DNA of 64,000 bases from a virus. Its lineage: Duplodnaviria > Heunggongvirae > Uroviricota > Caudoviricetes. The translations under genes were made by a program, and so were the position numbers. The stretch lies in the IMG/VR virus record IMGVR_UViG_3300043467_001216; one strand, 5' to 3'. The notes beneath the pieces were generated by a model that saw only the letters and a program-made list of their open reading frames with translations, ran no database searches and had not been told where the DNA came from. Shown here in pieces: positions 1-64,000 of the stretch (position 1 is its first letter; the number at the start of each line of letters is the position of its first letter).

Positions 1-2
1 GT

Positions 3-188
3 TATCAGATTCGACATTCGCCAATCGCAAATGGAGGTAAAGAAGTTTGGAGTCGGGCTTATGTTGAAGTTAGTTTGGGTTATAAGTCAGCAATTGGTAA
101 CAGTTTTGATACGGACCAAGAGGCTAAAGATTGGATTGACAAATTAAAAGAAATGTCAGGTAAAACATTTGAAGTTATTACTCACTAA
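3..188 (+). CDS. 3' end of hypothetical protein (5'-truncated by window)
   Basis: Open frame YQIRHSP...FEVITH* to TAA at 186-188, translated by hand. Confidence 0.6.
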   Translation, partial: YQIRHSPIANGGKEVWSRAYVEVSLGYKSAIGNSFDTDQEAKDWIDKLKEMSGKTFEVITH

Positions 189-211
189 AACATATTGATA
201 TATTTATTAGT

Positions 212-682
212 ATGAAGAATACTATTAAACGAATATTATCTGAAGAGGTTGATAAAAAAATTCAAACCTTATTAAATTACGTTCAAAAAGATGGGTTAAT
301 TAAAGGTTCTAAATTGGTTGGTGGTTATAAAAACCTAAAAGAGATTTTAAAAGGAACTGACTTTCTAACTAGAGACGTTATGGTTAATACCATTATTGGT
401 GTTTGTAAAGAAAAGGGTGGATTTTCAATGCAAGAATTAGGGTTGGAAGAAATTAAACTTGATGAAGGAGAGACTTTATTAAGAAATTTAAGTTATATTG
501 ACAAAAATGGTATTGAAGTAGTTACATATGAAATAGGTGACGATGGTTATTTTGATGAAGAACCTGTTGATTGGTTATCATTCAACTATGATTCAAAATT
601 CCGCAATGGTAATTATGTTTTAGATACCATTCATTTGTACGAAATACTTGATGCCGTTATAGATGTTTATGGAAAATTGTAA
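212..682 (+). CDS. Leader-tagged hypothetical protein (paralog of 699-1190)
   Basis: MKNTIKRILSEE leader; TATTTAT at 201-207; first ~55 aa nearly identical to next ORF. Confidence 0.85.
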   Translation: MKNTIKRILSEEVDKKIQTLLNYVQKDGLIKGSKLVGGYKNLKEILKGTDFLTRDVMVNTIIGVCKEKGGFSMQELGLEEIKLDEGETLLRNLSYIDKNGIEVVTYEIGDDGYFDEEPVDWLSFNYDSKFRNGNYVLDTIHLYEILDAVIDVYGKL

Positions 683-698
683 TAATATATTTATTGGT

Positions 699-1190
699 AT
701 GAAGAATATTATTAAACGAATATTATCTGAAGAGATTGATAAAAAAACTCAAACATTATTAAATTACATTCAAAACAATGGGTTAATTAAAGGTTCTAAA
801 TTAGTTGGTGGTTATAAAAACCTAAAAGAGATTTTAAAAGGAACTGACTACTTAACTCGTGAATGTATGCTTAAAACAATTCAAGATTATTTTAATCAAC
901 CGAATGCTCGTAATTATTTGGGTTTAAATAATATTGGTTTAGAAGAAATTGAGTTAGAAAAAGGTAAAGACCATTTAATAAATTTAACTGGGTTGTTTAA
1001 ACAAGGTTATGATGTGAATGTTTATGAGAAAGATGAGTTTGATGATTGGCATGAGGTTCACTCAACATCAGTTCAGTACGATGATATGGATGTGAATAAA
1101 AAACCATTATTAAAAACAATTCACTTATACGAATTGATTGATGGCGTTATGGAACAATATGAGAAAGATACTAGTGATAAATGGTATTAA
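699..1190 (+). CDS. Leader-tagged hypothetical protein (paralog of 212-682)
   Basis: Start moved to ATG 699 (MKNIIKRILSEE) after TATTTAT at 688-694. Confidence 0.85.
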   Translation: MKNIIKRILSEEIDKKTQTLLNYIQNNGLIKGSKLVGGYKNLKEILKGTDYLTRECMLKTIQDYFNQPNARNYLGLNNIGLEEIELEKGKDHLINLTGLFKQGYDVNVYEKDEFDDWHEVHSTSVQYDDMDVNKKPLLKTIHLYELIDGVMEQYEKDTSDKWY

Positions 1191-1210
1191 TTTAAAAATC
1201 TAAATATATT

Positions 1211-1241
1211 GGGGATAACTAAATAGTTATCCCTTTTTTTT
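1211..1241 (+). terminator. Rho-independent terminator
   Basis: GGGATAACT-aaat-AGTTATCCC followed by T-run. Confidence 0.85.
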
Positions 1242-1265
1242 ATTGGTAAAGTATTTATAGATATA

Positions 1266-2378
1266 ATGGAAGAAAAAGTTAAAAAAATAGTTAATAAAAT
1301 TGGTTATAAGAAACTAATAGATTCCACAGGATTAACTATGGATAAGATATTATCTATGTTAGGTAAAGATTGGGAAGATGTTGAAACTCAGTTAGAAATA
1401 ACCAAAAATTTTGTTTATTTCAATGATTTAACTGAGGCATTATTTATTGAGGTTGTAAGAAATGATGGTGATTATATTATTAAACCACATATTAATCCTG
1501 GAACTGCTGTTAATACTGATTCTTGGTTTGATAGTCATTTTTGTAATATGATTAATAAATACGTTCCGTTTAAAGTTGAACCTTCTTGGTCTAAATATAA
1601 TCCCGAATGTAAAATATTCATTAATAGTGAAACATTTAAATCGGATGAGGATGACGAGGAAATGTCATTACAGGAATCAATCAAAAGAGTATTAAACGAG
1701 GAAACCCAAAGAATTAGTAATGAACAATTGATTGAAATTTTTTACTCACGATTAACTAAAAAGGGGGAAATAAATTTCAAGGGGATAATTTTAAAACCTA
1801 AATTAGAAGACGATGGTCAAAAAAGAATAATCTTTAATATTGATAATCCAAATGATTTATCTTACAGTCAAGCGGTTATTGAAAATTATATTGATAAAAT
1901 GTTTAATAAATTTATTAAAATATTTGGGCTTGATAGATTTAAAATTCAATTTAAGTTTGATTCCTACCTTATAGTTAACACACCCGAAGAATTTTACATT
2001 AATAAAACTGATTACGACAATATTAGACAAAGTATTGTTAATGTTAAAAAGTTTAGAATTAAATACTTCAATAAAAAAGTTGATTTAATTGGTGATGTTA
2101 AATTAGGTTCAGATGAGTTCTGGGTTAATGTTAGTGGTAGTGAAGTTAACTTAACTATTAATGCGAGATTAACTAATTTTAAATTAACTAATAATGATAA
2201 TCAAGTAACTGAACTATCGGATGATGAGTTAAATGATTTCTTAAACGAAGGTAGTAATGGTGATAAATATATTGATTATATCCAAGACGAATTATATGAT
2301 GAAGCAATGAATTATATATGGAATATGACTACGGTGACGGACCAAGATAATATGTATATAAATGTTGATTTAGTATGA
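1266..2378 (+). CDS. Two-module hypothetical protein with internal leader-like segment
   Basis: 370 aa ORF; internal MSLQESIKRVLNEE; TATTTATA at 1252-1259. Confidence 0.85.
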   Translation: MEEKVKKIVNKIGYKKLIDSTGLTMDKILSMLGKDWEDVETQLEITKNFVYFNDLTEALFIEVVRNDGDYIIKPHINPGTAVNTDSWFDSHFCNMINKYVPFKVEPSWSKYNPECKIFINSETFKSDEDDEEMSLQESIKRVLNEETQRISNEQLIEIFYSRLTKKGEINFKGIILKPKLEDDGQKRIIFNIDNPNDLSYSQAVIENYIDKMFNKFIKIFGLDRFKIQFKFDSYLIVNTPEEFYINKTDYDNIRQSIVNVKKFRIKYFNKKVDLIGDVKLGSDEFWVNVSGSEVNLTINARLTNFKLTNNDNQVTELSDDELNDFLNEGSNGDKYIDYIQDELYDEAMNYIWNMTTVTDQDNMYINVDLV

Positions 2379-2860
2379 GGTTACAAGATAAAATAAGAAG
2401 AATATTAAGGGAAGAGGTTCAAGGTTTAAATGAAAACGATGAACTAACTAATCGTATATTAGATAAGATTAATAGTTACGGGATTGATTCATTGAGTAAA
2501 ATGGAACGAAGATTTCTTGATAACAAATCTCAGGACATTGAAGATGATGAGGTTTCTGACATTGCTAGTATTGATACAGGTTATGAATTTAATGATAATA
2601 TTGATGGTGTCGATATTAGATTCATTTATGATGGTTCAGAAGAATGGGATGATGACCCTGTGGAATTTAAACATATGGGACAATTCTTTTATGATGATGA
2701 AGAATATTATGGAACAATGTATACCGACGAAGATTTAAACGTTCATTCATTTGATATACACGATGGTGAAGATTTTGTTGACCTGAATGTTGACCTTGAA
2801 GATGGTCTACTTGAATTCTTCCAAAAAGTGGGGGATAAGATTAAACAAAATATGATATGA
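2375..2860 (+). CDS. Acidic leader-tagged protein with DUF6576-like helix motif
   Basis: MRLQDKIRRILREE; ILDKINSYGIDSLSKMERRFLD; C-terminus resembles 34038-34469. Confidence 0.8.
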   Translation: MRLQDKIRRILREEVQGLNENDELTNRILDKINSYGIDSLSKMERRFLDNKSQDIEDDEVSDIASIDTGYEFNDNIDGVDIRFIYDGSEEWDDDPVEFKHMGQFFYDDEEYYGTMYTDEDLNVHSFDIHDGEDFVDLNVDLEDGLLEFFQKVGDKIKQNMI

Positions 2861-3456
2861 ACCTACAAGAAACTATAAGAAGAATAATAAGGGAAGAATC
2901 CGAATATGGTGGTGGCATTTTTTATCACAATTCAGACTATAATATTGATTTATTCAAACCACAACTTAGAAACAGAAAGAAAAATAGTTATTTATTTTTC
3001 TCAAACGAGCCTAATACATTCATTGATAGAAAATACACATATGAGGTTAAATTAAAATTTGACCCAAATAGGGTATTCAACACATTCAAACATATTAATG
3101 ATTATGGAATCAAATATACTTTAGAAGAATACAAAGATGAGGTGTTAGATTTATTTGAAAATAATGTTGACTATTTTATTGATGAATGGAATAGAACGGG
3201 TGTTGACAGTGTTGAAGAAGTAATGGAATATTTTGTGAGTGATAAGAATGGTGATGAAGATGATATGGTTGGTTTATTATATTATTTTATTACAAAATGG
3301 AATGATTCGTGGGCGGTAATTGAAACTGATAAGTTTTTAGATTTTATTGAATCTAAAGGTTATTATGGTTTTGTAACATTAGAAGAGGGATTAACTAATA
3401 TCGCTTGTAACGATTTTGAATCTATTGAAATAATTAATAAAAGAAATATGTGGTAA
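2857..3456 (+). CDS. Leader-tagged putative ADP-ribosyltransferase-fold protein (ART-PolyVal-like)
   Basis: FYHNS..IDLF, LFFS, YEVKL, KGYYGF pattern by eye. Confidence 0.45.
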   Translation: MNLQETIRRIIREESEYGGGIFYHNSDYNIDLFKPQLRNRKKNSYLFFSNEPNTFIDRKYTYEVKLKFDPNRVFNTFKHINDYGIKYTLEEYKDEVLDLFENNVDYFIDEWNRTGVDSVEEVMEYFVSDKNGDEDDMVGLLYYFITKWNDSWAVIETDKFLDFIESKGYYGFVTLEEGLTNIACNDFESIEIINKRNMW

Positions 3457-3588
3457 TATGAACCTACAAGAAAATAAACGTTCACTAAATAAATAATAAC
3501 AGTGTTCGGTAATTTTTAATGTTTACTTAATATTTATTTACTAGTAAGAGCTATTGAATATATTAAACATAATTCATAATTTCGTATT

Positions 3589-3798
3589 ATGGAGAATGAA
3601 TTAATAGAACTTCTTAAAGAGGTATTAGCGTTACACGGTATAAAACAAGGTGATTACCCCAACGGGTTATTAGAACGAGGTGTTCTTTATCGTGAATTGG
3701 GTGATAATAGAATTTATACCAATAATATTGACCAAGATAAAATGGTTACTCTTGATAATAAAATCATTGAAACATTAAATAAATTTAAAGGGGGATAA
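3589..3798 (+). CDS. Hypothetical protein
   Basis: ORF with ATG ending at a terminator hairpin. Confidence 0.65.
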   Translation: MENELIELLKEVLALHGIKQGDYPNGLLERGVLYRELGDNRIYTNNIDQDKMVTLDNKIIETLNKFKGG

Positions 3799-3828
3799 TG
3801 AAAGTTATCCCTTTTTTTATTATGTTTG
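3790..3828 (+). promoter_or_regulatory. Terminator hairpin fused to TAnnTTTG promoter
   Basis: GGGATAAT-gaaa-GTTATCCC, T-run, TATGTTTG at 3821-3828, ATG at 3833. Confidence 0.7.
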
Positions 3829-3832
3829 TTGT

Positions 3833-4240
3833 ATGGAAGATTTTTTTGTTACTTACGAACAAGCAAAAGCGTTAAAAGAAATTGGGTATGATAAATATTC
3901 GCGGTTTGGTAGTGAATGTTCATTATATAAATCAAATGGTAAACATACGTTCTATATGAACGGAATTGGGGATGAAACTTATATATCCGCACCACTTAAA
4001 ACAGAAGTACTCCAATGGTTTAGAGATAAACACCAATTATACGGAGAAGTTCATATTGATTGTACAACTGAACCTAAGTTTTCTTATGTTGTATACGAAT
4101 TCTTTGGTAATCCCAATGATTTAACAGAAAAAGAATGGGGGTGGAAAGATGGTTTATATTCGGTTTTATATAGAACTCGTGAAGAACCTGAGTCGGAATT
4201 AATTAATTATTTAATACAAAAAATAAATGATGGGAATTAG
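3833..4240 (+). CDS. Phage hypothetical protein (FVTYEQAxALKExG family, paralog of 8139-8519)
   Basis: Shared N-terminus and APLxxxVxxxFR motif with 8139-8519. Confidence 0.85.
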   Translation: MEDFFVTYEQAKALKEIGYDKYSRFGSECSLYKSNGKHTFYMNGIGDETYISAPLKTEVLQWFRDKHQLYGEVHIDCTTEPKFSYVVYEFFGNPNDLTEKEWGWKDGLYSVLYRTREEPESELINYLIQKINDGN

Positions 4241-4538
4241 TGTAATATTTTACGGGTTTAGCGATGAACCAAGTTATGGAAAAGAATTATCCGTTAAAAT
4301 CGCAGAGAGATTTAATGTGGATTATCCTGATGCTGAGGTTAAAAATGACTTTGATGAGGAAGAGGAAGAATTTAAAATAATCTTTGATTTAGAAGGTGAT
4401 GATATTGATGGTCCTGATACATTCCTGTGTGAAGAAATTTGTAAAGAACACGAGGTGTATTGTGAGATATTGAATCTTGATAATTATGATTCAAAATCAT
4501 ATTATTACGATGAAGAAGATAAATGGTTTTATAAATAA
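4227..4538 (+). CDS. Acidic hypothetical protein
   Basis: ORF in operon, D/E rich. Confidence 0.75.
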   Translation: MMGISVIFYGFSDEPSYGKELSVKIAERFNVDYPDAEVKNDFDEEEEEFKIIFDLEGDDIDGPDTFLCEEICKEHEVYCEILNLDNYDSKSYYYDEEDKWFYK

Positions 4539-4889
4539 ATGATTATGCAAATTAGAAAATGTGAAAGAGTAACGGTTTTTAATTCAACCGAAGTTGCCAA
4601 CTTAAATCCCGAAGACTTTAAAAACTTATCAATCCCTTTTGAAGGTGAAACTGATGAGGAGTTTTTAGCTTACTTAGAAGAGAATATGTATGAACTGTAT
4701 GAAGTTATCTATGAAGAAATAGATGAGGATGTATTATCTGAACTAAGTAAAATGTGGGAACCTGAATGGACCGAATATAGTAACTCCGCTTGGGATGGTG
4801 AAGATTCTTGGTTAGAAACAGGTGTAATTGACGAAGATTATACAAAAACAGGTGGGTTTAAAATTACCACTTCAACGTTTAGAGATTAA
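4539..4889 (+). CDS. Acidic hypothetical protein
   Basis: ORF abutting previous stop, D/E rich. Confidence 0.75.
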   Translation: MIMQIRKCERVTVFNSTEVANLNPEDFKNLSIPFEGETDEEFLAYLEENMYELYEVIYEEIDEDVLSELSKMWEPEWTEYSNSAWDGEDSWLETGVIDEDYTKTGGFKITTSTFRD

Positions 4890-4894
4890 ATAAT

Positions 4895-5137
4895 ATGAGA
4901 AAATTAATATTAGTAATCTTAGTGGGGATATTACTATCCTGTAATTGTGACCAAAAAGAATGGATGTATAAACGAGGGGATTTGGTAGAACAAAAACTTG
5001 TTAAAGGGTTGTTAGTAGTTCAAGATACTATAACTAAAAATAATGAACAATGTTATAAATTAGTTAGTGGTACTGGTTCTCACCGAGTTATTGAAGAATA
5101 CAAGTTATATAAAGTTGAACTAAATCAAATACATTAA
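4895..5137 (+). CDS. Small lipoprotein
   Basis: MRKLILVILVGILLSC lipobox signal. Confidence 0.75.
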   Translation: MRKLILVILVGILLSCNCDQKEWMYKRGDLVEQKLVKGLLVVQDTITKNNEQCYKLVSGTGSHRVIEEYKLYKVELNQIH

Positions 5138-5138
5138 T

Positions 5139-5354
5139 ATGAGAAAATTAGTTGTAATAATGTTAGTGGGAATATTATTCTCCTGTAATAGTAAGTTCAA
5201 ACACGATATTGGTGATGTAACAAAATATAAGTTATATAATAATCGAGTATTGATTTTAGATACTTTAACCAAATATGGTAAACCTTATTATAAAATTGAA
5301 GCGACTGATTGTAGTGAATGTGATGAAGCGTCAGAATTAGAACTTGAAGATTAA
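5139..5354 (+). CDS. Small lipoprotein (paralog of 4895-5137)
   Basis: MRKLVVIMLVGILFSC; shared GD.V and DT.TK...YK pattern. Confidence 0.75.
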   Translation: MRKLVVIMLVGILFSCNSKFKHDIGDVTKYKLYNNRVLILDTLTKYGKPYYKIEATDCSECDEASELELED

Positions 5355-5360
5355 TTTCAC

Positions 5361-5399
5361 ACCCCATCTGTTAAAGTTGGGGTTTTTTTATTATATTTG
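5361..5399 (+). promoter_or_regulatory. Terminator-promoter cassette
   Basis: ACCCCATCTGTTAAAGTTGGGG, T-run, TATATTTG at 5392-5399; near copies at 8082 and 10627. Confidence 0.75.
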
Positions 5400-5418
5400 A
5401 TGAACACTAAAACGAAAT

Positions 5419-5589
5419 ATGATGAACAGATTATTGACTATCGAAGAAAAATTACAGATTATTGATGAAATCGAAACAATCTTTGTGACAGGTAAAGGGA
5501 TGCCAGAAAGTGCTAACGATTTAATTATGAAAAAGTTACAAGCACTTAAAGTTGACCAACAAGAAAGAACACATACTGAAACAAATTAA
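5419..5589 (+). CDS. Small hypothetical protein (56 aa, below ORF-track cutoff)
   Basis: MMNRLLTIEEK...TETN*, directly after TATATTTG. Confidence 0.6.
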   Translation: MMNRLLTIEEKLQIIDEIETIFVTGKGMPESANDLIMKKLQALKVDQQERTHTETN

Positions 5590-5607
5590 GTTTATTATAT
5601 TTGATTT

Positions 5608-5808
5608 ATGGAAACGACAGATAAAAACGGGAGAGACATCAAAGTAGGTGATTATGTTAAAGTAATTAACCGAATTACAGGTTCAGTTGAAGATTCAGGT
5701 AAGATTACCAAAATAGATGGTAAACAAGTTCATCTTGGTGTTGGTACGAATATTATCGGGATGGAAATTAGTAATGTTTATTTAAGAGACCAAGTAATTA
5801 AATATTGA
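5608..5808 (+). CDS. Small SH3/KOW-like protein
   Basis: DKNGRDIKVGDYV; TATATTTG at 5596-5603. Confidence 0.7.
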   Translation: METTDKNGRDIKVGDYVKVINRITGSVEDSGKITKIDGKQVHLGVGTNIIGMEISNVYLRDQVIKY

Positions 5809-5898
5809 TATGAATAAATTAATAACGAAGATTGCTTTGATTATAATCTCACCATTAGTAATATTGTATATTATAACTTGGTTCTTATAAAAGATATT

Positions 5899-6162
5899 AT
5901 GGAAAACGAAAATACAATGGGTTTTGAACGAAAGTTAAGGGAACTACTTGGTAATTCCGATAAAGTTGGTGAGATATTAGATTTAATACCTGACAATGTA
6001 TTATTACCATTATATTACAAAGGTGACGTTGTTAAAACACGCGAAGGTAATGTGATAACCGTAACTGAAGTAGGGTTTAGACGTGCTGAGTATATCTACT
6101 TTTTTGAAGATGAGAATGGTGAGGAATGGTATGAACGAGAAGAAAATTTGATTTATGAATAA
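5899..6162 (+). CDS. Hypothetical protein
   Basis: Probable ATG start at 5899; overlaps next gene. Confidence 0.65.
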   Translation: MENENTMGFERKLRELLGNSDKVGEILDLIPDNVLLPLYYKGDVVKTREGNVITVTEVGFRRAEYIYFFEDENGEEWYEREENLIYE

Positions 6163-6364
6163 AGAATATAAAGAAATGACATTCACCTTATCCGCAGAAC
6201 AAGTTAAAAAATTCTCGGAATGGGCGAAAGAGAAACAATTAAAATCAACGGCAATCGGTGGTGGTTATACTGTGTGCTTCACACCAACAAGTCTTGGTGA
6301 TATTGCTGAGGTTAGATGTGTTGACGGGACAAGTATTACATTAACTGATTACAACGACTTATAA
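6155..6364 (+). CDS. Phage hypothetical protein
   Basis: AIGGGYTVCFTPTSLG motif; in operon. Confidence 0.75.
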   Translation: MNKEYKEMTFTLSAEQVKKFSEWAKEKQLKSTAIGGGYTVCFTPTSLGDIAEVRCVDGTSITLTDYNDL

Positions 6365-6365
6365 G

Positions 6366-6563
6366 ATGGGTAAACACGTATCATATAAAAAACTACATCT
6401 GAAAAATGATAAAGGTGATAATGTTGTTATTCACGAACAAAATCACTATAATGAATGGGCATACACGGTAATGTCTGTTAATGGTAAAGAAGTTAATGAT
6501 GGTGCTTGGGATTATCTTTCAAGTGCATTAAAAGCTAGTGAGAAATATGGGAAGGAAATTTAG
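6366..6563 (+). CDS. Hypothetical protein
   Basis: Operonic ORF. Confidence 0.65.
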   Translation: MGKHVSYKKLHLKNDKGDNVVIHEQNHYNEWAYTVMSVNGKEVNDGAWDYLSSALKASEKYGKEI

Positions 6564-6855
6564 TAAGTTAGAAATTAGTGGGACAGTTAATGTTCAATCT
6601 AATGGTCAACATATGAAAGCCAATTGGTTTTGTGTGAACTGTCATTGTATTTCAAGTCATTCCCACACTCATTATCCGAAATGTGATAATCACGAATGTT
6701 ATTCCATTCCAGCAACAGGTGAGGTCCCCAAAAAAAATGCGAGCAAAAGGAAATGGGATATTTTTAAAAGACAATTTGTTTATGCTAAACCAATAGGTTG
6801 GTGGAATTATTCCGAATTTAGTTGGTGGTCTAAAAATAAATCTAAAAGACTATGA
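6547..6855 (+). CDS. Cys/His-rich putative zinc-binding protein
   Basis: WFCVNCH...PKCDNH. Confidence 0.65.
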   Translation: MGRKFSKLEISGTVNVQSNGQHMKANWFCVNCHCISSHSHTHYPKCDNHECYSIPATGEVPKKNASKRKWDIFKRQFVYAKPIGWWNYSEFSWWSKNKSKRL

Positions 6856-7079
6856 GTAAAGAAAAAGGATATGTTTGGTTACCTTATATAACCAAAATAG
6901 TAAGAACGGATATTAATGGGGAAACTGTTTGGTATGATAATAAATGGAAGAATCTTCTATTGAAGATTAAGCATTTTTTCATTAAACCAAAATATTTGAA
7001 GAACGCTCACCTGTATTCAAAAAAAGCAATTAACCCAAAGTTCTATCAAACAATTAAAATAGAAAAAAACGATGAGTAA
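6852..7079 (+). CDS. Hypothetical protein
   Basis: ATGA overlap. Confidence 0.65.
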   Translation: MSKEKGYVWLPYITKIVRTDINGETVWYDNKWKNLLLKIKHFFIKPKYLKNAHLYSKKAINPKFYQTIKIEKNDE

Positions 7080-7287
7080 TATCGGTAAAGAAATTAAGGA
7101 CTTCTTCTGTAATGGTTTCGCAGGTAGAAGATATGACTTAACAGGTAGTATTATTGAAGCCGAAGGTGAAGATTGGATTGTTATTAGAACTGATGAAGGT
7201 GAACCAATCTTTATGGACCTACAAGGGTGGGATAAACAAGATTGTATTAATAATTGGACAACATTTAATTACGATGAAGAATTATAA
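7072..7287 (+). CDS. Phage hypothetical protein
   Basis: CNGFAGRRYDL...IEAEGEDWIV. Confidence 0.7.
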   Translation: MSNIGKEIKDFFCNGFAGRRYDLTGSIIEAEGEDWIVIRTDEGEPIFMDLQGWDKQDCINNWTTFNYDEEL

Positions 7288-7367
7288 GAACGGCAAACTT
7301 CAATGTTTGGTTTGAAGAATATAAAAATAAATAATATTCTAAAATATATATTAATAAATGTTTAATT

Positions 7368-8060
7368 ATGAAAATATCTATTTGTATACCAACTTATGAA
7401 TATTATGGTGAAGGTGTTGAGTTTTTAACTCAATTATTTGAAAGTATTAATAAACAAAGTTATAGAAATTTTAATGTCGTAATCTCCGACCATAGTATAA
7501 CTAACGTAATTGAAGTCCTTTGTAATGAATATAGGGATAAATTTGAAATTATTTATATTAAAAACAATGATAAATTAGGGAATGGTCCTCATAACACAAA
7601 TAACGCCATTAAAAATTCTGACGGTGACATTATTAAAATAATGTTTCAAGATGATTTTTTTGTAAATGACAACTCATTAGATAAGATTGTTCAATCATTT
7701 AATAATGATAATTGTGGTTGGGTGGTTAACGGTAGTACTCAAACTCACGATGGTGTGGTATGTTCTGGTGATATGATACCTCATTGGAATGAAAATATTC
7801 TTTCAGGTGTTAATACAATAAGTTCACCGTCAGTATTGTCATTTAAAAAAGATTGTGATTGTTTATTTGATGAGAATTTAGTTATGTTGATGGATTGTGA
7901 AATGTATTATCAACTTTATATAAAATATGGGTTACCTGTAGTAATTAATGATGTCTTAATCTGTAATCGAATTCACAAAAATCAAATAAGTTCGTTATAC
8001 CGTAATGATGTGCATAAAGAAATGTCGTATGTTAATAATAAACATAACCCAATCAAGTAA
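7368..8060 (+). CDS. Glycosyltransferase family 2
   Basis: KISICIPTYE, VISDHS, FQDD (DxD-like), MDCE motifs of GT-A fold. Confidence 0.9.
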   Translation: MKISICIPTYEYYGEGVEFLTQLFESINKQSYRNFNVVISDHSITNVIEVLCNEYRDKFEIIYIKNNDKLGNGPHNTNNAIKNSDGDIIKIMFQDDFFVNDNSLDKIVQSFNNDNCGWVVNGSTQTHDGVVCSGDMIPHWNENILSGVNTISSPSVLSFKKDCDCLFDENLVMLMDCEMYYQLYIKYGLPVVINDVLICNRIHKNQISSLYRNDVHKEMSYVNNKHNPIK

Positions 8061-8081
8061 AATTAATATAAAAAGAAATGA

Positions 8082-8121
8082 AACCTCATCTGTTAAAGTT
8101 GGGGTTTTTTAATTATATTTG
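8082..8121 (+). promoter_or_regulatory. Terminator-promoter cassette
   Basis: CATCTGTTAAAGTTGGGG, T-run, TATATTTG at 8114-8121. Confidence 0.75.
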
Positions 8122-8138
8122 AAGAAACAAATTGAGAT

Positions 8139-8519
8139 ATGGAAAAACATTTTGTAACATACGAACAATCATTAGCTTTGAAAGAGTTAGGCTTCGATGA
8201 ACCTTGTATGGGTAAATACGATACAAAACAAAGTGATGAATGGGTTATAAATATTTACTCAGGACACCTTAATACTCAATTCGGTGATAAAAATAACGCG
8301 TGTATCGCACCACTCCGTTCACAAGTGTTTGAATTTTTCAGGGGTTATAGATTAACGGTGGTTATTGAAGATTATTTAGATGATTATGAAGTTAAAATAG
8401 TTGAGTGGACGTTATCTGATGATAGAATCACCCACGAATTTCCTAATAGGTTTGATAGTTGGGGTGACGCCGAATCCGCATCAATTGATAAATTAATTGA
8501 ATTAGTTAAAAAGAAATAA
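8139..8519 (+). CDS. Phage hypothetical protein (paralog of 3833-4240)
   Basis: FVTYEQSLALKELGFDEPC. Confidence 0.85.
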   Translation: MEKHFVTYEQSLALKELGFDEPCMGKYDTKQSDEWVINIYSGHLNTQFGDKNNACIAPLRSQVFEFFRGYRLTVVIEDYLDDYEVKIVEWTLSDDRITHEFPNRFDSWGDAESASIDKLIELVKKK

Positions 8520-8520
8520 T

Positions 8521-9030
8521 ATGACAGAGAAATTAGTTAAGACAGGAAACGATTACATATTATATTCCAAAGACAAAACTGTGTTAGGAATTACATCAGG
8601 AACAATGGTGGGTAGAATGTTATCACTCAAAAACTGTCAAGCTATTGAGAATGGTTATGATTTGGATGAAATAAGGAAACTTGCTGATGAAGATTTTGAA
8701 TGTGAATTGGGTGATGGACCAACCACTAATGAATCAATTAATTCAATGATTAAAAAAAGTAACGCAAATGGTGCTGAATGGGGTTTCAAAAAAGCACTTG
8801 AAATTCTTAGTGATAAGAAGTTTAGTGAGGAGGATGTAAAATTCATGTTCCAACTTGGGTTTAATTTAGACAATGCAATCTCAAGAAACGAGTATAATAC
8901 ACATATCCAATCACTACAACAAACTGAATGGGATGTTGAGATTGTAATGGATATTTGTGGTGATAAAGTTTATGCAGTTCCTGAGCCTGCTTTAGATGAA
9001 AATGGTTGTTTAATCCTGAGAAGAATATGA
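8521..9030 (+). CDS. Phage hypothetical protein, PALDxxGCLIL C-terminus
   Basis: LSLxNC..IE and PALDENGCLIL shared with next ORF. Confidence 0.8.
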   Translation: MTEKLVKTGNDYILYSKDKTVLGITSGTMVGRMLSLKNCQAIENGYDLDEIRKLADEDFECELGDGPTTNESINSMIKKSNANGAEWGFKKALEILSDKKFSEEDVKFMFQLGFNLDNAISRNEYNTHIQSLQQTEWDVEIVMDICGDKVYAVPEPALDENGCLILRRI

Positions 9031-9326
9031 AGGGGATTTTATATAAAGAAGAAGAAGGTTATTACGTGTTTGTTAACACAGTTATACTAGGGACAACAAG
9101 ACCGTTATTAAATTTTGATTTAGTTAAATATAAACTATCACTACATAACTGCGAAGATATTGAACGTGATGTTCCTAAAAATGATTTGGATGGATGGGAT
9201 GTTTGGGTTGTTATGTCTTGTGGGTTACCTGATGGTTGTACTGAACCTGAAAAAGAATGTTCCTGTGATATTATACCCGCATTAGATGAAGATGGTTGTT
9301 TAATCCTAACAAAAAATATAATATGA
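9027..9326 (+). CDS. Paralog of 8521-9030
   Basis: Start at ATGA overlap 9027; PALDEDGCLIL. Confidence 0.8.
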   Translation: MKGILYKEEEGYYVFVNTVILGTTRPLLNFDLVKYKLSLHNCEDIERDVPKNDLDGWDVWVVMSCGLPDGCTEPEKECSCDIIPALDEDGCLILTKNII

Positions 9327-10621
9327 AAGTTAAAATATTAAGTTCAAATAATAAATCAACTTGGTATAACAGATATTTAAATAATCAGATTATTGATGTT
9401 TATTATGACATTAGATTACCTAAAAGGTGTTTTACAGGAAAGAATGGTAACCATTGTTTATTTAATGATGATGTTGTCATCACCGAACTACCTGAATCAT
9501 TCTGTGTTAAAAGCTGCGATGATGGAATTAAATGGGGGAAATATATTCAATGGTTGAATAAAAATTATAATACCGATTTTTGTGGTCGGATATTCAATTC
9601 TGATAGACCTTATTATGGTGTTATTAATGATGAAGGGTGGGGCATTAAAATACCATTCGGAACGGAAATCCATATTGATGATATGATTAATCATATTGAT
9701 TATATGGAATCACAACAACATATAAATGGTGGGGAACAATTTTCAAAAGAATCTCAATTAACAGTTAAGATGGATAAAGAATTTGATTTAACAACCATTG
9801 AAGGAAGATTGGCTTACGCAAGACAACATTATCCAATTGGAACAAAATATATTCCATTATATAGTACAGGTAAAAGTTGGGGGGTACATAATATTAGGTC
9901 CATTAATTATGATATCAGATTACATCCTGAAGGGATGTTAGAAGGGATGTTAGAAGGTGGGGAAGGTTATATATACGCAAATGGAAAATGGGCTGAAATT
10001 ATTAAAGGAGAAGAATTTGATTTAACAACCCTTGAAGGTAGAATATATCACACCAAAAAACATTACCCGATTGGGACAAAATACATTCCATTAAATTCAA
10101 ATGGGGTTCCTTATAAATTCATTAAAGAAATTAATATGTTCCCCAAATATGGAAGTAGTTGTATTGAAGGAGGTTTTGGATTTATATATGCAAATGGAAA
10201 ATGGGCTGAAATTATTAAAGAAGAGAAAAATATGGAAACACAAAAATTATCAAGAGAAGGATTAAAAGAAATATATTCGGTCGCTTGTGACGAATGGCAA
10301 GGTAAATTGAAGAGTTTTGGATATAGAAATCCATTAGAAAATTATATTGATTTAACAAAAGAAGAAGTTAATGAAATGTTTTTTGCTTCAAATGATAAAC
10401 AAAAATCAATATTGTCAAAATACCTCAAACAAGATGATGGTAGTATTAATTTTGATAATTTATTAGGTGACGGATATAAATTAAATGAGCGACAACTTAT
10501 TGGTAAAAGAGTTTTTGGTTTGTTTAGTTATAAATCATTTTATTTAGATAATAAATTTGATTGGAAAATCCAAAAAGATGAATTTGATGAATTATGTCTT
10601 ATACCAACAAGAAAGAAATAA
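9323..10621 (+). CDS. Multidomain hypothetical protein with tandem ~70-80 aa duplication
   Basis: EFDLTTxEGR...HYPIGTKYIPL...IYANGKWAEIIK occurs twice. Confidence 0.85.
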   Translation: MKVKILSSNNKSTWYNRYLNNQIIDVYYDIRLPKRCFTGKNGNHCLFNDDVVITELPESFCVKSCDDGIKWGKYIQWLNKNYNTDFCGRIFNSDRPYYGVINDEGWGIKIPFGTEIHIDDMINHIDYMESQQHINGGEQFSKESQLTVKMDKEFDLTTIEGRLAYARQHYPIGTKYIPLYSTGKSWGVHNIRSINYDIRLHPEGMLEGMLEGGEGYIYANGKWAEIIKGEEFDLTTLEGRIYHTKKHYPIGTKYIPLNSNGVPYKFIKEINMFPKYGSSCIEGGFGFIYANGKWAEIIKEEKNMETQKLSREGLKEIYSVACDEWQGKLKSFGYRNPLENYIDLTKEEVNEMFFASNDKQKSILSKYLKQDDGSINFDNLLGDGYKLNERQLIGKRVFGLFSYKSFYLDNKFDWKIQKDEFDELCLIPTRKK

Positions 10622-10626
10622 TTAAC

Positions 10627-10664
10627 AACCCCAATGATAAGTTGGGGTTTTTTTATTATATTTG
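10627..10664 (+). promoter_or_regulatory. Terminator-promoter cassette
   Basis: AACCCCAA...TTGGGGTT, T-run, TATATTTG at 10657-10664. Confidence 0.75.
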
Positions 10665-10682
10665 AAGAAACAAATAAAAACT

Positions 10683-10904
10683 ATGGTTATGATTATTATC
10701 TCAATTATTTTGGCGTTCTTATCAGTGTTACTTGCTAATACAGTAGTGTTTAATTCCTTAATGGATGATTGGGGTGACGGTGATTTAAATAAAATAGTTA
10801 AGATTATATTGTTCATACCACCATTTGCAATAATCACGTCATTTGTATTTGTGTTTATTATGTTTTTTTGTTATATTGTAGAATCATTTAAAAAACTATT
10901 ATGA
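10683..10904 (+). CDS. Two-TM membrane protein
   Basis: Two hydrophobic stretches; ATG at 10683. Confidence 0.7.
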   Translation: MVMIIISIILAFLSVLLANTVVFNSLMDDWGDGDLNKIVKIILFIPPFAIITSFVFVFIMFFCYIVESFKKLL

Positions 10905-11170
10905 GTATGACCAAAGGAATGGTATTGAATTACGGACAAGCTATGAAACTTGGAGACATAGAAGATAAAATTGAATTATACGTAATGACTAACTATCCTG
11001 ATAAATCTTTCGGGTCACCGAATAATATATTGGGGAAATTCGGTAAAGAATTCTCCAAAACAACTTGGGGTAAATTATCGAAATTGGCTAAGACTGATGA
11101 GGTTTTACTATCATTAGTTAATGAGTTTAATGTAGAATTATTAAATGTGAAAATCACTAACGGATTATGA
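10901..11170 (+). CDS. Hypothetical protein
   Basis: ATGA overlaps on both sides. Confidence 0.7.
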   Translation: MSMTKGMVLNYGQAMKLGDIEDKIELYVMTNYPDKSFGSPNNILGKFGKEFSKTTWGKLSKLAKTDEVLLSLVNEFNVELLNVKITNGL

Positions 11171-12489
11171 ATTATACCGAAAAATATAAAGAGGGGTTTT
11201 ATAAACGTATTGAGAAAGAACTCAATCAATGTGAGATTATATATAACCCAAACACAAAAGGGATTTGGTTTGTTAACCGAGAAAGAAAATATTGGTTCCT
11301 TGAATATAAAATTGAAACCAATTACCTGTGGTGGAGATATGATTACTTCAAAAAGATTACAAGTTTGCTAGCAATGACTAGTGAGGTGTTTCAGGAATTA
11401 ATCTCTGAATGGGTGGAAAATAAACTAAATGCTAAGGTAGGTAGAACTGAATTACACAACTTAGATGAAAATACCGCGGTGCAAGACACCCTAAATTGTA
11501 AGGTAGACTCAACTTTTAGATATGGGAATGCCCCTCGTTTTGAGGTGGAAGAGACCCTAAATTGTAAGGTAGACTCAACAGTTTCCAGAGATTCATATTT
11601 ACCAATTCCGGTGGATGACACCCTAAATTGTAAGGTAGACTCAACTCAAGGAGTGGTTGGAACAATTAACCCCTGGGTGCAAGACACCCTAAATTGTAAG
11701 GTACTCTCAACGCAGTATCTTCTCGATTTGGAGCGTTCTGGGGTAGAAGACACCCTAAATTTTAATGTAGTAAAAACAGTAAGTATTAATAAATTTATTC
11801 CGAGGGATGTGGAAGATACCCTAAATTGTAAGGTAGACACAACGGGAATGGGTTACGGAGATTCTGCCCAGGGGGTGGAAGATACCCTAAATTGTAAGGT
11901 AGTCTCAACATGGGCGGGTAGAGAATTAACCGAAGATGAGGTGGAAGAGACCCTAAATTTTAATGTAGTAAAAACAGTAAGTATTAATAAATTTATTCCG
12001 AGGGATGTGGAAGATACCCTAAATTGTAAAGTAAACAGAGCCCAATGGTACAAAGATGGGAATGAATTACTTGTGGAAGAGACCCTAAATTGTAAGGTTG
12101 ATTCAATTTATTTTGATGAAAATGAAAATCGTGGTGTGGTAGAAGATACACTAAATTTTAAGGTAGATTCAACACTTGGGGTTTTTCAAAACGATGAAAT
12201 TTTGGTGGAAGAGGTCCTCAATTGTAAGGTTGATGAGGTAAATTGGTTTAACGGAAAACATAGAACACAGGTGGAAGAGACCCTAAATTGTAAGGTACTC
12301 TCAACATCATATATTCAATCATCGCTTCCTTTAAGGGTAGAAGATACCCTAAATTGTAAGGTAGATTCAACTTTTTGTGGAAGAAACACACGCTTCTTGA
12401 GGGTAGAAGATACCCTAAATTGTAAGGTAGACTCAACGTGGTCCCTATTAGATGACTGCGAAGATGAGGTGGAAGAAACATTAAATTAA
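11167..12489 (+). CDS. Protein with ~80-aa N-terminal domain fused to 16 units of 22 aa (VEDTLNCKVDST + 10 variable aa)
   Basis: 440 aa uninterrupted ORF; repeat variation is partly synonymous. Confidence 0.8.
   Translation: MNYTEKYKEGFYKRIEKELNQCEIIYNPNTKGIWFVNRERKYWFLEYKIETNYLWWRYDYFKKITSLLAMTSEVFQELISEWVENKLNAKVGRTELHNLDENTAVQDTLNCKVDSTFRYGNAPRFEVEETLNCKVDSTVSRDSYLPIPVDDTLNCKVDSTQGVVGTINPWVQDTLNCKVLSTQYLLDLERSGVEDTLNFNVVKTVSINKFIPRDVEDTLNCKVDTTGMGYGDSAQGVEDTLNCKVVSTWAGRELTEDEVEETLNFNVVKTVSINKFIPRDVEDTLNCKVNRAQWYKDGNELLVEETLNCKVDSIYFDENENRGVVEDTLNFKVDSTLGVFQNDEILVEEVLNCKVDEVNWFNGKHRTQVEETLNCKVLSTSYIQSSLPLRVEDTLNCKVDSTFCGRNTRFLRVEDTLNCKVDSTWSLLDDCEDEVEETLN
11412..12489. CRISPR. CRISPR-like array in frame within a CDS: 36-nt repeat, 16 spacers of exactly 30 nt
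   Basis: Consensus GGTGGAAGATACCCTAAATTGTAAGGTAGACTCAAC starting at 11412+66n (n=0-16); first copy degenerate, last truncated at the stop codon; spacers unrelated except two identical ones; no cas genes in window. Confidence 0.55.
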
Positions 12490-12546
12490 ACGAGGGTAAA
12501 TCTTACCCCTATAATATAAACGAGAGTAATAAATACATCTGAAATT

Positions 12547-12786
12547 ATGACACAGGAAGACGCAAACAACTTAAACAAAGAACAAGCAATGGAAGTGGGG
12601 AAACAACTAGCATTCCCATTACATACAGGTTCAGGTTATCCTAATAAAGGTATGACCAAAAGAGAATATATGGCAACACAAATAATGTCAGGACTAATCA
12701 CAAATGGTTACTCACCTGAAGATGCTGCAGAACGTGCAATCAGAGGGGTGGATTTATTATTAATACAACTAAATAAAAAACAATGA
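12547..12786 (+). CDS. Phage hypothetical protein
   Basis: AFP...GMTKREYMATQIMSGL motif common in phage early proteins. Confidence 0.8.
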   Translation: MTQEDANNLNKEQAMEVGKQLAFPLHTGSGYPNKGMTKREYMATQIMSGLITNGYSPEDAAERAIRGVDLLLIQLNKKQ

Positions 12787-12965
12787 TAACAATAACAATA
12801 CTTTCAACATTATACTCAATCTTCGGATTGATGAGGTTTAAAAAACTATATGGTAACTACGATATATTTGACCAAGACCCAAAACTGTGGTTAATGTTAT
12901 TAGTAATCGCAATATCTAACTCATTTGCAATGGGGATTTATTATACCTTAACATATCTACCATAA
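12783..12965 (+). CDS. Small membrane protein
   Basis: Two hydrophobic segments, ATGA overlap. Confidence 0.6.
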   Translation: MITITILSTLYSIFGLMRFKKLYGNYDIFDQDPKLWLMLLVIAISNSFAMGIYYTLTYLP

Positions 12966-13447
12966 TGAACCAACAACAAATAGATAAAGTAAGAGAAACC
13001 GTTAACACTCACGGTCTACCTAAAGCCATAAATTTATTCGGGAATAATAAAGATATTATCAGACAAGCATATATTGATAATCCTGAATCTTATCTTGATT
13101 ACTTAATTGATAACCTAGTTCCAATGGATGTTAGTGGTTATGTTAAAAAAGCGTGGACCTATTACTTAAAAAAGAATATATTCCTTATTTATGAAGATAA
13201 CCAAGATATTGTAACGGTTGATGATTATATATGGAACTATTTCTATAAAGGGGTTATGCAATTTGATAATACCAAAATAGAATCAATATTTACTAAATGG
13301 TTCTATAAACACATCCCCGAACTATCAGAGAAAAAACCAATCTCTTATTCTGATATGGATGATATTAACAGAAAATGGAAACACTCAGGACTGTTAGATG
13401 ATATGATAATCTACAACCATTACGTAGAGGTCCTGAGTATATGGTAG
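12965..13447 (+). CDS. Hypothetical protein, GG-helix module plus W-terminal domain family
   Basis: HGLPKAINLFG...; IFTKWF end motif. Confidence 0.75.
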   Translation: MNQQQIDKVRETVNTHGLPKAINLFGNNKDIIRQAYIDNPESYLDYLIDNLVPMDVSGYVKKAWTYYLKKNIFLIYEDNQDIVTVDDYIWNYFYKGVMQFDNTKIESIFTKWFYKHIPELSEKKPISYSDMDDINRKWKHSGLLDDMIIYNHYVEVLSIW

Positions 13448-13486
13448 TATCAAAGTCAATTGCCGATTATTTTAAAACTATTAACG

Positions 13487-13524
13487 TGGGGTAATGAAAG
13501 TTATCCCTTTTTTTATTATATTTG
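13487..13524 (+). promoter_or_regulatory. Terminator-promoter cassette (near copy of 3790)
   Basis: GGGGTAATGAAAGTTATCCC, T-run, TATATTTG at 13517-13524. Confidence 0.75.
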
Positions 13525-13550
13525 TTCTACACTAAAAAACAGAAGGATAT

Positions 13551-13742
13551 ATGAAAGGGTTTATAAAATTAACAACAGTTGCGGGTAACGAAATTAGAAT
13601 GAATATTAACCAAATCGGACATTATTATAATAGTTCTGATAAAGTAACAATTGTTGGTATTACAACACACAACAATGGTGGATTCAAGGTAACACAAACT
13701 GCTCAAGAAATTGACGAACTAATCATTAATAATTCAAAATAA
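13551..13742 (+). CDS. Small hypothetical protein (FlbD-like pattern)
   Basis: FIKLT...IRMNINQI. Confidence 0.65.
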   Translation: MKGFIKLTTVAGNEIRMNINQIGHYYNSSDKVTIVGITTHNNGGFKVTQTAQEIDELIINNSK

Positions 13743-13743
13743 G

Positions 13744-14076
13744 ATGAGAGAAGAATACGAATACAAGACAATGTTCTCCAAGGAAACTAACGATAATATG
13801 AAAGTTTTCCACGATATAACAGAAGACTGTATAGAAATATTAGGAGCATCAAAATATCTCGAACCATTCACGGGGGAGAAATCAGGAACACCATCCGATG
13901 AGGTAATGACTAAATATAACCAATACCTGATGAAATATACCAACGAAACTAATCGAGGGATATTAAGAACTTTATTAGTATTCGGTAAACCATATAAGAA
14001 TCACCCAATAGTAAAAGATACTATAACCATATTGGCCGATGAATTAAGAAAGGGGTCACATAACGGTTTTATTTAA
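13744..14076 (+). CDS. Hypothetical protein
   Basis: Operonic ORF. Confidence 0.7.
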   Translation: MREEYEYKTMFSKETNDNMKVFHDITEDCIEILGASKYLEPFTGEKSGTPSDEVMTKYNQYLMKYTNETNRGILRTLLVFGKPYKNHPIVKDTITILADELRKGSHNGFI

Positions 14077-14199
14077 TACAGTATGGAAACTAATTTAGTT
14101 AAAACAAAATATTCTGATGAAACATTTTATGTTCAGTATAATGATAAATTAGATATTTGGGAAAGGATTGATAGTACTAAATATTATCATAGCGATGAT

Positions 14200-14538
14200 T
14201 TAATTTTCATCAGGGATGTTTAAATGAACCTTAATAGTTATCCCATGATGTTTATATGGTGCAAACCCCTCAAGAGATAAACCTGATGTCATAATACGAA
14301 AGTATTTATGTATGTCTTTCCTAATCTTTAATCCAAAATTAGTTTCCTTCAGTCGTCTAATATTATTGTTGAGGGGATTAGTATTATACTTATCATCAAT
14401 ATCATCAAAGAAAACATCAATAACAATTTCTACTGTATCATAGTTACGAAGAGTATCAACCTCAATCTTAGTTGGGTTATATATCTTATCAATAAACTTA
14501 ATTATTACTTTCGATTTAGATTCTAATTCCTTATTCAT
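14200..14538 (-). CDS. Hypothetical protein
   Basis: ORF preceded by TATTTAT on minus strand (14544-14550). Confidence 0.7.
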   Translation of the reverse strand: MNKELESKSKVIIKFIDKIYNPTKIEVDTLRNYDTVEIVIDVFFDDIDDKYNTNPLNNNIRRLKETNFGLKIRKDIHKYFRIMTSGLSLEGFAPYKHHGITIKVHLNIPDEN

Positions 14539-14584
14539 ATATCATAAATATATACGATTACACTATTCGTTCCGTATTTAATTT

Positions 14585-15364
14585 ATGGAAAATAATTACT
14601 ATATTACTGATATGATTAATACAATATATAACGAGGACTGCATAATAACAATGAATAGAATGGAACCAAAATCCATTCATTGCGTGATAACGTCGCCACC
14701 ATACAATATGACCAAAAGAAAAGGGGGATATGCAGATAAACAAAATAGATACGATACATACGTTGATTGGAAAACCGAAGAAGAATACCTGACGTGGACT
14801 TCAATGATATTCAATAATATAGATAAGGTCCTAATCAATAACGGAACTATACTATATAACTTCTCATACTCAATAGAAAATCCCGCACTACCATACACAA
14901 TGATAGCACATATCATTAACAATACTCCGTTCACGGTGGTAGATACTATCGTATGGAAGAAAAGTAATAGTATTCCTCACCCAGCATCATACAATAGATT
15001 AAACAGAATCGTAGAGTTTATTTTTGTTATCGTCAGGAAAGATGAGGTGAAAACGTTTAACTGTAATAAACAAATTACCAAAACATCCCCGAAAGGTCAG
15101 AACTACTATGAAGTAATTGATAACTTTATCACCGCAAAAAATAATGACGAATCAACTAACCTTAATAAAGCAACATACTCATCAGAACTCTGTACCAAAC
15201 TAATAAACATATATACAAAAGAACAAGATATTATATATGACCCATTTATGGGAACGGGGACAACAGGTTTATCCTGTAAGATGAATAACAGAAACTATAT
15301 AGGTAGTGAAATTAGTAAAGAACAAGTGGAATACTCAATTGATAGAATAAACAAATATGAATAA
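14585..15364 (+). CDS. Site-specific DNA methyltransferase (N4-C/N6-A, beta class)
   Basis: ITSPPY motif IV before DPFMGTGTT motif I. Confidence 0.92.
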   Translation: MENNYYITDMINTIYNEDCIITMNRMEPKSIHCVITSPPYNMTKRKGGYADKQNRYDTYVDWKTEEEYLTWTSMIFNNIDKVLINNGTILYNFSYSIENPALPYTMIAHIINNTPFTVVDTIVWKKSNSIPHPASYNRLNRIVEFIFVIVRKDEVKTFNCNKQITKTSPKGQNYYEVIDNFITAKNNDESTNLNKATYSSELCTKLINIYTKEQDIIYDPFMGTGTTGLSCKMNNRNYIGSEISKEQVEYSIDRINKYE

Positions 15365-15923
15365 TACCGAATTAGTTATAGAACTGTTTAATCCCGACCA
15401 AAATGGTGTATCAAGATGGGTGAACAAATCCGAATGCGTGGGGAAATATATTACACTATTCCCAAAGAATGGAAACCATTGGTATAGAAACGTCGGTCTT
15501 AAAAAATATATATTCGAAAAACGTATTGTAGATAACGAAACCCAATGGAGATTCAATGGGTATAAAGATAACAACGGAACAAGAAGAATCAGAAAAGATA
15601 TATGGGATGAAGTTAGAAACAAACCCTGTGTTATTACTAATCTTAAACTAAACAACGGACACAAAATAGAAGTAGACCATAAAGATGGGAGATATCCTGA
15701 TGATGTACTTAATTTAGATAAACAAACTATAGATGATTTCCAACCACTATTAGAAAGTCTTAATAAACAAAAAAGGTCTGACTGTCTAAAATGTTCTAAG
15801 ACTAACATTAGATATGATGCAAAAGAAAGAGGTTGTTCAGTTTCAGTTGTACAAGGTAATATAAATTATGAAGGAACTTGTGTAGGTTGTTTTTGGTATG
15901 ACCCTAAGAAGTTCTTAGTATAA
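15357..15923 (+). CDS. IceA1/NlaIII-like HNH restriction endonuclease
   Basis: PDQNGVSRWV, IEVDHKDGR, DDFQPL, CVGCFWYDP match recalled IceA1/NlaIII family motifs. Confidence 0.8.
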   Translation: MNNTELVIELFNPDQNGVSRWVNKSECVGKYITLFPKNGNHWYRNVGLKKYIFEKRIVDNETQWRFNGYKDNNGTRRIRKDIWDEVRNKPCVITNLKLNNGHKIEVDHKDGRYPDDVLNLDKQTIDDFQPLLESLNKQKRSDCLKCSKTNIRYDAKERGCSVSVVQGNINYEGTCVGCFWYDPKKFLV

Positions 15924-16722
15924 AATATATATAGGGATTACACTATTCATTCCTAACTCCCGTTCCGTTAACACTCCACTACGTTATCCATTCATACTAT
16001 AACCCTATATATATTTTCCCCCCATTATAACTGTCCCCCATTCTATGACAAGACTTTGATGAGGTAATCTATCACAGGTTTACCCACTAAACAATGGATT
16101 TAAGAACACTTCACTTACGTGAAGGTATATGACATCCATTTAATAACGAAACCTTCTCATAGTGGTTTTATTTTAAGTTACTATTCTATCCTCCTATATT
16201 GGGGTAAACCCCATCTTACTACAGGATATATTATAACTTATTCTACTAAACCTTATAGTGATTTTATATATAGTCTCTAATGACGGGGGTCTTATTATGT
16301 CCCACTTTTTACCACTGACGTTCCCGTTGAAGTTATACTATAACGTCCTAAAGGACTGTCCCCCGGCTATACACCATAACTATCTTTATTCGCTGGGTTT
16401 TATATATACCTAATAAATTACCTCTAACACTATCATCAGGGGTAATAAATTGGTCCTGACACTATCAACAACTAAACTTCTAGTGTTAAATTTATATGAA
16501 TGTGGTAAGATGTGGGAACTCAAAACCCCGTCAAGCGTGGGGTAAAGGATTATCCCCATCGTCAAACACGACTGACATTCTGACAAAATCAAGTTTTTTA
16601 ACATAAAAAGTTATTAACAATTCCCCCCTGACATAGTGTCAGACTAAAAAGTTATCAACAGGGTGTGGGGATTTAATATGAACCAATACACTATTTAATT
16701 GTTCATAACTATATTTAATGAT

Positions 16723-17010
16723 ATGGAAATACTAAATGACTTCAACATAGAGATAGTAAATGAATCCCCAATATATAAAGTGGTCTATTCATTAGAGAAC
16801 TATTCAGGGACCTGTGTATATACAGAGACATCCCCACTGTCTAAACTTCAATCAGGAAACATATATCTATTAACCCATTCAGATATGGGGGATGTATTAG
16901 AATATATACATAAGAAAACCCCACTGTCTTCAGAGAAGTTCAATGAGGTCCAAATGGGAATCAGGACTCATTCCCTGACTCAACTAATTAATTTCTTTAC
17001 TCTACCTTAG
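16723..17010 (+). CDS. Hypothetical protein
   Basis: ORF from ATG 16723 inside control region. Confidence 0.45.
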   Translation: MEILNDFNIEIVNESPIYKVVYSLENYSGTCVYTETSPLSKLQSGNIYLLTHSDMGDVLEYIHKKTPLSSEKFNEVQMGIRTHSLTQLINFFTLP

Positions 17011-17162
17011 AAGAGGTCGTCGTCACTAACTCCAACAACGTGTCTCCTCCACCACAATACAAACCTGTGGTCTTCAGGTAGTCTCCCAACAATATACTCA
17101 ATCACTATGAACGATATGATTATCAGGGAGATAAGACCAATCACTATAAGAAATGTTTTCAT
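17007..17162 (-). CDS. Small membrane protein (51 aa)
   Basis: Hand translation MKTFLIVIGLISLIIISFIVIEY...WWRRHVVGVSDDDLF*. Confidence 0.6.
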   Translation of the reverse strand: MKTFLIVIGLISLIIISFIVIEYIVGRLPEDHRFVLWWRRHVVGVSDDDLF

Positions 17163-17214
17163 AGTTAAAATATAAACATTTATAGTGGGGGAATCAATTA
17201 TTATCCGTAACTTA

Positions 17215-17380
17215 GTACCGTCACTTACGGGAGTAGTTAAGACGGGCGGACTATATACTTAGTGTGGGGAGTTCTAAGGGAACCTGCTTATAACCCCCAA
17301 GTCTTACTACACTATAAGGCAGGTTGGAGTCTACCCTCTTAGAGATTCATTCTATCCCTGACCCGTCTCGGTATTACCAT
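17215..17380 (-). ncRNA. Candidate rod-like structured RNA
   Basis: Nested complementary segments; TATCTTTG promoter on minus strand at 17389-17396. Confidence 0.45.
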
Positions 17381-17840
17381 TGACTTATCAAAGATACAAA
17401 TTATTATCATACCACGCACTACATTCCCCCATCATAGTTATTAACATCTTACTAACTGACACACTGTCACCCCCAAGAAGTTATCAACATCCCCACTGTT
17501 AATAACTCCACTATGACACACTGTCAGGTTAATAACTCTATTTGGATATATCATTTATTTGACTTGACCCCCATACATAACGTTACAGACAGGGAGGGGT
17601 AATTTGGTTTAAACAGTCAGACAGGGGGAGATATACTCCCTACCACCCCCCTATACCCCTATACACCCCTCCCCCCTACGTATCCCCCCTCCCCTTCCGG
17701 CTATTTTGGGGGTCAAAAAGGGGGGATAATGCCTTTGAGAAAGCGTGTAACTAAAAACTCTAAAAAAATTTCTGGAAAAATTTTGGGGGAAAAGGGACCT
17801 CCTATTTAAACGGGGGTGTATTTATAATAAAAAATTATAT

Positions 17841-18245
17841 ATGAAAAAAATAATAAGATTAACTGAGTCTGATTTGATTCGAATAGTAAAGAGGGTTATT
17901 AATGAGTCTGATGATTATGATATAATTAAATTTAATAACGACGATTATTTACTTGGGGGTGGTTCTTTTTTTAGTGGTGAGAAACCTAAAGTACAAACTC
18001 GTCTTGAAAGAGCTAAACTACAACTTCAAGTTGCAATACTTAAATTGACTCACGAAGTTCCATCTAATTTATCACAAGAAGAAAAAGATGAGTGGAGTGT
18101 ATATTTAAAATCATTTATTGAATCGGCATTTGATATTGTTGGTGATAATGAGGAAGACATTGAAGACCTAACCCCAATTTCTCAAAGGTTAAGTCTCCAC
18201 ATAGACAATGTGTTAGATAAGAAATCAATTAAAGAAATTGATTGA
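17841..18245 (+). CDS. Leader-tagged hypothetical protein
   Basis: MKKIIRLTESDLIRIVKRVINE; TATTTATA at 17819-17826. Confidence 0.85.
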   Translation: MKKIIRLTESDLIRIVKRVINESDDYDIIKFNNDDYLLGGGSFFSGEKPKVQTRLERAKLQLQVAILKLTHEVPSNLSQEEKDEWSVYLKSFIESAFDIVGDNEEDIEDLTPISQRLSLHIDNVLDKKSIKEID

Positions 18246-18383
18246 TATTAAACCCTTCCTTCAACGGAGGGGTTTTTTGTTATATGTTTAAATTTCCTAA
18301 AAAAATCGACATATCTAAAAAGGGGTTAATAGTGAAAAAAAATTTCTGGAAAAATTTTAGAGTATTTATAGGAAAAAGTATAT

Positions 18384-18956
18384 ATGAAAAAATTTATTAT
18401 TACAGAAGAAGAAAGAAAACATATAATGGGTTTATATGAAGAGAATGTGAATAACCTACCTGAGTTGGGACCTGAGAGATTAAGAAGTCCTAAATCTCAA
18501 CAAATAAAAAAGGAACAAGAATTTTTTAATAAAAAGTATCCTGAGTTCAAGATTCCTGTTGATGGTAATTGGTTAGATAAAAGTTTTAATGATGCGATGG
18601 TAAAGTATATTACAGAAAAAGGTGGGACACCGATGTATTGTAAAACAGGTGATAATTATTGTCCTGAAGATGAAGATGGTGTTGTTTATACTACTGATAG
18701 TAAGATACGTTATGAATTACAACAGGAAATGAAAGGTGGTGATAAACAAGAACCAAATAGTGATGATTGGATGAATATACCTCAAGATACTGTTTGGGAA
18801 TATAAAAATAAAGATGGTAAATGGTTTGGTAGAAAAATGGGTGACCCAAGTAAAAAAGAATATGATGTTTCAAAATACCCTACTACCGTAAAACGATTAA
18901 ACGACTATAAGTCATCATTGGATGCTGCGAAGAAAATTGAAAATGAAAAAGGTTGA
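18384..18956 (+). CDS. Leader-tagged hypothetical protein
   Basis: MKKFIITEEE; TATTTATA at 18363-18370; C-terminal DxxWxY..xxxW motif shared with 32769-33626. Confidence 0.85.
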   Translation: MKKFIITEEERKHIMGLYEENVNNLPELGPERLRSPKSQQIKKEQEFFNKKYPEFKIPVDGNWLDKSFNDAMVKYITEKGGTPMYCKTGDNYCPEDEDGVVYTTDSKIRYELQQEMKGGDKQEPNSDDWMNIPQDTVWEYKNKDGKWFGRKMGDPSKKEYDVSKYPTTVKRLNDYKSSLDAAKKIENEKG

Positions 18957-19545
18957 TTTAAAATTGATTATAATAGTTGGTCTTATTATAACCATATTCT
19001 GTTTAAGGTTTTGTAATGTTAAACCTGATGGTAAGATTGTGACTATTGATGGTAAACCGTATGAGGTTATTAAACACACGGTGGATACTTTATATGTCCC
19101 CACTGTTCAAACGGTCTATAAGAGGGGGAAAGATATATATAGGGATATTCCAATATACGTTGAGTTACCGGGTCGTATAGATACGGTTCAGGTTATAAAA
19201 GATTATTACAGTAAGGTTGTTTATAAGGACACCTTAAAGTTGAAGGATAGTTTGGGGTATGTATCAGTTACTGATACAATATCCAATAATAGTATATTGA
19301 GTAGAGTTTGGGATTCTCATATAAATAAGATTACGATTAATGATAAGATGATTGTTAAGGAATTACCTAAGAATCAATTTTATTTGGGTTCTGAGTTGGG
19401 GTTAAATAATAAGACAGTGTTTACATCATTCAGTCCCTCCCTTTTATTAAAGACAAAGAAGGATAGGATATTTTCGGTGGGTATTGGATTGGGACCTAAT
19501 AAATCCATTCAATATCAAGGTGGTGTATATATTAAATTGTGGTAA
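18943..19545 (+). CDS. Membrane-anchored protein (possible spanin/outer-membrane protein)
   Basis: N-terminal TM, repeated DT(L/V/I) strands, beta-rich C-terminus ending in W. Confidence 0.65.
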   Translation: MKKVDLKLIIIVGLIITIFCLRFCNVKPDGKIVTIDGKPYEVIKHTVDTLYVPTVQTVYKRGKDIYRDIPIYVELPGRIDTVQVIKDYYSKVVYKDTLKLKDSLGYVSVTDTISNNSILSRVWDSHINKITINDKMIVKELPKNQFYLGSELGLNNKTVFTSFSPSLLLKTKKDRIFSVGIGLGPNKSIQYQGGVYIKLW

Positions 19546-19560
19546 TAGGTATTTATTGTT

Positions 19561-19905
19561 ATGAGATTTATATTGAGTGAAAACAGATTCAATTCGTTAT
19601 TTTCTGATTGGTTGGAAAGAAGTGATATTAATATAGAATTCCGTTCTATGCCGGGTTATATAAATGGGGATGATGAAAGGGTTATAACAGGATGTCTTAA
19701 TTTTAGTAAACGAGGTAATAACTTTGGTTTACAAAATTTTTATGTATTTAAATTCCAAGTTGGGGAAGATAACGAATTACACTTTTATGAAAGTAATGGT
19801 AGACCTGAGAGACTGAGGGAATTTAAGATGTTTCCCCCTGAAATTGTTAGGGATTACTTAATTGAGTTATCAAGGAAACATCAGGAACAGAGATTAAATA
19901 AATAA
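19561..19905 (+). CDS. Leader-tagged hypothetical protein
   Basis: MRFILSEN; TATTTAT at 19550-19556. Confidence 0.8.
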   Translation: MRFILSENRFNSLFSDWLERSDINIEFRSMPGYINGDDERVITGCLNFSKRGNNFGLQNFYVFKFQVGEDNELHFYESNGRPERLREFKMFPPEIVRDYLIELSRKHQEQRLNK

Positions 19906-19984
19906 TATACGACCCCTTCTTTATCGGTGGGGTTTTTTATTTGACCTCATCATTTAATTTCTGTATAATTAAATAAAAAAGATT

Positions 19985-20290
19985 ATGAGAGAATATGATG
20001 TTAACGAACCTGTACAAGATATGGGAGTGATGGCGGAGGCACCGATAAGAGGTTATGATAGAGAACCTGAAATGGAGTTGAAGAAAGAGTATATACCTAA
20101 GAAACAGGAATTACTTAGGGAATACGAGATACGTCTTCGTTTTTTAAGTGTTGGATGTGTTATTAGTGTTGGATGTAAGGAGATTCCATTTAGAAGTGTA
20201 ACTGAAGCTATGGATGAACTTAACAAGTATGTTGAGAATCCATATGAGGTAGGTAAGAAATGGCATAAGTTATTTAATAGTGAAGGTTAA
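19985..20290 (+). CDS. Hypothetical protein
   Basis: ORF between two terminators. Confidence 0.75.
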   Translation: MREYDVNEPVQDMGVMAEAPIRGYDREPEMELKKEYIPKKQELLREYEIRLRFLSVGCVISVGCKEIPFRSVTEAMDELNKYVENPYEVGKKWHKLFNSEG

Positions 20291-20452
20291 TATAATCCCC
20301 CATTCTTTTTGAGTGGGGTTTTTTATGCTTATATATTTGGGGGAATAAAAAAGGAAGAAAATATCTTATATACCGGTAACCGTGTCCGACCTTCGGTCGT
20401 CTTTTTGTTTTCCCCCCGCCCGCGATTTATTATTTGGTGAGTATTTATTGAT

Positions 20453-21202
20453 ATGAAAATACTAATTACAGAAAACAAATTAATTGATAATTTCCAAAAA
20501 ATAATTGATAGAGAATTATCTAAATTAAGAGCTCGTTATCGTAGTGAGGAAATTTCAGCGTCAAATTGGTATCTTAGTATTTTTAGTAAAATAGATAGTG
20601 TAAAAGTTACTGACATCAAAAATAGTCCTACTTTTAGTGTTTATATTAATGTTTATGGGGATTCAAGATTGGATGAGGATGACATTCTAACATTCACCAA
20701 TTATTTACGAGAAAAATTATCAGTAATTGGAAACCCTTGGATTGTCCCAACTCTTGTTGGTGAAATTAATGAAATGGTTGATAAACCCAAAGATAATGTT
20801 GAGAAGATTAAATCCTTGATTGATAAAAAGGGGGTTAAGAAAGTAATTGGTTTAGTTGGTGGGCCTGAGAATTTTATTAAGATGTTGGGTTATGATGAAA
20901 TTGAAAAATATATATACCAATATTTGGATGAAAATTGTTATCCTGATTATGATTGGCAGAGTCCCAACGATTATAAAGAGGAGATTAAAAGATTTGGTGA
21001 AATTCTTTTTAATGTTAATGATTCTCCATCGTATGAATATAAACTACACTACGATGGTGGAACTCATTTAGATATTTACCAAAAAATGTTTAATCAAATG
21101 GAAGAAATTTTTTCAATTGATGGGGACAATTCAGTTTGGCTTAAAGTATTTGGTAAATGGTTTAAAAAAAATACAGGTCTTAGAGTTGATAGAGTAATAT
21201 GA
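20453..21202 (+). CDS. Leader-tagged two-module protein
   Basis: MKILITEN; internal EINE then GG-helix module; WFKKNTGLRV end. Confidence 0.85.
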   Translation: MKILITENKLIDNFQKIIDRELSKLRARYRSEEISASNWYLSIFSKIDSVKVTDIKNSPTFSVYINVYGDSRLDEDDILTFTNYLREKLSVIGNPWIVPTLVGEINEMVDKPKDNVEKIKSLIDKKGVKKVIGLVGGPENFIKMLGYDEIEKYIYQYLDENCYPDYDWQSPNDYKEEIKRFGEILFNVNDSPSYEYKLHYDGGTHLDIYQKMFNQMEEIFSIDGDNSVWLKVFGKWFKKNTGLRVDRVI

Positions 21203-21621
21203 AAATAGTAATTACAGAAAATAGATTAGAAAAAGTTCTTAAACAATCAGGTACTGATAAAACAATTCAGTTACTAGGTGGTTGGGAGAACTTTTGTAAA
21301 GTATTTAAGATTGAGAGTCCGATGGATTTCTTACATCTATTTGATGATTTAGAAGAATTTCAATCAACTGAAAACTCCAACTTTAAATTATATAGATATA
21401 GACCGGGAAAAAACTTTATGATATATAACATAAATGAGAATCGTATTGGTATTAGTAATGAAGAGATTTTGACTTTTGTTACCAGTAGTAATTTGTTTAC
21501 ACCTGACTTTAAACCGAGAGAAATAATACAAACGTGGTTGGAGGATGTTTATAAACTTGATATTGGTATAAATAGAATCCACTCATTTAATTTGTGGGAT
21601 AATGTTAGCCGAATAGAATAA
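21199..21621 (+). CDS. Family-A leader-tagged protein (1 of 5)
   Basis: MKIVITEN...LLGGWENF...PMDFLHLFDDL. Confidence 0.9.
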   Translation: MKIVITENRLEKVLKQSGTDKTIQLLGGWENFCKVFKIESPMDFLHLFDDLEEFQSTENSNFKLYRYRPGKNFMIYNINENRIGISNEEILTFVTSSNLFTPDFKPREIIQTWLEDVYKLDIGINRIHSFNLWDNVSRIE

Positions 21622-21622
21622 T

Positions 21623-22045
21623 ATGAAAATAGTTATAACAGAAAATAAATTAGAAAAAGTTCTTAAACAATCAGGGACTAAAAAAACTATTGAACTACTA
21701 GGTGGTTGGGATAATTTTTGCAAAGTATTTAAGATTGAAAGTCCAATGGACTTCTTACACCTTTTTGATGATTTGGAACGAGTTCAGTCGGAAGAAAAAA
21801 AAAATTGGACGTTATTTCGTTATAAAAAAGGTGATAATTATATAGTTTACGATAGAAAAAATGAGGAAGTCTACATTAATAATGTTGAGATTTTGATGAT
21901 TTTGTTAAAAACGATTCGACAATTTGATACTACCTATACTGTTACTCAGGAAGTATTAAAGAAGTGGTTGGGTGAGGTCTACAATTTAAAATATACACGA
22001 CCAACACCAAAACTCTTGTCGGGTAGTATGAAGTCTATAATTTAA
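21623..22045 (+). CDS. Family-A leader-tagged protein (2 of 5)
   Basis: Same N-terminal block; degenerate repeat pair at 21967/22023. Confidence 0.9.
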   Translation: MKIVITENKLEKVLKQSGTKKTIELLGGWDNFCKVFKIESPMDFLHLFDDLERVQSEEKKNWTLFRYKKGDNYIVYDRKNEEVYINNVEILMILLKTIRQFDTTYTVTQEVLKKWLGEVYNLKYTRPTPKLLSGSMKSII

Positions 22046-22051
22046 AATGAT

Positions 22052-22246
22052 ATGAAAATAATAATAACAGAAGAACAATATAAAACACTTAATGAAATGA
22101 TTAAACTTGATATTAAAGTTGGGGATACATTAATGGGTGGTAAATTTAAGAACAAGAAGGTTGTTGTTAAAACTATTGGTAAGAATGACAATGGTGATAT
22201 CACAATAAATGGGAAACCATTATTACGATTTAGAATTATAAAATGA
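22052..22246 (+). CDS. Leader-tagged small KOW/SH3-like protein
   Basis: MKIIITEEQY; IKVGDTLMGGKFKNKKVVV. Confidence 0.8.
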   Translation: MKIIITEEQYKTLNEMIKLDIKVGDTLMGGKFKNKKVVVKTIGKNDNGDITINGKPLLRFRIIK

Positions 22247-22515
22247 AAATAATAATTACAGAAGAACAATATAGTCGTTATATGAGACGAAGATATGAAT
22301 GTATGAAAGAGTTCGTTGATAAATTAACTAGTGGTGAAGAAAAATTACTTGTTCCCCCTGGTGACTTTGAATGGGATACTTACAAATATATTTTAACAGC
22401 CTTCGTAAGACGTTCTTGTAATAAGAATGAGATGTATTTTAATGAAGATGTTCATAACGAAATAATGGAAATATTTGGTGATAGACTAAAACAGTATTAC
22501 GATAATAATAGATAA
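22243..22515 (+). CDS. Leader-tagged hypothetical protein
   Basis: MKIIITEEQY. Confidence 0.8.
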   Translation: MKIIITEEQYSRYMRRRYECMKEFVDKLTSGEEKLLVPPGDFEWDTYKYILTAFVRRSCNKNEMYFNEDVHNEIMEIFGDRLKQYYDNNR

Positions 22516-22583
22516 AATTCCCCATTTCTAATTGGTGGTGTTTTTTTTTAATTAATTAATATTTATAAATAAAAGTAAAAAAT

Positions 22584-22982
22584 ATGAAAAAAGTTATAAG
22601 ATTAACGGAACGTGATTTAACTAAGTTAGTTAAACGTATTATTAGTGAGCAAGAAGGGGAAATGCCAGCACGTAAATTGAGTCCGAGAGTTGAAAAAGAA
22701 AGAAAAATCGGAAAATTAAATTATGATAAATCTAGATTAGAAGGATTAAAAAAGGATATTTCAGAAATTGCTGAATTTTCAATAGAAACATTTAATGATA
22801 TTATTAACCAAATGGGTGATATTGATTCTGTTCAAATTGATTCAGCTCAAATTGATTCAGCTCAAAAGGCGTTAAGTGATTTCTTAAAAAGTGTTATTAA
22901 TATTGACAATGGAAATACCTTTGAATATCCAAACGAAGTTGAGTGGAGAGGTATGAAATTTAATGGAAAAATTGATAAATAG
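22584..22982 (+). CDS. Leader-tagged hypothetical protein
   Basis: MKKVIRLTERDLTKLVKRIISE; TATTTATA at 22560-22567. Confidence 0.85.
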   Translation: MKKVIRLTERDLTKLVKRIISEQEGEMPARKLSPRVEKERKIGKLNYDKSRLEGLKKDISEIAEFSIETFNDIINQMGDIDSVQIDSAQIDSAQKALSDFLKSVINIDNGNTFEYPNEVEWRGMKFNGKIDK

Positions 22983-23051
22983 GATTAAAAAAGAGATTAA
23001 TAAAAAACCCCATTTCTAAAAAGAGTGGGGTTTTTTTATTATATTTGTTTT

Positions 23052-23396
23052 ATGAAAAGTGTTATTCAGTTACGGAAGATTAAAGATAAATCAGACAAGA
23101 GATATAAGATTAGATATACGTTTTATCATAAAAACGTGTTATTAAGTGAAAAAATATACGATATTCACGATATTATTCTTGAAAACGGGTGGAAAAGTAT
23201 ATCATTTGAGGAACATATGTCATTATGTAAGAGATTGTTTGGTTTCACATTTAGTAAGTATACATTAATCAACACTAAAGATTTCGGTTTATTTCCTGAT
23301 ATTCCTTATAATAATTGGTTAAATTATCAGGATGATGGGTTCAATGTTTGTTTAAATGATAATGATTTATTAATATTAAAAGAAAAATTGGTATGA
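23052..23396 (+). CDS. Hypothetical protein
   Basis: ATG 23052 after TATATTTG at 23040-23047. Confidence 0.7.
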   Translation: MKSVIQLRKIKDKSDKRYKIRYTFYHKNVLLSEKIYDIHDIILENGWKSISFEEHMSLCKRLFGFTFSKYTLINTKDFGLFPDIPYNNWLNYQDDGFNVCLNDNDLLILKEKLV

Positions 23397-23584
23397 GTGG
23401 TAAGTTTTTTATGGTAGTGTATATTATTGGGGTATTAGGTAGTGTTAATAATTTATTCAACAGTAATAGTTACGAAGAAAGATTGGGTTGGTTTTCGGCA
23501 TTTTTCTACGCTGTGTCAGCATTCTTATGTCAAATTGAGTTGAATCAGTGTAAGAAGAAAAATGATGAAGAAGAATCTGAATGA
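23393..23584 (+). CDS. Small membrane protein
   Basis: Two hydrophobic segments. Confidence 0.65.
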   Translation: MSGKFFMVVYIIGVLGSVNNLFNSNSYEERLGWFSAFFYAVSAFLCQIELNQCKKKNDEEESE

Positions 23585-24170
23585 TTGGGATAGACCGGTA
23601 AGAAGTTTATCATATCCCCGTGAAGGATGGGATAGACCATATTATGATTATGTTTTCTTAACTGAGGGTCAGAAATATCGTTATGATGTTTTGATACCTA
23701 GTATTAGTAAAGTAATGCAAAAATTCGGTTTAAATAGATTTACTAAGTTGATTGGGGGTCAAGTATTGTATAAGACATTTGCATCGTATCCTGACGAGAT
23801 ATTTACGATATTTGGGAAGTTTAAAAAATTTAGAATTTTATTACAAGATGCTGAATCATATCATTTTCGGACAAATGATGCTAATGTGTATTATTATAAT
23901 ACATTTCCCCTATTTTATATTGATGATAACGGTGTAATGATGGTTGATAATTCATTGAGGGATTTATTTGAGAAATCTTTTAGGATGCCTGAGAATTATT
24001 ATTGTCGTATGTTGGAGGAATATGGTAAAACCAGACATCGTGAGAATGTAAGATTTGTAAAGTTTTGTGATTTAAATTTCAAAGTCCCTAAATTGGAATC
24101 AATGCACATTAGTTATAGGGATGTTATTGGGGTAAATTACAGTCCGACTCACAGTTTTCGTTATTTATAG
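23562..24170 (+). CDS. Hypothetical protein with GG-helix module
   Basis: KFGLNRFTKLIGG. Confidence 0.75.
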   Translation: MMKKNLNDWDRPVRSLSYPREGWDRPYYDYVFLTEGQKYRYDVLIPSISKVMQKFGLNRFTKLIGGQVLYKTFASYPDEIFTIFGKFKKFRILLQDAESYHFRTNDANVYYYNTFPLFYIDDNGVMMVDNSLRDLFEKSFRMPENYYCRMLEEYGKTRHRENVRFVKFCDLNFKVPKLESMHISYRDVIGVNYSPTHSFRYL

Positions 24171-24192
24171 GTATTTATATTAAAAAATATCT

Positions 24193-24864
24193 ATGGGAAA
24201 ATTTATAATTACGGAAGATGATAAACGACATATTAAAAGTTTGTATGAACAAACTACTGTGAAACCACAAACAGAAAATGCCGCATTAAATATAACACCA
24301 TTAGCTGGTGGTATTAAATTTGTAATCAATAATAAATCAGGGTTTTCTGCTGGTTCAGAAATGGGTGGTGTAACATCAGAATTAGGTCAAGGTAATTTTA
24401 TATTGTTTAATCAAGTTCCGAGTGCTCCGGGTGCCGCATTAACTTTGGATTTTTTAAATACTTCGGGTGCTCAGAGTGCAATTGTTAGTATGTTAAATAA
24501 TAAAATTGGTTTTATGAAAGATGCTAAAATGTTTGGTATTGATGATAGAGGTGCTATGGATTTTATATCATTAGTTTGTAGAGGTTTTTATGGTAATATT
24601 ACAAAAGAAAATGTTATTAGTTTATTACAGTCTTTGAGATTGCTACAACAAAATCAAGCAAAAATATTAGGTTCAAGTATAATCTCAAATTTCGAATCAA
24701 TTTTTAAAACAATCGTATCTATTAGTTCTATGACAGGTCCTGATTTTTATGCTAAATTCCCAACTAATTTAGTTTCTAATAAATGGGGTGCTGGTGGTAA
24801 TGAAATGAAAGCCATATATTCAGCATCAATCGAGTACTTTCCAGGTAACATTAAAAAAGTATAA
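24193..24864 (+). CDS. Leader-tagged hypothetical protein
   Basis: MGKFIITEDDKRHIKSLYE; TATTTATA at 24172-24179. Confidence 0.85.
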   Translation: MGKFIITEDDKRHIKSLYEQTTVKPQTENAALNITPLAGGIKFVINNKSGFSAGSEMGGVTSELGQGNFILFNQVPSAPGAALTLDFLNTSGAQSAIVSMLNNKIGFMKDAKMFGIDDRGAMDFISLVCRGFYGNITKENVISLLQSLRLLQQNQAKILGSSIISNFESIFKTIVSISSMTGPDFYAKFPTNLVSNKWGAGGNEMKAIYSASIEYFPGNIKKV

Positions 24865-24897
24865 AAATAAACCCCACCAATTGAGTGGGGTTATTCA

Positions 24898-25416
24898 TTA
24901 GTATTGACTGTGGATGTTTAAATACATTCCATTTAGTTGTGAGTTGATGTAAACAACACGTAAGAAGTAAGTAGTATCATCATTCACGTATGTGTATTCT
25001 TCAAATAACATTTTATCATTAATGAAACTTGTGTTAGTGAATTTAGAAATCACTTTTGATTTATTTTTAGGTAATTTGTTTGTGAAATTTTTAAGAGTAT
25101 TTACAAATACGGAGTCAGGAGTTGTATTAGGTTTCAAATCTTGTCCATCATATTCGTTAAGGTAGTATAAACCTTTGAAACCTTTAGTGTTGATTGCACT
25201 AAGGATTATATCATATTTTTTATCGTATAAAACATTTAGTATTTGTTTTTTAAGATTAGAATGATTACCATATACCGGAGTTACTGAATTTATGATTGAG
25301 TCAATTCTTTTGTCTTTTAAAGAATTGAAAACTTTATCATTATCAGATGATTTTTGTGAGAACACGTTTAGTAACGTTACCAAACCAAATACTAAACTTA
25401 AAACTAACTTTTTCAT
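24898..25416 (-). CDS. Secreted hypothetical protein
   Basis: Bacteroidota-type signal MKKLVLSLVFGL...FSQ. Confidence 0.8.
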   Translation of the reverse strand: MKKLVLSLVFGLVTLLNVFSQKSSDNDKVFNSLKDKRIDSIINSVTPVYGNHSNLKKQILNVLYDKKYDIILSAINTKGFKGLYYLNEYDGQDLKPNTTPDSVFVNTLKNFTNKLPKNKSKVISKFTNTSFINDKMLFEEYTYVNDDTTYFLRVVYINSQLNGMYLNIHSQY

Positions 25417-25476
25417 AACTCATTGTTTATATATGTAAAGATAATAAATTATTTGATTTAAAGACTATTTATTGGT

Positions 25477-26610
25477 ATGAAAATTATTATAACAGAAAGA
25501 CAATTTGATTTAATAGAGCAAGAATTAAGTTTATCTGATGATAAACCTGAAGATGAAATTAAACCATTTGCTGAGTTTACTGATATTAGGCACGGTGAAT
25601 GGCCAACAGGTGCAATTTATATTAATGGTGTATCAACATCTGATAAAGATATGTTGAGTTCCATTAAACAGAGTAAACTTCCGACTAAAATATCATTTAA
25701 ATCGGTTATCAACCCATTAAATACTTTAGAAATTGAAAGTGATAAGTTATATATTAGCAAGAATAATAACTTATATATTTTAAAGTCTGATTATCCTGAA
25801 TATATTAAAAAACAAGTCGTTACAAACTTATATCCTGATGATTTGAAAAAATTAAATTCAGGATTTCCTGAATTTATAACAAAATTATTATTTGAAAAGT
25901 TTAAGGATAATTTGGGTCTTAATAATTACATTATTCTGAATAAAAAATCGAATAAATATATTGTTACATCAGCAATGTGTGAAAGTAATATCGGATTAAT
26001 TGTTGATGTTAACAACCCTATTGACCCATTGTATAATACAAATGTTAACGGTCAAGTTTGGTCGATTTTAAATTTCTTTGATACCAATCCAAAAGTAATT
26101 AAACAATTATTGAATTGGTATTATGATACTGACCCACAACAAGTGTCACTTGATAATTTTAAATCGTGGATAGTTGAAAATCAAAATGATTTGTTTGATG
26201 GTATTAAATTAAAGGTGTTGGTTAATTTAAATTTTGAATCTTATAATAAAGGGACTGAAACCGAAAATTATGCCATAAACCATTTAATAAATAAATTAAA
26301 TGTTTCACCTGACAAGATTCAACAATTTTGTGCGGGTACAGGTAGAGATAGAAAACAAGGGGTGGATTTTATTACCATTAAAAATGGTGTTGAATCAACA
26401 TTCCAAGTTAAACCATTAAGTGGTATAAAAACCGATGAATCATCATTTATCATCTCAACTTATAAGATGAAAAATTATAGTAAAAAAGTACAGTATTTAA
26501 TTTTTGCTAATAAACAGGATTTTTATATTTTTGAAAACTACGGATATGTAATTTCAGATGGTAATAATGTTGTGACAATTAATAAAGAAAGTTTAGTATA
26601 TCCAAAATAA
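25477..26610 (+). CDS. Leader-tagged protein with C-terminal PD-(D/E)xK-like nuclease motif
   Basis: MKIIITE; GTETE...DRKQGVD...QVK. Confidence 0.6.
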   Translation: MKIIITERQFDLIEQELSLSDDKPEDEIKPFAEFTDIRHGEWPTGAIYINGVSTSDKDMLSSIKQSKLPTKISFKSVINPLNTLEIESDKLYISKNNNLYILKSDYPEYIKKQVVTNLYPDDLKKLNSGFPEFITKLLFEKFKDNLGLNNYIILNKKSNKYIVTSAMCESNIGLIVDVNNPIDPLYNTNVNGQVWSILNFFDTNPKVIKQLLNWYYDTDPQQVSLDNFKSWIVENQNDLFDGIKLKVLVNLNFESYNKGTETENYAINHLINKLNVSPDKIQQFCAGTGRDRKQGVDFITIKNGVESTFQVKPLSGIKTDESSFIISTYKMKNYSKKVQYLIFANKQDFYIFENYGYVISDGNNVVTINKESLVYPK

Positions 26611-26699
26611 CCCCACCTAAAATAGTATTTTAGGTCCGACCCAAGGTAATACTTGGGTTTCTTTTTTTGAATTAACTATATTTATATATAAAAAAGATT

Positions 26700-27239
26700 A
26701 TGAAACATTTATTAAATAATTTGAGTGAGGAAGAAAAAAACTCAATTAGAGAACAACACGAAGGTGGAATGAAGTTAGATACTTCAAGATTTAGAACTTT
26801 ATTGGAGAGTAAATCAGGTAATGTTAAACCATTAGTAGAACAAGATGAACCTTCAATCGAAGATGAATTAGAAGAAATGGTTGGTGTTGATTATATGTCA
26901 GATGAATTGGAAGAAGATTTTGAAGGTGAAGAAAAACCTTTAAATATAATTCAGAAACATTTGTTAAAGAAATTTAGGTCAAATCCTAATATTGCATCTG
27001 ATTATGGGATGAGTGATGAAGAATTTAATGATTTTGTTTATAATGAACTAGACCATGAAAATTATAATGATATGTTTTATCCGGATGATTCTAGATTTGT
27101 AGATGATGAAGAAGAAGAAGATTTAGGATTTGCACAACACGATGGTGATTTTGGTGGTGACGACTCTGAATTTGATGATGAAGAAGAATTGGATTTAACA
27201 GAATTCGATGATTTAGAAGATGATGAAGATACTTGGTAA
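26700..27239 (+). CDS. Leader-tagged highly acidic protein
   Basis: LSEEEKNSIREQH; D/E-rich C-terminal part. Confidence 0.85.
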   Translation: MKHLLNNLSEEEKNSIREQHEGGMKLDTSRFRTLLESKSGNVKPLVEQDEPSIEDELEEMVGVDYMSDELEEDFEGEEKPLNIIQKHLLKKFRSNPNIASDYGMSDEEFNDFVYNELDHENYNDMFYPDDSRFVDDEEEEDLGFAQHDGDFGGDDSEFDDEEELDLTEFDDLEDDEDTW

Positions 27240-27308
27240 TCATTAATTAATATTATATTATCCCCACCTCATCCGTGGGGTTTTTTGTTTATAAAAGTAT
27301 TTATGATT

Positions 27309-27821
27309 ATGGATATTAAAATCACCGAAAAACAACGTGAAAGAATACTAAAATTATTGACTAACAGAAACCCTCAAGAAGTGTTTAAATTATTGGGTGG
27401 GGTTGATAATTTTTTAAAAATAGTCAATAATGACTTAAAGGAATTCTATGAACTTACAGGTTACATTCCTTATACAATAGACGAACTTGATGGTGGGAGA
27501 ATGCACATTGATAAAATATTAATTGATAGGTTAAATTTAGAAGATAAACCTCATTGGATTGATGAACAAAAAAAATTAGGTGAATTTATCTTTGGGACAA
27601 AAAACGGTCCAAGGTATACGTTTGATGCGGTAGCAACAGGTAAAGCTATTGATTCTAACGGTCAAGTGTTTATGCAAGTCGCTGGAATGTGTGATGATTT
27701 AGGTTTAGGATTTGGATATGGTGACCTAAAACAAAAAGAAAAATTAGGTAAAAGAGCTCAATCTCAAATTTACAAACAAATAATTGAGAAATATAATTTA
27801 GATAGTTACAATGGACATTAA
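27309..27821 (+). CDS. Leader-tagged protein (paralog of 27811-28299)
   Basis: MDIKITE; TATTTAT at 27298-27304. Confidence 0.85.
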   Translation: MDIKITEKQRERILKLLTNRNPQEVFKLLGGVDNFLKIVNNDLKEFYELTGYIPYTIDELDGGRMHIDKILIDRLNLEDKPHWIDEQKKLGEFIFGTKNGPRYTFDAVATGKAIDSNGQVFMQVAGMCDDLGLGFGYGDLKQKEKLGKRAQSQIYKQIIEKYNLDSYNGH

Positions 27822-28299
27822 AATTACCGAGAGACAACGTGAAAAAATCATAGATTTATTGACTACCAAAAAAACAGGTGATGTTATAAAATTATTAGGT
27901 GGTGTTAATAATCTTTTAAAACTTTTCAATAACGATTTAAAAGAATTCTATAAATCAACAGGTTTTGTCCCATATAAATTTGATTCGACAGGTGAGAATA
28001 TGTATATCGACAATCATTTACTTGAATCACTTAATTTAGAAGATAGTTGGAATAAGAAAGAAAAAAAACTTGGTGATTTTAGATGGACTAGTGGTGGTAT
28101 GAATTATAAGTTCACAGCCCACGCGTCCTCACCATTTATAAGTCATCAAGGTCAAGAATTAAGGAGAGTACTTGGTACTTGTGGTGATTCAGGATTTGGT
28201 TATTCATTTATCAGTAAACGAAATACTATTGGTAAACGAGGTAGGAAACAGATATTCAAACAAATAATTGAGAAATATAATTTAGATAGTTTTTTATAA
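27811..28299 (+). CDS. Leader-tagged protein (paralog of 27309-27821)
   Basis: MDIKITE; shared KQIIEKYNLDS end. Confidence 0.85.
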   Translation: MDIKITERQREKIIDLLTTKKTGDVIKLLGGVNNLLKLFNNDLKEFYKSTGFVPYKFDSTGENMYIDNHLLESLNLEDSWNKKEKKLGDFRWTSGGMNYKFTAHASSPFISHQGQELRRVLGTCGDSGFGYSFISKRNTIGKRGRKQIFKQIIEKYNLDSFL

Positions 28300-28372
28300 A
28301 AATCATAGTTAAAATTTTTTTATTCGAAAAGGTTCCGTATATTTGTTCTGTATAACTTTAAAACATAAAAAA

Positions 28373-28555
28373 ATGATAGCATTTATTTTAATCACAGGAA
28401 TCGGGGCGTTTTTAGTAAAAAGATTTATGAACGCAGGTAGACTAAAAAACATTTTGTTTTGGACTTTAGTTGTGTTGGCATCAATTATACCAGCAATTTG
28501 TGTTGGTGGTTTCATCATCGGGTTTGTAATTGGAATTGTAAATAGAATTATGTGA
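28373..28555 (+). CDS. Small membrane protein
   Basis: Hydrophobic; TATATTTG at 28338-28345. Confidence 0.6.
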   Translation: MIAFILITGIGAFLVKRFMNAGRLKNILFWTLVVLASIIPAICVGGFIIGFVIGIVNRIM

Positions 28556-28594
28556 TTTTTTAAAATCATAGATATTTATTAATAAAATATAACT

Positions 28595-29503
28595 ATGAAA
28601 CATAATTTTAATTCAATACCTCAAGTTGAAAAAGATAGAATACTTGAGATGCACGTTAGAAAAATTCTTGAAGAACAAGGAACACCATTAGATGTGTCGG
28701 GAAATTTCCAACAAGGTGAGAAAAAAACTATCCAAGGAGGTCAAAATGCCGGACTTAAAACTAGAGAAATGATTAAGGCTGGTTTAAAAGTTGCTAAACA
28801 AACTTTAATAACTATTGGTAAAGTAACACTTACAATTCTGTTTGCACCTGTAGGTATCGTTTGTTTTATAGGTTATGCAGCCTTTAAAATTACTCAAACA
28901 GTTGTTAATGCGTTGATTAAATTTTTAACTGCGTGTGGTAAAGCAGTTATTAAAGCAACTGAGGCGATTACAGAAACAACTATTAACATTGTAACTAAAA
29001 TATTCCAAAAACTAGGGATTGCCATTAAAGCAGGTATTGACATTGTAGGGTCATTTTTTAAATCTGTTGCTGAGGGTTCATATAAAGTTGTGATTTATTG
29101 TTTAAAAGCGTTAAAACAGTTTGGTTTAATGTTTTATGGTAAAATATTGGTTATGGCCGCAACAATTAAAGAATTCGGTCAAGATGTTTGGAATTGGTGT
29201 AAACAACAATTTGATGCAATATCAAAACAAATTGGTATGGCTTGGGATTCGGCGATGAACTTAGCGAAACAAGGTTGGGGAGCAGTTAAAAATCTTGGTA
29301 GTCAAGCGATGGAATTGGGTAAGAAAGCTGCTAATAAAGTTGCCGATGTTGCTGGCCAAACGTATGGGGCGGTTAAAGGATTTGCTCAAGGTTTATTTGA
29401 AGATGCAATTTTGTTTTATGAAACATATATTTCAATTAGAAATAAAGATACTTTCGCATTAATTAGTGAATGTTCTAAAATCACTAAAAATGTTATCTTA
29501 TAA
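28595..29503 (+). CDS. Amphipathic/hydrophobic helical protein with leader-like N-terminus
   Basis: EKDRILEMH; Ala/Gly/Lys amphipathic helices and a TM-like segment. Confidence 0.8.
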   Translation: MKHNFNSIPQVEKDRILEMHVRKILEEQGTPLDVSGNFQQGEKKTIQGGQNAGLKTREMIKAGLKVAKQTLITIGKVTLTILFAPVGIVCFIGYAAFKITQTVVNALIKFLTACGKAVIKATEAITETTINIVTKIFQKLGIAIKAGIDIVGSFFKSVAEGSYKVVIYCLKALKQFGLMFYGKILVMAATIKEFGQDVWNWCKQQFDAISKQIGMAWDSAMNLAKQGWGAVKNLGSQAMELGKKAANKVADVAGQTYGAVKGFAQGLFEDAILFYETYISIRNKDTFALISECSKITKNVIL

Positions 29504-29573
29504 TTAATAGAATATTATAGTGAACCCCTCCAATATGTGAGGGGTTTTTTTGTATATAATACTATTTATAATT

Positions 29574-30140
29574 ATGAAAATAAAGATAACCGAATCACAA
29601 TATAAAAGATTGATTGAGGATGTTGAATCTCCAATGGATTCGTTAGAAAAATATAAACCTGTTTGTTTTAAATATTGGGATAGATTTGGGCCTGGTATAA
29701 CAAACAAGATGGTTAATGTTCTTGCTATTAATAAATACGTTAACCGTTTTGAATTTCGTAAGGTTTTATATCAATGGTTAAGAGAATATATTGGTGTTGA
29801 GGAGGCTATCAATAAAACATACGAGTATTTGAAGAATGATGGTCATCACGTTAATTGTGGTGGTTATGATTTTACATTTGAAGTTCCTGATATTGAGTTT
29901 ATAGGTGAGATTGGTGATTTGACTATTATGGTTAATGATGAAGATGGTACTGTTGAGTTAATTATGGTTGATAATAGTGAACACAGACTTGCGGATATTA
30001 TTAATGATGATGAAATCGGTTGGGAAATTAAATCTGAGGTTGAGGACTGTGTTGCCGATTATCTTAAAATAAACGTGGAAGATAAGTTTGGTGTGGTTTG
30101 TCACCCCAATATTATATTCCAATCAAGAAATAATGGATGA
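29574..30140 (+). CDS. Leader-tagged protein (CFKYWD family)
   Basis: MKIKITESQY; TATTTATA at 29563-29570. Confidence 0.85.
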   Translation: MKIKITESQYKRLIEDVESPMDSLEKYKPVCFKYWDRFGPGITNKMVNVLAINKYVNRFEFRKVLYQWLREYIGVEEAINKTYEYLKNDGHHVNCGGYDFTFEVPDIEFIGEIGDLTIMVNDEDGTVELIMVDNSEHRLADIINDDEIGWEIKSEVEDCVADYLKINVEDKFGVVCHPNIIFQSRNNG

Positions 30141-30523
30141 AAGTAGTAATTGACGAACAAAAATTAATTAACGGATTTCAAAAATTAACCGACAAATTTT
30201 TGGCAGACTTAAAAGAGTATGCTGAAAAATGGTATGAAAATGAGGAAATCCCTGATTGGATGTCATCGGGTATTGTTGAGTGGGTTGATGCCGTTGATAA
30301 AATCAATATAACCCACCTTCAAGTGAGGAAGGATGATATCGGTTCAAATTATTATATTTCGGTTGATGCTATTTTGGATTCTAAAGTAAGATTTGATATT
30401 GATGAGATACTACAACATATAACATATTTGATAATAAAACGTATGTTTGGTTTAAGGTCAGGTAATCAGGTTATTATGATTAGTGATAACATTGAGTTAA
30501 AAGATAGTAACCCCCAATGGTAA
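30137..30523 (+). CDS. Leader-tagged protein (resembles N-half of 20453)
   Basis: MKVVIDEQKLINGFQK. Confidence 0.8.
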   Translation: MKVVIDEQKLINGFQKLTDKFLADLKEYAEKWYENEEIPDWMSSGIVEWVDAVDKINITHLQVRKDDIGSNYYISVDAILDSKVRFDIDEILQHITYLIIKRMFGLRSGNQVIMISDNIELKDSNPQW

Positions 30524-30552
30524 GTTTAATTTAATTTCATTATTTTTACCTT

Positions 30553-30807
30553 ATGGAAAATAGTTTAATTATAGGGTATGAAGTTCGTGAAGATGGGCGA
30601 ATGTATTTGGATTTAAAATCTAATAAAGGTTTGACTAATTATTCAGAACTGTTAACAGTTAGTGTTGCAGCTTTAAGTATGATGATAAGAATGGCCGGTG
30701 AAAAAGGTCATAAGACTGAGGGTGAGATATTTGAATCAGTTATCAATCATTTACATAGTGAGTTTATCAACCCTGATTCATTCAAAGATTTGGAAATAAA
30801 ACGATAA
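30553..30807 (+). CDS. Hypothetical protein
   Basis: ORF. Confidence 0.65.
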   Translation: MENSLIIGYEVREDGRMYLDLKSNKGLTNYSELLTVSVAALSMMIRMAGEKGHKTEGEIFESVINHLHSEFINPDSFKDLEIKR

Positions 30808-30866
30808 ACATAAATTTGCTACGATAAACTAGGTTGGTTTATTGTAGCAATAACATATTTATTAAT

Positions 30867-31484
30867 ATGAAAATATTAATTAGTGAAGCTCAATTATTTG
30901 GGAATAATGACTTATTAAAACAGATTTGTTTTAAATATTGGGATAAGAAAGGGTTTGCTACATCAGATAAATCATTTTTACAGTTATTTAAAATTCCAGG
31001 TCAAATGGTGATGAGAGTAGAGGCGTTGGTTGATGAGTGGAATGAAGTCAATAATATTACCCCCATATCTATATTAGAAAAAGATTTTGGACCATTTTAT
31101 AATTCAACAGTTTCTAAACATATATATACTTGGCCTGATAGACGTGGTGGATATACAGATATTGAAGTTAGTGATGGTAATATTAGTTGTAAAGTAAGAA
31201 TCCATAGTATGGATTTTAATCTAAATGATAGAACACTTGATGTTTGGTTTGAAATGATTACTAGTGAGTTAAGAGATATAAGTTGGAACGGTAGAACATT
31301 TAATGAAGTATATCCTTATGGATATGACAATGACGAATACGCTAGTGATGATATAGATGAAGATGAATATTGGGAGATATATGATGAGTATAGAGGTGAA
31401 GTTGCTTGGTTACTTCATAAATATTTTATGAAAAACTATGTATCCCGAATGGGTGAGTTTAAACTTGAAATTGAACATTATTAA
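30867..31484 (+). CDS. Leader-tagged protein (CFKYWD family)
   Basis: MKILISE; TATTTAT at 30856-30862. Confidence 0.85.
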   Translation: MKILISEAQLFGNNDLLKQICFKYWDKKGFATSDKSFLQLFKIPGQMVMRVEALVDEWNEVNNITPISILEKDFGPFYNSTVSKHIYTWPDRRGGYTDIEVSDGNISCKVRIHSMDFNLNDRTLDVWFEMITSELRDISWNGRTFNEVYPYGYDNDEYASDDIDEDEYWEIYDEYRGEVAWLLHKYFMKNYVSRMGEFKLEIEHY

Positions 31485-31486
31485 TT

Positions 31487-32104
31487 ATGAAAGTTATAAT
31501 AAGTGAAAGTAAATTAGAAGATTTAAAAAAGATTTTCTATAATAAGTGGGATAAACAGGGGTATGCTAGTTACGACTTCAGAATGGCTAAAGTATTTAAC
31601 GTTAAAAAATATATTGATGATGACCCTGGGTTAAATAAAACAGGTTACTATATTACACCGGATAAGTTAGTTAGATTATGGGTTACCGATTGGAATAAAA
31701 AACACGGTATAACAAATCTATCAATATTAGATGAATTTGGAATGAAACATCATATAGGGACTTATTCAGAGTATTATGATAGTACAAAACCGATTAAGTT
31801 CACATATAAAGATAATGACAATTATTTGGAATTTGAAATTAATGAATTAAGACTTGATGATGAAATACTTATACTTTATTATTTAAATTTTAATCTTAAT
31901 AACGCAATTATTGATAAAGAGAATGTTGGTGAGGTATTAAGTGCAATTGGTGACGATGATGATGATGAATGGAATGAGACTGTTGAAGATTATCGTGAAA
32001 GTGCTATTGGTCTTGTTTATGATTATATGATGAAAAACTATGTTAATAAAATGAGTGGTGACATTGATATTGAAATTGAATATGTTGATTCATTCTTTGA
32101 ATAA
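31487..32104 (+). CDS. Leader-tagged protein (paralog of 30867-31484)
   Basis: MKVIISE; FYNKWDKQG; MKNYV..M end. Confidence 0.85.
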   Translation: MKVIISESKLEDLKKIFYNKWDKQGYASYDFRMAKVFNVKKYIDDDPGLNKTGYYITPDKLVRLWVTDWNKKHGITNLSILDEFGMKHHIGTYSEYYDSTKPIKFTYKDNDNYLEFEINELRLDDEILILYYLNFNLNNAIIDKENVGEVLSAIGDDDDDEWNETVEDYRESAIGLVYDYMMKNYVNKMSGDIDIEIEYVDSFFE

Positions 32105-32143
32105 TTAATTGACTATAAAATTAAAATACTTAAATTTAAAAAT

Positions 32144-32332
32144 ATGATGAACAACGAAAGTAAAGCTAGAATGTATGGTGAGTTATTAAACGAACATACA
32201 AGAGTCGGTAATTTAATATCAGAAGTTAAAGCCGAGAATTTTGAAATGAATGATGAACAAAACACAAGAATACGAGTTTTGGAAAATAAGCAGATTCAAA
32301 TAATGATGGCAATTAAAAAATTAATGTCATAA
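32144..32332 (+). CDS. Small coiled-coil protein
   Basis: ORF before terminator. Confidence 0.65.
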   Translation: MMNNESKARMYGELLNEHTRVGNLISEVKAENFEMNDEQNTRIRVLENKQIQIMMAIKKLMS

Positions 32333-32388
32333 CAAAAAACCACCTCATCAGGTGGTTTTTTAATTTAATATTATTTATATTTTAGATT

Positions 32389-32772
32389 ATGAGTTGTAAT
32401 ATGTTTAATATGCCGGTTGAGTTAAATTCTACAATGATTTCATATAGAGTGAAATCAGGTAGGAAGATTGATACTCAGATTGGTGGTGTTTATATACACC
32501 CACAATCAGTTATATCCGATTTTAACCCTGATGAATTCATTAACGACTTCACCTTATTAATTAATAAAACAATTAAAATCTATTTACGTATTGATGTTGA
32601 ATATGATGAATACTATAACCGATTAAACATAACAGTTAATACAACAAAAATGATTGATTGGGATTATATGACTAAAATTGAAAAATGTGCAAATGTTTTA
32701 TTAAAATTTAGAGGTAAATACAAAAGACCCCCTATGTGTTTTATTATTGAAAGTTACACACCTGTTGCTTAA
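32389..32772 (+). CDS. Hypothetical protein
   Basis: ORF. Confidence 0.65.
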   Translation: MSCNMFNMPVELNSTMISYRVKSGRKIDTQIGGVYIHPQSVISDFNPDEFINDFTLLINKTIKIYLRIDVEYDEYYNRLNITVNTTKMIDWDYMTKIEKCANVLLKFRGKYKRPPMCFIIESYTPVA

Positions 32773-33626
32773 ATTTTAGTAGCGTCTTTTAGGATTTCTA
32801 ATGCGGTTTTATAATTTTCATCAGACAATACCGATTTAAGATTAACAAAATCACCACCCGATGTTTTAGCCTCCCATTCTTTATCGTTTGTTAATCTATA
32901 AGTCCACATTTTATCAGTTTTTAATTTATATTCACCAGGTTTCCAACTCTTAAAAAAATTATCAATAGATAATTTAATTTTATTGTCACTGTCTTTTTTA
33001 ACCACATCATTATTCTTCTTAATTTTCTTTTTAACAAAAGGACCCCCATCGTGAGGTTTGAATCTACTAGGGTTTGTGTATTTGTAAAAGAATTGTCTGA
33101 TGTAGATACCGGTAGGGTTTTTAAAATCAAGAACAAGGGTAAAATCTTTACCACCTGTAACTCTTCTTTTCATACCTTCAATTTGACCTTGGGCTCTTGA
33201 ATCGGCACTACCACCGGCAGACCCGACACTTGAAACCCCGATATATGCGTTACCGTCATCACTTTCATCAATGGTTGCGGACCATTTAACAGTATATGTT
33301 TTTGAATCTACTTGAATTTTTAAATTAGTTATGTCAGGATTAATACCTTCATTCCATAGTTCTTCTAACGCTTGATTAATACTTTTACCTTGATTAAACT
33401 TAATATATGGACTCCATTTAGATGGGGGATTACCGGTTAACATATAACCACCAAATCCGTCAGATATTCTACGGTTGAATGAGTGTAATGCGTCACCTTT
33501 GTTAGGTGCACTATTAGGTACGGTGTATTCACCGCTAATTTTCATTGGTAAGGACATTTTACTTTCAGTAACAATACCCATCATTGTTTTCATTCGATAT
33601 ATTTCTTCGTTTAAAGTATTTTTCAT
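32769..33626 (-). CDS. Leader-tagged hypothetical protein
   Basis: MKNTLNEEIYRMK..IVTE; TATTTAT on minus strand at 33631-33637. Confidence 0.85.
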   Translation of the reverse strand: MKNTLNEEIYRMKTMMGIVTESKMSLPMKISGEYTVPNSAPNKGDALHSFNRRISDGFGGYMLTGNPPSKWSPYIKFNQGKSINQALEELWNEGINPDITNLKIQVDSKTYTVKWSATIDESDDGNAYIGVSSVGSAGGSADSRAQGQIEGMKRRVTGGKDFTLVLDFKNPTGIYIRQFFYKYTNPSRFKPHDGGPFVKKKIKKNNDVVKKDSDNKIKLSIDNFFKSWKPGEYKLKTDKMWTYRLTNDKEWEAKTSGGDFVNLKSVLSDENYKTALEILKDATKI

Positions 33627-33643
33627 ACTAATAAATATTACTA

Positions 33644-34009
33644 TTAGAAGTAATAATTTGTAATTATACAGTTTGGATTAATATTTGTTAGGTCAGGAAA
33701 TGTAACATTTCCGATATCATTATTGTTTATATGACTAATATGTAATTCTGTGAATAAGTGACAATATTTTTCATATGTTTTTTTACCCCCAATACACCAA
33801 TCGACAATAGTTATATACTCTTCTCTTTCATCAACGATTAGAGTTCTATCTTTGAGTGGTGGTAGTCCGTTAAAAGTTCTGAAACCGACTAATAAAATTT
33901 GATTTAGGGTAAGTTTTTTGAAGTGTTTAAGGTCTTCCGATGATTTCCATAGTAATTTATCGTCTAAACCGATAAAACCAAGGTTATTTACTGCGATTAT
34001 AGCTTTCAT
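33644..34009 (-). CDS. folA: Dihydrofolate reductase (compact)
   Basis: IIAVNNLGFIG..LLW...DLKHFKKLT, VGFRTF, PLKDR, IGG. Confidence 0.9.
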   Translation of the reverse strand: MKAIIAVNNLGFIGLDDKLLWKSSEDLKHFKKLTLNQILLVGFRTFNGLPPLKDRTLIVDEREEYITIVDWCIGGKKTYEKYCHLFTELHISHINNNDIGNVTFPDLTNINPNCIITNYYF

Positions 34010-34037
34010 TAACCTAATTATAACATATTTATTAGAT

Positions 34038-34469
34038 ATGAAAATAATAATAACAGAAAGTCAGTATAAGAAATTTAAACACTTGTTGGAACAAGATGTT
34101 TATGATGATGAAGAGTATAGTAATGCCGGTTACGGTAATGAGGATTACGGTGTTGCCGATAAAGAAGGTATGGTTTTTAAAACTGAAATTGCTGGAATGC
34201 CGTTAAAACTAACTTACTCACATACCACACAAGTTAGTGAGAATGAATTTGAATATTACTGTGAGGTGGTATTTTATGGTGATGAGTTCTTTGGTGTGTT
34301 TGTTGCCGATAAGAGAGGTTATTTAGTAGACATTGATTTCCCTTCTGTAATTTCAGAAAATGATGAGGACGTTAGATTACAAGACGTATTAAAAGAGATG
34401 GGTAGTAAATATTACTATGAATTCGAACATTGGTTAGATAGTGAGGTAATACCTTCATTAATGGATTAA
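34038..34469 (+). CDS. Leader-tagged acidic protein
   Basis: MKIIITESQY at ATG 34038; TATTTAT at 34026-34032. Confidence 0.85.
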   Translation: MKIIITESQYKKFKHLLEQDVYDDEEYSNAGYGNEDYGVADKEGMVFKTEIAGMPLKLTYSHTTQVSENEFEYYCEVVFYGDEFFGVFVADKRGYLVDIDFPSVISENDEDVRLQDVLKEMGSKYYYEFEHWLDSEVIPSLMD

Positions 34470-34473
34470 GTTT

Positions 34474-35385
34474 ATGAGAGAAAAGATTTACAAAATAATT
34501 GAAAAGGTTGGTCCTTTTAAGGCTGCAAAGTATTTTGGTGGTGTTGAAAAGTTTTTGAAGTTGTTAGAAACTATACCAGGGTCAGATAGTATTAAAGAAC
34601 AATTTAAAGGTAGTTGTAGTGTATCATATGCGACATCTGCTAGTCACCCTGATGCGTATTTCGATTTTTACATATTGGATTATGATATTATAGATGATGA
34701 TTTTGTTGAATTAATTGTTGATATGAAAGTTGATTTTAGTAATCTATCAGGTGAAGAGATATATGAATTAAAAAAATGGTTTGGTGCAGTTGCCGATGAC
34801 CACGGATTTGAAATTTATGACGTTGAAAATCTACCATCACATCAAAATCTATATATTAAATCATTCAATGGTAAACCATATACTTGGCCAGGTTATGATG
34901 TTATAGATGATAATGAAGCTTTCGAATTACTTGATAAGACAGGTAAGTGGGAAGGTTTGATTAGAGAAAGTATTCACGTATTCAAAAATCCAAAAACGGA
35001 TGAAGATAGTGGTTACAAAAAAATGGTTGCGGTTATTAAACATTTAGAAAATAAACCCGGAAATCCTTATACCGACTATACCGACTTAAACCCAAGAATG
35101 AAAATTAAATTTCTAGAATCCGATGAATGGGGAATAAAGGTTTATATTGATATTGAATCTATGGGTGAGTCAGATGAAGAATTTGAGGTTTTTACAAATT
35201 ATGGTGATGAAACACGTAGACATATGAGTAATAGAAACCTTATGAAATTCTGGCATGGTTATAAATTAAATGATGATGAAGATGATACTCATCCATCCTT
35301 TAAAACAATAATTTATAATCGTTTAATTAAATTACGAAATAATATAGGTTTGAAATTTAAATTACGTGTATCAATTCTACCTTAA
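34474..35385 (+). CDS. Two-module protein with GG-helix N-terminus
   Basis: VGPFKAAKYFGGVEKF; internal LIRES. Confidence 0.8.
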   Translation: MREKIYKIIEKVGPFKAAKYFGGVEKFLKLLETIPGSDSIKEQFKGSCSVSYATSASHPDAYFDFYILDYDIIDDDFVELIVDMKVDFSNLSGEEIYELKKWFGAVADDHGFEIYDVENLPSHQNLYIKSFNGKPYTWPGYDVIDDNEAFELLDKTGKWEGLIRESIHVFKNPKTDEDSGYKKMVAVIKHLENKPGNPYTDYTDLNPRMKIKFLESDEWGIKVYIDIESMGESDEEFEVFTNYGDETRRHMSNRNLMKFWHGYKLNDDEDDTHPSFKTIIYNRLIKLRNNIGLKFKLRVSILP

Positions 35386-35387
35386 TT

Positions 35388-35810
35388 ATGAAAATATTAA
35401 TAACAGAAAATAAAGTAAAAAACGTCCTTAAACAAACCGGAGTTGGGAAAACTATTAAACTATTAGGTGGTTGGGAAAACTTTTGCGAAGTATTAAATAT
35501 TGAAACATTAATGGACTTCTTACATCTGTTTGATGATTTGGAACAAGTTAAATCTGAAAAAAAAGAAAATTGGACGTTATTTCGTTATAAAAAAGGTGAA
35601 AACTTAATGGTTTACGATAGAAAAAATGAGGTAGTTCATATCAATTATTATGAAATATGGTCATTTTTGGATGATAAATTTGGTCTTAGTTATTATGAGA
35701 CTCAAAGAATTACACAGGATTGGTTGGATGAGGTCTACAATTTAAGGGGGGTCACAACTGATTGGTCTTTTTTCTCCAATGTGTCGAGTTGGATGAGGTC
35801 TACAATTTAA
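35388..35810 (+). CDS. Family-A leader-tagged protein (3 of 5)
   Basis: Ends in repeat-spacer-half repeat. Confidence 0.9.
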   Translation: MKILITENKVKNVLKQTGVGKTIKLLGGWENFCEVLNIETLMDFLHLFDDLEQVKSEKKENWTLFRYKKGENLMVYDRKNEVVHINYYEIWSFLDDKFGLSYYETQRITQDWLDEVYNLRGVTTDWSFFSNVSSWMRSTI

Positions 35811-35812
35811 AA
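35723..35812. repeat. Mini CRISPR-like unit: 36-nt repeat, 29-nt spacer, half repeat
   Basis: GTTGGATGAGGTCTACAATTTAAGGGGGGTCACAAC at 35723-35758; GTTGGATGAGGTCTACAATTTAA again at 35788. Confidence 0.6.
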
Positions 35813-35819
35813 TAAGAGT

Positions 35820-36218
35820 ATGAAAATAATAATAACAGAAAATAAATTAGAGAAAGTTCTTAAACAATTAGGAAGTAAAAAAACTGTTCATATGTTAGGC
35901 GGTTGGGATAATTTTTGTGAACTATTTAATATTGAAAGTCCGATGGACTTCTTACATCTATTTGATGACTTAGAACAAGTTCAATCTGAAGAATATAAAA
36001 ATCAAACATTATTTCGTAACAAAAAAGGTTATAATTATATGGTTTACGATAGAAAAAAAAAGGTTGTTTACATCAATGGTGATGAAATATGGTCGTTTTT
36101 GGGAGGGTGGGGATTCCACCTTAACTTTAATGATATTCAATCACTTATAAAGGTGTGGTTGGATGAGGTTTACAATTTAAGGGGGGTTACAATTTTCAAC
36201 CTCTTCACAGTTAGGTGA
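35820..36218 (+). CDS. Family-A leader-tagged protein (4 of 5)
   Basis: Same N-terminal block; WLDEVYNLRGVT. Confidence 0.9.
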   Translation: MKIIITENKLEKVLKQLGSKKTVHMLGGWDNFCELFNIESPMDFLHLFDDLEQVQSEEYKNQTLFRNKKGYNYMVYDRKKKVVYINGDEIWSFLGGWGFHLNFNDIQSLIKVWLDEVYNLRGVTIFNLFTVR

Positions 36219-36235
36219 GGTCAACAATTTAAAAT
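36158..36235. repeat. Mini repeat unit: 36-nt repeat, 16-nt spacer, half repeat
   Basis: GTTGGATGAGGTTTACAATTTAAGGGGGGTTACAAT at 36158; GTTAGGTGAGGTCAACAATTTAAAAT at 36210. Confidence 0.55.
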
Positions 36236-36241
36236 GAAATT

Positions 36242-36664
36242 ATGAAAGTATTAATAACAGAAAATAAATTAGAGAAAGTTCTTAAAAAAAATGGAACTGT
36301 TAAAGTATTTAAACTACTTGGTAATAGTGGTGAGAACTTTCGTAAAGTTTTCAATATAGAAACCCCAATGGATTTCTTACATCTATTTGATGATTTGGAT
36401 GTGGTTCAATCAGAAAAAGATGAGAATTTAACCTTATTTAGATATCAAGAAGGTGATAATTATATGGTATTAGATGAAAGTTTAGAATACAAAAGGATAT
36501 TTGTAAGTTATGCTAATTTAGTTTGGTTTTTAGAAGATACTTTTGAACTTAACTACCCAGGTCAGTGTGGTCAGGCTATTACTCAATGGTTGGAAGAATC
36601 CTATAATATAACTAATGTTACACCTATACTTTACACAACAAGACAAAATTCAAATATTCTATAA
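36242..36664 (+). CDS. Family-A leader-tagged protein (5 of 5)
   Basis: MKVLITEN...PMDFLHLFDDL...WLEESYNI. Confidence 0.9.
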   Translation: MKVLITENKLEKVLKKNGTVKVFKLLGNSGENFRKVFNIETPMDFLHLFDDLDVVQSEKDENLTLFRYQEGDNYMVLDESLEYKRIFVSYANLVWFLEDTFELNYPGQCGQAITQWLEESYNITNVTPILYTTRQNSNIL

Positions 36665-36741
36665 TATTATGGATATAAAAAATTTAACCCCAAATTATTT
36701 TTAGTTTGGGGTTTTTTGATTAATATTGTAAATAAAAACAA

Positions 36742-37044
36742 ATGAATATGAACTATAGAACACATAACGACGAATACATCAATGTTAATGGTGCATCCCA
36801 CAAAGGTGAATTAGTGACAACTTACGATAAATTAGTTGAGTTATTTGGTGAACCCGGTAAAGGAAGTGCTGATGGTAAAACCGATGTTAGTTGGAAAATA
36901 GAATTTGACAACGGTCAGGTTGGTGAAATATACAATTACAAGAACGGTGCTAAATATGGTAACCCAAATATCGAATCCATAACTGAATGGACTATCGGTG
37001 GATACAAGAGTGAAGTTGTTAAATTAATAACTGATTTATTATGA
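36742..37044 (+). CDS. Phage hypothetical protein
   Basis: YDKLVELFGEP...KTDVSW...IYNYK...WTIGG motif. Confidence 0.8.
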   Translation: MNMNYRTHNDEYINVNGASHKGELVTTYDKLVELFGEPGKGSADGKTDVSWKIEFDNGQVGEIYNYKNGAKYGNPNIESITEWTIGGYKSEVVKLITDLL

Positions 37045-37301
37045 ATGGTGGTTATATGAGTAGATATGATGCTATAGCTGGTATTATCATTATGATATTA
37101 ATGATATTAGGTGTTGTTTTTATTGTTAAACACGAAGAAAACAAATACAATCATTGTAAGTATTTAATTGTAGATTCACATAAATACCAATATCACGCAA
37201 TAGCGTATAAGGTAATTGATAATTCTTGTATTAGTATGATTAACGAAGACCATAAAAGAGTTATTATTTGTGGACAATACACAATTGAAGAAACAAAATA
37301 A
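37041..37301 (+). CDS. Membrane-anchored small protein
   Basis: N-terminal TM. Confidence 0.7.
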   Translation: MNGGYMSRYDAIAGIIIMILMILGVVFIVKHEENKYNHCKYLIVDSHKYQYHAIAYKVIDNSCISMINEDHKRVIICGQYTIEETK

Positions 37302-37943
37302 ATGAAGAGATTTTTTTTAGTATTATGTTTAATGGTAAGTTTACCATTATTAGGTCAATATAAAGTTGACACAACAATTATAAACGAGGCTTACACGTCT
37401 TACGTTAATAAAGAATTGGGTCAAGCCTTATATGTTAAACACAAACTATATAAAGGTGGTGGTAAGTGTCAAAGAGCCACCAATTGGGTGAACGATACAA
37501 AACTAAAATTAGTTGATGAGAATCAATATAAAGGGACTCTATACGATAAAGGACATTTGGCTAATGCCGAGGACTTTGCTTACGACTGTCATCTTGATTC
37601 TTTAACTTTTAGAGATTATAATAGATTACCACAAACAAGAAAACTTAATAGAGGGATTTGGAAAGTAACTGAAACCCAAATTAGGAAAATGTCTCAAACA
37701 GATTCATTGATTGTTTATAGTGGTGGATATTGGGGAACACCAAATGTTGTTGTAAACGGAATGAAAATCCCTTCAATTTGTTGGAAAGTAGTTTATAGTT
37801 TATCACAAAAAAAAGTGGTTATTTGTTCAATATATTATAATAACGATAAACCTGTGAAAACTGACACTAGTTTAGAAAAACTTGAAATGATGTTAGGATA
37901 TTCATTAGGTGTTTATTCTGAAACCAAAAAAAAGAAAAAATAA
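37302..37943 (+). CDS. Secreted DNA/RNA non-specific endonuclease (His-Me finger, NucA-like)
   Basis: Signal peptide; YDKGHL, PQ..LNRGIW...E, IP...WKV. Confidence 0.88.
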   Translation: MKRFFLVLCLMVSLPLLGQYKVDTTIINEAYTSYVNKELGQALYVKHKLYKGGGKCQRATNWVNDTKLKLVDENQYKGTLYDKGHLANAEDFAYDCHLDSLTFRDYNRLPQTRKLNRGIWKVTETQIRKMSQTDSLIVYSGGYWGTPNVVVNGMKIPSICWKVVYSLSQKKVVICSIYYNNDKPVKTDTSLEKLEMMLGYSLGVYSETKKKKK

Positions 37944-37944
37944 A

Positions 37945-39180
37945 ATGAATAGTTTAGATAAACAATACACAGATTTACTTCAAACCATATTAGATTATGG
38001 GGTTGAAAAGAAAGATAGAACAGGAACGGGAACTAAATCCATTTTTGGTTATACAATCCGTCATAATATGAAAGATGGGTTTCCATTGTTAACTACTAAG
38101 AAAATGTTTTTCAAAGGAATTGTAACTGAATTGTTATGGTTCTTACGTGGTGATACAAACATCAAATTCCTTGTTGATAATGATTGTCATATTTGGGATG
38201 GTGATTGTTTTGCTAACTACATAAAACATAATCCAAACGCAGATGAACAAATGATTAGTGATGCTAGTCATATGGTAAATATAAAAGAATGGTTCATCAA
38301 CAAAATCAAAACAGATACAGAGTTTGCTAAGAAGTGGGGTGAATTAGGTCCCGTGTATGGTAAGCAATGGAGAAGATGGACTAAAAAGAAAATGTATTTA
38401 TCTACGGATGGTTCATATGAAAAAATCTTTGATGAAATGGACCAAACAGTTATTGACCAAATCTCTATCTTAATCAACGAACTTAAAACAAACCCAGACT
38501 CAAGACGATTGATGGTTAATGCGTGGAATGTAGGTGAATTGGACCAAATGACTTTACCACCTTGTCATTATGGATTTCAAGTTTATACTAGAGAGTTGAG
38601 TGATGAGGAAAGAATTAAGTTATTTGTTAAACTGCATAACCCAAAAGGATATGAAGATGAGAAAATAACTAATACAGTTCAAGAGATATTAACTATGAAC
38701 AATATTCCTAAACGAGCAATCTCTTTAATGTGGAATCAACGTTCTGTAGATACATTCTTAGGTTTACCATTCAACATTGCATCATATGGTTTATTACTTG
38801 AAATCATAGCTAAAGCTGTTAATATGGTTCCCGACCAATTAATCGGAAACTTAGGTGATACTCACTTATACTTAGACCATATTGAACAAGCCAAAGAACA
38901 GATTGGTAGAGAGTTAAGGGTTGATGAAAGAGTTTGTATGTGTTATGAAAACCATAAATTGGATTTAAGTAAATTACAAGAAGGTATGAGTGATGATGAA
39001 TTCACAAAAGTATGTGATGAGTTCGGTATCCCAACACGAACAAGAGTTCCATTTGAATTACCTAAATTGGATATTCACCCTGGTATTTTAGATTATGATT
39101 TAGATAAATTAGAAATAGATATGTTTACTATTAAAAATTACCAATCACATCCAACAATTAAAGCCCCACTGTCAAACTAA
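37945..39180 (+). CDS. thyA: Thymidylate synthase (with insertions)
   Basis: DRTGTGT, ELLWFLRG, LGPVYGKQW, LPPCH, QRSVDTFLGLPFN, GDTHLY; start moved to ATG 37945. Confidence 0.97.
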   Translation: MNSLDKQYTDLLQTILDYGVEKKDRTGTGTKSIFGYTIRHNMKDGFPLLTTKKMFFKGIVTELLWFLRGDTNIKFLVDNDCHIWDGDCFANYIKHNPNADEQMISDASHMVNIKEWFINKIKTDTEFAKKWGELGPVYGKQWRRWTKKKMYLSTDGSYEKIFDEMDQTVIDQISILINELKTNPDSRRLMVNAWNVGELDQMTLPPCHYGFQVYTRELSDEERIKLFVKLHNPKGYEDEKITNTVQEILTMNNIPKRAISLMWNQRSVDTFLGLPFNIASYGLLLEIIAKAVNMVPDQLIGNLGDTHLYLDHIEQAKEQIGRELRVDERVCMCYENHKLDLSKLQEGMSDDEFTKVCDEFGIPTRTRVPFELPKLDIHPGILDYDLDKLEIDMFTIKNYQSHPTIKAPLSN

Positions 39181-40011
39181 ATGAAGTTTTTAATTAACAT
39201 ATTTAAGAATAATAAATCTTCTCTACTGATAATATATGTTTATATGTTAGTAGCACATTCTATTTTTTTATGTGAACCATACATTATTGGTAAAACAATT
39301 GATGGTTTAATCCATAAAGATTATATGTGGGTATACGTGTTAATATCTGTTGAGATTTTTGCGAATTTTTTCATATACAGAAGAATGGTCTTTGATACCA
39401 AAGTTTATAGTAAAATTTATAATAATTTGGTTATTGAATATCTTGAGTCAGATAAAACATCTGACAAATCTTCAAGAAATGCAAGAACTGAAATGGCTCA
39501 AAACATAATTAATTTTATGGAGAACGATGTTCAATATATCATAATGTCATTTGTGTCAATTATTGGTTCTTTGTTTTTTATATTGTTTGAACATATATTA
39601 ACAGGGTTTATTGTTTTTTTCGCATTCATTCCGATTAGTTTTGTTGTTTATTTTTTGTATAAAAAGATTGCTCAAGGGATTAGGGTTAGTAATTCACACT
39701 ATGAACGTAAAATTGATGTTATTAATAGTGAAGATGAACAGAGTATTAATCAGTTCTTAAAACGAAGAAGAGACTTAGTTATATTCAATTCAACATTACA
39801 AGCCAAAAATTGGGTATCAATGAATGTTATTAAGGGGTCTTTTTTAATAATTTGTTTAATTGTGTTTACACATAGTAAAACGAATTTAAGTCAAGGACAA
39901 GCTATAGCAATGTTTTCATATATTAATCAATTTTTAATATCATTAATGTCTATTCCAATCGCGGTTGAAATATGTTCAAGAATAAAAGACATAATTAAAA
40001 GAATTAGTTAA
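39181..40011 (+). CDS. ABC-transporter-like six-TM membrane domain protein
   Basis: Multi-TM; PYIIGKTIDGL, RRMVFDTKVY, INFMEND pattern; no ATPase gene nearby. Confidence 0.65.
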   Translation: MKFLINIFKNNKSSLLIIYVYMLVAHSIFLCEPYIIGKTIDGLIHKDYMWVYVLISVEIFANFFIYRRMVFDTKVYSKIYNNLVIEYLESDKTSDKSSRNARTEMAQNIINFMENDVQYIIMSFVSIIGSLFFILFEHILTGFIVFFAFIPISFVVYFLYKKIAQGIRVSNSHYERKIDVINSEDEQSINQFLKRRRDLVIFNSTLQAKNWVSMNVIKGSFLIICLIVFTHSKTNLSQGQAIAMFSYINQFLISLMSIPIAVEICSRIKDIIKRIS

Positions 40012-40034
40012 ATTAATTTCTTATATTTGAATAT

Positions 40035-40268
40035 ATGAAGACGAGGATTCACGTTAATCAACATCATATCAGGTCAAATAAGACAAAAGATACCGATTTA
40101 CCGGTAATAACGATAAAACAAGGACGTAAGAACACGTATTGTAATGAAGTTGAGATACTTGGTCCAAGTAAGATAATATATTGTGGTAGTGGGGATAAAA
40201 AACCCATATTAAGTTGTGGTGCAAGAGTGGTAATAGAAACAGAAAGTGAAATCAAAATAATAAGTTAA
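40035..40268 (+). CDS. Conserved phage hypothetical protein
   Basis: IHVNQH..R.N, PVITIK, LSCGARV.IET; TATATTTG at 40022-40029. Confidence 0.8.
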   Translation: MKTRIHVNQHHIRSNKTKDTDLPVITIKQGRKNTYCNEVEILGPSKIIYCGSGDKKPILSCGARVVIETESEIKIIS

Positions 40269-40271
40269 ACT

Positions 40272-40568
40272 ATGAAGAAGAAAGAAGTAAGTTTGTTGAA
40301 AAAGAAATTCCCAAGTATTGAATTGTTGAATTCAGAGGGCCCTATTTTAAAAACGTTTAAAACACAAGATGGTTATATGATGATTGACGAACATCAAGAG
40401 TTAATAGCAATCTTAAACGACAAAAACATATACAATTATGTTAGTGGGAAACTTAGTTTAATTGATTCCGAAGGTAGAGATTTAAAATACGATATTTACC
40501 CAATTAGTATGAAACCTGAGTTAGGTAAGATATGTGAGTTTTTAGGTATTGACGGTTTAATTTTTTAA
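40272..40568 (+). CDS. Hypothetical protein
   Basis: Operonic ORF. Confidence 0.7.
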   Translation: MKKKEVSLLKKKFPSIELLNSEGPILKTFKTQDGYMMIDEHQELIAILNDKNIYNYVSGKLSLIDSEGRDLKYDIYPISMKPELGKICEFLGIDGLIF

Positions 40569-40569
40569 T

Positions 40570-41124
40570 ATGAAGTTGTTAATTTTTTTATTGTTGATTA
40601 GTTCGACAATTTTTTCGCAAGATGTTGTGTATGAAAGATTTTATAAATACAGTTATAACGTTAATAATACTATTATAACAACTAGTGATTATGAAGTGGA
40701 ATCTGAGGAAGCTTTTGAATGTCTCCAAAATGGTAATTATATTCAAATAACAACTGATATAAATATAAATTTTTATTTGTCAGACACATTAACTAATTTA
40801 TTTGTTAAAGGTAAAAGTGTTAACAAAAAATTAGTTATGAAAACATTAAGTTATATGGTAAATAACATAACTATTGATTCTACAACTAATTTGTTTTATA
40901 AAGAAGTTGAGAACACTTGTTATAGTTGTAAACATTCAATTATTACAGAATTATTATCCGATTGTGAGTTAGTTAAACGATTTAATAATGATGGTGTTAC
41001 TAAAATTGTTGTGACATACGTTCAATTAAAAAGTAAAAGTGGACGATATGGTTGTATATATGTTGTTATCCACAAAAGATTTCGTAAGGATGAACAATTT
41101 CTTTATATTGATGATATGAAATAA
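40570..41124 (+). CDS. Secreted hypothetical protein
   Basis: MKLLIFLLLISSTIFSQ signal. Confidence 0.75.
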   Translation: MKLLIFLLLISSTIFSQDVVYERFYKYSYNVNNTIITTSDYEVESEEAFECLQNGNYIQITTDININFYLSDTLTNLFVKGKSVNKKLVMKTLSYMVNNITIDSTTNLFYKEVENTCYSCKHSIITELLSDCELVKRFNNDGVTKIVVTYVQLKSKSGRYGCIYVVIHKRFRKDEQFLYIDDMK

Positions 41125-41135
41125 AAAAACCCCCA

Positions 41136-42245
41136 TTATTTTTGGGGGTTTGTTTTATTATATATTTTTCTTATTATATCACCTGTTTCTGAATCTTCTT
41201 TAGCGATTGAATAGAGTTTACCAATTTTTTTAATCATATAATTACCAACCCTGTTTAGATGTTTAACTTGTTGTTTAAAATATTCTGAGGGGTTATCTTG
41301 ATATTTCGTTAATTCTTCAAAATACTTCTCCATAAATTCATTGCTTTTATCATCAATACCCTGCAATTTAGATAACATTACCTCAAAAAAATCTTTTACG
41401 TAACCTGTCATAGTATCTAATTTAATTTGAGACATACTTACATAGACCCCCCTTAACACATTATTAGGGTTAATAGAGTCATCATCAAGTTCGGTGACAA
41501 TATCGTTAATAAGTTTTTCATAAGTAAATTCTCTCATCTTTTTAAATTCAATATAAGTTTCTTCTTCTAATAAAAAATTAAGAAAATTAGTTTTATTAAC
41601 ACCATCTAAAGTCATTTTAGAATAAACTTCACTTGGTTTAACTAAAAGTTCAGTTTCAGTTGCCAAGTATAACAAATGTAGAAAGTCTTGAATGGATTTA
41701 AGATTATACCTATTAGCTCTAGTAATTCCCAGATAATGAGAAAAATCTTTTAAACTTTCTTTAGGTTTAACGTAGAAATCATATGCGTGTTTTAATTCGT
41801 GAGTTAAACTTGAAATGATTTGTCTTGAATTTGAAGTATAATAACCAATGATTTTTGAAAAATAAGTAGTTTGAACATCAGCATCAGGATAACCAAATGA
41901 TAATCTAATATATAATTCTTTAGGGTCGTTATTATTAACTAAAATCCAACGTTTTCTGTCAACACTCGGACGGGGATTATAACCCGCAGACATTAGAACA
42001 ACTTTATTATGATTCAATTCAACAAAATCAAGAATTAAATTAACATCAGTTATAGTTAATTGATTATTTTCATTACCAATAACTAAATTTGTGTTAAAAT
42101 CAATCACTTCATTTATCTCATTGGTAATTTCAGTTGAGCTATCAACTTTTTGTAAACTATTTAAAATATCATAATATAATTTTTCACCGGCTTTCTCAAT
42201 GTCTTTTGGAACTCCGACTTCTTCTTTCATTACATACTTTCTCAT
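41136..42245 (-). CDS. Putative zinc metallopeptidase
   Basis: LTHELKHAYD (HExxH). Confidence 0.65.
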   Translation of the reverse strand: MRKYVMKEEVGVPKDIEKAGEKLYYDILNSLQKVDSSTEITNEINEVIDFNTNLVIGNENNQLTITDVNLILDFVELNHNKVVLMSAGYNPRPSVDRKRWILVNNNDPKELYIRLSFGYPDADVQTTYFSKIIGYYTSNSRQIISSLTHELKHAYDFYVKPKESLKDFSHYLGITRANRYNLKSIQDFLHLLYLATETELLVKPSEVYSKMTLDGVNKTNFLNFLLEEETYIEFKKMREFTYEKLINDIVTELDDDSINPNNVLRGVYVSMSQIKLDTMTGYVKDFFEVMLSKLQGIDDKSNEFMEKYFEELTKYQDNPSEYFKQQVKHLNRVGNYMIKKIGKLYSIAKEDSETGDIIRKIYNKTNPQK

Positions 42246-43054
42246 TATGCTAAATTTAAATTAGGGTCAGTTAATACCGCGGCAACTTTTTCTTGTCTAA
42301 TTAATCCGGTATTTTTTCTATCAGCAATTGCTTGTTTTAATAATTCTTTATCAGACTTACCATCTTTAACCGCATTATTTAAACTTTTTGCGAATTTTTG
42401 GAAAAACCCAGGACCATTCCAACTTGCATATGAAAAGTGCATTAATAATCGGTCATTACTTTCAACACGTTTTTTAAGTTCAGGTGAAAAGTAATTACCC
42501 GCATTTCTATCATAACTTTGTTTCATTATCTTAGCCGCCAATGTCTTTAACTTATCTTCTAAATCACCACCTCTATAAAGCCATTTCCATTTTTTACAGA
42601 ATTTATCCATACCAAGGTCTTTTTTCTGTTTATCTATTAGTCTGAAAAATTCTTTACCTTCAGGTGTTTTTTCAATAGTACCATTGTATCTGTCAAGACC
42701 AAACATAGTTTCAGTTGAAGCTCCCATACTACCTTCAGGGTGATTAGTACAAATACCTAACTTACTTGTTTTTTTGTTATTAGGTGTTGACCCATTCCAA
42801 TAACCACCTTCAAACTTATCAATAACTTTTTTGGTTACTTTCATCCATTTAGAATCAACTGACCCTGTAGACTTTGTATCCAAATAGTCGTCATTTGATG
42901 TACTATCATCGGATGATTCATCATCTTTTTTTTCAGTAGTTTTTGATTTGTTAGCAAATAAATTCATTAACGCTTCAACGTAATTCTCATTGATATTATA
43001 TTGATTTTTTATCTGTTGTTTTTCTGATTCAGTGATTACAATTCTATTCTTCAT
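42245..43054 (-). CDS. Leader-tagged putative lysozyme-like protein (GH108-like)
   Basis: MKNRIVITESEK; FEGGY...ETMFGLD. Confidence 0.5.
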   Translation of the reverse strand: MKNRIVITESEKQQIKNQYNINENYVEALMNLFANKSKTTEKKDDESSDDSTSNDDYLDTKSTGSVDSKWMKVTKKVIDKFEGGYWNGSTPNNKKTSKLGICTNHPEGSMGASTETMFGLDRYNGTIEKTPEGKEFFRLIDKQKKDLGMDKFCKKWKWLYRGGDLEDKLKTLAAKIMKQSYDRNAGNYFSPELKKRVESNDRLLMHFSYASWNGPGFFQKFAKSLNNAVKDGKSDKELLKQAIADRKNTGLIRQEKVAAVLTDPNLNLA

Positions 43055-43062
43055 TTTTATTG

Positions 43063-43078
43063 TATTTATATATAAATA
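43063..43078. promoter_or_regulatory. Palindromic bidirectional TATTTATA promoter pair
   Basis: TATTTATATATAAATA between divergent genes 43054(-) and 43089(+). Confidence 0.7.
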
Positions 43079-43088
43079 TTAAAAAACA

Positions 43089-43475
43089 ATGAAATTAACT
43101 GTAGTACATAATAATTCAGGAATTAATAAAAAAAAACATAAAATGTTTGATAAGTTTTTCAAACTACTACAAAAAAAATTCCCACTAAAAGATGATTTAA
43201 AAATTGAGTTTTTAGGTGTAAGAAAAGATAAGATGACAACAGGTAGTCGATTACCTAATTATATCAAAGTGTTATGTCAAAATAGAATGACTCGTGATAT
43301 TTTTAGAACAATTGCTCACGAATGGGTTCACGAACACCAACATAGTATTGAAAAAAGAGAAATTGGTCCTGATATCGGAGGTAAAAATGAAGATGAAGCT
43401 AACGCTTATGCTGGTCAATTAGTTAAAATGTTTGAAAAGAAATATCCCGAATACGTAGAAAATATGTATGAATAA
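43089..43475 (+). CDS. Small HExxH metallopeptidase-like protein
   Basis: RTIAHEWVHEHQ...EDEANA. Confidence 0.7.
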   Translation: MKLTVVHNNSGINKKKHKMFDKFFKLLQKKFPLKDDLKIEFLGVRKDKMTTGSRLPNYIKVLCQNRMTRDIFRTIAHEWVHEHQHSIEKREIGPDIGGKNEDEANAYAGQLVKMFEKKYPEYVENMYE

Positions 43476-43503
43476 AAAACCCCCCAATTAAGGGGGTTTT
43501 TTT
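43474..43503. terminator. Bidirectional terminator (near copy at 47246-47272)
   Basis: A-run CCCCC aatta GGGGG T-run between convergent genes. Confidence 0.85.
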
Positions 43504-43930
43504 ATTTAATCTCAACTAATTCAAGTTCAAAAATTAAATCTTTACCAGCTAATGGGTGATTAGCGTCAACTGTAATATTGTCTTCAGTTACTTCGGTAAC
43601 AAGAACGTTAATTGGTTGACCGTTTGGTCCCATCGCTTGTAAGTGTTCACCAGCTTGAACACCTACAGGAACTTGTTCTTTAGGTACAACACTAATCAAT
43701 TGTTCCATAACTTGCCCGTAAGCGTTATCAGATTCAATTTCAACTGTTTTTTTCTCACCAACTGTCATTCCGTATAAACCATCAACAAATCCTTGGATTA
43801 ATGGGGTTTCACCTAAAACAACTTCAAGTGGTTCACGACCTTCGTTTAATGATGAATCAAAAATAGTCCCATCGTGTAATTTACCTGTGTAGTGAACCTT
43901 AATAGTATCACCTGTTTCAACTTTTTTCAT
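43502..43930 (-). CDS. FKBP-type peptidyl-prolyl isomerase (SlyD/FkpB-like)
   Basis: VHYTGKL.DG.IFDSS, AYG, VDANHPLAGKDLIF. Confidence 0.95.
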   Translation of the reverse strand: MKKVETGDTIKVHYTGKLHDGTIFDSSLNEGREPLEVVLGETPLIQGFVDGLYGMTVGEKKTVEIESDNAYGQVMEQLISVVPKEQVPVGVQAGEHLQAMGPNGQPINVLVTEVTEDNITVDANHPLAGKDLIFELELVEIK

Positions 43931-43975
43931 ATTATTTAAGATTTTATATAAGTATAATTATAGATTTTAGAATAA

Positions 43976-44248
43976 TCAAATGTCCATTGATGATATAACC
44001 ATTATTTTTTGTTTATAACCTGTCAATCTCCAACATTTACCTAATATAAAGTCCATACCATCCCTCAATAGTTCGTTTAAGTCCTCCAAAGTGGTGTCCC
44101 CAACGATTAATTTACAGTCAATAACAAATAATTTATCATTTGTAGAATACTTAAACGAATTAATCATTACCTTTGACCCCACACCGTATAAGAGTTCAAG
44201 GTCACACTTAAATTTATGATTAATTAAATATTCTAGAAACGTAATCAT
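43976..44248 (-). CDS. Hypothetical protein
   Basis: ORF. Confidence 0.65.
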   Translation of the reverse strand: MITFLEYLINHKFKCDLELLYGVGSKVMINSFKYSTNDKLFVIDCKLIVGDTTLEDLNELLRDGMDFILGKCWRLTGYKQKIMVISSMDI

Positions 44249-44289
44249 AATAGAATTATATTTATATTTGATATATAATAAATAGAATT

Positions 44290-44667
44290 ATGGGAAGATT
44301 AATATTAACCGAGGAAGAAAAGAAAAACATAAAAGATATGTATTCAGATGTTAAATCAAGTAACAAAGTGATGTCATATTTGAAAAGAAACTTCCAATTC
44401 TTTAGACCTGTCGATGAAATGGGGTTAAATGATGAAGAAAAGCAAAAACGTATCGAAGAATTACCATTTTTAGGGGATTTAGTAAAAATTGTGATTGACG
44501 ATAAAAGTTATATATTAACTAATCAGAAAAAATACATAAAAAAACGTATTTTTAACATGGTTGAGGATGATATTGATAGAATTGACCCTGATGCGACAAA
44601 GGTGGTTGTATTAAAGACAATAAAAGACTACATTGATAATATATTGGTGAAATATAACTTAAAATAG
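44290..44667 (+). CDS. Leader-tagged hypothetical protein
   Basis: MGRLILTEEEKKNIKDMY; TATTTATA at 44259-44266. Confidence 0.85.
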   Translation: MGRLILTEEEKKNIKDMYSDVKSSNKVMSYLKRNFQFFRPVDEMGLNDEEKQKRIEELPFLGDLVKIVIDDKSYILTNQKKYIKKRIFNMVEDDIDRIDPDATKVVVLKTIKDYIDNILVKYNLK

Positions 44668-44691
44668 TGTTAACAATTTAAAATAAACAAA

Positions 44692-44922
44692 ATGGATAAG
44701 GTTTTCTTTAAAAGTGAGTATGATTGGGTGGTAGATGTATTATCTTCTTGTAAGACATTAGACCAAATTAAGGTATCTCGTAATTTATTTAACAGATTGG
44801 TTGAGAAGTGGAAAAAAACTGACATTTCTGTTGATTTTTCTAAAATTGAGGTATCTTATACTAAGATTGAAAAGGTTATTTTAAGTAAAACAAGAAAAAA
44901 AGTTAGCTCAATGAGTTATTGA
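44692..44922 (+). CDS. Hypothetical protein
   Basis: WVVDVLSSCKTLDQ. Confidence 0.7.
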   Translation: MDKVFFKSEYDWVVDVLSSCKTLDQIKVSRNLFNRLVEKWKKTDISVDFSKIEVSYTKIEKVILSKTRKKVSSMSY

Positions 44923-44954
44923 AGTTGATTTTTTGAGATTTAGTGAGTATTTAT

Positions 44955-45024
44955 TATTACTATCTCTCTCATCACGAGAGCCACTATATATCTTCAAAAG
45001 GGAATTTTCGGATTCCCTTTTTTT
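44955..45024 (+). ncRNA. Candidate ~65-nt small RNA
   Basis: TATTTAT at 44948, CTCTC-atcac-GAGAG hairpin, then terminator; no ATG ORF between them. Confidence 0.35.
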
Positions 45025-45052
45025 ATTGGAAAAAACTCTGTATATTTGTCCT

Positions 45053-45244
45053 ATGAAGATTATAAACGAATATTTGATTGTAAACCCAGTAACGGGTGAG
45101 GTTGAGAAATACGTTGAACTTGAGGGTGAGGTGTTTTTTAAGGTTAGTCTTGTTAAATACTATTGGGTGAATAAGGATACGTTTTATGAGAGATATGATG
45201 AAACTAAAAAAACTTTTGAGGAATGGAAAGAGACGATAAAATAA
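45053..45244 (+). CDS. Hypothetical protein
   Basis: Start moved to ATG 45053 after TATATTTG at 45041-45048. Confidence 0.65.
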   Translation: MKIINEYLIVNPVTGEVEKYVELEGEVFFKVSLVKYYWVNKDTFYERYDETKKTFEEWKETIK

Positions 45245-45837
45245 CAGTATTTGAAAAAATAAGATTGTGGTGGAAATTTGATGGTAGATACTGGCACAAA
45301 AATTTCATTGAAGGAGTTAAAAACCTTTGGAAATGGTTTCCTGTGATATGGAGAGACCGTGATTGGGACCACTCTTTCATATATGAACTTATCAAAGTTA
45401 AATTAAACAACCAAGCGGATTATATTGGTGGTCACAATAGACACACAAGAGCTAAACGAGATGCTGAATTAATGAGATTAACTTCTCGTTTAATCCAACG
45501 TTGTCAAGATGACCACTACGATATGGAATATATGGACTATCACGAATCTAACTTTAATTGGTTAGACATTACTGATGAAGATGATATCCCTGAAAAATAT
45601 AAAGATTCCAAAAGATTAGAGGTTGATTTGATTTCTGAGAATTTTGACGACTACTTCAAAAAATACCCACGTCAATACAAACGTGTAATGTCAGGTGAAG
45701 TTAGTAGATTCAATAGACCTATTGAAGAAAAAGACAAACAACTAATTGCAATGGAGATTGCTCACGAGAATCAAGATAGATGTCGTAAATTAGTATTCAA
45801 AATAATGGAAAGGAGAATTGAGGGATGGTGGGATTAG
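45223..45837 (+). CDS. Conserved phage hypothetical protein
   Basis: WFPVIWRDRDWD...IEGWWD. Confidence 0.85.
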   Translation: MERDDKITVFEKIRLWWKFDGRYWHKNFIEGVKNLWKWFPVIWRDRDWDHSFIYELIKVKLNNQADYIGGHNRHTRAKRDAELMRLTSRLIQRCQDDHYDMEYMDYHESNFNWLDITDEDDIPEKYKDSKRLEVDLISENFDDYFKKYPRQYKRVMSGEVSRFNRPIEEKDKQLIAMEIAHENQDRCRKLVFKIMERRIEGWWD

Positions 45838-46016
45838 TGATAAACACACCCAATGGTGAGGGTGAACTAACAAAAATATACTTGAGTGAATTGGGTTATT
45901 TGATGGTGAAAGTTGAAAACGATAATAAAACTTTCACCACATATAATCTTGGTAAACCAAAGGATGGATTGAGTATAGATGATTTAATAATATATTTAAC
46001 TAAGAACAATGACTGA
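45825..46016 (+). CDS. Hypothetical protein
   Basis: TPNGEG...IYLSELGYLM; start uncertain. Confidence 0.65.
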   Translation: MVGLVINTPNGEGELTKIYLSELGYLMVKVENDNKTFTTYNLGKPKDGLSIDDLIIYLTKNND

Positions 46017-46509
46017 GAAATATAACAGAATTTACAGAATGATATCATCATTCAATGATGAGGAAAGTGATTCAGGAATAAAAAATTTAACTGATGTTGA
46101 ATTAGAAAAAATTCATCAATTAGTTGATAGTGAAGTCATTATTGATTTAAAATATAACGGTAAGGTTTGTCATTGGAGAGAAGGTGATTTGAATTACAAT
46201 GTTTTATATTTAACAGAATCACAAATTGAGTTCATAAAATTAATTGATAAAAAACTTCACGAAGGTTTGAGTGGGTATACTCTAATTGACGACATTACTG
46301 AAGATGTTTTATATGATAGATTTGATACTTCAGTGTTTGGATTTTTTGAATTTGAAATGAAATTTGATTTTTTTAAATATCGTCAAGAAAATCTAACAAA
46401 AGATGATGTCTTAGATAAGATATTAAAATACGGTAAAGAAACATTATCAGAAAATGATAAATTATTATTAGAAGATAAACAAATGATATCACCGATAGAT
46501 GAAATTTGA
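46009..46509 (+). CDS. Hypothetical protein with C-terminal DUF6576-like motif
   Basis: DDVLDKILKYGKETLSENDKLLL. Confidence 0.75.
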   Translation: MTEKYNRIYRMISSFNDEESDSGIKNLTDVELEKIHQLVDSEVIIDLKYNGKVCHWREGDLNYNVLYLTESQIEFIKLIDKKLHEGLSGYTLIDDITEDVLYDRFDTSVFGFFEFEMKFDFFKYRQENLTKDDVLDKILKYGKETLSENDKLLLEDKQMISPIDEI

Positions 46510-46533
46510 TTATATTTGTAAAAAACAAAAGAT

Positions 46534-47247
46534 ATGACTTACGATTTAACATTAATAAGCGACACACACAACAAACACAAACACGTTCACAATCCAAAGT
46601 CAGGATTAGGTGATTTAAAAGGTGGTGACATATTGTTACACGCAGGTGATATCTCATCTATGGGGTACGAACACGAAATAACTGAATTCGCATCTTGGTT
46701 TGATAAATTAGATTACGCTCACAAAATATTCATAGCTGGTAACCACGATTGGGGTTTCCAAAACAACGCTGAGAAAGTGAATGGTATATTGACAGGTTAC
46801 AAAACTATCAATTACATACAAGACGAATTAATAACTATCCAAGATGGTGATAAACCTGAAGTGAAAATATGGGGAAGTCCTTGGCAACCTGAATTCTACG
46901 ATTGGGCATTTAACTTACCAAAAAATGGACCTGGGTTAATGTCAAAATGGGAAATGATACCTGAAGATGTGGATATCTTAATCACTCACGGACCAGCTTG
47001 GGGTTTATTAGATGATGTTGAAGGTAGAAGAGGAGACCACTTAGGTTGTGAATTGTTGGCTGAAAGAATAAAATCTATCAAACCAAAAATACACGTATGT
47101 GGTCACATCCACACAGGTCACGGTCACTACTTCGACGGACACACTCACTACTTCAATGCTTCATTGTTGAATGAAAGATACTTATACTCTCAAACACCTT
47201 GGAAAGTAGAATGGAATCCTATCACTAATGAAATAGTGTTCAAATAA
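46534..47247 (+). CDS. Calcineurin-like metallophosphoesterase
   Basis: SDTH, HAGD, AGNHD, THGP, GHIH; TATATTTG at 46511-46518. Confidence 0.93.
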   Translation: MTYDLTLISDTHNKHKHVHNPKSGLGDLKGGDILLHAGDISSMGYEHEITEFASWFDKLDYAHKIFIAGNHDWGFQNNAEKVNGILTGYKTINYIQDELITIQDGDKPEVKIWGSPWQPEFYDWAFNLPKNGPGLMSKWEMIPEDVDILITHGPAWGLLDDVEGRRGDHLGCELLAERIKSIKPKIHVCGHIHTGHGHYFDGHTHYFNASLLNERYLYSQTPWKVEWNPITNEIVFK

Positions 47248-47272
47248 AAAACCCCCAATTAAGGGGGTTTTA

Positions 47273-48091
47273 TTATTTCAGTAAATTATAGTATTCTTTA
47301 AATTTCTTTAGTCTATCAGCTAAACCATTAGTTCCACCATTTATTCTTTTGGTTAGTTGTTTTACAACATCGTCACTAATTCCTTTATCACAGATACTCC
47401 AAAGACCGTTAGAGTTAAAGAAATAAGCCGCAGATGCTAATGGGTATTTAGTTGATACCAAATCAGGATTACTCACACAATCTTCACCAATAAACTTAGT
47501 GAAGTTTACATAATTAGATTTACCGGTTAATTGGATATATCCTCTACCACGAAATTTAAAACCTTCCATAGTTAATTCAGAACCATTCCCCATTCTATCA
47601 CCATAAACTCGTGAAGCAATTTTTTCAGGTTTTTTAGCGTATGATTCAGATAGATTACCAGGAAAATATTTACCAAACACTTTCTTTAATCCGTCAGATG
47701 AGTAATTTAAGTTTTCCTCAACTGCTCTAAAACTACCACTTTCGTGAGCACATTGTGATAAGAAGTGAGCCAATCTTAAAGGTGATGTAATGTTGAATTT
47801 TTTAGCAACCTCATCAATTTGATTAATAACTGTTCCGGGAACAACACCAACTAACTTATCAAGTTTGAATGTTGTATTTTTAGGATTAACAACATCTTCC
47901 TTAATCATAGTTCCTAATTTTAATTTATCCCAAGATAATTGTCCGACAATACCATCATCAACTAATCCATTACTTCTTTGCCATTCTTTAACTTTTTTTT
48001 CAGTCCCTGGACCAAAAATACCGTCGGGGTTTAAACCTAACTTCGTTTGTAGTAATTTAACGTCTTCCCCTGTTGAACCAATTTTTAACAT
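47273..48091 (-). CDS. Endolysin: peptidoglycan-binding domain + GH19 catalytic domain
   Basis: DGIFGPGT/DGIVG; FLSQCAHES, ENLNYS, FRGRGYIQLTG, INGGTNG. Confidence 0.93.
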   Translation of the reverse strand: MLKIGSTGEDVKLLQTKLGLNPDGIFGPGTEKKVKEWQRSNGLVDDGIVGQLSWDKLKLGTMIKEDVVNPKNTTFKLDKLVGVVPGTVINQIDEVAKKFNITSPLRLAHFLSQCAHESGSFRAVEENLNYSSDGLKKVFGKYFPGNLSESYAKKPEKIASRVYGDRMGNGSELTMEGFKFRGRGYIQLTGKSNYVNFTKFIGEDCVSNPDLVSTKYPLASAAYFFNSNGLWSICDKGISDDVVKQLTKRINGGTNGLADRLKKFKEYYNLLK

Positions 48092-48163
48092 AACTTTATC
48101 GTTTTTATTATTGATAAATACTTTTGAAATGATTAATATTTGATTATAAAACTATATTAAAAT

Positions 48164-48694
48164 ATGTCTAAATTTGTTATTGATAATCTCCATTCAGAGA
48201 TTGAGTTTAAAGTGAAACATTTAATGATTTCAACCGTTACAGGTCGTTTCACAGAGTTTACCGCAGAAATTACTGCAGAAAAAGAAGATTTTACAGATGC
48301 TCAAATTAGTTTTGAAGCTGACGTAAATTCTATCACAACAAGTGTTGTAGATAGAGACAACCACCTTAAATCTCCTGATTTCTTCGACGCTGAGAGTTAC
48401 CCTAAATTAGCTTTTAAATCAACAAATGTTGTATTGGAAAATAATACATACAACGTAACAGGATTATTGAATATCCACGGTGTTGAGAAAGAAGTTACAT
48501 TGGTTGGTGAATACAATGGTAATGACACTGACTTATATGGTAACAAAAAACACGGGTTTGAATTAACAGGAACAATTAAACGTTCAGAATTTGGACTTAC
48601 ATTCAACGCAACAACCGATAAAGGTGGTTTATTAGTATCCGATGAAGTAAAATTAATTGCAAGTGTGCAATTTATTGAGGTTGTGATGGCGTAA
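48164..48694 (+). CDS. YceI-family lipid/polyisoprenoid-binding protein
   Basis: HSEIEFKVKHLMISTVTGRF, RDNHLKSPDFFD, RSEFGL. Confidence 0.93.
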   Translation: MSKFVIDNLHSEIEFKVKHLMISTVTGRFTEFTAEITAEKEDFTDAQISFEADVNSITTSVVDRDNHLKSPDFFDAESYPKLAFKSTNVVLENNTYNVTGLLNIHGVEKEVTLVGEYNGNDTDLYGNKKHGFELTGTIKRSEFGLTFNATTDKGGLLVSDEVKLIASVQFIEVVMA

Positions 48695-48780
48695 TTTGTT
48701 ATTAGTATCTTTGTTAACCCTCATCTTAATTGATGGGGGTTTTTTGTTTTATAAAATATTTATAAAGTAAATAGTTAATT

Positions 48781-50550
48781 ATGATATCACTAGAAAAAAA
48801 CACACGATACTGTTTTTACACCTCAGTAGTTGTGATGACAATGTTTTTGATAATAAAACTTTTAGTGGTGTTTAATTTTCTACCCCTATGTAATTCAGTG
48901 ATGTGGGCTGAATTTATCTGTTTTGTTTTATTTATCCCTCTTTTTTTCAAAATAATTTATGATTATGTGAAAAAAAATAAAGAATCGGTTAAATTAAACT
49001 TTTATGCTAGAAATTTAAATGAAACTTTAATATCTCAGACACACAACCATTTATTCTATGAGGGAAATGTTAATGAAGGTGCTAAATTATTAACTAAAGA
49101 AGTTACTAATAGTATATGTGCCGACAGATGTTCTATTTGGTTATATAACAAAAAAAATAACGGGATTGTTTGTGAACAATTATACGAGAAAAAAGACGAT
49201 GAATGGTTTCAAGGTGTTGAAATATTTGAGAAGGATTTTAAACCGTATTTCGAAGGGTTAAAAACTAACCCAATCATTATTGCGAATGATGTTGACTTAC
49301 ATCCTGCAACAAGTTGTTTTAAAGAAACGTATTCAGGACCCCTTGGTATTAGAGCAATGTTAGACGTTCCAATTATTTATAAGGGAGAAGTTATTGGTGT
49401 TATTTGTATTGAAAGTTATACCGTTAGAGAATGGCATAAAGTGGAAGTAAATTTCGCTGAAATGTTATCATCATTGTATTCATTCGCATATTCTGTGGAA
49501 GAAGGTAATGAACTTAAAAATGAATTATCTGAGTTCGAACATTTTGTTGATTCATCAGTATTGGTTAGTAAAGCAGATAAAAGAGGTAAAATTACATATG
49601 TGAACAAAAAATTCGAAGAGGTATCAGGATGGTCATTGGAAGAATGTTTGGGTAAAGACCATAGAATTGTTAATTCTAACATTCACGATAAGAAATATTG
49701 GTCTAATATGTATAAAACTGTGAAGTCAGGTAAAATTTGGAATGACTTGGTTATCAATAAAAATAAAGATGGTGAATTATATTGGGTTGATACATATATT
49801 AAAGCCGAATTTGATGTTGATAATGGTAAACTAAAAGGTTATACCTCAATTAGACAAGACGTAACTGAAATCCATAAAAACATTGCGGAAATTAATAAAA
49901 AGAACACGTATCTAGAACACGCCGCGAAGATTCTAAGACACGATATGCACTCAGGGATTAATACATACATCCCAAGAGGTATTAGTTCATTAGAACGAAG
50001 ATTAAAACCTGAAGATATTGAAACATTAAAATTGGAGGCCCCACTTAAAATGTTGAAGGAAGGTTTGAAACATACTCAAAAAGTTTACAAGGGAGTTTAT
50101 GAATTTACCAATTTGGTTAAGACTGATGTTGTTTTAACTAAGGAAACTCATAATCTTAAAGATGTCTTAAACGCTTACCTATCCTCAACAGCTTATTCAA
50201 GTCAAGTGGCGATAGATTGGTTACCAACAATAGAAATTAACGAATCATTATTCTGTACCGCGATTGATAATCTAATCCGTAATGGTTTAAAGTATAACGA
50301 TTCTGACGCTAAAATGGTTGCTATCTTTATGGAAAATGAAGAAAATATTGCAATACAAGATAATGGTAGAGGTATGACACAAGAAGAATTTGAACACTTG
50401 TCATTACCATATAATAGAAAAGACGGTCAAAAAGAATCAGGTACAGGTTTAGGTTTAAATATTTGTATCGCAATCCTACACGAACACGGTTTCACTATTA
50501 AATGTGAAAAAAATGAAGTGGGAACTAAATTAACAATTAAAATAAAATGA
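48781..50550 (+). CDS. Membrane sensor histidine kinase (2TM-GAF-PAS-HisKA-HATPase)
   Basis: GAF (LDVPI..G.VIGVIC), PAS (ITYVN, GELYWV), H-box LRHDM, N-box NLIRNGLKY, DNGRGM, GTGLGL. Confidence 0.93.
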   Translation: MISLEKNTRYCFYTSVVVMTMFLIIKLLVVFNFLPLCNSVMWAEFICFVLFIPLFFKIIYDYVKKNKESVKLNFYARNLNETLISQTHNHLFYEGNVNEGAKLLTKEVTNSICADRCSIWLYNKKNNGIVCEQLYEKKDDEWFQGVEIFEKDFKPYFEGLKTNPIIIANDVDLHPATSCFKETYSGPLGIRAMLDVPIIYKGEVIGVICIESYTVREWHKVEVNFAEMLSSLYSFAYSVEEGNELKNELSEFEHFVDSSVLVSKADKRGKITYVNKKFEEVSGWSLEECLGKDHRIVNSNIHDKKYWSNMYKTVKSGKIWNDLVINKNKDGELYWVDTYIKAEFDVDNGKLKGYTSIRQDVTEIHKNIAEINKKNTYLEHAAKILRHDMHSGINTYIPRGISSLERRLKPEDIETLKLEAPLKMLKEGLKHTQKVYKGVYEFTNLVKTDVVLTKETHNLKDVLNAYLSSTAYSSQVAIDWLPTIEINESLFCTAIDNLIRNGLKYNDSDAKMVAIFMENEENIAIQDNGRGMTQEEFEHLSLPYNRKDGQKESGTGLGLNICIAILHEHGFTIKCEKNEVGTKLTIKIK

Positions 50551-51539
50551 GTAAAAAATTTAAAATACTATCAATAGATGGTGGAGGACTTAGAGGTCTA
50601 ATCCCCCTATTGATATTAAAAGAAGTTGAGAAAATAACCGGAAAGAAAATTTACGAGTTATTTGATTTAATAGTTGGAACGTCAACAGGTGGTATAATCG
50701 CTTGTGGATTAACCGCAAGTAAAGACGGTAAAACTCCGGTATTGTCAATTGACAAATTGATTGAATTATACACCACAAAAGGTAATGTGATTTTCCCATA
50801 TAAAAATAATATCTTCAATAAAATCAATTCGGTATTCAATCCTAAATTTTGTCCTGAAGGATTAGACAATGAGTTGTCAAATTACTTTCAAACATTAAAA
50901 TTGAGTAACACATTAAAACCAATTATTGTAACATCATATGATATTAGAAATAATGAAGTTGTAATGTTTAAAAGTCGTAAATCAAATGAAGTAGGTTATG
51001 ATTGTTTACTGAAAGATGTTTGTAGAGCAACATCAGCGGCACCAACTTATTTACCTTCATATGAAATGAATTATGGTGGTAAGTTAAGAACTTGTATAGA
51101 TGGTGGTGTGTTTGTAAATAACCCCTCATTGGTAGGTATATCGGATGTCGTAAGAAATACTTATGGGTTTGGTGAAATTAATGTTGAGGATATCTCATTA
51201 TTTTCTTTAGGTACAGGTATTTATACAGAAAACTTAGGAGTTAAAGAAACTAAGAGCTGGGGGTTAAAAGATTGGGTTAAACCAATCACCGATGTTATGT
51301 CACAAGCAACCTCAAAAGTTGTTGATTATGAGTGTAACGAGTTCTTAGACAATTATCTACGTGTTCAGGTAACAATAGATGATGAAAGTAAAAGTGATAT
51401 GTCAGATTCAAGAATTGAAACGACAAATTATTTGATTAGTAGAGTAAACACTCAAGTTTTAAAGAACGTTAATAAATTAAACGAAATAAAAGAATTTTTA
51501 AAAAAGTTAGGTAATGATAGAATCAATCTTATTAGTTGA
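50547..51539 (+). CDS. Patatin-like phospholipase
   Basis: DGGGLRG, GTSTGG, SAAPTY, DGGV. Confidence 0.95.
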   Translation: MSKKFKILSIDGGGLRGLIPLLILKEVEKITGKKIYELFDLIVGTSTGGIIACGLTASKDGKTPVLSIDKLIELYTTKGNVIFPYKNNIFNKINSVFNPKFCPEGLDNELSNYFQTLKLSNTLKPIIVTSYDIRNNEVVMFKSRKSNEVGYDCLLKDVCRATSAAPTYLPSYEMNYGGKLRTCIDGGVFVNNPSLVGISDVVRNTYGFGEINVEDISLFSLGTGIYTENLGVKETKSWGLKDWVKPITDVMSQATSKVVDYECNEFLDNYLRVQVTIDDESKSDMSDSRIETTNYLISRVNTQVLKNVNKLNEIKEFLKKLGNDRINLIS

Positions 51540-51951
51540 TGACGAGGATTTATTCCACTTAGTATTTGAGGACGCATGTTCATTATTAGATATTAGTTTA
51601 TCACTAAAATCTGTGAACAGTTCTGATGAAGCCGCAAGGATGTTTAAACAATGGTTTGATTCAGGTGACCATAAAGAAAAACCTGAATGTGTATTTGTGG
51701 ATTTAAATTTAATTGGTTCAGCATTTGATGGGATTGAATTAGTTAGAAAGATAAATTTTGAATACGGTAACCACGTTGTTATTGGAATTATTTCATCATC
51801 AAATGAACCATCAGAACAAGCGAAAGCGGTACAAGCCGGAGCACAGTTTTGGTTAGTTAAATCAGATGAAATTGAACCAAGATTAGAAGAGTTCAGAACA
51901 GATTACCCAAATTTTAAAAATAGAACACAAACATTTAAAGTTTACAAATGA
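51514..51951 (+). CDS. Single-domain response regulator (receiver)
   Basis: ILLVDDE, VFVDLNL, ISSS, GA..WLVK. Confidence 0.9.
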   Translation: MIESILLVDDEDLFHLVFEDACSLLDISLSLKSVNSSDEAARMFKQWFDSGDHKEKPECVFVDLNLIGSAFDGIELVRKINFEYGNHVVIGIISSSNEPSEQAKAVQAGAQFWLVKSDEIEPRLEEFRTDYPNFKNRTQTFKVYK

Positions 51952-52625
51952 TAAAGTTTAGTGCAAATACTAAAAAACAATTATTAGACCTTTACAAGGC
52001 CAAGAATATTGGCCTTGAAGGTAATTTATTGAAAGTAGTTGATTCTGAAGAAGATTCTGAGTTTTCTCAATACATTAAATCCTGTATTGATAAAGATAAA
52101 GAATCAAGAAAAAAACGTTTAGATATAACTAAACAAATTCAAAACAAAAATACCGAACTTGAAAATTTAAATACCGAGAATACCCGAATATTAGAAGAAT
52201 TACAAATAACCTTAGAAAATGTCGAAACATCTAAGAAACAAATTGAATCTCAAAATACCGAACTATTATCTTGGAAAGATGAAAATGAGAGAATTCAATT
52301 AGAACTCCAAGAAGAAATGAAACGAACTGAATCTGCAAGAGAAGAGGCGGAGCACGCTAAAGCAAACGCACTTTCTGATTTAGATTTGTTACAGAAAAAA
52401 ACCCAAACAGAATTAATGGGTAATATTGTTAAAGTAGCCTTAGGTGTTATTATGTTTGTTGCAGTTATTACAACCGCAATGTATGTATTCTCAATTGTGA
52501 TGGGTAAAGAAGTTAACACAATCGGACCAGCTTGGAGTAATATGTTCGGAATCCTATTAACTAACGCATTTAGTATCGTTGGGACAATAATGGGTGTAAA
52601 ATACGCAACTAAAGATAAAGATTAA
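51948..52625 (+). CDS. Coiled-coil protein with two C-terminal TM helices
   Basis: Long heptad region then two hydrophobic helices. Confidence 0.8.
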   Translation: MIKFSANTKKQLLDLYKAKNIGLEGNLLKVVDSEEDSEFSQYIKSCIDKDKESRKKRLDITKQIQNKNTELENLNTENTRILEELQITLENVETSKKQIESQNTELLSWKDENERIQLELQEEMKRTESAREEAEHAKANALSDLDLLQKKTQTELMGNIVKVALGVIMFVAVITTAMYVFSIVMGKEVNTIGPAWSNMFGILLTNAFSIVGTIMGVKYATKDKD

Positions 52626-52783
52626 TCTTTCTTAACCACCTTTTTTACCGTTTTATATTTAACCTCAACTTCATATGGGTTAACCATACTTCTTTTACTA
52701 TCATATTTCCAAATAGTGATATAATCTTCAAACTCGTGGACTTTTTCCCACTTCTTATGTTCTATTTTTACTTCTTTCGCCAT
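52622..52783 (-). CDS. Small hypothetical protein (53 aa)
   Basis: Hand translation MAKEVKIEH...IWKYD...; TATATTTG on minus strand at 52802-52809. Confidence 0.6.
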   Translation of the reverse strand: MAKEVKIEHKKWEKVHEFEDYITIWKYDSKRSMVNPYEVEVKYKTVKKVVKKD

Positions 52784-52829
52784 ATCTGTCAATTATTTTG
52801 TCAAATATAAGTATTTTTTTATTAAAAAA

Positions 52830-52866
52830 CCTGACAAATTATTTTTTTTAACTGACAATTTGTCAT
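52830..52866. promoter_or_regulatory. TGACA-n3-TGTCA operator-like site upstream of dnaK
   Basis: CTGACAATTTGTCAT at 52852-52866 plus half sites. Confidence 0.5.
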
Positions 52867-52931
52867 ACTTGACCTATTGGCATAGTTTTGTTATATTATC
52901 AATCAATAATAAATAAATTAATAAAAAAAGT

Positions 52932-54791
52932 ATGAGTAAAATTATTGGAATTGACTTAGGAACTACGAATTCGTGTGTTGCCGTAATGGAAGGGAATGAA
53001 CCTGTTGTAATCCCTAACAGTGAGGGAAAAAGAACAACACCATCAGTAGTTGGATTTGTTAATGAAGAAAGAAAAGTTGGTGACCCTGCTAAAAGACAAT
53101 CAGTTACTAACCCAACTAATACGGTTTATTCTGTTAAACGTTTTATGGGTTCATCATTTGATGAATGTGTGAATGAAACTACAAAAGTTCCATATTCTGT
53201 AATTAAAGGGAAAAACAATTCCCCAAGAGTAAAAATTGATAATAAAGAATTTTCACCACAAGAAATTTCAGCAACTATCTTACAAAAGATGAAAAAAACT
53301 GCGGAAGATTATTTGGGGTCAACTGTAACTGAAGCGGTTATTACTGTTCCTGCTTACTTTAATGACGCACAAAGACAAGCAACAAAAGAAGCTGGTGAAA
53401 TCGCAGGTTTAACTGTTAGACGTATTATCAACGAACCAACCGCTGCGGCATTGGCTTACGGTTTAGATAAGAAATCAAAAGACGCTGTTGTTGTTGTATT
53501 TGATTGCGGTGGGGGTACGCATGATGTTTCAATCCTTGAATTAGGTGACGGAGTATTTGAAGTAATGTCAACAGATGGGGACACTCACTTAGGTGGTGAT
53601 GACTTCGACCAAACAATTATTGATTACTTAGTAGGAATCTTCAAAGATGAAAATGGTATTGATGTTAGTAAAGACCCAATGGCGTTACAAAGATTAAAAG
53701 AGGCTGCTGAGAAAGCGAAAATTGAGTTATCATCAACCTCATCAACAGAAATTAACTTACCTTACTTAATGCCGGTTGATGGTGTTCCAAAACACTTAGT
53801 AACTTCTTTAAGTAAATCTAAATTCGAACAATTAGTTCAACCATTAGTTGACAGAACTATTAAACCGTGTGAAAGTGCGTTGAAAAGTGCGGGTATTAAA
53901 GTAACCGATATTGATGAAGTTATTTTAGTAGGTGGAACAACAAGAATTCCAGCAATTCAGGAGGCCGTTAAAAAATTCTTTGGTAAAGAACCTTCAAAAG
54001 GTGTTAACCCTGATGAGGTAGTTGCGTTAGGTGCGGCAATCCAAGGTGGTGTATTAGCTGGTGATGTAAAAGACGTGTTATTATTAGATGTTACCCCACT
54101 TTCATTAGGTATCGAAACTATGGGAGGTGTATTCACTAAATTAATTGAATCTAACACAACAATCCCAACTAAAAAATCACAAGTATTCTCTACGGCAGTT
54201 GATAACCAACCAAGTGTTGATATCCACGTATTACAAGGGGAAAGAGCGATGGCTAAGGACAACAAAACTATTGGTAAATTCCAATTGACTGATATTCCAC
54301 CATCACAAAGAGGTGTTCCGCAAATCGAAGTAACTTTTGATATTGACGCTAACGGTATCATTAATGTATCTGCGTTGGATAAAGGAACAAACAAAGTTCA
54401 ATCAATTAAAATTGAAGCGTCTTCAGGATTGTCTAAAGAAGAAATTGAAAGAATGAAATCTGAAGCTGAAGCAAATGCTGAAAACGATAACAAATTACGT
54501 GAGGAGGTTGAATTAATTAATAAAGCTGACAGTGTTGTGTTCCAATCTGAAAAATCAATTAAAGATTTGGAAGATAAAATCTCAGAAACTGATAAAACAG
54601 AATTAACTGAATTGGTTTCAAGTTTAAAAGAATCTGTTGAGAAACGAGAATTAGACGTTTTGGAGTCGAAAATTGAATCAGTCAATACTAAGTTCCAATC
54701 AGTATCTCAAAACTTGTATGATGAGTCAAATGTAACTGATGAGGTGAATGATAGTGATTTTTCTGATGTGGAATTTGACGAAGTGAAATAG
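52932..54791 (+). CDS. dnaK: Hsp70 chaperone DnaK
   Basis: [41 protein letters not shown]. Confidence 0.98.
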
Positions 54792-54859
54792 TCAATAGTT
54801 TTAGAAAAAATTTATCCCCAAGGTTGTTTTACTTTGGGGATTTTTTATATCTTTGAGAT

Positions 54860-55342
54860 ATGAAAACGAAAGCACCATACGAAATAACATCTAAAGCGAT
54901 TAAAGGATACGACGAGTCAAAAATCGCTAAATCTGAAACTAATGATTGTGTTGTAAGAGCATTTGCGTCATCGTTTGATATTCCATATGACAAGGCGTGG
55001 AAGATTATCTCTGAGAAATTTGGTAGACAACCAAGACAAGGAACTCGTGGTACATTCGCAACACTTAACAAATTGGCGGAAGTTCGTTATACTTGTAATT
55101 ACAAGAAAATTAAACCGATTGGTGGAACATACGGAGCATTACATTACGATGTTAAAGTAAAGGGTGAGGTTGTTAAAAGAAAAATGACTGTTGGGACATT
55201 CATTAAGAAATACCCTGAAGGAACATTCTTCATCATAGTTAAAGGACACGCATTCACAATCAAGAATGGTGTGGTTATCGGTAACTACGAAGACGCAATA
55301 AAATTGAGAAAAGAGATATATTTCGCATACCAAATTAAATAA
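54860..55342 (+). CDS. Putative Cys-His (papain-like) domain phage protein
   Basis: NDCVVRA...KGHAFTI; TATCTTTG at 54848-54855. Confidence 0.6.
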   Translation: MKTKAPYEITSKAIKGYDESKIAKSETNDCVVRAFASSFDIPYDKAWKIISEKFGRQPRQGTRGTFATLNKLAEVRYTCNYKKIKPIGGTYGALHYDVKVKGEVVKRKMTVGTFIKKYPEGTFFIIVKGHAFTIKNGVVIGNYEDAIKLRKEIYFAYQIK

Positions 55343-55345
55343 ATT

Positions 55346-55864
55346 ATGAAAGTATTATTTTTAGACCACGACGGAGTTATCTGTTTGTCGAGTAATTGGG
55401 GTGGACGTTTTAAGAAAGTGGGGTTTGATAGTAACCCTGAAACACCATTGGATATCCGAATGGATAACTTTGATGTTAAGGCGGTTAAACTATTAAACAG
55501 TATTGTTGATATTACCGGTTGTGAACTTGTTATATCATCAGATTGGAAATTACAAGGGACATTAGAACAAATGAAAAAAATGTTTGTTACCCGTGGAATT
55601 AAACCACCAATTGACTACACACCTAATTTAAAGACTTTTGATGAGGGTGCGGAACATTTATTAAAAGCGACTCTTGATTTCGAGGAAATACGAGTATTAG
55701 AAATTAAAAAGTATTTGGAAGACCATCCTGAAGTAACACATTGGGTTGCGGTTGATGATATGGACTTATCTAAATTAGAAAATTTCGTTCAAACTAAACG
55801 ACCATATAATGAAGGAATCAAACAATCCGGAGTTAAAGATAAAATTATTGATTTTCTAAAATAA
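55346..55864 (+). CDS. HAD-family phosphatase (Swiss-army-knife RNA repair-like)
   Basis: FLDHDGV, ISSDWK, WVAVDD. Confidence 0.85.
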   Translation: MKVLFLDHDGVICLSSNWGGRFKKVGFDSNPETPLDIRMDNFDVKAVKLLNSIVDITGCELVISSDWKLQGTLEQMKKMFVTRGIKPPIDYTPNLKTFDEGAEHLLKATLDFEEIRVLEIKKYLEDHPEVTHWVAVDDMDLSKLENFVQTKRPYNEGIKQSGVKDKIIDFLK

Positions 55865-55875
55865 AAAAACCCTCT

Positions 55876-56154
55876 TTATTGAGGGTTTTCTGTTTCATCA
55901 GTGTTTTCAGTATTGGTTGATTTTTCTTTTTGAATTTTACTAATCATCCATCCCGCAACTGCGAATTCGGCGGTAGCCCAAAGTAAAAATTCACCCATAC
56001 TTAATGTCGAATGTTTTTCCAATAAGAAGAAAATCATACCCCATTGTGCGATTACAAATGCGATACCTGACTCAATTCTTTTTTTAGAAAAGTAAGATGT
56101 TCTTGCTGAATACATATTCATTAATTCAGTGAATAACCATTTAATTTTTTTCAT
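55876..56154 (-). CDS. Two-TM protein, holin candidate
   Basis: SKKR then two TM helices and charged tail; TATTTAT on minus strand at 56169-56175. Confidence 0.5.
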   Translation of the reverse strand: MKKIKWLFTELMNMYSARTSYFSKKRIESGIAFVIAQWGMIFFLLEKHSTLSMGEFLLWATAEFAVAGWMISKIQKEKSTNTENTDETENPQ

Positions 56155-56254
56155 AACTGTTTTTATTGATAAATATCAGGCATTAAAAAAGGGGGATGGT
56201 AGCGAACCTCCCCCTAGTCAGTGTTACCGAAACGGTAACGGTCCTAACTGAAAA

Positions 56255-56782
56255 TTATTTACCTTTTAACAGGTTAAGACATTGTTTTAAATATTCTTTA
56301 GACCTAGCCGATGGTGTTAATTCATCCTCTCTACTTTGAATATTAAGAATCCTTTCAATATCTTTAACTAATTCTGTCCCGTGTTCGTGTTCTTTGTAAA
56401 GTTCAATTACTTTATCCATTGCTTTATGACAATTACCTGTAGTTTCATCATAATAATTTTTATTTCTAAATTGATTTAAGTGATTCATCATTTCGTATGA
56501 CAAATGAGCACCACCATCTTTGATATCTTTGAATAATCTGATGTTATTTAAAATACCTAAAGTATCAACGATTGAATTTACACCGTTTTGTCTTTTATAA
56601 ACACCTGGTGAATAACTAGCGGCGTCTTTAACACTACCAACAATATCATCTAAATTAATGACGTTGTTTGTCAAACATCTTGGTTTTTGTTCTTCATCTT
56701 GTTCACCATTAGAAACTTGTTCCATTATTTTTGTTCGAATAATTTTTCTAAGTTCTTTTTCGTCTATTATAATTCTTTTCAT
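56255..56782 (-). CDS. Leader-tagged hypothetical protein
   Basis: MKRIIIDEKELRKII; TATTTAT on minus strand at 56808-56814. Confidence 0.85.
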   Translation of the reverse strand: MKRIIIDEKELRKIIRTKIMEQVSNGEQDEEQKPRCLTNNVINLDDIVGSVKDAASYSPGVYKRQNGVNSIVDTLGILNNIRLFKDIKDGGAHLSYEMMNHLNQFRNKNYYDETTGNCHKAMDKVIELYKEHEHGTELVKDIERILNIQSREDELTPSARSKEYLKQCLNLLKGK

Positions 56783-56881
56783 ATGTCAATATTTTATTTT
56801 TCTTTTAATAAATATTTGAATATTTATAATTAACCATCGGTTGTGCTAAAATGAGCATAAATTTTAATTTAAAATATATGG

Positions 56882-57103
56882 ATGATGAGAGTAGGAAACA
56901 AGACTTGGAAACAAATATTTATGGGAAATGTGGCAGTGAAATGTCTTGTCTTGGGAATGTTCTTCAATCCTTTTGGGTTCGATGCGGTTCAATATTATCT
57001 TTATACTCTAACAGGAAGTTTAATGAAAGCAAATTTAATTTTGTATGGTATTTCGGGGTTTTTCTTTGGTTTATATTTCTTCTTTCGAAATCGTTCTAAG
57101 TAA
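56882..57103 (+). CDS. Small membrane protein
   Basis: GMFFNPFGFDA plus second TM; start uncertain. Confidence 0.6.
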   Translation: MMRVGNKTWKQIFMGNVAVKCLVLGMFFNPFGFDAVQYYLYTLTGSLMKANLILYGISGFFFGLYFFFRNRSK

Positions 57104-57107
57104 AACT

Positions 57108-57512
57108 TTACAGTTTTAACTCAAAACGATTCTTCATTATTTCTAACTTATCTTCAGGAACGTTATGTTGATTAACACCACCGTGTCTATTTTCAACAAC
57201 CATTGAAAACACTGTGAATCCGAATTCTTTTGCCAATTCATAATAAACATCCATTTCCCATTCTTGGGTGAATGTATTAGCAACTGCGATTCTTGTTGGT
57301 GTCATTCCACCATTTGCGTTCTTCATAGATATTCTAACTTGGTTTTGACACCAAGCGTGAGCGTCCTTTAATTTAAGGGGGTTGAATTTATATTCATTAC
57401 CTTCCATAAAGAACATATCAGCTTCAAAATAAACAGCACCGATAGATTTTGCTAACGTTGATTTACCCGCTCCAGGTAAACCTCTCAAGAGATATAAAAT
57501 TTTTCCATTCAT
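57108..57512 (-). CDS. P-loop kinase (AAA_33/polynucleotide-kinase-like)
   Basis: RGLPGAGKST, EADMFF, AHAWC, NTFTQEWE, HNVP. Confidence 0.88.
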   Translation of the reverse strand: MNGKILYLLRGLPGAGKSTLAKSIGAVYFEADMFFMEGNEYKFNPLKLKDAHAWCQNQVRISMKNANGGMTPTRIAVANTFTQEWEMDVYYELAKEFGFTVFSMVVENRHGGVNQHNVPEDKLEIMKNRFELKL

Positions 57513-57553
57513 AAGTCAAATGTAGTGATATTTATAATATAAAACAACAAATA

Positions 57554-58948
57554 ATGGATGTTAAAAAAATAGTTCTTGATGTATTATCAGAATCAAAGAA
57601 AAAGAATAAAAAAGATGATAGATGTGTGAGATTAGCCAAACAAAAATATGATACTTGGCCGTCAGCGTATGCTTCAGGTGCGGTTGTTAAATGTCGTCAA
57701 GGAAAAATATGGAAAGAAGAAGTTGAATCACTTGATGAAGCAACTAAAACAGATTATAGTAAAGAAAATGAGTCGGGATTACACGGATGGTTTTCAAGAC
57801 AAGGTGGGAAAGGTAAATCTCAAGGTTGGGTTGATTGTAACACTTGTAGAACAGACTCAAACGGTAAAAAAACTTGTAAATCTTGTGGTAGAAGTGATGG
57901 TGAAGATAGGTCAAAATATCCGGCTTGTAGACCAACCCCATCAGCTTGTGGAACTAAAGGTAAAGGTAAAAAGTGGGGTAAAAAAACTAAAATGGGTGTG
58001 AAGGAAAATGTTAAAGTTTCAAAGGATTTACAATACCATTTAGATAACGAAATTACATTATCAGAAAACGTATTTAGAATTTATTCAGAGAAATATTTCA
58101 AATTAATTAATGAAGTTAGGTCACTTTATAATAGAGATTTAATCAGATTAAATGAAGAAGATTCTTGGATTGTTGAATCTGATTTAGGTAAAAAAGTGTT
58201 ACTTGAAAATGGTGAAGAGGTTTACTTAGACGCACCAATGTATGAAGAAGAAAATGAAGATGAAAGAGAACTTAGAGAGAAATTAAATTTAGATAAAGAC
58301 CACGTAGTAAAAATCATTAAAAAAATGGGGTCTATGAGATATTTTAGTATAACATTTGATGGTATTACTAAATTATTCTTAATGGGTAATGTTTATAACA
58401 TTTTATTTAAAACAATTATCAGACATTTTAAAGTTACCGGTGTTCCACATTTCAAAAGATTTTTAGATTTAGATTTTGATTATTTTGTCTTTATGGATAG
58501 AAATGAACCGAATTTCTATAAGAAAGATTTAGAAAAAATGGATGTCGATGCTCGCGACCCATTTGGTAGAGATAGTTTTCTTTTTGAGTATTCCCCAATT
58601 GATAAAAGAAATTTTGATTCAACAGTATTCAAACACGAAGAATTGGAGGATTCTATTAATGAAGCATTACACCGAGGTAAGAATGTAAAAATAGGTAGTC
58701 CATTCAGAACACCGGGTGGTCCTAAGAAATTTGCGGTGTATGTTAAGACAGGTAAAGGAACAGTTAAAAAGGTGACATTTGGTGACCCCAATTTAAGAGT
58801 TAAAAACGCAAATAAAGGTCGAGCAAAATCATTTAGAGCAAGACATAAGTGTGACCAAAAGAAAGATAGAACAACGGCAGGGTATTGGTCTTGTAATGTT
58901 GGTCGATACGCTAAAAAATTGGGATTAAAATCATCAAGTAGTTGGTAA
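57554..58948 (+). CDS. Multi-module protein with basic Cys-rich phage domains
   Basis: WPSAYASGAVVKCR; KYPACRP; KKVTFGDP...SFRARHKC...AGYWSC; TATTTATA at 57529-57536. Confidence 0.85.
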   Translation: MDVKKIVLDVLSESKKKNKKDDRCVRLAKQKYDTWPSAYASGAVVKCRQGKIWKEEVESLDEATKTDYSKENESGLHGWFSRQGGKGKSQGWVDCNTCRTDSNGKKTCKSCGRSDGEDRSKYPACRPTPSACGTKGKGKKWGKKTKMGVKENVKVSKDLQYHLDNEITLSENVFRIYSEKYFKLINEVRSLYNRDLIRLNEEDSWIVESDLGKKVLLENGEEVYLDAPMYEEENEDERELREKLNLDKDHVVKIIKKMGSMRYFSITFDGITKLFLMGNVYNILFKTIIRHFKVTGVPHFKRFLDLDFDYFVFMDRNEPNFYKKDLEKMDVDARDPFGRDSFLFEYSPIDKRNFDSTVFKHEELEDSINEALHRGKNVKIGSPFRTPGGPKKFAVYVKTGKGTVKKVTFGDPNLRVKNANKGRAKSFRARHKCDQKKDRTTAGYWSCNVGRYAKKLGLKSSSSW

Positions 58949-58949
58949 T

Positions 58950-60137
58950 ATGGAAGAAAAAATTAAATTTTTATTTGACAAAATATTAGAGAAGACTGTT
59001 AAAAATTATAATCAATATAATGACAGTCGCGTTAAAATTGAATCAACTCCGACAATTGATTTAGTTAATAAAGTTAAAACACATAGAGGTTCAAAATACG
59101 AAGTTTATGTTAAAATTCCTGAATTAAAAGTTTTTGCCGATTTTACACATATATTTCATAAGGTATGGAAAACAATGGGTTTACATAAGACATTAGAAAC
59201 TAATTTGTTTATTAATACAATAATTCCCAGAAACTTTGATACTTTAAAATATAAAGCAAACCAATACAAAAAAGAATTACAAGAAGAGGTTGATAAATAT
59301 GTTAAAAGACAACGTGTTGTTGGTAATGAAATTAGTATTAATATTGATGATGTTGAAGTTATTAACAATAATTGGGTTGGTGGATATAGAATGAGTTTTA
59401 GTGTATATGCAACCTGTATAAACAATGGAAATCAAGAAGAAATCCTAAGAGTTGATAACCCTATAATCGAAAGAGAATTAAATTATATTTGCACTGAACT
59501 ACTTGGACACGAATATATGGATGGTATTATTCAAGGTTACGGTTTAACTGTTGATTTTGTTAAAAACGAACCAAGTGAAATCAATGAGGGTAAAATGGAT
59601 GATATTAAAGATTTCATTAAGAAAAACACTGATAAAATAAAAACCACATTTAAAGAAGAATTAAAAAATTCTAGTGATGATGCTAAAACAGCTTTCAAAC
59701 ATTTAATCACAAAGAAAAAAGATTTAACAAAAGAAGAACGTGAAGAAATTTCAAAAGAATTAAAACAAGTATTCAAGAGAACGGCTAAACGTTTAGGTAT
59801 GGCTAGTTTGTTTATTTTACCGGGTGGAACTATATTAGTTATCTTACTTAATTTATTTACTAAGAAAAAAGAAGTTCCATACGATGAAACGATAAGTGAA
59901 GGTAAAAAAGTTAGGTTATTTACTGAAAGTATTGATAATCACGAATTGAAGTGGCATAGAGACCGTGAGGATAGATTAGTTGAAGTTATTGAAGGTGAAG
60001 GTTGGCAATTACAATTTGATGATGAATTACCGTTTAATTTAGAAAAAGGGATGAGTGTTATCATCCCCGAAGGTGTGTATCATAGAGTTATTAAAGGAAG
60101 TGGAAATCTAAAAGTATCAATTACTGTATTAGACTAA
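58950..60137 (+). CDS. Multi-module protein with C-terminal cupin-like domain
   Basis: WHRDREDR...IPEGVYHRVIKG. Confidence 0.8.
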   Translation: MEEKIKFLFDKILEKTVKNYNQYNDSRVKIESTPTIDLVNKVKTHRGSKYEVYVKIPELKVFADFTHIFHKVWKTMGLHKTLETNLFINTIIPRNFDTLKYKANQYKKELQEEVDKYVKRQRVVGNEISINIDDVEVINNNWVGGYRMSFSVYATCINNGNQEEILRVDNPIIERELNYICTELLGHEYMDGIIQGYGLTVDFVKNEPSEINEGKMDDIKDFIKKNTDKIKTTFKEELKNSSDDAKTAFKHLITKKKDLTKEEREEISKELKQVFKRTAKRLGMASLFILPGGTILVILLNLFTKKKEVPYDETISEGKKVRLFTESIDNHELKWHRDREDRLVEVIEGEGWQLQFDDELPFNLEKGMSVIIPEGVYHRVIKGSGNLKVSITVLD

Positions 60138-60542
60138 TTCAACTTTCTCTTCAAAAATCTTATTGATTTTATTTTTCACTCTTTCACTTATTGGAATTGG
60201 AGAACCCCCATCGTCGATTCTAACAAACGTAATGTTAGTTTTCAATACAAGTTCTTGTTTACCTGTATAAACGTTGTGAGACCTCGCCTCCATATAGATT
60301 GTTATGGAAGTATTACCAATTTTAGACGGAAAACCATAGATTTTCAATAATTGATTTTCTTTAGCGGGTTTTTCAAAATTACACTTATCTATTGAGACTG
60401 TAACCATTCTTGGGGTATCACATAATTGCATCGCGTAACCCGCTGCCGCTGAGTCAATCCATTTAAGTAACGAACCACCAAATAAATTACCGTGAAATCC
60501 TAAATCGGACTTTTTGATTGGATGACTAGAAATTAATTCCAT
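60129..60542 (-). CDS. Acyl-CoA thioesterase (hotdog fold)
   Basis: GNLFGG.LL.WID, VTVSID...FEKP, IGNTS. Confidence 0.9.
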   Translation of the reverse strand: MELISSHPIKKSDLGFHGNLFGGSLLKWIDSAAAGYAMQLCDTPRMVTVSIDKCNFEKPAKENQLLKIYGFPSKIGNTSITIYMEARSHNVYTGKQELVLKTNITFVRIDDGGSPIPISERVKNKINKIFEEKVELV

Positions 60543-60606
60543 AAAAATAAAATAGAGTTTACATTTAATACCTTTTCGGTATTTATAAGTATATTAATAT
60601 GGTAAT

Positions 60607-61830
60607 ATGAGCAACGAAACTTACATAAAAAAAATAAATAATTTACTGTCAAAAAAAACTTATCATTATGAGTCAGAAATATATTCATTTGACTATATTC
60701 TTGAGTTAACAGGTGAGATAAAACCATTGATTAGTATTGGTGAATGGAAAGACTTTTATTTATTGAATTTCAAGATTTTTAATCTTAATGATACCGCAAA
60801 AAGAATAATATCATTTCTTATAAAAGAACATCCTGAATATAAAACTGAAGATAAAGAAATTTATGATGTAAAAAAACCATTACGTCAATTAGGAATTGAA
60901 AGAAGTTTAGGTGGTATGGCCAGAAAAATGTTGAGAGCACTTAATATTAAAGAGACAATTACTAAAGAAGTTTTAGTATCTTTGTCAGAACTTGAGGGGG
61001 ATTATGAAGAAATTAAGTTAAATATTGATGAATCAAGTACAAGTATTTCGTCAGGTGAATATACCGGACCATTAGAATTGGGGTTAATAAAATGGAAAAA
61101 TAAAACACTATCACCATTTAGTGAGTTTGTTGATACTAAATTTAACCATAAGAAAAAACAAAAAACAGTTAAAAACAATGTGAAACGTGTTGTTGGGGTT
61201 TGGGAAAAAAATCCTGATGGTTCATATAAAACAAATCAACACGATGTACACACAATTAATGAAGGTATGATTGATAGATTAGCCATTAGAACAGTTGTTA
61301 AAGACATTGTAAGTATAATTAAACAAAATGAAGAAGGTGGATTTTATTTACCTGAAGATATTAATGGAGAACTTCAATATAAGTTAACAAATAAAAAGAT
61401 ATTATTTAGTGTTGAATTAACTTTACGATTTAATGACATTATTGGTGGGTTTGGTGTTAATGGTGCCTACTCACACGAGGAAGATGTTATAGAAATGGTT
61501 GTCGAATATAATCCAAAAACTATTAATCAACAATTATATGATTTAATTGGTGAGATTAACGAGGTATTGACTCACGAAATGGTTCACCTTAAACAAAATT
61601 ATAGGGGCGAATTAAACTATGAGGATGTTGAAGGTAGTAATTTAGAATATTACTCAAGAAATCATGAAATACCGGCACAATATTATGGGTTTAAACGTTT
61701 ATCAAAATTAAGGAAATTACCTTTAGAGGATGTTGTTAGAGAATGGTTCGACACTCATAAAAAAACCCATATGTTAAATCCTGATGAGGTGAAAATCGTA
61801 ATAGAAAAAATACTTAATTATAAAGCATAA
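60607..61830 (+). CDS. Multi-module protein with C-terminal HExxH domain
   Basis: LTHEMVHLKQ...HEIPA; TATTTATA at 60580-60587. Confidence 0.8.
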   Translation: MSNETYIKKINNLLSKKTYHYESEIYSFDYILELTGEIKPLISIGEWKDFYLLNFKIFNLNDTAKRIISFLIKEHPEYKTEDKEIYDVKKPLRQLGIERSLGGMARKMLRALNIKETITKEVLVSLSELEGDYEEIKLNIDESSTSISSGEYTGPLELGLIKWKNKTLSPFSEFVDTKFNHKKKQKTVKNNVKRVVGVWEKNPDGSYKTNQHDVHTINEGMIDRLAIRTVVKDIVSIIKQNEEGGFYLPEDINGELQYKLTNKKILFSVELTLRFNDIIGGFGVNGAYSHEEDVIEMVVEYNPKTINQQLYDLIGEINEVLTHEMVHLKQNYRGELNYEDVEGSNLEYYSRNHEIPAQYYGFKRLSKLRKLPLEDVVREWFDTHKKTHMLNPDEVKIVIEKILNYKA

Positions 61831-61859
61831 AAAAAGGTCATCAATTGATGACCTTTTTT
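61829..61859. terminator. Bidirectional terminator
   Basis: Perfect palindrome AAAAAAGGTCATCAATTGATGACCTTTTTT. Confidence 0.85.
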
Positions 61860-61874
61860 ATTAATTAACAAATC

Positions 61875-62477
61875 TTATTTGTTTTTCAATTTACTAATTT
61901 TATCTCTATACTTGATAGCGTCTTCGTAATTTTGAGAATTAATCGCCTTGTTTAACAAAGTTGTTAAATCATTGATTTGTGAGTTGTTTTTTTCATAATC
62001 TCTGATTTCGTCTCTCAATCTGATAGCTTCTTCATAGTTTTGAGTATTAATCGCTTTGTTTAATGAAATTTTTAACTCAGTAACAGGAGAATTTGTTGTT
62101 GGTGTTGTTGTTTTTCTTTTTGGTGAGTATGTCGGCCACTCGTTAGTTGGGAAAAATGAAGACCACTCATTTTTAGTTAACCAATCTTTAGTTGGGAAAA
62201 GTGAATCCCAATTAGTTGGGTAATTGTAGTTAGATGGCCACTCGTTAGTTGGGTAATTAGAACTAACATAAACTGATTGTGTGTAATTTCCATCTTTAGT
62301 AGTATAAGTGTTTTTATACCATTTTGAACCATCTTCATTGTAACCTGTTTCAGTTTTAGTTTCACCTACAGGTTCACTAATTTTTTTTAGTTCATTATAA
62401 AAATTATCAAACAACGTAGTGTCGTTGAAAAAATTGTCTAAGCCACCATAAAATGGTTGATTTCTTTTTGAAAACAT
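61875..62477 (-). CDS. Protein with two UvrB/UvrC (UVR) motifs and PTNEW repeats
   Basis: LNKAIN.QNYE.AI..RD.I occurs twice. Confidence 0.85.
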   Translation of the reverse strand: MFSKRNQPFYGGLDNFFNDTTLFDNFYNELKKISEPVGETKTETGYNEDGSKWYKNTYTTKDGNYTQSVYVSSNYPTNEWPSNYNYPTNWDSLFPTKDWLTKNEWSSFFPTNEWPTYSPKRKTTTPTTNSPVTELKISLNKAINTQNYEEAIRLRDEIRDYEKNNSQINDLTTLLNKAINSQNYEDAIKYRDKISKLKNK

Positions 62478-62547
62478 AAATTTATTATTTTTGATTTATT
62501 TTATTAACAGAACTAATAATATACAACGTTTTCTTAAAAGTCAAATA

Positions 62548-63174
62548 TTATTTTCTAAAACGTTTAACAATTAAACCTAATAGTTCTTTTAAAGAAATAC
62601 CCCCAACATTAAGTGCAACAAACCCTGATAGTCTTTTAATAACCTCATAGATTTGATTTTCATTAAAATCCCCACTTGTAGATATTTGGTATATCAACGG
62701 TACTAAAGGTATTAAAAATGTGTAACCGATTATGTTTGAAGTTTTTTTTACACTAACACCTAAACTTTCAACAAAAGATAAGAAAGAATCTTTTAATAAT
62801 TCGGCTTTCTGAAGTCCGGCTTTATAAGTCTCATATAAACCTTTCTCTTTGATTTTTGAAATTAATAATCTTAATGGTTTTTTATTATCAATAATATACT
62901 GAAAGGCGATACCTGCCAATATTAAACTTCTTTCCATAGGAGAGACGGTTGGATATTCCCCCGATAAAAACTGTTCAACAGGACCCATTAGACCCCCAAT
63001 AGACATACTAAATGTTGCTAATATTGATAGGTCAAATTTAATTTGGTCCGAGGCCTCTTTAGTAATACGTTTCATTAAATTGTCATTTTCACCAATTGTT
63101 TTATCCATTTCTTCATTGGCCATTTCTCGTAAAATAACTCTCCTTTGTTGTTCAGTGATTATTATTGTTCTCAT
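62548..63174 (-). CDS. Leader-tagged protein with hydrophobic helices
   Basis: Start moved to MRTIIITEQQ at 63174; TATTTAT on minus strand at 63179-63185. Confidence 0.8.
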   Translation of the reverse strand: MRTIIITEQQRRVILREMANEEMDKTIGENDNLMKRITKEASDQIKFDLSILATFSMSIGGLMGPVEQFLSGEYPTVSPMERSLILAGIAFQYIIDNKKPLRLLISKIKEKGLYETYKAGLQKAELLKDSFLSFVESLGVSVKKTSNIIGYTFLIPLVPLIYQISTSGDFNENQIYEVIKRLSGFVALNVGGISLKELLGLIVKRFRK

Positions 63175-63221
63175 ACTAATAAATACTTTATTATATATAT
63201 TTATTATTAAAACAAAAAAAA

Positions 63222-64000
63222 ATGAGTCATTCAAGATTATTAGATAGACATTTAAATAACAATATTTGTCCCGATTTAAAAAAAGGGGATAGAATCGTAT
63301 TAATCAGAATGTCTGACCCAATTAGTCCTATACCACCAAAATCGAGAGGGACAGTATTAAAAGATGGGGTTAACTTTGTTGATGAAACAATTTATTCAAT
63401 TAGATGGGATAAATCAGGGTCATTAAACATTATTTCAAACATTGACACTCTTAAAGATTTAGATAATATGATTAATAATTCAAATAATGAATCTCAAATT
63501 GAGAACCATATGAAAACTATTAAAAATATTGAAAGTGACCACGATGTTTGGATGTTTGAAGAGGATTTTGATAATTTAAAAAACAAAGTTAAATCAATAA
63601 CTGAGGGAGCCAAAGATGTTGTTAACATACTAAAAAAGAGTAAAGATAAGTTTAAGAATTACGAGGTTTCTAAATTGATAAAGTATTTAACCGCAGTTAG
63701 AGATGCTAGTTTTACCAATATGTTACAAGCTTCGTATTTTTTAATTTGTGGTGAGGAAAGAGCCGAACACGAAACAAGATACACTAATAAGACCAATAAA
63801 AAAGCATATCAATATGTTTTGGATAATGCGGGCGAAGTTAGAGATATTATGATACGTGGGGCTATGAAGAGTCTTGAAGAGACTAATAAAGAAATCACAC
63901 CTGAATCTGTTGAGAGACTTATGAGGAGGGATGCACAACAGTTCTTGTTATTATATATGACATTACCTATTAAACAACAAGATTACCCGGAATACGATGA
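63222..64000 (+). CDS. DUF4314-like N-terminal domain protein (runs off window)
   Basis: Hand translation of the start: KGDRIVLIRMSDPISPIPPKSRGTV...IRWDKSGSL; TATTTAT at 63198-63204. Confidence 0.65.
   Translation, partial: MSHSRLLDRHLNNNICPDLKKGDRIVLIRMSDPISPIPPKSRGTVLKDGVNFVDETIYSIRWDKSGSLNIISNIDTLKDLDNMINNSNNESQIENHMKTIKNIESDHDVWMFEEDFDNLKNKVKSITEGAKDVVNILKKSKDKFKNYEVSKLIKYLTAVRDASFTNMLQASYFLICGEERAEHETRYTNKTNKKAYQYVLDNAGEVRDIMIRGAMKSLEETNKEITPESVERLMRRDAQQFLLLYMTLPIKQQDYPEYD

What the first reader, a model, noticed from the sequence alone, without database searches (positions are those of the whole stretch)
48757..52625. Phage-encoded two-component operon with a patatin phospholipase wedged between kinase and receiver
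Seen: four overlapping genes behind a TATTTATA motif: a TM-GAF-PAS histidine kinase with intact H/N/G boxes, a patatin with intact GxSxG and DGG, a stand-alone receiver with no DNA-binding domain, and a coiled-coil 2-TM protein. The endolysin and YceI genes lie immediately upstream. Known: complete two-component systems are rare in phages, and patatins are membrane-destroying effectors in CBASS (CapV). Inference: a late, post-translational sensory circuit that could time lysis or membrane remodelling according to environment.
Basis: partly seen in the sequence, partly recalled or inferred. Interest (0 to 1): 0.75.

Follow-up and report, generated by a model that had tools for sequence, protein, structure and literature searches.

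The report
Phage lysis-linked sensor relay plus lipase
A giant uncultured phage carries its own sensor kinase, phospho-receiver and a new membrane "hairpin" protein next to its cell-wall-cutting enzyme, probably to time host bursting. The membrane-cutting lipase gene between them is an optional add-on found only in this small branch of phages.

Summary
Four intact, overlapping genes lie at 48781-52625: a TM-GAF-PAS histidine kinase, a CapV-type patatin, a stand-alone receiver and a coiled-coil 2-TM "hairpin" protein. They follow a terminator and a conserved TATTTATA promoter-like motif, on a T4-like jumbo-phage genome of about 300 kb.

In 33 related viral loci and 4 mis-binned MAG contigs the invariant unit is kinase-receiver-hairpin. 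Patatin sits between kinase and receiver only in one sub-clade (one gain, then loss in the nearest relatives). Patatin orthologues also occur in phages without the relay, and relay-bearing records have no patatin, so patatin is not the obligate output.

The hairpin is the likely output. The receiver stop overlaps its start in 23 of 26 loci, and other phages fuse GAF or PAS sensors directly to the same hairpin. The relay lies within about 1 kb of the only stand-alone endolysin found in 4 of 5 viral records (32-64% complete), with GH19 and GH24 lysins interchanged. The lysis-timing role is inferred, not shown.

Patatin is probably a membrane-degrading lysis accessory or a cyclic-nucleotide-gated effector; sister phages pair it with a PycC-like cyclase or a GH108 lysin.

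This scan found the relay before on other DNA. The patatin insertion is new to it.

The parts
47273..48091 (-). Endolysin (PG_binding_1 + GH19), with no TM or signal sequence. It is the only GH19/GH24 lysin detected in the 126-kb record.
   Evidence: Pfam and PHROG phrog_181 5.5e-64. No hydrophobic segment. Single GH19 match in G000.
48164..48694 (+). YceI-like lipid/polyisoprenoid-binding protein without a signal peptide. It neighbours the kinase in two syntenic groups but is a separate transcription unit here.
   Evidence: PF04264 9.5e-45 covering residues 4-170. N-terminus read. YceI-kinase adjacency in L014, L028, L031 and L032.
48716..48741 (+). Intrinsic-terminator-like hairpin plus T-run that closes the YceI unit.
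   Evidence: An equivalent hairpin precedes the kinase in many relatives.
48757..48764 (+). TATTTATA promoter-like motif, 17 nt before the kinase ATG.
   Evidence: Conserved as ATATTTAT[AT] in about 19 of 26 loci. Genome-wide it lies 10-40 nt before ORF starts, including terminase and portal.
48781..50550 (+). Sensor histidine kinase: 2 TM, GAF (102-234), PAS (260-363), divergent DHp (probable phospho-acceptor H387), HATPase_c (490-588).
   Evidence: The kinase core is invariant in 26 homologues; the sensor part is variable.
50547..51539 (+). CapV-type patatin phospholipase (S46/D185 dyad, GGGxRG oxyanion loop), cytoplasmic. It is a lineage-specific insertion.
   Evidence: Pfam 3.6e-21. PADLOC PDLC00758 1.3e-71. 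NCBIfam CBASS_lipase 192.6 bits against a cut-off of 200. Distribution and tree.
51514..51951 (+). Stand-alone receiver (D9, D10, D63, S94-96, K116) with a conserved 28-residue C-terminal extension and no output domain.
   Evidence: mean column identity 79% over 26 sequences.
51948..52625 (+). "Hairpin" protein: a small N-terminal domain, a long helix 37-185 running into TM1, a short loop, an invariant TM2 (GILLTNAFSIVGTIMGVKY) and a charged tail. It is the probable output of the relay.
   Evidence: Virus-only family. GAF- and PAS-hairpin fusions.
55876..56154 (-). 92-residue protein with hydrophobic helices and a highly charged C-tail. It is a classical holin candidate; its homologue directly follows the hairpin gene in L030.
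   Evidence: Inference only.

Best explanation
The locus is a late-type operon of an uncultured T4-like jumbo phage of about 300 kb. It combines two separable modules.

Module 1 is a phage-specific three-gene phosphorelay: a sensor histidine kinase, a stand-alone receiver and a membrane hairpin protein.
- The kinase reads a cytoplasmic or membrane cue through its GAF and PAS domains and autophosphorylates, probably on H387.
- It passes the phosphoryl group to D63 of the receiver.
- The phosphorylated receiver acts by protein-protein contact on the cytoplasmic coiled-coil part of the hairpin.
- The hairpin's two-helix membrane anchor then changes membrane permeability, or holin activity, and so sets when the signal-less GH19 endolysin reaches the wall.

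Module 2 is a cytoplasmic CapV-type patatin lipase. It was inserted once between kinase and receiver in the ancestor of this sub-clade and lost again in the closest relatives. It is co-expressed with the relay and most likely helps destroy membrane lipid at lysis, as proposed for phage WO. It is an accessory, not the obligate output.

Shown here: gene integrity, operon layout, invariance of the triad, the gain and loss of patatin, the sensor-hairpin fusions and the endolysin adjacency.

Inferred: phosphotransfer, receiver-hairpin contact, any effect on lysis timing, and what activates the lipase.
For: The DNA is phage: major head, portal and terminase lie on the same record, and the exact hairpin protein occurs on contigs up to 310 kb.

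The triad is invariant:
- All 33 IMG/VR loci (32 contigs) have kinase then receiver then hairpin wherever the locus is not cut off by a contig end, in at least 6 syntenic contexts.
- The 4 MAG contigs, from 4 different phyla, also carry it.
- The kinase core and the receiver phospho-site residues are invariant.
- The receiver stop overlaps the hairpin start by 1 or 4 nt in 23 of 26 loci (coordinates).

The hairpin is the output: a profile of the hairpin alone finds only 112 clusters among 1.84 billion proteins. These include GAF-hairpin, PAS-hairpin and PAS-PAS-hairpin fusions. Two of these fusions lie a few small genes upstream of GH19 or glucosaminidase lysins, with no kinase or receiver nearby.

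The link to lysis:
- A T4-type lysozyme sits directly upstream of the triad, or a GH19 lysin directly downstream, on one shared backbone. This is non-orthologous replacement with adjacency kept.
- In 4 of 5 whole viral records (32-64% complete) the only stand-alone GH19/GH24 lysin detected lies within about 1 kb of the triad.

The promoter-like motif is shared with terminase and portal.

Patatin is an accessory:
- It is present in only 4 rows, all inside one clade with 99% support that also holds 2 patatin-free rows.
- Its divergence between the window and L015 (65% identity) matches that of the flanking genes (66-68%).
- Catalytic motifs are invariant in 11 phage orthologues.
- Orthologues sit next to a GH108 lysin (L060) and after T4-lysozyme-c6 (L006).
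- The best hit among cultured phages is the phage WO patatin, for which a patatin-based lytic cassette has been proposed (PMC9203015).
Against: - No step has been tested at the bench.
- In one record (G007) the GH19 lysin is about 40 kb from the triad, and several contexts (L014/L031, L030, L036, L040, L046-L048) show no recognised lysin within 6-8 kb.
- The hairpin has no similarity to any known holin or antiholin, and its near-invariant TM2 is unlike fast-evolving holins.
- Classical small holin candidates exist nearby (55876-56154), so the hairpin may regulate rather than form the lesion.
- Most patatin contexts (L007, L054, L056, L059, L061) have no lysis neighbours.
- Sister phages pair the patatin with a PycC-like cyclase, which points to cyclic-nucleotide gating rather than simple lysis help.
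- The viral records searched are 32-64% complete.
Confidence: 0.5

Rival explanations
1. Patatin is a true output of the two-component system: the phosphorylated receiver binds and activates the lipase, which destroys the membrane at the chosen time. The hairpin is a co-effector.
For: - The operon is tight: the kinase stop overlaps the patatin start by 4 nt, and the patatin end overlaps the receiver start by 26 nt.
- The insertion has been kept at the same site through about 35% protein divergence in two sub-lineages.
- The catalytic residues are intact.
- A cytoplasmic lipase needs a switch, and no cyclase or CD-NTase was found in the 126-kb record.
Against: - Patatin is absent from about 29 of 33 orthologous operons, and the two closest patatin-free relatives are nested among the carriers.
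- Receiver sequences show no patatin-specific changes: they are 93-94% identical between carriers and non-carriers.
- None of the 59 longer relatives of this patatin is fused to a receiver domain.
- Orthologous patatins occur in phage records with no hairpin at all, including one that is 94% complete.
Confidence: 0.15
2. Patatin is a cyclic-nucleotide-gated, CapV/Pycsar-style effector that landed in the operon by chance. It would be used against competing phages, for superinfection exclusion, or to respond to host CBASS/Pycsar signals. It would act independently of the relay.
For: - It matches CBASS lipase models over their full length: PADLOC 239.6 bits and NCBIfam 192.6 bits.
- Solved CapV structures are among the PDB hits.
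- Orthologues in L052/L053 lie 2 nt after a class III cyclase gene that hits PADLOC PycC at 9.8e-12.
- One relative is fused to a CD-NTase (P0292).
Against: - The score falls below the NCBIfam equivalog cut-off of 200.
- No CD-NTase or class III cyclase was found in the record, which is only 42% complete.
- Three separate contexts place the patatin beside lysis genes.
- An abortive-infection effector is hard to reconcile with a lytic jumbo phage's own late operon.
Confidence: 0.22
3. The relay is not about lysis. The receiver or the hairpin targets a conserved host process (envelope stress, motility, energy metabolism or cell division) to reprogramme the infected cell, and proximity to lysins is inherited synteny.
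For: - The receiver is extremely conserved (79% mean column identity while the kinases fall to 47%), which suggests a conserved and possibly host partner.
- TM2 of the hairpin is invariant.
- Several contexts have no nearby lysin, and in G007 the lysin is about 40 kb away.
Against: - Adjacency is kept while unrelated lysin families replace each other.
- One-component GAF/PAS-hairpin genes also lie in lysin clusters of other phages.
- In 4 of 5 records (32-64% complete) the only stand-alone lysin detected is within about 1 kb.
Confidence: 0.12
4. The locus is cellular DNA, or a prophage moron serving the bacterial host.
For: Four homologous contigs are binned in bacterial MAGs. One record carrying only the patatin is flagged as a provirus (G001).
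Against: - The four MAGs belong to four different phyla, and their contigs carry other phage genes.
- The window's record encodes head, portal and terminase proteins.
- Atlas clusters of the hairpin are 96-100% viral.
- Only 4 hits were found in the genomes of 185,579 species.
Confidence: 0.01

Closest known systems
T4 lysis inhibition (holin T with antiholins RI and RIII)
   Same: It is a phage-encoded circuit that senses a condition during infection and acts on a membrane lysis protein by protein-protein contact, to delay or trigger release of a cytoplasmic endolysin. The host phage is also T4-like, judged by its capsid.
   Different: No holin T homologue was found in the record. The signal path here is a His-Asp phosphorelay with cytoplasmic GAF and PAS sensors, not a periplasmic antiholin. 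The comparison is by analogy only.
LytSR two-component system controlling the holin/antiholin-like LrgAB/CidAB of Firmicutes (own knowledge)
   Same: It is a two-component system whose kinase contains a GAF domain and whose target is a holin-like membrane protein.
   Different: LytR is a LytTR DNA-binding regulator that acts on transcription in a cell. Here the receiver has no DNA-binding domain, the system is viral, and the hairpin is unrelated to LrgA/CidA.
CapV, the cGAMP-activated patatin effector of CBASS
   Same: The patatin matches CapV-type models end to end, has the Ser-Asp dyad and is cytoplasmic.
   Different: It scores below the equivalog cut-off. No CD-NTase lies next to it or anywhere in the 126-kb record. 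It is encoded by a phage inside a kinase/receiver operon.
Putative patatin-based lytic cassette of Wolbachia phage WO (PMC9203015)
   Same: It is a phage patatin beside a holin-like coiled-coil membrane protein, and relatives carry a GH108 lysin in the equivalent place. Here the patatin orthologue in L060 lies directly before a GH108 lysin. The WO patatin is the best hit among cultured phages (36% identity).
   Different: The WO role is itself only a proposal. WO lacks a peptidoglycan endolysin, whereas this phage has one. WO has no kinase or receiver.
Single-domain response regulators (CheY, Spo0F, DivK; own knowledge)
   Same: It is a stand-alone receiver with a complete phospho-acceptor pocket, acting by protein-protein contact.
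   Different: It has its own conserved C-terminal extension and is translationally coupled to a dedicated membrane partner. The closest solved sequence match is weak (3ilh, 3.6e-6).
Pycsar (PycC cyclase plus effector)
   Same: In sister phages the orthologous patatin follows a class III cyclase that hits PycC models.
   Different: Known Pycsar effectors are TM or TIR proteins, not patatins. The window phage shows no cyclase in the sequence available.

Membership tests
Classical two-component system (HisKA-type kinase plus receiver) | Kinase catalytic ATP-binding domain with N, G1 and G2 boxes | tested here: met
   HATPase_c 1.7e-13. DNLIRNGLKYND, DNGRG and GTGLGL are invariant in 26 homologues.
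Classical two-component system (HisKA-type kinase plus receiver) | DHp domain with phospho-acceptor His recognised as HisKA | tested here: inconclusive
   There is no Pfam HisKA hit at E<=0.01. An invariant RHDMHSG motif (H387 followed by an acidic residue) sits at the expected distance from the CA domain. A PHROG kinase family (phrog_10912) aligns from residue 383, and NCBIfam kinase models align only from about residue 432 onward.
Classical two-component system (HisKA-type kinase plus receiver) | Receiver with an acidic pocket, phospho-Asp, Thr/Ser and Lys | tested here: met
   D9, D10, D63, S94-96 and K116 are invariant in 26 sequences. PF00072 2.6e-9.
Classical two-component system (HisKA-type kinase plus receiver) | Phosphotransfer from kinase to receiver | not testable with these tools
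   Needs a biochemical assay.
CBASS (CD-NTase plus CapV effector) | Effector reaches the curated CapV equivalog score | tested here: not met
   NF041079 scores 192.6 bits against a cut-off of 200. The PADLOC phospholipase effector model matches strongly.
CBASS (CD-NTase plus CapV effector) | Adjacent CD-NTase (SMODS) gene | tested here: not met
   The neighbours are a kinase and a receiver. There is no PF18144 match in the 126-kb record, which is 42% complete.
CBASS (CD-NTase plus CapV effector) | Activation of the lipase by a cyclic oligonucleotide | not testable with these tools
   Needs a lipase assay with ligands.
Detocs and other known defence systems with kinase/receiver parts | Kinase, receiver or fourth protein match defence-system models | tested here: not met
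   PADLOC gives nothing meaningful for the kinase, receiver or hairpin.
T4-type holin/antiholin lysis-inhibition system | Holin T homologue present | tested here: not met
   No PF11031 match in the record. The record is incomplete.
Holins in general | Small membrane protein with 1-4 TM helices and a charged C-tail, encoded beside the endolysin | tested here: inconclusive
   The hairpin has 2 TM helices and a charged tail, and lies beside lysins in many phages. It is also 225 residues long with a 150-residue cytoplasmic part and an invariant TM2. It matches no holin family.
Holins in general | Forms a membrane lesion that releases endolysin | not testable with these tools
   Needs expression and lysis assays.
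Phage kinase-receiver-hairpin triad (family defined by this scan, not in the literature searched) | Gene order kinase, receiver, hairpin, with an invariant hairpin TM2 motif | tested here: met
   The window differs only by the inserted patatin.

The most novel reading that the evidence does not exclude
The phage runs a phosphorylation-based lysis clock with two arms. The phosphorylated receiver gates a new holin-like hairpin and, in this lineage, also switches on a CapV-type lipase. A CBASS-style suicide effector would thus have been rewired from cyclic-nucleotide control to His-Asp control and put to use for the phage's own exit.
Probability: 0.12. Interest if true: 0.85.

Novelty: new variant of a known kind. 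Interest (0 to 1): 0.62.

Why it matters
Lysis timing sets phage fitness. The known timing controls are holin clocks, and antiholins that sense superinfection. A virus-only His-Asp relay would add a new kind of control: a phage reading the state of its host before bursting it. The relay has swappable GAF and PAS sensors, ends in a dedicated membrane protein and is present in thousands of uncultured jumbo-phage sequence clusters.

The patatin result matters in two ways. Second, it shows that CapV-type lipases, best known as anti-phage suicide effectors, circulate widely in phage genomes: beside lysins, beside PycC-like cyclases and, here, inside a signalling operon. All the parts can be expressed and tested in standard laboratory hosts.

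Tried and rejected
- Complex prediction of the receiver with the cytoplasmic part of the hairpin (residues 1-150), both given as alignments. It returned no verdict (median score 0.28, mark 0.32) and counts neither for nor against binding.
- Foldseek of the hairpin model against the PDB: nothing below E=3. A profile search of solved structures gave only generic coiled coils.
- The Atlas feature search returned only the hairpin's own viral clusters.
- Megablast of 10 kb against cultured phages found no match. tblastn of the kinase against cultured phages hit only PAS domains of chemoreceptors.
- Searches of the record for SMODS, a class III cyclase and holin T were all empty. The record is only 42% complete.
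- The kinase-receiver spacers of the patatin-free relatives L028 and L032 show no visible patatin remnant.
- Solved-structure searches for the two unknown neighbours c26 and c6 found nothing.
- Literature searches for phage-encoded two-component systems or histidine kinases returned no paper with those phrases and nothing relevant among broader hits. The "Receiver domain" of the N4 pinholin gp63 (PMC12642591) is an unrelated use of the term.
- TATTTATA as a simple over-represented word was rejected: 26 found against 19.7 expected. Its positional bias and conservation were accepted instead.

Full report
**What is there.** The region holds four + strand ORFs that overlap each other. The kinase (48781-50550) ends in ATGA with the patatin start. 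The patatin (50547-51539) overlaps the receiver start by 26 nt. The receiver (51514-51951) overlaps the fourth gene (51948-52625) by 4 nt.

Pfam gives GAF, PAS and HATPase_c for the kinase, Patatin for the second protein, Response_reg for the third, and nothing for the fourth. In the kinase: two N-terminal TM helices, RHDMHS, DNLIRNGLKYND, DNGRG and GTGLGL. In the patatin: DGGGLRG, GTSTG and DGG. In the receiver: DD, D63, SSS and K116, with no output domain. The fourth protein has a long coiled coil and two C-terminal TM helices.

The GH19 endolysin lies just upstream on the opposite strand, followed by a YceI-like gene. A terminator-like hairpin (48716-48741) closes the YceI unit. TATTTATA follows at 48757, 17 nt before the kinase ATG.

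**The DNA is phage.** The window lies on a 126-kb IMG/VR virus record that CheckV rates 42% complete. Its other half encodes a T4-type major head protein, a portal and a large terminase. The nearest capsids are those of uncultured huge phages and Flavobacterium phage immuto, at 34-39% identity. The exact fourth protein is found on contigs up to 310 kb, so the genome is a jumbo phage of roughly 300 kb. The "cellular DNA" refutation does not apply.

**The promoter motif.** As a bare word, TATTTATA is not enriched in this AT-rich window: 26 hits against 19.7 expected. However, ATATTTAT[AT] is kept 15-30 nt upstream of the kinase in about 19 of 26 divergent relatives, usually right after a terminator hairpin. 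In the 126-kb record, 42 of 65 occurrences on the coding strand lie 10-40 nt before an ORF start, including terminase and portal. Control words reach 0-37%. This supports a phage promoter shared with structural genes. "Late" remains an inference.

**Core and accessory genes.** A scan of IMG/VR with the kinase returned 33 loci at 47-97% identity. A scan with the patatin returned 8. Mapping all neighbours shows that kinase, receiver and the fourth protein are always together and in that order, in at least six different genomic contexts. Patatin sits between kinase and receiver only in four rows: the window, its 97% twin (L005/L013), L015 and L058.

On a tree of kinase core plus receiver plus fourth protein, these four rows fall in one clade of six with 99% support. 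That clade also contains the patatin-free L028 and L032. The simplest history is one insertion followed by loss. Patatin identity between the window and L015 (65%) matches that of the flanking genes (66-68%).

The two modules are independent. Three patatin-bearing viral records, one of them 94% complete, have no hairpin gene. Five triad-bearing records have no patatin.

**What the triad is.** The kinase core is nearly invariant while its sensor part is swapped: TM-GAF-PAS, an extra PAS, or soluble PAS only. The receiver is the most conserved gene, with 79% mean column identity and all phospho-site residues invariant. Its stop overlaps the start of the fourth gene by 1 or 4 nt in 23 of 26 loci (coordinates).

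The fourth protein has a conserved N-terminal region of about 75 residues, a coiled coil of variable length and an almost invariant second TM helix, GILLTNAFSIVGTIMGVKY, followed by a charged tail. AlphaFold2 (pLDDT 82.9) models one long helix (37-185) that runs straight into TM1, a short loop, and TM2. Flanking charges suggest that both ends are cytoplasmic; this is inference.

The family is large but viral:
- It has 7,716 clusters at 90% identity.
- Its Atlas clusters are 96-100% viruses.
- Only four hits were found in the genomes of 185,579 species. All four are on MAG contigs from four different phyla, and all carry the triad.

**The hairpin is the output.** A profile of the hairpin part alone, run against 1.84 billion representatives, finds just 112 clusters. 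Among them are proteins in which GAF, PAS or PAS-PAS domains are fused directly to the hairpin. These are the same sensor types as in the kinase. Such one-component versions argue that the hairpin is what the signal finally acts on.

An earlier report of this scan (e1-5339819) gave this lead. It was re-derived here from an independent search.

**The link to lysis.**
- On one shared backbone (c7 ... c10-c17), some phages have T4-type lysozyme, triad, c6, and others have triad followed by a GH19 lysin. Unrelated lysins have replaced each other while staying adjacent.
- L017 has the triad followed directly by a GH19 lysin. The window, L028 and L032 have the lysin divergently upstream.
- In L062 and L063 the GAF-hairpin and PAS-PAS-hairpin genes lie a few small genes before GH19 or glucosaminidase lysins, with no kinase or receiver nearby.
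- A census of five viral records (32-64% complete) shows that in four the only stand-alone GH19/GH24 lysin detected lies within about 1 kb of the triad. The chance per record is roughly 5%. These four records represent three independent arrangements.
- In the fifth record, G007, the lysin is about 40 kb away. Several other contexts show no recognised lysin nearby.

The link is therefore strong but not universal. The window's endolysin has no signal or TM segment, so it needs a membrane lesion to reach the wall. A classical small holin candidate also lies at 55876-56154. Its homologue directly follows the hairpin gene in L030. The hairpin may therefore be a holin or a holin regulator.

**The patatin.** It matches CBASS phospholipase effector models end to end: PADLOC 239.6 bits, and NCBIfam CBASS_lipase 192.6 bits, just under the cut-off of 200. 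It also resembles solved CapV structures and plant patatin. It has no signal peptide.

Orthologues at 54-77% identity occur on many large viral contigs, with catalytic motifs invariant. Their contexts fall into three kinds:
- Beside lysis genes: T4-lysozyme-c6-patatin in L006, and patatin followed by a GH108 lysin in L060, on a backbone that shares FKBP and metallophosphoesterase genes with the window region.
- Directly after a class III cyclase that hits Pycsar PycC models: L052/L053.
- Among unrelated genes.

No cyclase or CD-NTase is present in the available 126 kb. No close longer relative is fused to a receiver. The best hit among cultured phages is the phage WO patatin, for which a patatin-based lytic cassette has been proposed (PMC9203015).

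I read the window's patatin as an accessory membrane lipase riding in the lysis-linked operon. Whether it is gated by a nucleotide, by the receiver or only by timing of expression is open.

**Comparison with what is known.** The parts belong to known families (kinase, receiver, patatin). The hairpin belongs to none. Functionally the closest analogues are T4 lysis inhibition and the LytSR-LrgAB/CidAB system, but the tested membership features fail:
- No holin T was found.
- The receiver has no DNA-binding domain.
- The kinase, receiver and hairpin hit no defence-system models.

Searches of the held literature found no description of a phage-encoded two-component system of this kind. This scan has met the same triad repeatedly on other genomes, with the same reading. 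The patatin insertion had no look-alike among its notes.

**Verdict.** The conserved machine is kinase, receiver and hairpin, probably a lysis-timing relay (confidence about 0.5 for the whole mechanism). The patatin is a real, active-looking but dispensable insertion. Nothing has been tested experimentally.

Noticed in passing
L052:5298-6960 and L053:5298-6960 (same lineage as L008, L009, L012): A 233-residue class III nucleotide cyclase (PF00211; PADLOC PycC 9.8e-12) ends 2 nt before a CapV-type patatin on phage contigs of up to 125 kb. This looks like a phage-borne cyclase-plus-lipase pair, a Pycsar/CBASS hybrid. A Band_7 (SPFH) gene lies nearby.
   Followed up: partly
window 48164-48694: The YceI-like protein starts directly with the YceI domain and has no signal peptide, so it is probably cytoplasmic. 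It precedes the kinase in two syntenic groups (the window/L028/L032 group and L014/L031).
   Followed up: partly
window 52932-54791; L001-L002 (G000:C1:30431-32482): The phage encodes a full-length DnaK/Hsp70 (PF00012, 6e-256) right after the operon, and a ClpB-like ATPase (phrog_4871) elsewhere. FKBP-type isomerase genes are also conserved nearby. The phage therefore carries its own chaperone set.
   Followed up: no
L015:10130-13432 and L058:8369-10585: In the other patatin-carrying lineage the dnaK gene is split into two pieces. In L015 a 362-residue ORF lies between them, possibly an intron or a homing-endonuclease insertion.
   Followed up: no
whole 126-kb record (G000), window orientation: TATTTAT[AT] lies 10-40 nt upstream of 42 ORF starts, including terminase, portal and a 492-residue head-region gene. 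It is a candidate phage promoter and is the reverse complement of the T4 late consensus TATAAATA.
   Followed up: partly
L056:3869-6951: Two patatin paralogues lie 1.2 kb apart on one phage contig, next to a pyruvate-phosphate-dikinase-like gene.
   Followed up: no
L034:5698-8941: One relative has two kinases (436 and 437 residues, one of them membrane-bound) upstream of a single receiver and hairpin.
   Followed up: no
L020:8740-9348 (cluster c6) and L018:5418-5879 (cluster c3): c3 (T4-type lysozyme) and c6 (phrog_3000) match the N- and C-terminal halves of one PHROG endolysin family (phrog_33083). In about ten loci the triad is inserted exactly between these two halves of the lysin unit.
   Followed up: partly
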